In this document: positions 1 through 42,085 of the stretch, piece after piece
Layout of the letters: each line of letters opens with the position of its first letter
How positions within the stretch are numbered: the first letter of the stretch is position 1
Assembly: GCF_001194135.2 (NCBI RefSeq)
Contig: NC_068983.1
Location: 13,008,248-13,050,332 of the forward strand
Direction of reading: 5' to 3'
DNA: 42,085 bases
Source of the DNA: Octopus bimaculoides
Taxonomy: Eukaryota
Program-made: the position numbers and the translations under genes
The notes under the pieces: model-generated
Told to the model about the DNA's origin: nothing
Database searches by the model: none
What the model saw: the letters and a program-made list of their open reading frames with translations, nothing else

Positions 1-10952: not shown

Positions 10953-12945
10953 CAGATGATTATGGCAAAAAGCCAGAAGATCTGAAGATTTGTGAACAGA
11001 AATAAGTAGTTCGAGGAGAATAGATTGTTCAAAAATAACCCGAATAATAATAATAATAGTAATAATAATAAGGTAAAACGAGTTTAGGAAAATGCCAAAC
11101 CCCGCAACAGTGTGTGTCCAAGGTCTCTGACTGAAGAATCTTCCAAGTATACATAGTTATATACAACCATGATTTTATTGACTACGTGGAAAATGGCACA
11201 TCAACATGGATGACGATAGGAAGGACGGTACTGATAGAGAATGAGAAAGAAAAGAGATGGGAAGCCGGCAATCATATACGTATTACTCAGTTTACTATTG
11301 CTCTGGAAATTATTAACTGGCCTCACAGGAGATGAAGTATATAATCTTCTGTAAAAGGAGAATCTACTGACAGAGGCCAAAAAAAAAAAAAGATGTAGGA
11401 AGAAATCATGGAGAACTGCAGGCTTTCTACTAGTTCTCACACTACTGGCTGTTGGAGTGTCTGAGGACGACTGCAGTCAGTAAAAAGATAAAAAACTTTT
11501 TGGAGAAAGCAACGAGACTATGGGCAGTCGAACTGTCATGTGCGAACGAATCGCTAGGCAACGTCAAAATATGCAAGAGGACATTCCAGGGAGACACATC
11601 ATCTCTATTACTCCAAGACATTGCACTATTGCACTAATCCCTCTGACAAGTTGTTGTTGTTGGCACTCCGTCGCTTACGACGTCCAGGGTTCCAGTTGAT
11701 CCGATCAACGGAACAGCCTGCTCGTGAAATTAACGCGCAAGTGGCTGAACACTCCACAGACACGTGTACCCTTAACGTAGTTATCGGGGATATTCAGCGT
11801 GACACAGTGTGACAAGACTGACCCTTTGAATTACAGGTACAACAGAAACAGGAAGTAAGAGTGAGAGAAAGGTGTGGTGGAAGAGTACAGCAGGGTTCGC
11901 CACCATCCCCTGCCGGAGCCTCGTGTAGCTTTAGGTGTTTTCGCTCAATAAACAATCGCAACGCCCGGTCTGGGAATCGAAACTGCGATCCTATGACCGC
12001 GAGTCCNNNNNNNNNNTCCAGGGTTCCAGTTGATCCGATCAACGGAACAGCCTGCTCGTGAAATTAACGCGCAAGTGGCTGAACACTCCACAGACACGTG
12101 TACCCTTAACGTAGTTATCGGGGATATTCAGCGTGACACAGTGTGACAAGACTGACCCTTTGAATTACAGGTACAACAGAAACAGGAAGTAAGAGTGAGA
12201 GAAAGGTGTGGTGGAAGAGTACAGCAGGGTTCGCCACCATCCCCTGCCGGAGCCTCGTGTAGCTTTAGGTGTTTTCGCTCAATAAACAATCGCAACGCCC
12301 GGTCTGGGAATCGAAACTGCGATCCTATGACCGCGAGTCCGCTGCGCTAACCACTGGGCCATTGCGCCTCCACCCCTCTGACAAGTATACTGAGAAAAAA
12401 TAGAGGACCGGTGCTTGCTAAATTCTAGACAGGACCGGAGTTTACTAAATCCTAGACGAAAAGTAATCTCCTACTTTATATAGATGACCTCGAGCTGTAT
12501 ATATGAAAAAAAAAAGTATTCAGTAAACATATTGTAATGTAATTTAGGGTAACAATTTGAGTAGTACTAATTATGAAGAAAGGCCAAGGCAACATCATTA
12601 AATCGCTTTGGAATAACGAAGGGCAGAAATATTCAGGAGTGTTGCAAGACGATAGGATAATGGAAGGAGGAATGAAAAGTCACTGAGGAATAATAGATGA
12701 GATTTAGAAAGGTCATCAAAACATAATTAAATAGTGGGAACACCATTAAAGCCCTGCCGTATTGAAGTGCTCTGCACCCTTTCTGAAATGGACAAATGTC
12801 GAGTTGCAGAACTTAATGCAGAACGCACACCACCCTAAAAAGCAATACTAACTCACTCTATCAATCCAGAAAGGGAGGTGGCAGAGGATTTCTAAACGCA
12901 GAAGTCACTGTTAATATTGCTATACAAGGTCTAAAAAATTATGTT
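10952..12945 (+). mobile_element. Degenerate R4/Dong-type reverse transcriptase fragment, interrupted by a SINE
   Basis: ENRLFKNNP; KMPN..VQGL*LKNLPSIH; WMTIGRTVLI; LWKLLTGL; IKNFLEKA..LGNVKICKRTFQGD; ALIPLTSILRK (read across the SINE TSD); NLLLYIDDLELY (YIDD 12477-12488); KYSGVLQ; LNSGNTIKA; HHPK..GGRGF..LKNYV. Confidence 0.85.
11652..12373 (-). mobile_element. Young tRNA-derived SINE, family D, with (CAA)n tail and 13-bp TSD; true length about 390 bp
   Basis: TSD ccctctgacaagt at 11639-11651 and 12374-12386. Minus-strand head ggaggcgcaatggcccagtggttag (A box) and gtttcgattccc (B box). 324 bp (11683-12006 = 12017-12340) are duplicated across a 10-N gap. Confidence 0.9.
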
Positions 12946-12974
12946 GCTTTGCTTCCCTCTCCACTACCCTTAAC

Positions 12975-13009
12975 ATGTATGTATGTATGTGTGTATGTAT
13001 GTATGTATG

Positions 13010-13047
<38 letters not shown>

Positions 13048-13097
13048 CCTATCTATCCATCTGTCTACCTACCTACCTACCTACCTACCCACCTACA

Positions 13098-13150
<53 letters not shown>

Positions 13151-13258
13151 GTCTGTCTGTTTGTCTCTGTCTACGTTTCGATCTATTTATCTGTGTGTGC
13201 CTGTGTACATGTGTGTAAGTGTAGGTGTGAGTGTGTGTGTGTGTATGTGTGTGTGTAG
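12975..13258. repeat. Compound microsatellite (TGTA)n-(TCTA)n-(CCTA)n-(TCTA)n-(TCTG)n-(TG)n
   Basis: Directly visible; adjacent motifs differ by single substitutions. Confidence 0.95.
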
Positions 13259-13993
13259 ACAGTAAACAAATATCTATTAGCATCAGGTTAAACATTTTAA
13301 ATTAAAGATTGCTGTAAAACCTTATTTTGTACTTCTCCGTCTTATGCATATAACAAATAAATAAAATAAACAAGATCAGAATCGTTAACTTCAAGTAGTT
13401 CAAATCAATTATGGACAATTCTTAACTCAAATAAGATTAATCCTGCGAATCATATAAAAACGGGAGTTTGGTATATGCATAGTATATTTAAAAATACTTC
13501 AGACTTGATTTATAAAATAAATATATTTTATGTTAACAAATTTTAATACAAAAGCATCAAGATCATTCTTCAGAAGAATACTTAAATTATATTCGATTCT
13601 AAAAGATATCTTAATATAAGCACCACAGTGATGGATATGCACTAAATGCCATCAGTATGCGAAAAGAATTTACCAAGTAACATTCCATTAAGACTTTGCT
13701 TCTAGTTAAATAACAGAATAGAGAGATATGACTGAGATAAAAAGAAATTAAAAAGCAGAAAACAAAACATAAAATTGTCTTTTTTTTTTTTCAATATGAC
13801 ATACAGTGCGTTTAGGTAATTATAATGATATAACAAGCTTGCGTAATTTAATGTTCTGGAAAGATATGTTTTATATTTTCTTTACAAGAAACAAAACTAA
13901 AATGAAAAAAACGAAAAAAAATATGAAACTTTCGTTGAGGTAAAAGTTTTACTTGACTTTAAAATATCTCAGTGAACGTATATCGCCGTAATG

Positions 13994-14117
13994 AAATTTG
14001 ACATTAGTATAATTGGAATATTACATTATTTATAACTATCAGCAATCTGAACAAGATAAAGGAAATATACAAATTTGACATTAATATAATTGGTATATTA
14101 TATTATTTAAAACTATC
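13994..14117. repeat. 47-bp direct repeat, period 77 bp
   Basis: aaatttgacattagtataattggaatattacattatttataactatc (13994-14040) vs aaatttgacattaatataattggtatattatattatttaaaactatc (14071-14117); 4 mismatches. Confidence 0.9.
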
Positions 14118-14661
14118 TCCTTTTCTTAAAAAAAAAAACATGAAACCAAAATGTCAGTAATGCTCTTCAAGATATGTTATTTTACGTAAAATTTTACACT
14201 AAATTCAATATATTGTCAACAAGCTTAGAGTTTTATTTATTTGTCTGGGTACTGCTGCGTTACATCAAATTCTTTGGTCTCACTATTTTTGTTTTTCAGA
14301 TTTCTCGGAAATACTATTCTAATACATGAAATAAAATAATTTTGAAAAACTTGTCAGATATTTTATACATATACGTAGATACACATACACAGTGGCACGA
14401 ACATATGTGTGTACAAGAGTGCGTGCGTATATATTTATTATATGTGTGTGTCTTCGTAATCTAATATGCCTATCGAAGGGCATAGCATATTAGAATTAAT
14501 TCACATGAATTGATATTTAGTACCGTAGCAGACTGAAACCAAGAACTGTGCTAGCAAAGCCTATTTTTACCAAACGGCAACGGCTTCAGGAGTAGTATGG
14601 TTTTTAATTACTGCCCATGAATATACATTCGCCGTGATAGGTCGCAAGCCACGACACATTC

Positions 14662-14820
14662 TTTATTTTCTCTCCTTGTTTCTTTCTGTGTTCCTTTCTG
14701 TGGAAGAGCGTAGGCTCGAAGCGTTAAAGACATTTTCACTTCTCGAGCGTTAAACTAATACATCTGTTTGCTGGCTGTCTACACCACCTGTCTTCGTCTT
14801 TTGTTTTTTCGTGAATTCTC

Positions 14821-14823
<3 letters not shown>
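14662..14823 (+). mobile_element. Short Penelope-related non-coding element with a degenerate minimal hammerhead motif, ending at (TA)n
   Basis: cttt-CTGtgGA-a-GAGC(gtag)GCTC-GAAg-c-GTT-aaag at 14694-14729. The downstream part aligns with the reverse complement of 31365-31464. Confidence 0.65.
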
Positions 14824-14870
<47 letters not shown>

Positions 14871-15329
14871 TATATATGTATTTTATATGTTATATATATT
14901 ATATATATGCATATATATATGTATATATAATAAGTAAGTTTGGTGGCATTTGTGTTTCAGAAGGCACATATTCAAATATCAACATTTGAATATTTGCGAC
15001 ACCAGACTTGATTTCAGGCAAATGCCAAAAAATGACCAAACAGATGAAGTCTTTTGCGTAGATTTCTTACATTTTTGGCATTTCAATTTCTTGATTCCTT
15101 GATGCGCGGGTAAATCCATATGTTTTCAAAGAGATGTGATACTAAATTTTGGAACAAATATTTTTTTTCTTTTTCAATATAATTTAGAAGGAACTTTTCT
15201 TTTACCTTCAATTACTTAATTGTTTATATTGTAATAGATTACTTATATCATTACTTATATTAGTAATCAGTGGATCCTGATTTGCTAAACTACCTATTCG
15301 TTTACGTTAATTTGTGGGGCTGAAAGAAG

Positions 15330-16280
15330 GGGCTAAAGCACCGGCAGTTACAGAACACTCCGTTCCATCCGGAACCGGCAAGATCGACGTCATTAACGTT
15401 TTTCCTCTTCAGCTGTAAACTTGCAGAGCCTCAGAATAAGTTTGTATAAATGAAATTCTAGAGGCCCGACACACTAGGAGTGTACCAATGATCAATAGTT
15501 CATTGTACGGAAGGGTTGATGGACACGATATGGGTGCTAATAGTGGGGTAGAGTTAGTCTTGATTTAAAGTAGCATGGGTACGGCCATCTCCTAGTTTAA
15601 GACACAACTCTAGTAGCTATAGATCAATAACTAACATGGTGTCATATCTAAATTTGACTTGGAATTGATACTTTGGGTGGAGACTGATATTTCTCTTGCT
15701 ATATACAGTGATGGTCATTGGTATTTTCGGGTCTTTCTTTCATTACATTACTAATGCTAAATTTACGATATTTAACTTGAGATTTTCCGGTTCATTTTCT
15801 GTTATGCCACCCTGCGTTATACGAACCCATTAAGGCCTCATCGACGTTTATAACATGGAGTTATCAGTAAACTGTGATATCGATGGATAGGAACTCATTG
15901 CCATCGATATTAATTTGGGGTAGACAACGTTGCCTGCTACACTTTATCCTTCCTGATAAATCTCTCCGAGAAATATTCTTCTGACTTACATGGTCTTTTC
16001 AGCTGATCCTATACCATATGTACTAAGTATTTGTTGAATTACCTTCTCAGAGCTTTTAGGAATAGTAATCCATGATGTAAACTAGAATGGATCTGCACAT
16101 ATCTTTGTTTTCTCTTTCTTTGAATCACTCGATATCTGATACTTTATATTCCGTAAATACATAAATACAGTTGGGTTAACTACATTTCGGGCAATAATCG
16201 ATTTTGCGTATATGGTGTTTGTGCTTATTATTGTGTAGCTAGTCTTCTTGCTTCATATTTGATACAGGATTCTGTGGTTG
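15330..16280 (-). mobile_element. Highly degenerate Penelope-like element (GIY-YIG endonuclease remnant plus hammerhead-like 3' region)
   Basis: Minus-strand peptide ITIPKSSEKVIQQILSTYGI...GNVVYPK...SSY..SQFT resembles the PLE linker and GIY-YIG (VVY...YIGxT) pattern; ATLNQD C-terminal motif; ttacag-CTGAAGA...ctgtaa at 15418-15348. Confidence 0.5.
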
Positions 16281-16714
16281 AACGTGTTTCAGCATTGATT
16301 TATGTATGCTTCTTTATGTGTCATTTTCGTTTTCATTTCTTTGTGTCATTTTCACCAAGAATATACAATGATGAATACAGTTAAAACTATCAGGAGTTAC
16401 TACAAATTTCTTGTTTTAACATCAAATGCAAAAACGATTTTAAAATATTTTATAGCCTTTTCTATCCAAGCTCGTGCTATTGCATTGATTTTTGTTTCTT
16501 ACTTATGTACTGTTGAATAAATTTAGATACTTTTTCTGAGGCATCAAAGTTTTTTCGTGTCGTGTCGTGGGAATTTCAGAAATATGAATTGCTAAATCCA
16601 TATTTTGATTGCGTACTCTTCATTTCGCATCTATTGTAGAAGTAATATTCTGTTGCATACGCTTTATTACACTTTAAGGTCACCCAATGAATATATGCAA
16701 ATATATTTTTCCAG

Positions 16715-16795
16715 AAATATGGAAAACAATGATCGTCTGGTGACTCGGCTTTTTACTGTTCTATTTACTGCTGGTCACTTTCAACAGGAAATTGT
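16715..16795 (+). other. Candidate 81-nt exon (splice signals only)
   Basis: tttttccag acceptor at 16714 and gtaagt donor at 16796. One frame is open (NMENNDRLVTRLFTVLFTAGHFQQEI). No homology recognised. Confidence 0.2.
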
Positions 16796-16892
16796 GTAAG
16801 TAGTAGACAACACATATCTATTTTCATAAGTGTGTGCATACACTGTTTGCAAGGGTAAAAAGTTCTGTATATGTATATATGTATACTGTTTC

Positions 16893-17035
16893 AGAGGCAC
16901 GTGATTTAATTGTTAAGGTGTTACACTCATAATCGTAAGATTGCGGTTTCGATTCCTGGCGCGAGCGATACGTTGGTTTTCTTGAACAAAACATTTCACT
17001 CGGTTGACAAAAGCGAGAAAACCTGCGTCGGACCT
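16893..17035 (+). mobile_element. Truncated SINE family C
   Basis: gaggcacgtgatttaattgttaagg...ctCATaatcgtaagattgcggtttcgattcctgg...ttcttgaacaaaaca aligns with 4236-4340. Confidence 0.75.
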
Positions 17036-18059
17036 GAGTCCTGTCTATATAGATACATGCGCTTGAGAATGTAGGGAACCAGGTATATGGCTTTATACTA
17101 TTTTCTTAGTACTGCCAACTGGTTTGCTAAGTGTACTGGGTACATATTCGTGGCCAAGGTACTAAATAGGGGGGGGGGAGAAAGAAAGAAAGAAAGGAGG
17201 AAAGAAGGAAGGAGAGAGGGAGAAAGTGAGAAGGGGAAGAGAGAGAGAAAGAAAGAGAAAGAGAGAGACCACATTGAAAGATGAAAGACTACAGGTCCTA
17301 AAGGAACTTTTATCTCTGGAGGAGAAAATTTGAGAGAGAAAGAGATTCGACTTTTGGCAAGGTGATTAAAGTGTATAAGTCTAAAAGAAAGGATTTATAG
17401 TTTTGAACCAAAGCTTGTGCAGAGAGTGGCATATTAGACGATTCGTGGGGTGGGTCGAGAAGGGGAACAGGAAAGGAAGGCACAATCAAATGACTGAAAC
17501 AAATAAAAGAATTAAAATATATATATATATATAATGTTTATATGTTAATCTTTTCATAATTCTTTCCTCTATGATTCAAGCAACCCATTAGCTGTAAATT
17601 ATTCTCCAAATAATTTAGGATATCAGTGGTCTTTAGTATTTCACATTCTGCGCTGTAAGTGGTTGATTAGATTGTAACTAATTTACATTCTTCTTTACTG
17701 TCCAACTCTCCTCTTTCGTTAAACTAAACGTTGCTGGATGCATTTCTTCCATTGTTCTCGTATTCATCACCAAGGGGCAACACAATTTAGATCACCTGGC
17801 ATATTAGTAACCGTCTATTGTATTCCATAAACACTTCGTTGTTAGAATTTCACCATCATGTAATTAATAATTCAAAAGTTATTAAGTTATAGGAGACACT
17901 ATGCCTGGTCTGCATCACAGTAGGCAAAATATTCCAAACTCTCTTGACACGGAAAACAATTATATACACTTCCTAAAATAACACTTGGATTTCTATACAT
18001 CGAGGTATGTTGAGTAGTTCTACATTTCGAAGAGAGACCTTTAAGTAAAATATTGAAAT

Positions 18060-18420
18060 CATTGAGCAGAACCATGTGACAGCGTGATAGTTGATGTTAG
18101 ACCAAGGAGGTCAGGATGAATAATGTTGGGACACGTTTATAAATGCGATGGCAACCTTGTCTGCGATATACATAATTGGATGAGAGATAGCAGAATAGAC
18201 AAGGTGCGATAATGAGAATTATTAATAAAAGCGATGTAAATGGAGACGGTGGAGAAAGAGATAATTTCAATGATAAAGCCTATGATTAGGAGGAGACTGG
18301 AGATAGAAGTCTGTGCATCATATGTGTTCAAAAATATTGCGTGAAAATATTTGTGAATATGAGTTGAGGGGATCGTTACATTATACCAAGTGATATGATT
18401 TAAGTATTGGCGCCTCCTAT
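18060..18420 (-). mobile_element. Very old L2/CR1-superfamily ORF2 C-terminal remnant
   Basis: Fragmented minus-strand peptides EIGGA, ISSLLL/HRLYH, ISHPIMYI and QHYSS appear in the order expected for the post-RT region of L2-type elements; many stops. Confidence 0.35.
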
Positions 18421-18568
18421 CTCTTTATGTAGATCTTTGATAAAAGCAGATTGAATATGTAAGAACCAGACTCAGCTATTAATATGCAATAACATTTTAA
18501 AGGCGTAGTTTATAAAGGCCGCATTATAATGACTGAAACTAGCGAAAGCATAAAGAATGCATACATAA

Positions 18569-18652
<84 letters not shown>

Positions 18653-18660
18653 AACGTCAG

Positions 18661-18699
<39 letters not shown>

Positions 18700-19329
18700 C
18701 ATACATATGTATGTATATATGCACAAATAAAGATGGGTGTAAGGGAAATGAAAAGCTATAAAATAATGAAGGCATAATTTTGGATTTGCTCCACTGCTTA
18801 ATATTTTTGTAACATTCTTTAAATCCAAACTCTGGAAAATTTCAAAACTACTTTTCTAAAGATTTACAATAGACTACGATAGATTTTAAATTCTCCAATA
18901 ATTCATGACGTCTGCAAACTAAAACAAGTAAATAAAACTCAAAAGTTTGATTATGCTTTCAAGAATTTGTAACGCCGCAAACAATGTTACTTTAAACATG
19001 TATGAAATAAAGTGCTCTAGGTCAGTGAATAGAAATTGTTTACATACGAATGAAATGTATTCATATCTATTTATATAAATATGTTTGGTAGAAGATTATA
19101 TGATGGAGAAATGTGAGCAATGATGGAATTATTGCAAGTCCACGTAGCATATTCATGAAACAAAGAACATTGCAAGTCTCCAGTTTCATAATATAGTAAA
19201 TTGTACACCGAAAGAATATCTTGTACCAGGGTATATATTTCAGTTACCTTTATGACTATTACTTTGATTTTTTTAAGTTGTTCTTGATCTCTTTGCTCAT
19301 GTTCATGTTGTTGTTTTTGTTGTTGTTGT

Positions 19330-19340
19330 TATTATTATTA

Positions 19341-19374
<34 letters not shown>

Positions 19375-19598
19375 GATTGAGTGAGAGAGCAGTGCATGCC
19401 ATCTAAGTGACACTGGGGTAAAATATACGAAGCTCATTATACCCATCATGACTTACCCGTCTGATAAGGGTACACCAGGCACGTGCATCACAACCATATA
19501 TGCGCGACATGATGATCTCATATCAAGATAAACAGCGCATGACCTCGCAGGTGGGTCCCAGTTAGAATTTTCTGCAGGTCGAGTAGCCCATCCCGCTC
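19330..19598 (-). mobile_element. 5'-truncated (AAT)n-tailed retroposed repeat, family E
   Basis: A ~220-bp GC-richer block ends on the minus strand in a ~45-bp (AAT)n run (19330-19375). It was recognised by pattern as a recurrent cephalopod repeat; there is no second copy in the window. Confidence 0.5.
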
Positions 19599-20402
19599 CT
19601 GCTGGCTTTATTTAGATTCTACATATTGAAATACGTTTTGAGTCTTTCTTTAGCCGGTGAGATGGATTTTCCAGTAAATGTCAAGAAGGGTGTCATTGCG
19701 GCTGGAGTGTTGGATTCACGATCACAGCTCCGTTGGTTGGATTACTTGTCCGAGTCGTGCACTCTCTCCATAAGCAAGGCACTTCCATTCACGTTCCTAC
19801 CATGTAGTCTAGTTAATGTTACTCCTAGCCCAGTACTAATGCCGCCTGCTCTCCCGCCAACATTCTCTGGTTCAATGGTAGAACATCCTAGGGAGTATCT
19901 ATACCTGTTGGAAACTATTTAAACAATTAAATAAAGCGAAAACAGGGTATATATTTCGAAGTTCTACCTGCGAGGAACAGTTATGCTTTGCTTGGGGCTT
20001 AACATCTGCGAACAATCTCACGCTTGTGGTTAATGCACAAACATCTTGTAGGGGAGCGTGAAACATTTCTCTGGTGAATACAGTAACAGAACGGCAACAA
20101 AGAGACAAAACAGCGTTTACAAATTCAGTATTTCTGTCACGTTTATTTTGCCCTCAAAACGTATGGAATTATGTGTGTAAGTGATCAGCAAAAACAAATT
20201 TGCAACTGAATCTAAAATTTCTTCAATATCCATAATGCTATCAGAATATGGGAGTTGAGTAAATCGCTCTTAGGCTATAAACTGGAAAATAAGGATTCTA
20301 TGGTTATGTAATATAATATCTTTCAAATCAGTGGTATAAAATAAATGTTTCGTTTTTATATTGTTGATATTAAATATTGCATGCGTGATCAAAACATGCG
20401 CG

Positions 20403-20463
<61 letters not shown>

Positions 20464-22582
20464 NNNNNNNNNNNNNNNNNNNNNNNNNNNNNNNNNNNNN
20501 NNNNNNNNNNNNNNNNNNNNNNNNNNNNNNNNNNNNNNNNNNNNNNNNNNNNNNNNNNNNNNNNNNNNNNNNNNNNNNNNNNNNNNNNNNNNNNNNNNNN
20601 NNNNNNNNNNNNNNNNNNNNNNNNNNNNNNNNNNNNNNNNNNNNNNNNNNNNNNNNNNNNNNNNNNNNNNNNNNNNNNNNNNNNNNNNNNNNNNNNNNNN
20701 NNNNNNNNNNNNNNNNNNNNNNNNNNNNNNNNNNNNNNNNNNNNNNNNNNNNNNNNNNNNNNNNNNNNNNNNNNNNNNNNNNNNNNNNNNNNNNNNNNNN
20801 NNNNNATATATATATATATATATATATATACAAAGAGAGATGGACAAAGAGATAGGAGGGTAGATAGGGAGTGACTAGAAGGGAGTGAATGAGAGAAGGT
20901 GTTTCAGAAATAAAATGGTTGTGAAAGATAGATTTCAATTCGTTGACCGTTGTAAACTGAAATATGGAATATCTCAAAGAAAACACAAAGGTACTTCGAA
21001 AGATATTTGGTAATATCAATGAAATATGCACCGAATTCCGTAAGCAATAAAACCGTAATTTATTGAAATTTTCCTTCAGCTTCAGTCGGTAGTAATTTTC
21101 AGAAGAGGAGATAACCTTTCGAAATTTAAAATAGCTTCGACTTTAACTACGCGATAAATTACCTTCATTTAAGGGAGAAATTAAGTTCTATGTTTTGGTC
21201 AACTTGATCTCATTAGCACAATAGCCTAACCCGATCTGTAGATCAGCAAGTAGATGTTATTTAATTATAGAAAAAAAAAAGAATTACACATGCATTTCCA
21301 TAATATTAATTTGCATGATTATAATGAAATGTGACAAACAAAAAATCTGATTTTGAGTCATTAATCTAAATGGCATTTCACTGAAAAATAAAACGGTGCA
21401 TTCTTATAGTCTTTACACAGAAATCAAAGGGGACATAACTGGAAGGAATTAAAATTAACTATATTATGGGAAATATCAAGATATGTATATATATAAAACT
21501 CTTACAGCTGGAAGAGTGATACGATATATATATATATATATATATATANNNNNNNNNNNNNNNNNNNNNNNNNNNNNNNNNNNNNNNNNNNNNNNNNNNN
21601 NNNNNNNNNNNNNNNNNNNNNNNNNNNNNNNNNNNNNNNNNNNNNNNNNNNNNNNNNNNNNNNNNNNNNNNNNNNNNNNNNNNNNNNNNNNNNNNNNNNN
21701 NNNNNNNNNNNNNNNNNNNNNNNNNNNNNNNNNNNNNNNNNNNNNNNNNNNNNNNNNNNNNNNNNNNNNNNNNNNNNNNNNNNNNNNNNNNNNNNNNNNN
21801 NNNNNNNNNNNNNNNNNNNNNNNNNNNNNNNNNNNNNNNNNNNNNNNNNNNNNNNNNNNNNNNNNNNNNNNNNNNNNNNNNNNNNNNNNNNNNNNNNNNN
21901 NNNNNNNNNNNNNNNNNNNATATATATATATATATATATATAGCTCTACATACTTCAGAATAGGTAATTACTACAGTATCGTGTTTATAATGCATTTTAT
22001 TGTTGCATATACACCATAAGGAATATTGCTGCACGTAAAGAATATTTCCTTTCGCGGTCTTTGAATGTATGGTGTGACAAAACGAAAGGAACATAAGTAT
22101 TACTGAAATGAAACGAGTGATGAATAGGAGAAAGATGGAGAAGAATATTGGAAAACAAATGATTTATATCATAAGAAGAAAATACATGAAAATTATTTGT
22201 CGGAGAAAAGTTGTAGTGAGGAAAAAGTAAATTCAAAGTAGTTTGAGAGAGAAAAGGAAAAAAAATACTCCCTTAGGTACTAACATAAAATAGTTTGATA
22301 AATAGGAAGCAATAGAGAATGGAGTTATTAAAATATAACTAAAGTATAACAAATATATAAGTATGAAATACGTCAGCTGAGAAACGGTATTTCTCAAACA
22401 AGGAAAATATCTTTAACGAAAATTGAATATAGGAGGTAACAAAAGCTACTAGCGCATAGATATATGCCTAAATATGTACATGAAAATGCGCATACTTATA
22501 GTCTTTTATACATATATGCATGTATATCCACATATATTTTTACGTGCAAGCATGTACACGGATATATATGTCTGTTCACGTA

Positions 22583-22623
<41 letters not shown>

Positions 22624-22677
22624 TAAAAAAAGTGAGGGATTTCGATTATCTCCACGTGGTGAGTTATAATATATATA

Positions 22678-22982
22678 AGAAATTAAAGAAGGAAAATTCA
22701 CGCACCTTACATAGTTTTCATATTATTTTTAATATATATTTTATTGCGTTTGCGACCTGTTTCGCTTTCGCTATCTATTCATGACAATACAAGTTACTGA
22801 AATTCGTATTTTCTTAAGAAGAAACACCATGGACAAAAAATTCGTCTTAAGAAAATGCGAATTGAATTGAATTTTAATGCCATGAATATCGAAAGCAAAA
22901 CCGTTCAGAAACACAATACAAGATATATCAAAAATTATAATAAAATTATGTAAAATGTGTGCATTTTCCTTCTTTAATTTCT
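22678..22982. mobile_element. 305-bp fold-back MITE flanked by TA runs
   Basis: Perfect 20-bp TIR agaaattaaagaaggaaaat (22678-22697 / 22963-22982); imperfect arms extend ~100 bp; inner 19-bp inverted repeat at 22801-22819 / 22845-22863 with 1 mismatch. Confidence 0.85.
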
Positions 22983-23954
22983 TATATATATATATATATN
23001 NNNNNNNNNNNNNNNNNNNNNNNNNNNNNNNNNNNNNNNNNNNNNNNNNNNNNNNNNNNNNNNNNNNNNNNNNNNNNNNNNNNNNNNNNNNNNNNNNNNN
23101 NNNNNNNNNNNNNNNNNNNNNNNNNNNNNNNNNNNNNNNNNNNNNNNNNNNNNNNNNNNNNNNNNNNNNNNNNNNNNNNNNNNNNNNNNNNNNNNNNNNN
23201 NNNNNNNNNNNNNNNNNNNNNNNNNNNNNNNNNNNNNNNNNNNNNNNNNNNNNNNNNNNNNNNNNNNNNNNNNNNNNNNNNNNNNNNNNNNNNNNNNNNN
23301 NNNNNNNNNNNNNNNNNNNNNNNNNNNNNNNNNNNNNNNNNNNNNNNNNNNNNNNNNNNNNNNNNNNNNNNNNNNNNNNNNNNNNNNNNNNNNNNNNNNN
23401 NNNNNNNNNNNNNNNNNNNNNNNNNNNNNNNNNNNNNNNNNNNNNNNNNNNNNNNNNNNNNNNNNNNNNNNNNNNNNNNNNNNNNNNNNNNNNNNNNNNN
23501 NNNNNNNNNNNNNNNNNNNNNNNNNNNNNNNNNNNNNNNNNNNNNNNNNNNNNNNNNNNNNNNNNNNNNNNNNNNNNNNNNNNNNNNNNNNNNNNNNNNN
23601 NNNNNNNNNNNNNNNNNNNNNNNNNNNNNNNNNNNNNNNNNNTATATATATATATATATGCATGCATGCATATACAGATATACATTCAAGTTGAACTTTC
23701 TGTTTGTCTGGGGCCATTCAATTCCTCGGCTTCGCAATCTGAGTGAAATAGCATTTGTTGCTTATATTTTGGTGCGTTGTCCTCCATGCAGCAGAGACCC
23801 ATGTAAATGACATTAAAATATTACAAGTGATTAACACTGGATTGTTGAATTTTTTAATAGTTAAATGGAGAGAGATTTTCATTATATATTTCATACGTTG
23901 TATCTCTCAGTATATGCATAGTTAGAATTTTGATAGAAGCCATTTCTGCTTTAG

Positions 23955-24136
23955 ACTTAAGGGAATGGAAACAAGTCGATTACATCGAACGGATTGCATA
24001 ACTGGTACTTATTTGGTCACTATCGAAAGAGATGAACAGCAAAGTTGAAATCGGCGGAATTTGAACAATGAAAGTAAAGTCACAAGAAATGCTACGAAGG
24101 ATTCTCTCCTCATACGAACGATTCTACCAGTATGCC
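23955..24136 (-). mobile_element. Diverged SINE family B
   Basis: Reverse complement ctggtagaatcgttcg...ttcaaattccgccgatttcaactttgctgttcatctctttcg...aaataagtaccagtt...cgatgtaatcgacttg. Confidence 0.75.
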
Positions 24137-24772
24137 TTTCGAAATTGGGTGATCATTTCAAGACATATACAGGTGGATAATGTCTTTTTTTCGGAAATGT
24201 TATATGGGGTTGTAGATCTATGAGAGACTCCTACATAATTATGTCTATCTATATCAGCTTTATAAATAGCAAAGTACTAAAGATAAACCAACAAATAGAT
24301 ACAAGATTCAAGAAATGTTATCAAGGAATGGTATCGGGAAATGGTATCAGGAGCTAACCGTAAGGTATTATTTCAAGCAGTAATGATAAAGTTCACTCTT
24401 ATTACATATTGACCATGATATCTTAGAGCTGAACTGAAGATGGACAACAATGCATCGCTCCTATCATTTCAGAATTTCAAACATTAATTTATCACATTAA
24501 GCTCAGCATAGAAAACGAATAAAAAAAATGTGATAGAAAATGTAAATGATATCTATCTATGAATCTATATATATATATATATATATATATATGAATATAT
24601 ATAAAATTCAAATTACGATGGACGTAAACAAACAAACGAAGTTTGCTTTTAGAAGCGTTGAGATGTCTTAGAAAGTTAAAGAAGTGATTTTAAATTCTAA
24701 AACGCAGGATAATGCTAATAATATATCCTGAACAAGATAAGCCACCCCTATTTTGCAGAAAAAGGTGTAGGC

Positions 24773-24848
24773 GGCTAGCTATGAGACTCGAACTCACACC
24801 TCCGTGATTACGCGTCGCGGTGCTCTAGACCGATTAAGCGAAACTGCC
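24773..24848 (-). pseudogene. tRNA-Thr(CGT)-like pseudogene or tRNA-derived repeat
   Basis: ggcagtttcgcttaatcggtctagagcaccgcga-cgCGTaa-tcacggaggtgtgagttcgagtctcatagctagcc: D stem gct/agc, T arm gtgag-ttcgagt-ctcat. Position 33 is G instead of U and stems are mismatched. A T5 run lies 10 nt downstream (24763-24759). Confidence 0.7.
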
Positions 24849-25512
24849 CCACATATATNNNNNNNNNNNNNNNNNNNNNNNNNNNNNNNNNNNNNNNNNN
24901 NNNNNNNNNNNNNNNNNNNNNNNNNNNNNNNNNNNNNNNNNNNNNNNNNNNNNNNNNNNNNNNNNNNNNNNNNNNNNNNNNNNNNNNNNNNNNNNNNNNN
25001 NNNNNNNNNNNNNNNNNNNNNNNNNNNNNNNNNNNNNNNNNNNNNNNNNNNNNNNNNNNNNNNNNNNNNNNNNNNNNNNNNNNNNNNNNNNNNNNNNNNN
25101 NNNNNNNNNNNNNNNNNNNNNNNNNNNNNNNNNNNNNNNNNNNNNNNNNNNNNNNNNNNNNNNNNNNNNNNNNNNNNNNNNNNNNNNNNNNNNNNNNNNN
25201 NNNNNNNNNNNNNNNNNNNNNNNNNNNNNNNNNNNNNNNNNNNNNNNNNNNNNNNNNNNNNNNNNNNNNNNNNNNNNNNNNNNNNNNNNNNNNNNNNNNN
25301 NNNNNNNNNNNNNNNNNNNNNNNNNNNNNNNNNNNNNNNNNNNNNNNNNNNNNNNNNNNNNNNNNNNNNNNNNNNNNNNNNNNNNNNNNNNNNNNNNNNN
25401 NNNNNNNNNNNNNNNNNNNNNNNNNNNNNNNNNNNNNNNNNNNNNNNNNNNNNNNNNNNNNNNNNNNNNNNNNNNNNNNNNNNNNNNNNNNNNNNNNNNN
25501 NNNNNNNNNNNN

Positions 25513-25606
25513 TGGCAAATTGGGGTGTGGGTTTTTTACTAAAGCCTCGGGCCGACCAAACCTTTGTCAGTGGATTTGGTAAACAGAAACTGAATGAAGC
25601 CCGTCC
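25513..25606 (+). mobile_element. 5' half of SINE family A emerging from a gap, followed by (TA)n(TG)n
   Basis: aaagcctcgggccgaccaaacctttgtcagtggatttggtaaacagaaactgaatgaagcccgtcc-tatata matches the reverse complement of 2091-2180. Confidence 0.8.
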
Positions 25607-25615
25607 TATATATAA

Positions 25616-25653
<38 letters not shown>

Positions 25654-25843
25654 TTGCGTGTGTGTGTGTATGTATGTATGTGTGTGTGTGTGTCTGCGTG
25701 TGTAGGTGTGTGTTTACGTATCAGTGATTGTTTCAAACAGTAGGTTTGTACATGATGATGACCTACATAGTGAGAAACAGACGTGGTGGCAATTTTTAAA
25801 TATGTATTTATACACGCGCATACACACACAGAGACCAAACGCC

Positions 25844-25880
<37 letters not shown>

Positions 25881-25975
25881 ACGCATATATCCATACATAA
25901 TAAACATTATACGTATGAATATGTTATTGTACGTATGCATGAGCGTATGAGTATGTGTGATGTATTTCTGATCAA

Positions 25976-26037
<62 letters not shown>

Positions 26038-26735
26038 ATATATATCCATAATCTTTGAGAGTGTGTATGGATGTGTTTTCGATACAATTTTCTTGCCTAA
26101 TTTCCAATTTCCGTTAAATTTATTTCGTTTGTTTACGAAGCCTTGTTTTGCGCTAACCTATTTTGATACTTGTCATTTATATTTTTCTTCTAGTTTAATT
26201 ATATTTTAATACTTCCCTTCTTCATTCATACACATCTATTCGAAATATGTTTTATTAATCTCTAAGGGAGTGCATTCCATTCTTTTCACTTGCGCACTCT
26301 TTTCAATTTCTCTATTTTCTCCGCTTTTTCAATCTCTTTTTCACCGACAAATCGTTTTCATGTACTTTTTTTTCTTGTGAAATAAATCATTTATTTTCCA
26401 ATTTTCTTCTCCATTTTTACCTTTTTATCTACTATACATTTGGTTTTTCGTTCGTTTGTTTTACCTAAGATACACACACACATACATGCACACACACACA
26501 CACACACACCCACACGCATACATATACATATATGCATATATATATATATATACACATATATATATATATGCATTTTTGTATATGTATACGTGTATGTGTG
26601 TGTGTGTGTGTGCATGTATGTGTGTATGTGTATGTATATATATATATATATACATACACACATATATACACATACACACATATATACACACACATATTCA
26701 TACATATATACACACATACATATATATTTACATAT

Positions 26736-26766
<31 letters not shown>

Positions 26767-27720
26767 NNNNNNNNNNNNNNNNNNNNNNNNNNNNNNNNNN
26801 NNNNNNNNNNNNNNNNNNNNNNNNNNNNNNNNNNNNNNNNNNNNNNNNNNNNNNNNNNNNNNNNNNNNNNNNNNNNNNNNNNNNNNNNNNNNNNNNNNNN
26901 NNNNNNNNNNNNNNNNNNNNNNNNNNNNNNNNNNNNNNNNNNNNNNNNNNNNNNNNNNNNNNNNNNNNNNNNNNNNNNNNNNNNNNNNNNNNNNNNNNNN
27001 NNNNNNNNNNNNNNNNNNNNNNNNNNNNNNNNNNNNNNNNNNNNNNNNNNNNNNNNNNNNNNNNNNNNNNNNNNNNNNNNNNNNNNNNNNNNNNNNNNNN
27101 NNNNNNNNNNNNNNNNNNNNNNNNNNNNNNNNNNNNNNNNNNNNNNNNNNNNNNNNNNNNNNNNNNNNNNNNNNNNNNNNNNNNNNNNNNNNNNNNNNNN
27201 NNNNNNNNNATATATATATATATATATATATATATTTCTCGTACGTACTGTTACGCCACATATTCAAAGTTCAGGCGAAAAGAAATAACATCACAAATGA
27301 TGCATTAATACAAGTTATAACCTTGAAAGTAAGTTTTTCGTCAATTTGCATTTGTTTTTTTTTTCTATTTTCTTTTTTTTTTCTTACATTAATACAAGTT
27401 CCCAATACCATTGAGGAAGCCTCAAACTATGAATATGTTATCATATGAATTCTAGCAAGTGTATTGTAGGAAATGTTTGGTATTTTTTTTTGTAGTAATT
27501 CTAATTTGTTTGAATAGAAATTGCATTGTCCTTAGACAAAACTGCATTCGTTTATATCGTTATAGATTTGTGTGTGTGTTTACGTGCCTGTAAGCATGTG
27601 TATTTATATGTCTGTGTGTTTAAGATTGTTGTTTATGGGAATTTAGCTAAATCTAAACATATATATTTATTTTAGTAACTTCTGTCTTTCTTTGTTTTTT
27701 TCTTGTTTATTTTCTTCCAG

Positions 27721-27745
27721 AAAATGGAAATTTCATGTCAGAGAT
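27721..27745 (+). other. Candidate 25-nt micro-exon
   Basis: ~40-nt polypyrimidine tract ending ttcttccag, branch-like gtaac at 27675-27679, donor gtgagt at 27746; all three frames are open. Confidence 0.35.
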
Positions 27746-27859
27746 GTGAGTTTTTTAAGTTATAAATATGTTCGTGTGAATTCCCTCAGGTTCAATATTT
27801 AAATTGGAAATTGTTATGAAAACAAACAAACAATAATTTCAACCTTACCTAATGCTATG

Positions 27860-28480
27860 CAATCATATTATATTATAGGCGAAAGGATATTTTCGATAAA
27901 ATACTTTTTCAGTTTTGCTTGTTATGCAAGGTGAAACATACTGGAGCTGGTGTTCATAAGTGAAGAGTCTACTGTTTGGAGTCACACAAAAGTTGTTCGA
28001 TACTAAGTAATTTCCCTTCCGCCTCTGGAACCTGCGTGTCTTAACCGGTGTCCTCTTGGTATAACGATTCAAACAAAATCTGTTTTAATACTATGTGATA
28101 TCCTTGATATCCTGGTAAGCACTTACACTGCAGTAATCCGTATTTTACTGTGTCTTTCTAACTTTCAATCACCAATGGTGTGTATTTTTTTGGAAATGGT
28201 TGCCTTATAAACACGTGATTTTGTATCCGATTTCACAACAAATTACATTAGTCCAATGTATTCTATCATGACCATATTTAAATGAAAGGATCTGAATGAA
28301 ATTTCATTGCCAGAACCTCTGTAGAAAACAGATAGCCGGTTAATATTCTTTTTAACTTATCACGAGTTTTAGCATCACCACTAAATTGCTGGTTTCCCTT
28401 TGCGCTCTTTATTCTGTCGCAAGTATTCAATCTGGGTCTCAATCGTGTGGTAAACTTACTTTCATTTCCCCCTCTAATCT
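27860..28480 (-). mobile_element. Decayed CR1-type RT C-terminal remnant
   Basis: Minus-strand fragments in the expected order: FSGDAK (cf. FADDTK), MKFHSDPF (cf. MKFNxxKF), DYCS, RYTKR, FQRRK..Y (cf. LQRRRERY); many stops and frameshifts. Confidence 0.45.
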
Positions 28481-28933
28481 CTCAGGGCCTTTGATGGATT
28501 CTGCCCTACTATGACTAAATGGTGAAGAATATTACATCATGTTATAATATAAACAAAATTAATGGAAAGGNNNNNNNNNNNNNNNNNNNNNNNNNNNNNN
28601 NNNNNNNNNNNNNNNNNNNNNNNNNNNNNNNNNNNNNNNNNNNNNNNNNNNNNNNNNNNNNNNNNNNNNNNNNNNNNNNNNNNNNNNNNNNNNNNNNNNN
28701 NNNNNNNNNNNNNNNNNNNNNNNNNNNNNNNNNNNNNNNNNNNNNNNNNNNNNNNNNNNNNNNNNNNNNNNNNNNNNNNNNNNNNNNNNNNNNNNNNNNN
28801 NNNNNNNNNNNNNNNNNNNNNNNNNNNNNNNNNNNNNNNNNNNNNNNNNNNNNNNNNNNNNNNNNNNNNNNNNNNNNNNNNNNNNNNNNNNNNNNNNNNN
28901 NNNNNNNNNNNNNNNNNNNNNNNNNNNNNNNNN

Positions 28934-28980
<47 letters not shown>

Positions 28981-29916
28981 TATATATGTAAATATATTTA
29001 GCTATATATGTATATATATGTGTGTATCTATATGTATATATACGCACACAAAAAATACACATATGTATGTATATATGTGTAAATATATACGAATTATATT
29101 ATGTGGTATTATGTGGTATTATGTGAGAATGAAAGCCTTTGTGTGTGTGTGCGTGTGTGAATTCTGTCACGTGATGCATGTAGCCGACCATTAATGATTT
29201 TCTACATGTTAGAACAAGTCCACACATTTCAGAAATATGGAGAATTATACTGACTGAAAATTAACTCCCCTTCTCTAAAATCTCCATAGTTTCAAAGATA
29301 AAAAAAAAATAGAGGCTTTTCTTATCTTGCTATGTGGAAATTGTAAAAAGAAGTGCTATAAAGATTTGAATAAGAAGAAATCTTTGTTGGAAACATACTG
29401 ATATCAAGCACAACCTGTAAGTTAATCGGGCAAATAATACGTGATCTGGTATGATATGTAGCGATTTCATTTTTAATATATACAGTATGAAAGACGATTT
29501 GTACTAAAGAAATCAATTGCAGCAAGGGCTTAAATCTTAGAAGTGAGTCAATGGCATTCGAAATCTTGATAGAATTAATGTCTTTGAAGATATTTACTGG
29601 TTCTTTAATCTATATGCAAGAAATGCTGAAAGAAATGTGCATGGGAAAATGTCACTGAAGAAAGAAATCTGCAAGCAGAATATTTATGCACAAGCATAAG
29701 TGCACACACTCGCACAGTCACGCAGGAAAAACACATGCACTTGTACAGATATATGCATATATGTGTATGTAATCATATGTTCCTGTATGTCTATATGTTT
29801 CGTATATGCTTCAAGCATATTCGAACTCGTAAGAGAGTCATTCACTATATTTTGTTACGGAGAATAATTTTCCATAACCCTGGCACGGGACAGAGGTCTC
29901 GGGTATGCTATTCCTG

Positions 29917-29956
<40 letters not shown>

Positions 29957-30341
29957 TATATATATATATATATTACGGAGATGCACTTGCATAGCAAGTC
30001 ACCTGATCTGAGATCGTGTGCTGGAACGAAAACAATTGCAGCGTGGAAGGTGTTTATNNNNNNNNNNNNNNNNNNNNNNNNNNNNNNNNNNNNNNNNNNN
30101 NNNNNNNNNNNNNNNNNNNNNNNNNNNNNNNNNNNNNNNNNNNNNNNNNNNNNNNNNNNNNNNNNNNNNNNNNNNNNNNNNNNNNNNNNNNNNNNNNNNN
30201 NNNNNNNNNNNNNNNNNNNNNNNNNNNNNNNNNNNNNNNNNNNNNNNNNNNNNNNNNNNNNNNNNNNNNNNNNNNNNNNNNNNNNNNNNNNNNNNNNNNN
30301 NNNNNNNNNNNNNNNNNNNNNNNNNNNNNNNNNNNNNNNNN

Positions 30342-30384
<43 letters not shown>

Positions 30385-30520
30385 GCGTACAACTACACAC
30401 ATACACATATATGGAATAAGCTATAGATATAGTTTTGTGTGTGCGTGTGAACTTAGGCGTATATGTATATATATATATATATATATCTTCACAGATAAAC
30501 ACGCACATACATAAATATAT

Positions 30521-30960
30521 ATTCATTTATTCTTTTATTTTATTTATTCGTTTCAGCCACGCTGATGCGGTCCGGCTGGAGCGCCACCGTGTTTACGCTG
30601 GTTTCCTCAGTTTGGGGCGTTTTCACATCACCACTCCGGTATGTGCCTTTGTCCTTGCTAATGACCAATTTGGTGTTTAAGGGAATTTCTTTCCGCTGCT
30701 TAGGCCTCATTTCTATATTGTCGGGCCATCGGTTCATCCAGTATTGTGGAGAGAAGGATGTCCAGTCCTTTTTTGAAGACATATAATCCCCGCTATGCAG
30801 ATTTCTTATTTTTTGTGGCAGGGCGTTGAAGAGCTGTCGGCCTTTGTACCTTAAGCTACTGCAGTACCTGGTCCTAAAGGTATATATTACCTTTGGTGCA
30901 ATACAATGGCGTCCAGCACTGACATTGTATAACACTCAATGACGAAATTAGATACTAGCC
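30521..30960 (-). mobile_element. 3' end of a CR1-superfamily LINE with 3' UTR and (AATAAAAG)-type tail
   Basis: ORF 30540-30935: GRHCIAPK...FRTRYCSSLRYKGRQLFNALPQKIRNLH (cf. GPxLFNxLP); tail ...ctgaaacgaataaataaaataaaagaat. Confidence 0.75.
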
Positions 30961-31297
30961 CCCTCTAGAGTTTCACATACGTAGATCATTATATATATGT
31001 TGGGCCTTCACACCAGGGAGTAAAGATGCAGTTTTTCAGCCTCTCCCTGAAGCTTATCTACTGCACAGTTTCAGTCTTTTTAGTGTAGTGGCGTTGGACT
31101 GTTTGAAGCTCTGCTGTTAGTTTGACATCGAATATATATATACTTTCAACTACGCTCAGTATCTGTCCATATAACTATCGAGCTACCGACACACACAGAC
31201 GCACACACACAAGCAGACGCACACATATATATACATCTATGTATCTATCTGTCTGTCTGTCTGTCTGCCTGTCAGTCTGTCAGTCTCTCTCTCTGTG

Positions 31298-31364
<67 letters not shown>

Positions 31365-31366
<2 letters not shown>

Positions 31367-31464
31367 GAGAATGTACTAAAAAAAACAACAACAGACGAGG
31401 ACAGGTGGTGTAAACAATAAAAGGATGTATTAGTTTGACGCTCGGGAATGCAGAAAGTCTTTAA
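31365..31464 (-). mobile_element. Second copy of the 14662-14823 element, cut by an N-gap, abutting (TA)n
   Basis: Reverse complement ttaaagactttc...cgagcgtcaaactaatacatc...tacaccacctgtcctcgtc...ttctccc-atatat aligns with 14724-14823. Confidence 0.8.
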
Positions 31465-31934
31465 NNNNNNNNNNNNNNNNNNNNNNNNNNNNNNNNNNNN
31501 NNNNNNNNNNNNNNNNNNNNNNNNNNNNNNNNNNNNNNNNNNNNNNNNNNNNNNNNNNNNNNNNNNNNNNNNNNNNNNNNNNNNNNNNNNNNNNNNNNNN
31601 NNNNNNNNNNNNNNNNNNNNNNNNNNNNNNNNNNNNNNNNNNNNNNNNNNNNNNNNNNNNNNNNNNNNNNNNNNNNTATATATATATATATTTATATAGA
31701 TAGATAGACAGATAGATGACTTAATTTTCAGCCACCAGAATTGTGCAATCCATTTACTGACTGAGCATTTAATAATGACGTGCATGATTAAAGCACTACT
31801 TTTAAATAAACAGCCTAGCGCATGAATGATAAAGAGCAGATGTATGATAAAGCTTTACCTCTTAACTAAAGATAAAATCATTCCGGTCTATTTCTATATG
31901 GTAATGATAGTTTCGCGGAAATATTTCTACTCTC

Positions 31935-32048
31935 ATGTTAGAAGCCGAAACAGGCTATTGAAAACAAAAGCACTTGAAAACAAGTACCACAGTGGAATCT
32001 GTTTATGTATACTTCGTTGTAAAGCGAACTTCTGAACCATTCGGCTAC
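31935..32048 (-). mobile_element. Degenerate SINE family A head
   Basis: Reverse complement gtagccgaatggttcagaagttcgctt...gattccactgtggtacttg..caagtg...atagcc resembles the head at 2265-2170. Confidence 0.45.
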
Positions 32049-32077
32049 GTATACATACATACATACATACATACATA

Positions 32078-33945
32078 CAAATGTGACAACCGATGCGGAG
32101 TCAGTGGGCGTTAATACCGAAGGGATCACCCACATCATAAGCAGTTGTCCGAAAATATCAGCATGGTGTTATCTACCGATGAGACATGATATATCTAGGG
32201 CATTGCATGAAGATCTCTAAAGAATGACCCCCTCAAGCACAAAGAAATAAGAACCCACAGTGTGGCGGAAGCTATAAACACTCATAATAAGGAATACTGG
32301 TCGAATGTCCTAGTAAAACCTCTATAAAATGAATGCACAATAGACCTGATATAATGATTTGAGACGGAGAAGAAAAACTGAAGAAAAATTCCTCTCATCC
32401 CTTTATTATACATACGTACATTCTAACGTAGCAGATAACAGCTAGCCTTTGACTGCTATTTGGACCCCGTTGTGTCCACTACTCTGATTGGTTGGTATTG
32501 GCGCAATTTGTCTCTTACTCCGTCTCGCCAATATGCAGCGTATAACCAATCGGAGTCCCTAAGTAAGATCACGTGAGAAAGCCTGTTCTCAACCCCGGCT
32601 GAACCTATTGTATCGTTATGAAAACTTACCTTTTTTCCTCGTCTCGGGGTATTTGGCTCCAGACCTTTTAAGATCTAGACACTGACCACCCAAGACACAG
32701 CCATTTCCAGCGACAACGCCGGACATCCCGTCCGTTAGCATTACGAGCTTCCGTCTTTGTCGGCACTATCTTCTTATCGACGTCAACAACATCTCTACGC
32801 ACTCAGCTCAACCAGCAACTAGCACAAGTTCCAGCATAGCACTGCTTGTGAATTACTTCACCATGGTTAACAGCGAATATACAACCTGCGAGAACTCCTG
32901 TACCAAGTAACCCCAGGCAGTATTATTACAGCCCCAACTTCGCACATGTACCGTAACTCCGGCTCGGCATCATCGCAGCAACTTCTTGATATAGTATTTC
33001 TTTTACCGTGTACACTACGTACTAACAACTAACTGGTATTTCTCATTCTTGTTTCAATGAATATTCGTCTAACTTCTCGTTATAGACTCTTTCACTGACT
33101 CTTCATTGTTATCCTTATATGTACTTACACACACGTATATACCCATGCTTATAAACACGTACACCGTGTTCTCATGAGGGCCTGTCTATTTTTCTGTATA
33201 ACTGACGCACACACAAGCACACAAGTTAACATATCAATAAAACTTCTCTCTTCAACATTCTATTCGGTTGTGTCTCTCTCTTGGTCTCACTGTCACATAT
33301 GTATTATTCCAGCCTTCTGAATGGAGTCGTTATTAGATGGTTTCACCACGCACCAGTACCCATCTATACTGTGTACTGTTGTGGAAATCAGCTGCCCAGC
33401 TGAAGATCAGTGAAAAAGAGAATACTTTCGTTAAACTATTGAGAAGTATGCAGGAACTTTATTCAGATTACAACTTCAGTTTTATACCTGTGATTATTGG
33501 AGCCCTGGTATATGTAGCACTTTGCTTAAATACAAATCTTGAGAAATTAGGCTTCTCAAACCAGAAAGGAGAAAGCTGATTCAAAGACTACACATAGAAG
33601 CCATCACGGGAACTGTAAAATATCTGTAAAACTTTCCAGGCGTTTATCATTTAAATATATCTGAGCATATCTAGATATATAACTCTATGCATGAGAATAC
33701 ATACATTATACATACATTCAAACATGTATATGCACGTGAAGACATGCATAAACACTAAACATACAACTTTGTACGTATATATACATCCATAAATACGTAC
33801 ATAGATGCATGAATGTATACATACCTACATACATACGCACATGAATACGCTGTGTTGATGCTGAAATTCCAAAGGAGCTTTGTATCTGGCTTGGAAGCCG
33901 GCTCTTTCTCTATTAGCAAGAAAACTTGAAATAAAGCTGAATAAT
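32078..33945 (+). mobile_element. 5'-truncated R4-like REL LINE (CCHC knuckle, RPD endonuclease, 3' UTR) flanked by ACAY repeats and split by a ~1-kb insertion
   Basis: KCDNRC../EGITHIISSCPK...LPMRHD; NRPDIMI*DGEEKL [insert] CTVVEISCPA/LKISEKENTF...FIPVIIGAL...LEKLGF; terminal aataaagctgaataat (33930-33945); (TACA)n at 32048-32078 and (CA)n/ACAT at 33946-33992. Confidence 0.8.
32381..33367. mobile_element. 987-bp unclassified insertion (possible solo LTR) with 4-bp actg direct repeats
   Basis: Removing it and one actg (32377-32380 / 33368-33371) restores gaagaaaaactgtgtactgttgtggaaatc (EEKLCTVVEI). Contains CCAAT motifs on both strands (~32487, ~32547) and AATAAA (~33237). Confidence 0.7.
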
Positions 33946-33951
33946 CACACA

Positions 33952-33997
<46 letters not shown>

Positions 33998-35459
33998 TAT
34001 GTACGTGTGTGTGCGTATGTATGTATGTATGTATGCATGCATGTGTGTAGGTATGTATGCGGTATGTGTGTATGTATGTATGACGGAAATATGTAGACAT
34101 ATGTTCCAGTCGGAATTCATGTCGGGATTTTGATGCAACATTGATTCACACTCGTTGGAACGTATATGGATATATATAAATGATAAATGTAAAATTCCGG
34201 TATGCAATAATGTGCAGTTTATAATCACTGTATGATTATGGGCTCTGTATATCCGCCTGTCGTTTATATAAGTGCACATTTTCGCAAAGACTTTTCTTTA
34301 CAAAACCATTTCAATAAGTATGCATTGAACATCTTGATACAAAAATCGAGTAATTTTAACAAGGCTTATCGTAGCTTACACTTCATTCTACTATCTGCCT
34401 TTCTGAATTTCAAATTGTATTTGAATAGTACAGAAATATTTACGGTATATTTTTTTATATATTTATTTAAGTAGATATCAATGTTGTTATTTGGATTTTA
34501 TATTTTCTTTCCCTATTATTTTTAGTTTCACACGAATATCTCTCTTTAGTCTTTTCAATGTATTCTGATTATTATACATCTCAAAAATATTGATACCATA
34601 TTAATGTGGTGTTATATATTTGCATTTTATTATGTACTTCTGTTCACTCTTATCTTCTAATGTGTTGAATTCATTATTCGTTAGTTTTTTTTTATGTTTG
34701 AAAAATGTCATTCTTGGAAACCTTTGCAGATTACGAATAAGTATAGTTGTGGTGAGAAATTATAATTATTTCAGATACTAATAAATGATTTTCTCAGAGA
34801 AATAAACTGAAAAATTTTGTAGGGAAAATAAATATTACAAAACAACTATATTATTTCATGCTTTTGTTATTTCGTTGTTTGTTAGAACTGTTTTCCATGC
34901 TATGTTTGTTTCTAATAAGTATTAAAAAAAAATAACTTTTATGCAGCACACTTTGACATTTTCTTCATAAAATATTGATTGCAGCCTTTTCAAGTTTTCA
35001 GCTATTTCTAAAAGATACGTCGTCATAGTATCAAAAGGTCATTAGGTACAAAGAATATTAAAAAAAAAAACATAAACCAAAGTAGTAACAAACAGTTTCA
35101 TTATTTTTTCTAAGAAAATAAACAACATAGAAAAAATAAAATCATTCAGCAGGCTACATTTATATTACATATATATTATTCTCTATCTTCTTCATGTTTT
35201 ATCTATTTATATACATTTTATATATTTATATACATTTTATATATTTATATACTCGAATATTTTTTAAAAGAATAAAGAGGCTTAGTTAATATATTCCACA
35301 AAGATTTCGTAGTGCGTTGATCCGAGGTTTCTGTCCTGTTCATGACAGCTGTGTATGTCAAGATCAGAAGTGATAGAGAATCTGATTTTAGGAACGGTAC
35401 ACCAACAGAAACATCAGTTGAATATGTAATATGCAACCTCCGACTACATCTACATTTAC

Positions 35460-35480
35460 CCTTATCAACATCAGAGGATA
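35460..35480 (-). other. Candidate 21-nt micro-exon, or start of a longer terminal exon
   Basis: Minus strand: perfect TACTAAC branch site (35504-35498), atgatttattattttag acceptor, donor agg|gtaaat. The phase-1 frame stays open for ~78 codons to 35245. Confidence 0.35.
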
Positions 35481-36052
35481 CTAAAATAATAAATCATGTT
35501 AGTAAATTCTATGTATAGTATATTAAAATAATCGCTATTAATATATCAGGATTCTTCGTGTATTTTCGGAAAGCCTACAATAAAAAAAATATACGTTATC
35601 CTGTATTTTGTTATACGAGTTCATTTAATCCTGTCTATGACAGGCATAAGTCTGCGCATTTTTTGATGACGAGAGTTGTGGAATTGACGGATACATTTTA
35701 TTTTATTAAAGGCAGGTGCATGTCAAGTAAAATAATTTACCTCTCTGAGATTTGAACCCAGAACTTAAATAACTGGAAGAAAACAAAATTAAAAAAAGAA
35801 ATACTGTAATACTTTGTGTCAAAGGAAACTACCAATCCATTATATATGTGGTGTGTGAGAATTCTTTTTCACACACATACACATATATGAATAAATACAT
35901 ACATACGCATGTATGCTTATATGTATCTCTCTCTCACACACTCTCTCTCTCTCTATATATATTTATACACTTACATGCATATACATATATATACATATAT
36001 ATATATATATATAAATATATATGTACATAAACACACACAAACGCACAGACAC

Positions 36053-36088
<36 letters not shown>

Positions 36089-36621
36089 NNNNNNNNNNNN
36101 NNNNNNNNNNNNNNNNNNNNNNNNNNNNNNNNNNNNNNNNNNNNNNNNNNNNNNNNNNNNNNNNNCATACATATATATATATATATAATACACATATACA
36201 CATACATGCATGTAGATAATGCGCTATATGATGCTACTCATTGCACTAGAAAATGTTCACCTTTACAGAATATAGTGTTGTTATCAGAAAGGTTTCATCT
36301 TATAAAGCTAAAGAAGATATATGTAACCCCTGCTTTAGTCTTTTATAATTGAAGGGTGAGTTCAGTGCGTAAGATATTAACAGTTCCAGGCGCTTTCCTG
36401 CATAAAGTGTTAATCATGCATTTGTTAGTGAAAGGTAAAAGAGTGGAAACACTGTTGTTTCTCAGACAGGAATAAAGGTGCATATGTTAATATGTTCAGG
36501 TTGGGGTTATGTATGCAAAAAGCATCTCATTGAACTTAGCGCAGAAATTAGAGAAAGTGAAGAAATTCTTCTGAGTTGTTACAGTGTGTGCGTGTGTGTG
36601 TGCATGTGTTTGTGTGTCTGT

Positions 36622-36670
<49 letters not shown>

Positions 36671-36826
36671 ATGAAAAATAACAGATAAAGATAATGTGTG
36701 TAAGGGTGTATGAATGTATGAGAGATTTATGTGAGAGAGTATGCTTATGTTTTGTCTGTATGTTTGTATGATTATGTTTGCGTAGAAATATTTGTAAGTT
36801 TGCGTGCGATGTGGGAAGAAATAGTG

Positions 36827-36865
<39 letters not shown>

Positions 36866-37674
36866 NNNNNNNNNNNNNNNNNNNNNNNNNNNNNNNNNNN
36901 NNNNNNNNNNNNNNNNNNNNNNNNNNNNNNNNNNNNNNNNNNNNNNNNNNNNNNNNNNNNNNNNNNNNNNNNNNNNNNNNNNNNNNNNNNNNNNNNNNNN
37001 NNNNNNNNNNNNNNNNNNNNNNNNNNNNNNNNNNNNNNNNNNNNNNNNNNNNNNNNNNNNNNNNNNNNNNNNNNNNNNNNNNNNNNNNNNNNNNNNNNNN
37101 NNNNNNNNNNNNNNNNNNNNNNNNNNNNNNNNNNNNNNNNNNNNNNNNNNNNNNNNNNNNNNNNNNNNNNNNNNNNNNNNNNNNNNNNNNNNNNNNNNNN
37201 NNNNNNNNNNNNNNNNNNNNNNNNNNNNNNNNNNNNNNNNNNNNNNNNNNNNNNNNNNNNNNNNNNNNNNNNNNNNNNNNNNNNNNNNNNNNNNNNNNNN
37301 NNNNNNNNNNNNNNNNNNNNNNNNNNNNNNNNNNNNNNNNNNNNNNNNNNNNNNNNNNNNNNNNNNNNNNNNNNNNNNNNNNNNNNNNNNNNNNNNNNNN
37401 NNNNNNNNNNNNNNNNNNNNNNNNNNNNNNNNNNNNNNNNNNNNNNNNNNNNNNNNNNNNNNNNNNNNNNNNNNNNNNNNNNNNNNNNNNNNNNNNNNNN
37501 NNNNNNNNNNNNNNNNNNNNNNNNNNNNNNNNNNNNNNNNNNNNNNNNNNNNNNNNNNNNNNNNNNNNNNNNNNNNNNNNNNNNNNNNNNNNNNNNNNNN
37601 NNNNNNNNNNNNNNNNNNNNNNNNNNNNNNNNNNNNNNNNNNNNNNTATATACATATATATATTAGAGAACATA

Positions 37675-38081
37675 GTAATCCTTCAGTATGAGGTGATTAA
37701 AAAAGTAAATAAAAATTAAAGGGGAAATAACAACAAGGGAAGCCTAAATGGTGGTATGTACACTCACGAAGTGATTGTGCATCAAGAGAAGTTTGTAGAT
37801 CCGACAAATAAGGACGTCCATATACAAAATCTGGAGAACAAGTGGACGCGTGCAAAAGGAAAACTACGACGTGAATTTGGAACGTCAGACAAATTTTTCG
37901 CTTCGTACTGACACGAATTTGTATGGAGGAATTCTATACCTAAGAAAAAAAATTGTTCAATTGTTGGTTGCAATTGCCAATGTCTACATTGTTTAATAAT
38001 AAGTTGACTTATTTATCTCCCCTTGTTATTTCCCCTTTAATTTGTATTTACGTTTGTAATCACCTCATACTGAAGGATTAC
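37675..38081 (+). mobile_element. Internally deleted Merlin (IS1016/IS1595-like) DNA transposon with 59-bp TIRs
   Basis: TIRs 37675-37733 / 38023-38081 (56/59 identical). Frame from 37741: MYTHEVIVHQEKFVDPTNKDVHIQNLENKWTRAKGKLRREFGTSDKFFASY*HEFVWRN, matching the YxHxxVxH..FVDP...H.QxIE..W...Y..EF.WR motif. Confidence 0.8.
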
Positions 38082-39553
38082 CACAGGGTAATATGTTGTA
38101 CCCTAGTATATATAAAAATAAATTTATGTATACATAATTATTAATTATACGACTTTTACGCAGGCGGCCACTAACGTTATTATTATTTTTAGGACTAATA
38201 TTGCTCTGTGGTAATCCTTTAAATCAACTAAATTATACTGTAATAAAAATATGATGTACTCCTTCACTAGAAGAATCCGATGGTTTATTACAAACTTTAT
38301 TTACAACTTATCTAATAAAAACCTTTAGAGTATCTAACATCTAAACTTATTGTCAAATTTTATTAAATTTTAAAAGACAAATGGCTTTTACAACTCCCAC
38401 CCTTCCTCTACCGTTCTTGAAAAATTTCCCACTTTTCTTAAATATTTCGTTCGATAGACCGACACCAAAAGATCTCACTTTCCCCTTGTTACTGGATGAG
38501 TTTCCATAATTTTCTGGAATTTGTCATTCGATGCGTTAGAATCACGTCTCTAGAAAACAAATAAGTACTTATTAACGATAGTTTCGCTAAAATAATATTA
38601 TTTTCCCAATATTTTCATATAGATCTTCTGGGGTGGAAAATGAAATGATGTATATCAAAAGTAAATTATTTCATAATGTTTTAAAAAATATGACAGCAGC
38701 AAAAAGAATGAAAAGTGCTGGCAAGAATCGCAATATAAATCGCCTAAGTGAACAAAACAAAGCAAAATACATAAATTATTATATGTAATGTATAAGAGAT
38801 ATTGTATAACGAAAAAAGAATGTGTCACATATGTATAACAATTTCCTAATAAATTTCCTGATAGATTTCCTAACACCCGACAAGAAGTGAGAATATTCGA
38901 TTATTTTATAATTTTTTTTTTCATAAAATTAAATAACAATTTAACTGTAAAATGAATCAATTAAATGCTGAAAAAATAAACAATTATAAAGAAAAGCGTC
39001 AAAAATTGTAAAAGGTGCTGAGAATGTTTTAAAAAAAGTAAAATGAAAAATAGCAACTTGTTTCCTATTAGAGAGAAACTGAAGTAAATGGAGACGAAAT
39101 AATTCGATAAATACGAAGCAGTGTTATATGTAGGCAAGTAATAATGTAGTAAAGATGATAAATAGTGATGCATATTGGGTAATTGTATAAATACGTGAAT
39201 TTCCGTTTACACATGTATAGAGTTCATACTGAAAGAAAAAAATATGATACGAATAAAAGGAAACGAAACGATTCGATTAATAAGAATCTTCATGTCATAT
39301 AAAGCAATCAATAACGACGAGGAATAAGAAAAAAATGGTAAAAAAATTGCACGTTCGGTAATATTTAGTATATATTACGTATGTTCACAAACATCTGAGC
39401 ATACAATCGTACACAAAAATACAAACATAGACACACTGGCGCAAACGCATCCAAATATACGTACTTTACGCAAACAATCATATATCTTTTCCATAAGCAT
39501 ACCTGTATACGTATGCGTGTTTATGTAAGAATAAGGATTCAAAAAACACACAG

Positions 39554-39601
<48 letters not shown>

Positions 39602-39743
39602 AGTATGTATGTATATATGTACTACGTACGTACGTATGTATACACGCACGTAAGTACATAGAATAACGCACATATACAGCCAATAAAATCAGGCAGATGA
39701 CTCATAATCATTCAAATATATTTGTGTATAAGTGTATATATTT

Positions 39744-39798
<55 letters not shown>

Positions 39799-40216
39799 AT
39801 ATATATATATATAAATGTACGTATGTTTATATACGTACACATATGCATATGCACAATCATACATATATGTATGCGCGTGTTTGTAGTTATATACACACAT
39901 ATACGTACATATACTCACTCAGCAGATATTTAAAAAAATCCATTCTACATTATTCCCGAACCTAGTTTTCAACATAAACATGACATCCCAGGTGGTTAGT
40001 CCTGTGCTGAGATTAATGTTTCTTAGTTTACAATTTACGACTTCAAGTCGATATACTTAAACGAAAAAACAAGAAAATCTCAGAACATAAAAACGTAGTC
40101 AATCGTTAACATACACAGAATATGCAAAGACGCATATATGCATACACATTGACAGGACTTCTATAAAAGCAGCATATAAACCATGTATAACTGAAAGTAA
40201 TGTAAAATGCATACCT

Positions 40217-40268
<52 letters not shown>

Positions 40269-40489
40269 CATTCATAGGCTGACTGACTGCCTGATAGATA
40301 GATAAATAGCTAGATTTTGTTGTGGTGATGAAAATAATCCTCACTAAGGTCTCAATATACGAAGCAGCGTACGCGCATCCTCAAAGTGATATGAACGTAC
40401 ATACATAAAGATATATACATATATATATATATATGTAGAGAGAGAGAGACATGCTTGTATGCGTATGTATACATATATATATATACATA

Positions 40490-40580
40490 TCCTTCACTGC
40501 TCTCAGTCATTAGATTGCAGCCATAGCAGAGCAATGCTCTGTGCATTTTAAGAACGGAGCCCGGTACGTTTTTCTTTAAA
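40490..40580 (-). mobile_element. Degenerate SINE family A 3' tail
   Basis: Reverse complement gcattgctctgctatggctgcaatctaatgactgag resembles gcattgctgccgcatggccgcagtcaaattactgaaac (8378-8416). Confidence 0.45.
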
Positions 40581-40618
40581 GCGTGGCCGTAAGCTTCGTA
40601 TATATATATAATTATTAA

Positions 40619-40692
40619 TTTCATACTGAACTACTTGGCAAAATTGTTAATTATTAATTTTATTACTATTTGACGATTCCCTGCCCTATATC

Positions 40693-40734
<42 letters not shown>

Positions 40735-40808
40735 TATGCAGGGTAGGGAATCGTCAATTAGTAATAAAATAAATAATCAACAATTTTGCCGGGTAGCTCA
40801 GTATGAAA
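40619..40808. repeat. ~190-bp palindrome: two ~75-bp arms around a (TA)n centre
   Basis: tttcatactgaactacttggcaaaattgtt...ttgacgattccctgccctatatct (40619-40693) vs the reverse complement of 40732-40808; 7 mismatches and a 2-nt indel by eye. Confidence 0.9.
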
Positions 40809-41037
40809 AAACCTTCTTCGGTAAAAAACATTTATAATCATAAATATATAGGGATTGACAGTAACCTGCTTCTCCAACATACTGAGAATTCAGAAATAGC
40901 AGTCAAAGAACTACTGATTTCAAAACTACAAATTATTACTCCAGATTGATAGATATATATATATATATATGCCTACACACACACAACTTCAGGGATTGCA
41001 TAACTGCCACCTCCAGAGAGCATGGAGTGTTAGTTAC

Positions 41038-41111
41038 CGGTACACACTCTGTTATATCCAGTATTCTATTGGCCAGTGCGAAACCAATTCGCAAGATCTT
41101 CTGAAAGGAAT
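41038..41111 (-). other. Candidate 74-nt (or 63-nt) exon
   Basis: Acceptor gtgttacag (or attcctttcag at 41101), donor ccg|gtaact; open frame DSFQKILRIGFALANRILDITECVP in a locally GC-richer island. No homology recognised. Confidence 0.25.
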
Positions 41112-42085
41112 CTGTAACACTGTTTACATTGATTAATATACACATTCTATTGGTAAATATAGGAATGTAAGCATTTTCTGTTTTATATATTTTTACAAGC
41201 ATTACAAAGTGTGTGTATGTGTGTTTGTGTGTTTGTGTGTGTTTGTGTGTGTGTGTGTGGGAGGTATACACAATGTGATAGAGAGGATAAGAGAGAGGGA
41301 GAGAGAAGGCACCTATTCATAGTGATTGTACGTTGTAATATATGATGCGGCAAATATATTACTCTTTCCGGAAACTCATAAGAAAGTAGTTTTACTTGAA
41401 ACTATGCTTTCAACAAATGAAAACAACTGTACCTATCCAATAAATTTTACATAACAGATTGCAAAACATATATGGAGACCACGAGAGTGGCTGTACTGAC
41501 TTGCTAGAAATAGCAACCATATCACACTCAAACAAAATACCATTGTTTTACGAAGTAGGATATTTTCATACGCATGTCAGTTCTGTTATAGATATGATAA
41601 GCTTAAAACAGAAAAAAATAATGATGATACATGTATAGTGTGGATATCTCAGATCATATTCTTTCCCAGTATGGATCTATACGACAAATTAAGATTCAGC
41701 AGAAACAGAGTAACAAATAACAATATTTCTTCTATCTCACGTAGAATAAATTCTCAGTTGGGTACATAATACAAAGCAGAATTATATGTGTTGCGTCAAA
41801 TTAGGAAATAGAAACGAAGTCTCTAGAAATTTATAACGTACATCTTGATAAGAGGCTGACAACATTCAATATTGTTGTCCCGGCGATATTCTGGAAAAGA
41901 AAGAGATTAATCCTCTTTGTCGAATCACTTGTGTATATAGTATATAGCATCTCAACACCAGCTTTCGGAAAGGAGGGTGCAGGGAGTTTAAATTAGTACA
42001 ATACAAGATGCGATAGGAGCTTGATAATCTTGTTTGATTTTAATGCAGTATAAAATAAATGCATATATATATATATATATATATA

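What the first reader, a model, noticed from the sequence alone, without database searches (positions are those of the whole stretch)
32048..33992. REL-endonuclease LINE embedded in ACAY (TACA/CA) repeats: candidate new microsatellite target specificity
Seen: the R4-like fragment starts exactly after a (TACA)n run and its 3' UTR ends aataaagctgaataat directly into (CA)n/ACAT repeats. Established: REL LINEs are usually site-specific; Dong (R4 clade) targets TAA repeats, whereas the ACAY-targeting example I know (Waldo) is an APE-type R1-clade element. Inference: this lineage may be a REL enzyme that cuts ACAY microsatellites, coexisting with a TAA-specific relative 20 kb away. The two share a terminal AATAAA-N-CTGAA motif (10856-10870 vs 33930-33941). 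That would be a natural pair for mapping specificity determinants.
Basis: partly seen in the sequence, partly recalled or inferred. Interest (0 to 1): 0.72.

Follow-up and report, generated by a model that had tools for sequence, protein, structure and literature searches.

The report
Dead LINE copy targeting ACAT microsatellites
This stretch is a broken, truncated copy of a jumping gene whose relatives in octopuses and in several unidentified source organisms sit, always in the same orientation, directly against runs of the four-letter repeat ACAT; this points to a retrotransposon lineage that aims at that microsatellite, a target I could not find described for this type of enzyme.

Summary
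Window 32080-33945 is a dead, 5'-truncated copy of a LINE with a restriction-like endonuclease (REL/RLE). It starts directly after (ATAC)7 and ends ...aataaagctgaataat directly before (CA)24.

I recovered eight further copies with readable junctions. They come from Octopus vulgaris, Argonauta hians and five metagenome or read assemblies, represent at least seven families (38-57% amino-acid identity), and have different 5' truncation points or are full length.
- All nine copies have sense-strand ACAT repeats against the 5' junction (one has only 2.5 units).
- Five also have ACAT at the 3' junction, and two have an ACAY/CA run there.
- The background chance per junction is about 5e-4.

The clade is monophyletic. 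It is distinct from the (TAA)n-flanked Dong-like elements, and its nearest relative found here is a 28S rDNA element at what I recall as the R4 site. One nested family is flanked by (ACTT)n instead.

Site-specific cleavage is inferred, not shown. Novelty could not be checked against Repbase or Dfam.

The parts
32051..32079 (.). 5' flanking (ATAC)7 array, the presumed remnant of the target microsatellite
   Evidence: TRF; sequence. The same repeat on the same strand abuts the 5' end of all eight other copies.
32080..32380 (+). Element ORF fragment A. It is 5'-truncated just upstream of the zinc knuckle and holds a degenerate CCHC region, LPMRHD, and NRPDIMI (the PD of the PD-(D/E)xK nuclease). 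It contains stops and a frameshift.
   Evidence: Six-frame translation; tblastn with P0005 and the L006 C-terminus; alignments A1 and A4.
32381..33367 (.). Unrelated 987-bp insertion that splits the endonuclease ORF. The 4-bp direct repeat ACTG at 32377-32380 and 33368-33371 looks like a target-site duplication. Identity unknown.
   Evidence: Intact relatives read ...EEKLCTVVEISCP... without interruption. No match elsewhere in the window or loci. No terminal inverted or long direct repeats.
33372..33654 (+). Element ORF fragment B: CTVVEISCPA.., KISEKEN, FIPVIIGAL, LEKLGFS, GTVK. The original stop codon is at 33652-33654. One frameshift and several stops.
   Evidence: DNA alignment with L001.
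33655..33688 (+). 3' UTR part 1, ending ...gcatgagaat
   Evidence: Alignment with L001. The ending resembles the true 3' ends of other families (...tgagaagtgat|ATAC in L006).
33689..33850 (+). Internal degenerate ACAT-rich array inside the 3' UTR. It is a subfamily feature shared with L001 and absent from L002.
   Evidence: TRF rows 33697-33850; alignment A3.
33851..33945 (+). Conserved 95-nt 3' tail ending ...aataaagctgaataat, the 3' end of the element
   Evidence: nhmmer profile built from three copies: window E 1.5e-24, L001 E 3.3e-26, L002 E 2.6e-15; alignment A3.
33946..34095 (.). 3' flank: (CA)24 (33946-33993, with one CATA unit), then (TG/GTAT)n, which is ACAT on the opposite strand
   Evidence: TRF; sequence.
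10309..10951 (+). The relative 20 kb away: a 5'-truncated Dong-like REL fragment (10368-10888) between (AAT)19.7 and (TAA)21
   Evidence: Its REL domain is 38% identical to that of the ACAT clade (E 4e-18) and groups with another TAA-flanked copy, L007 (bootstrap 100).

Best explanation
Window 32080-33945 is a dead copy of a non-LTR retrotransposon about 4.2-4.4 kb long when intact. Only roughly the last 880 nt of the element survive. A later 987-bp insertion split the copy, and stops and frameshifts riddle it.

Intact relatives encode one ORF of about 1150 aa. It has an N-terminal three-helix domain, a reverse transcriptase, a CCHC zinc knuckle and a C-terminal PD-(D/E)xK restriction-like endonuclease. 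The overall architecture resembles that of R2.

The lineage inserts into (ACAT)n microsatellite arrays, tolerating ACAY, in a fixed orientation with the element's sense strand on the ACAT strand.

Inferred mechanism, by analogy with R2:
1. The protein bound to the element's 3' UTR RNA recognises the repeat duplex.
2. The endonuclease nicks the ATGT strand.
3. The freed 3' OH primes reverse transcription from the RNA 3' end.
4. Early termination gives 5'-truncated copies such as this one.

Shown here: the anatomy, the flanks, the orientation, the conserved catalytic residues and the phylogeny. Inferred: sequence-specific recognition and cleavage, and which domain reads the repeat.
For: Identity of the fragment
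- REL-domain homologues were found in O. vulgaris, O. bimaculoides and Argonauta hians, plus many ORFs of unknown origin in ENA metagenome assemblies.
- Full-length intact relatives of 1133-1162 aa were found.
- Pfam finds RVT_1 and a sub-threshold zf-RVT match, and no APE domain.
- The PDB sequence search and the fold search both put R2 proteins first (E 1.6e-21; Foldseek E 4e-26 over about 1100 columns).
- Invariant residues in A4: C967, C970, H979, C984; R996, H997; N1045, P1047, D1048, E1063, K1079.

Junctions (table)
- 5' side: (ATAC)7 in the window; (CCAT)n-ACATACATAC in L001; (ACAT)20 in L002; (ACAT) about 50 in L004; (CATA)22 in L006; (ACAT)15 in L008; (TACA)66 in L009; (ACAT)13 in L010; (CATA)n in L013.
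- 3' side: ACAT in L004 (3 units), L006, L009, L010 and L013; an ACAY/CA run in the window and L008.
- The 5' ends differ between copies (different truncation points, or full length), so the arrays are not internal element sequence.
- Orientation is the same in 9 of 9.
- Background P is about 5e-4 per junction.

Phylogeny
- The clade is monophyletic (bootstrap 100). ACAT-flanked families lie on both sides of its basal split.
- The window copy groups with L001 inside the clade (97) and apart from the TAA-type copies (100).
- A nested family (L005) is flanked on both sides by (ACTT)n. This shows that flanking repeats track lineage, as expected for encoded specificity.
Against: - The three Octopus copies, including the window copy, lack clean ACAT on the 3' side: (CA)24, gactgACATATAT and (TA)n.
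- L001's 5' run has only 2.5 ACAT units after (CCAT)n.
- L003 (Argonauta hians) has a SINE-like insertion between a short ACAT run and the element, so its junctions are unreadable.
- No empty (pre-insertion) site was recovered.
- There is no biochemical evidence.
- The sample is nine copies, not a genome-wide census. The source organisms of five loci are unknown.
- The N-terminal three-helix domain has no significant structural match, so its role as a reader of DNA sequence is a guess.
Confidence: 0.85

Rival explanations
1. Chance or passive accumulation. The genome is full of ACAT, CA and TA microsatellites, and LINE fragments simply survive in or near them, as proposed for Waldo-A/B near CA repeats in Drosophila. 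No encoded specificity is involved.
For: The window holds more than 160 TRF rows in 42 kb. PMC3812793 describes passive accumulation for Drosophila Waldo-A/B.
Against: - The arrays abut the junctions exactly in 9 of 9 copies, against a background P of about 5e-4.
- Orientation is the same in 9 of 9 copies.
- The pattern holds in unrelated assemblies and in families only 38% identical.
- A sister family carries a different repeat, (ACTT)n, on both sides.
Confidence: 0.04
2. The element makes the repeats itself. The 3' ACAT run is a templated tail, and the 5' run is added or expanded during integration. The arrays are therefore products of insertion, not targets.
For: Many LINEs end in short tandem repeats. 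The 3' arrays begin exactly at the element end. In the Octopus copies only the 5' side carries ACAT.
Against: - The 5' arrays reach 200-260 bp.
- They contain variant blocks such as (CCAT)n, or adjoin (AT)n, as ordinary genomic compound microsatellites do.
- They abut differently truncated 5' ends.
- I know of no mechanism that adds long oriented repeats at LINE 5' junctions (my own knowledge).
Confidence: 0.07
3. The specificity in octopods is looser or different. The cephalopod subfamilies may recognise ACAY or compound AC/AT-type arrays, or the downstream edge of an ACAT array, rather than (ACAT)n as such.
For: 3' flanks are (CA)24 with one CATA unit (window), ATACACACACACACACATTCATAC (L008), (TA)n-CATACATATAT (L002) and gactgACATATATAT (L001). 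Compound (AC)n(ATAC)n(AT)n arrays are common in the window, for example 26470-26766.
Against: - The 5' side is ACAT in every cephalopod copy.
- The copies are old and degenerate, so the flanking arrays may have mutated since insertion. ACAT to ACAC, or to ATAT, takes one transition plus slippage.
- Young intact relatives have clean ACAT on both sides.
Confidence: 0.25

Closest known systems
Dong, the (TAA)n-specific RLE LINE of the R4 clade (Bombyx, Anopheles, Biomphalaria; PMC3812793)
   Same: - Single-ORF element with an RT, a zinc knuckle and a C-terminal restriction-like endonuclease.
- Inserts in a microsatellite, with the repeat on both flanks.
- The REL domain of the ACAT clade is 38% identical over 87 aa to that of the TAA-flanked copy in this window (E 4e-18).
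   Different: - The target is a tetranucleotide (ACAT) rather than TAA.
- The TAA-flanked copies (window 10368-10888 and L007) form their own group (bootstrap 100), separate from the ACAT clade.
- No HDV-like ribozyme motif was found at the 5' end of six full-length ACAT/ACTT elements, whereas one is reported for Dong (PMC3774820).
R4, the 28S rDNA-specific RLE LINE of nematodes
   Same: - The nearest relative outside the clade in my searches, L011 (27% identity, E 4.5e-73), sits in 28S rDNA.
- L011 has a 13-bp duplication, gtgacgcgcatga. I recall this position, between the R2 and R1 sites, as the R4 site (site recalled from memory).
- L011 is sister to the ACAT clade with bootstrap 100, with APE-type LINEs as the outgroup.
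   Different: - The target is rDNA rather than a microsatellite.
- L011 has an HDV-like ribozyme motif starting exactly at its first base. The ACAT elements do not.
Waldo, the ACAY-specific LINE of the R1 clade (Anopheles, Forficula; PMC3812793)
   Same: Same or nearly the same target repeat (ACAY).
   Different: Waldo has an N-terminal APE-type endonuclease. The present clade has no APE domain and has a C-terminal PD-(D/E)xK nuclease. The shared target would be convergent.
Togen, (TG)n-specific and NeSL-related (fish), and the microsatellite-specific HERO families (PMC4640811)
   Same: RLE-type LINEs with microsatellite targets other than TAA already exist, so the kind is known.
   Different: - Different repeats: TG for Togen, and unstated in the text I could read for HERO.
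- Different clades by name.
- Relationship to HERO was not tested here.
R2, the 28S-specific RLE LINE with cryo-EM structures 8GH6, 8IBW, 9NL2/3 and 9DOU
   Same: Best sequence and fold match among solved structures. It serves as the mechanistic model for nicking and target-primed reverse transcription.
   Different: - About 15-18% identity.
- The R2 N-terminus has zinc fingers and a Myb domain. Here the N-terminus is a single predicted three-helix domain with no significant match.

Membership tests
RLE-type (R2-group) non-LTR retrotransposons | Single ORF with an RT followed by a CCHC zinc knuckle and a C-terminal PD-(D/E)xK restriction-like endonuclease, and no APE domain | tested here: met
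   - Pfam finds RVT_1 and a sub-threshold zf-RVT match, and no Exo_endo_phos domain.
- C967, C970, H979, C984 and P1047, D1048, E1063, K1079 are invariant.
- The model shows an alpha/beta nuclease fold at residues 1021-1105.
- R2 proteins are the top matches by sequence and by fold.
- The window copy keeps NRPDIMI, VVEISCP and SEKEN but is broken.
R4 clade (R4, Dong, Rex6) | RT phylogeny that groups the element with named R4/Dong references | tested here: inconclusive
   No named reference sequences were available.

Surrogates:
- The clade is sister (bootstrap 100) to L011, a 28S rDNA element at what I recall as the R4 site.
- The REL domain is 38% identical to that of TAA-flanked Dong-like copies.
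- Octopus repeat surveys label abundant LINEs of about 4.2 kb as 'Dong-R4' (PMC13282606).

HERO membership was not excluded.
R4 clade (R4, Dong, Rex6) | HDV-like self-cleaving ribozyme at the 5' end (reported for R4 and Dong, PMC3774820) | tested here: not met
   - The Rfam E-value scan of seven loci gave nothing.
- My crude descriptor found the motif exactly at the 5' end of L011. It found none in six full-length ACAT/ACTT elements. 8 of 140 shuffles gave a hit.
- The descriptor is simple, so divergent ribozymes could be missed.
Microsatellite-specific LINEs (Dong, Waldo, Mino, Kibi, Koshi, Togen) | Independent copies flanked by the same simple repeat, including differently 5'-truncated copies | tested here: met
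   9 of 9 copies have ACAT at the 5' junction. 5 of 9 have ACAT at the 3' junction and 2 of 9 have ACAY/CA there. Background P is about 5e-4. The three Octopus copies are imperfect on the 3' side.
Microsatellite-specific LINEs (Dong, Waldo, Mino, Kibi, Koshi, Togen) | Fixed orientation of the element relative to the repeat strand | tested here: met
   The sense strand of the element lies on the ACAT strand, not the ATGT strand, in 9 of 9 copies.
Microsatellite-specific LINEs (Dong, Waldo, Mino, Kibi, Koshi, Togen) | Sequence-specific nicking of the repeat by the encoded endonuclease | not testable with these tools
   This needs purified protein and (ACAT)n substrates.
Waldo (R1 clade, ACAY target) | N-terminal APE-type endonuclease and an R1-clade RT | tested here: not met
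   There is no APE domain. APE-bearing LINEs fall outside the clade. Only the target repeat is shared.
HERO clade | RT phylogeny that groups the element with HERO references | not tested
PMC4640811 notes that some HERO families are microsatellite-specific.

The most novel reading that the evidence does not exclude
This is an old clade of R4-related restriction-like-endonuclease retrotransposons, found in several unrelated assemblies (octopods plus unidentified source organisms). It reads a 4-nt repeat, (ACAT)n, in a fixed orientation and has switched to (ACTT)n at least once. The two specificities coexist in one sample. The clade has not been formally described with this target. It would be convergent with APE-type Waldo, and it would offer a compact natural system for mapping how R2-like enzymes choose DNA.
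Probability: 0.4. Interest if true: 0.7.

Novelty: new variant of a known kind. Interest (0 to 1): 0.55.

Why it matters
Site-specific RLE retrotransposons, R2 above all, are being developed as tools for inserting genes. How they pick their DNA site is therefore a live question (PMC13580325).

This clade has three useful properties:
- Its target is a simple 4-nt repeat.
- It has many intact members at 38-57% identity.
- It contains a natural ACAT-to-ACTT switch between close relatives in one sample.

Together these give a tractable comparison for finding the residues that read the target.

The clade would also be a second, independent origin of ACAY targeting alongside the APE-type Waldo elements. 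It would further explain part of the association between tetranucleotide microsatellites and repeated flanking sequence in the source organisms.

The window copy itself is an inert fossil.

Tried and rejected
- Second copy in the window: none was found by blastn self-search or by an nhmmer profile of the 3' tail.
- Scan of genome contigs (prokaryotic genomes) with the REL alignment: 62 pattern matches, no relative.
- Rfam on the region and on seven loci: every match was below its family's gathering score (the best were miRNA models on the microsatellite arrays), and there was no ribozyme.
- By eye I thought the 5' flanks of the window copy and L001 shared a tRNA-derived SINE head. ARAGORN found no tRNA and blastn found no similarity. 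I dropped the idea.
- Myb-like N-terminal domain: a three-helix bundle is predicted with pLDDT 82.6, but the best PDB match has E 4.7. Not established.
- Shared AATAAA-N-CTGAA motif as a functional signal: present, but not conserved across families, and it also occurs in unrelated DNA at 34801. I treat it as a poly(A)-signal-like coincidence.
- Identity of the 987-bp insertion: no repeats, no homologue, no RNA family.
- L003 (Argonauta hians) and L012: junctions unreadable or the contig too short.
- L008 was translated in the wrong frame in the REL tree. Its placement there should be ignored. Its RT places it inside the clade.
- Literature: I found no paper describing an RLE LINE with an ACAT target. 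Repbase Reports are not held in the library.
Full report
**What is at the coordinates**

The window is AT-rich (34% GC), has many N gaps and is dense in microsatellites. Its closest protein matches are from Octopus.

(ATAC)7.2 lies at 32051-32079. From 32082 the + strand encodes, with stops and frameshifts, the C-terminal part of a LINE protein:
- a decayed zinc knuckle (CDNRC.., TEGITHIISSCP);
- LPMRHD;
- NRPDIMI.

At 32381 the ORF breaks off after ...EEKL. It resumes at 33372 with CTVVEISCPA.., KISEKEN, FIPVIIGAL, LEKLGFS and GTVK, and stops at 33652-33654. Intact relatives read straight through this point. The intervening 987 bp (32381-33367) is therefore a later insertion. It is bounded by a 4-bp direct repeat, ACTG.

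The 3' UTR has three parts:
- a short first part (33655-33688);
- an internal decayed ACAT-rich array (33689-33850);
- a 95-nt tail (33851-33945) ending aataaagctgaataat.

(CA)24 follows directly, then (TG/GTAT)n.

**Is the repeat association real?**

The window holds no second copy, so I fetched relatives. Nine copies have readable junctions (table).

| Copy | Source | 5' flank | 3' flank |
|---|---|---|---|
| window | this window | (ATAC)7 | (CA)24 with one CATA unit |
| L001 | O. vulgaris, truncated at KISEKEN | (CCAT)n-CATACATACATAC | gactgACATATATAT |
| L002 | O. vulgaris, another subfamily, truncated within the RT | (CCAT)n(ACAT)20 | (TA)n-CATACATATAT |
| L004 | ENA assembly | (ACAT) about 50 | (ACAT)3 |
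| L006 | JGI metagenome, intact ORF | (CATA)22 | (ATAC)18 |
| L008 | Argonauta hians | (ACAT)15 | ATACACACACACACACATTCATAC |
| L009 | ENA assembly | (TACA)66 | (ACAT)34 |
| L010 | ENA assembly, intact 1158-aa ORF | (AT)n(ACAT)13 | (CATA)13 |
| L013 | Logan read assembly, intact 1155-aa ORF, only 38% identical to L006 | (CATA)n | (ACAT)n |

- All nine copies have sense-strand ACAT repeats at the 5' junction.
- The 5' ends differ: different truncation points, or full length. The arrays are therefore not part of the element.
- Orientation is the same in 9 of 9.
- In 117 kb of flanking DNA there are only 12 ACAT arrays. That gives about 5e-4 for a sense-strand array ending within 10 bp upstream of a random point.
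- Contigs that end inside the arrays (L006, L010, L013) broke at whatever repeat flanks the element. This does not bias the result towards ACAT.

**What the element is**

Intact relatives encode one ORF of 1133-1162 aa.
- Pfam sees RVT_1 and a sub-threshold zf-RVT match, and no APE domain.
- Among solved structures the best sequence matches are R2 proteins (E 1.6e-21).
- An AlphaFold model of P0125 (mean pLDDT 75.7) matches R2 target-primed reverse transcription complexes over about 900-1145 alignment columns (Foldseek E 4e-26 to 8.5e-21). Human L1 ORF2p comes next.
- In the alignment of ten full-length proteins the zinc knuckle (C967, C970, H979, C984), RH(D) (996-998) and the nuclease residues P1047, D1048, E1063 and K1079 are invariant or nearly so.
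- The N-terminal approximately 70 aa fold as a confident three-helix bundle (pLDDT 82.6), but with no significant structural match. Its role as the DNA reader is only a guess.

**Relationships**

I built a neighbour-joining tree on 1047 columns with 100 bootstraps.
- The ACAT-flanked families form one clade (100).
- ACAT-flanked members lie on both sides of its basal split (100).
- The sister (100, with APE-type LINEs as the outgroup) is L011, an intact element inserted in 28S rDNA. It has a 13-bp duplication, gtgacgcgcatga, about 27-39 bp downstream of the R2 site. From memory this is the R4 site.
- A crude HDV-like ribozyme descriptor hits L011 exactly at its first base. It hits none of six full-length ACAT/ACTT elements. 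Rfam also finds none.

A tree of the REL domain alone gives three results:
- The window copy groups with L001 (84) inside the ACAT clade (97).
- The window's TAA-flanked copy groups with another TAA-flanked copy, L007 (100; L007).
- The ACAT-clade and TAA-type REL domains are 38% identical (E 4e-18).

It is not proven, because no named R4, Dong or HERO references were available.

The representative search finds 802 clusters at E<=1e-30. Most are about 30% identical and full length. The ACAT clade is thus a small branch of a large superfamily.

**A target switch**

L005, from the same sample as L009 (ERZ25878469), is a near-full-length element of about 4.3 kb. It is flanked on both sides by (ACTT)n, at 2824-3038 and 7331-7447. 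It nests within the ACAT clade together with L009 (88). Flanking repeats therefore follow lineage, as expected if the specificity is encoded.

**Mechanism**

By analogy with R2 I infer the following steps:
1. The protein binds the element's 3' UTR RNA.
2. It recognises the ACAT duplex in one orientation.
3. The endonuclease nicks the ATGT strand.
4. The freed 3' OH primes reverse transcription from the RNA 3' end.

Annealing of the nicked strand to a few ACAU units at the RNA 3' end may help. This is speculation.

The composite 3' UTR of the window/L001 subfamily runs: first part ending ...atgagaat, then (ACAT)n, then the 95-nt tail. It could have arisen by read-through from one copy, across its target array, into a tail-only copy. 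This too is inference.

**Open points**

- The three Octopus copies lack clean ACAT on the 3' side.
- Possible reasons are decay of old arrays (ACAT to ACAC or ATAT is one transition), insertion into compound arrays that are common in this genome (for example 26470-26766), or a looser ACAY-type specificity.
- No empty site and no biochemistry are available.

**Comparison with what is known, and novelty**

- Known microsatellite-specific LINEs include Dong ((TAA)n, RLE), Waldo ((ACAY)n, APE, R1 clade), Mino, Kibi and Koshi (PMC3812793).
- They also include Togen ((TG)n, NeSL-related) and some HERO families (PMC4640811).
- Octopus repeat surveys list abundant, recently active 'Dong-R4' LINEs but say nothing about targets (PMC13282606 and PMC8967140).
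- I found no paper describing an RLE LINE aimed at ACAT.
- Repbase Reports and Dfam could not be consulted, so prior annotation cannot be excluded.

I rate this a new variant of a known kind. The window copy itself is an inert fossil.

Noticed in passing
window 32381-33367: A 987-bp unrelated insertion lies inside the LINE fragment, with a 4-bp direct repeat ACTG on both sides. It has no terminal repeats and no homologue in the window or the loci. It contains an inverted pair of CCAAT-box-like motifs (32481-32493 and 32544-32556). Identity unknown.
   Followed up: partly
window 10309-10951: A 5'-truncated Dong-like REL fragment (10368-10888) lies between (AAT)19.7 and (TAA)21. This is the classic picture of a TAA-specific insertion.
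   Followed up: yes
L011 1-4143 (ENA ERZ12289977 NODE_3847): An intact 1242-aa RLE LINE lies in 28S rDNA with a 13-bp duplication, gtgacgcgcatga. I recall this as the R4 site. An HDV-like ribozyme motif starts exactly at the first element base (position 55).
   Followed up: partly
L005 2824-7447 and L009 3505-7805 (both ENA ERZ25878469): Two sister families occur in one sample. One is flanked on both sides by (ACTT)n, the other by (ACAT)n. This is a natural target switch.
   Followed up: partly
L001 4080-4140; L002 8905-8927; L009 3554-3628: Blocks of (CCAT)n lie inside or directly upstream of the 5' ACAT arrays in three independent loci from two different assemblies. Unexplained. They may simply be a common mutational derivative of ACAT arrays.
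   Followed up: no
window 33655-33945 compared with L001 4330-4577 and L002 10545-10640: The 3' UTR of the window/L001 subfamily looks composite: a first end ...atgagaat, an internal (ACAT)n, then the 95-nt tail. The L002 subfamily has the tail alone. This suggests capture of a target array by read-through.
   Followed up: partly
window 11683-12340: A 334-bp unit is present twice at 100% identity and spans the N gap at 12007-12016. This is probably an assembly artefact rather than biology.
   Followed up: no
window 33946-34040: (CA)n runs head-on into (TG/GTAT)n, giving a long imperfect palindrome. It draws several sub-threshold Rfam miRNA-family matches. These are low-complexity noise, all below their gathering scores.
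   Followed up: yes
L003 7989-8130 (Argonauta hians): A (CAT)n-headed SINE-like repeat sits between a short ACATACATACAT run and the 5' end of a related LINE copy. It may be a later insertion at the junction.
   Followed up: no
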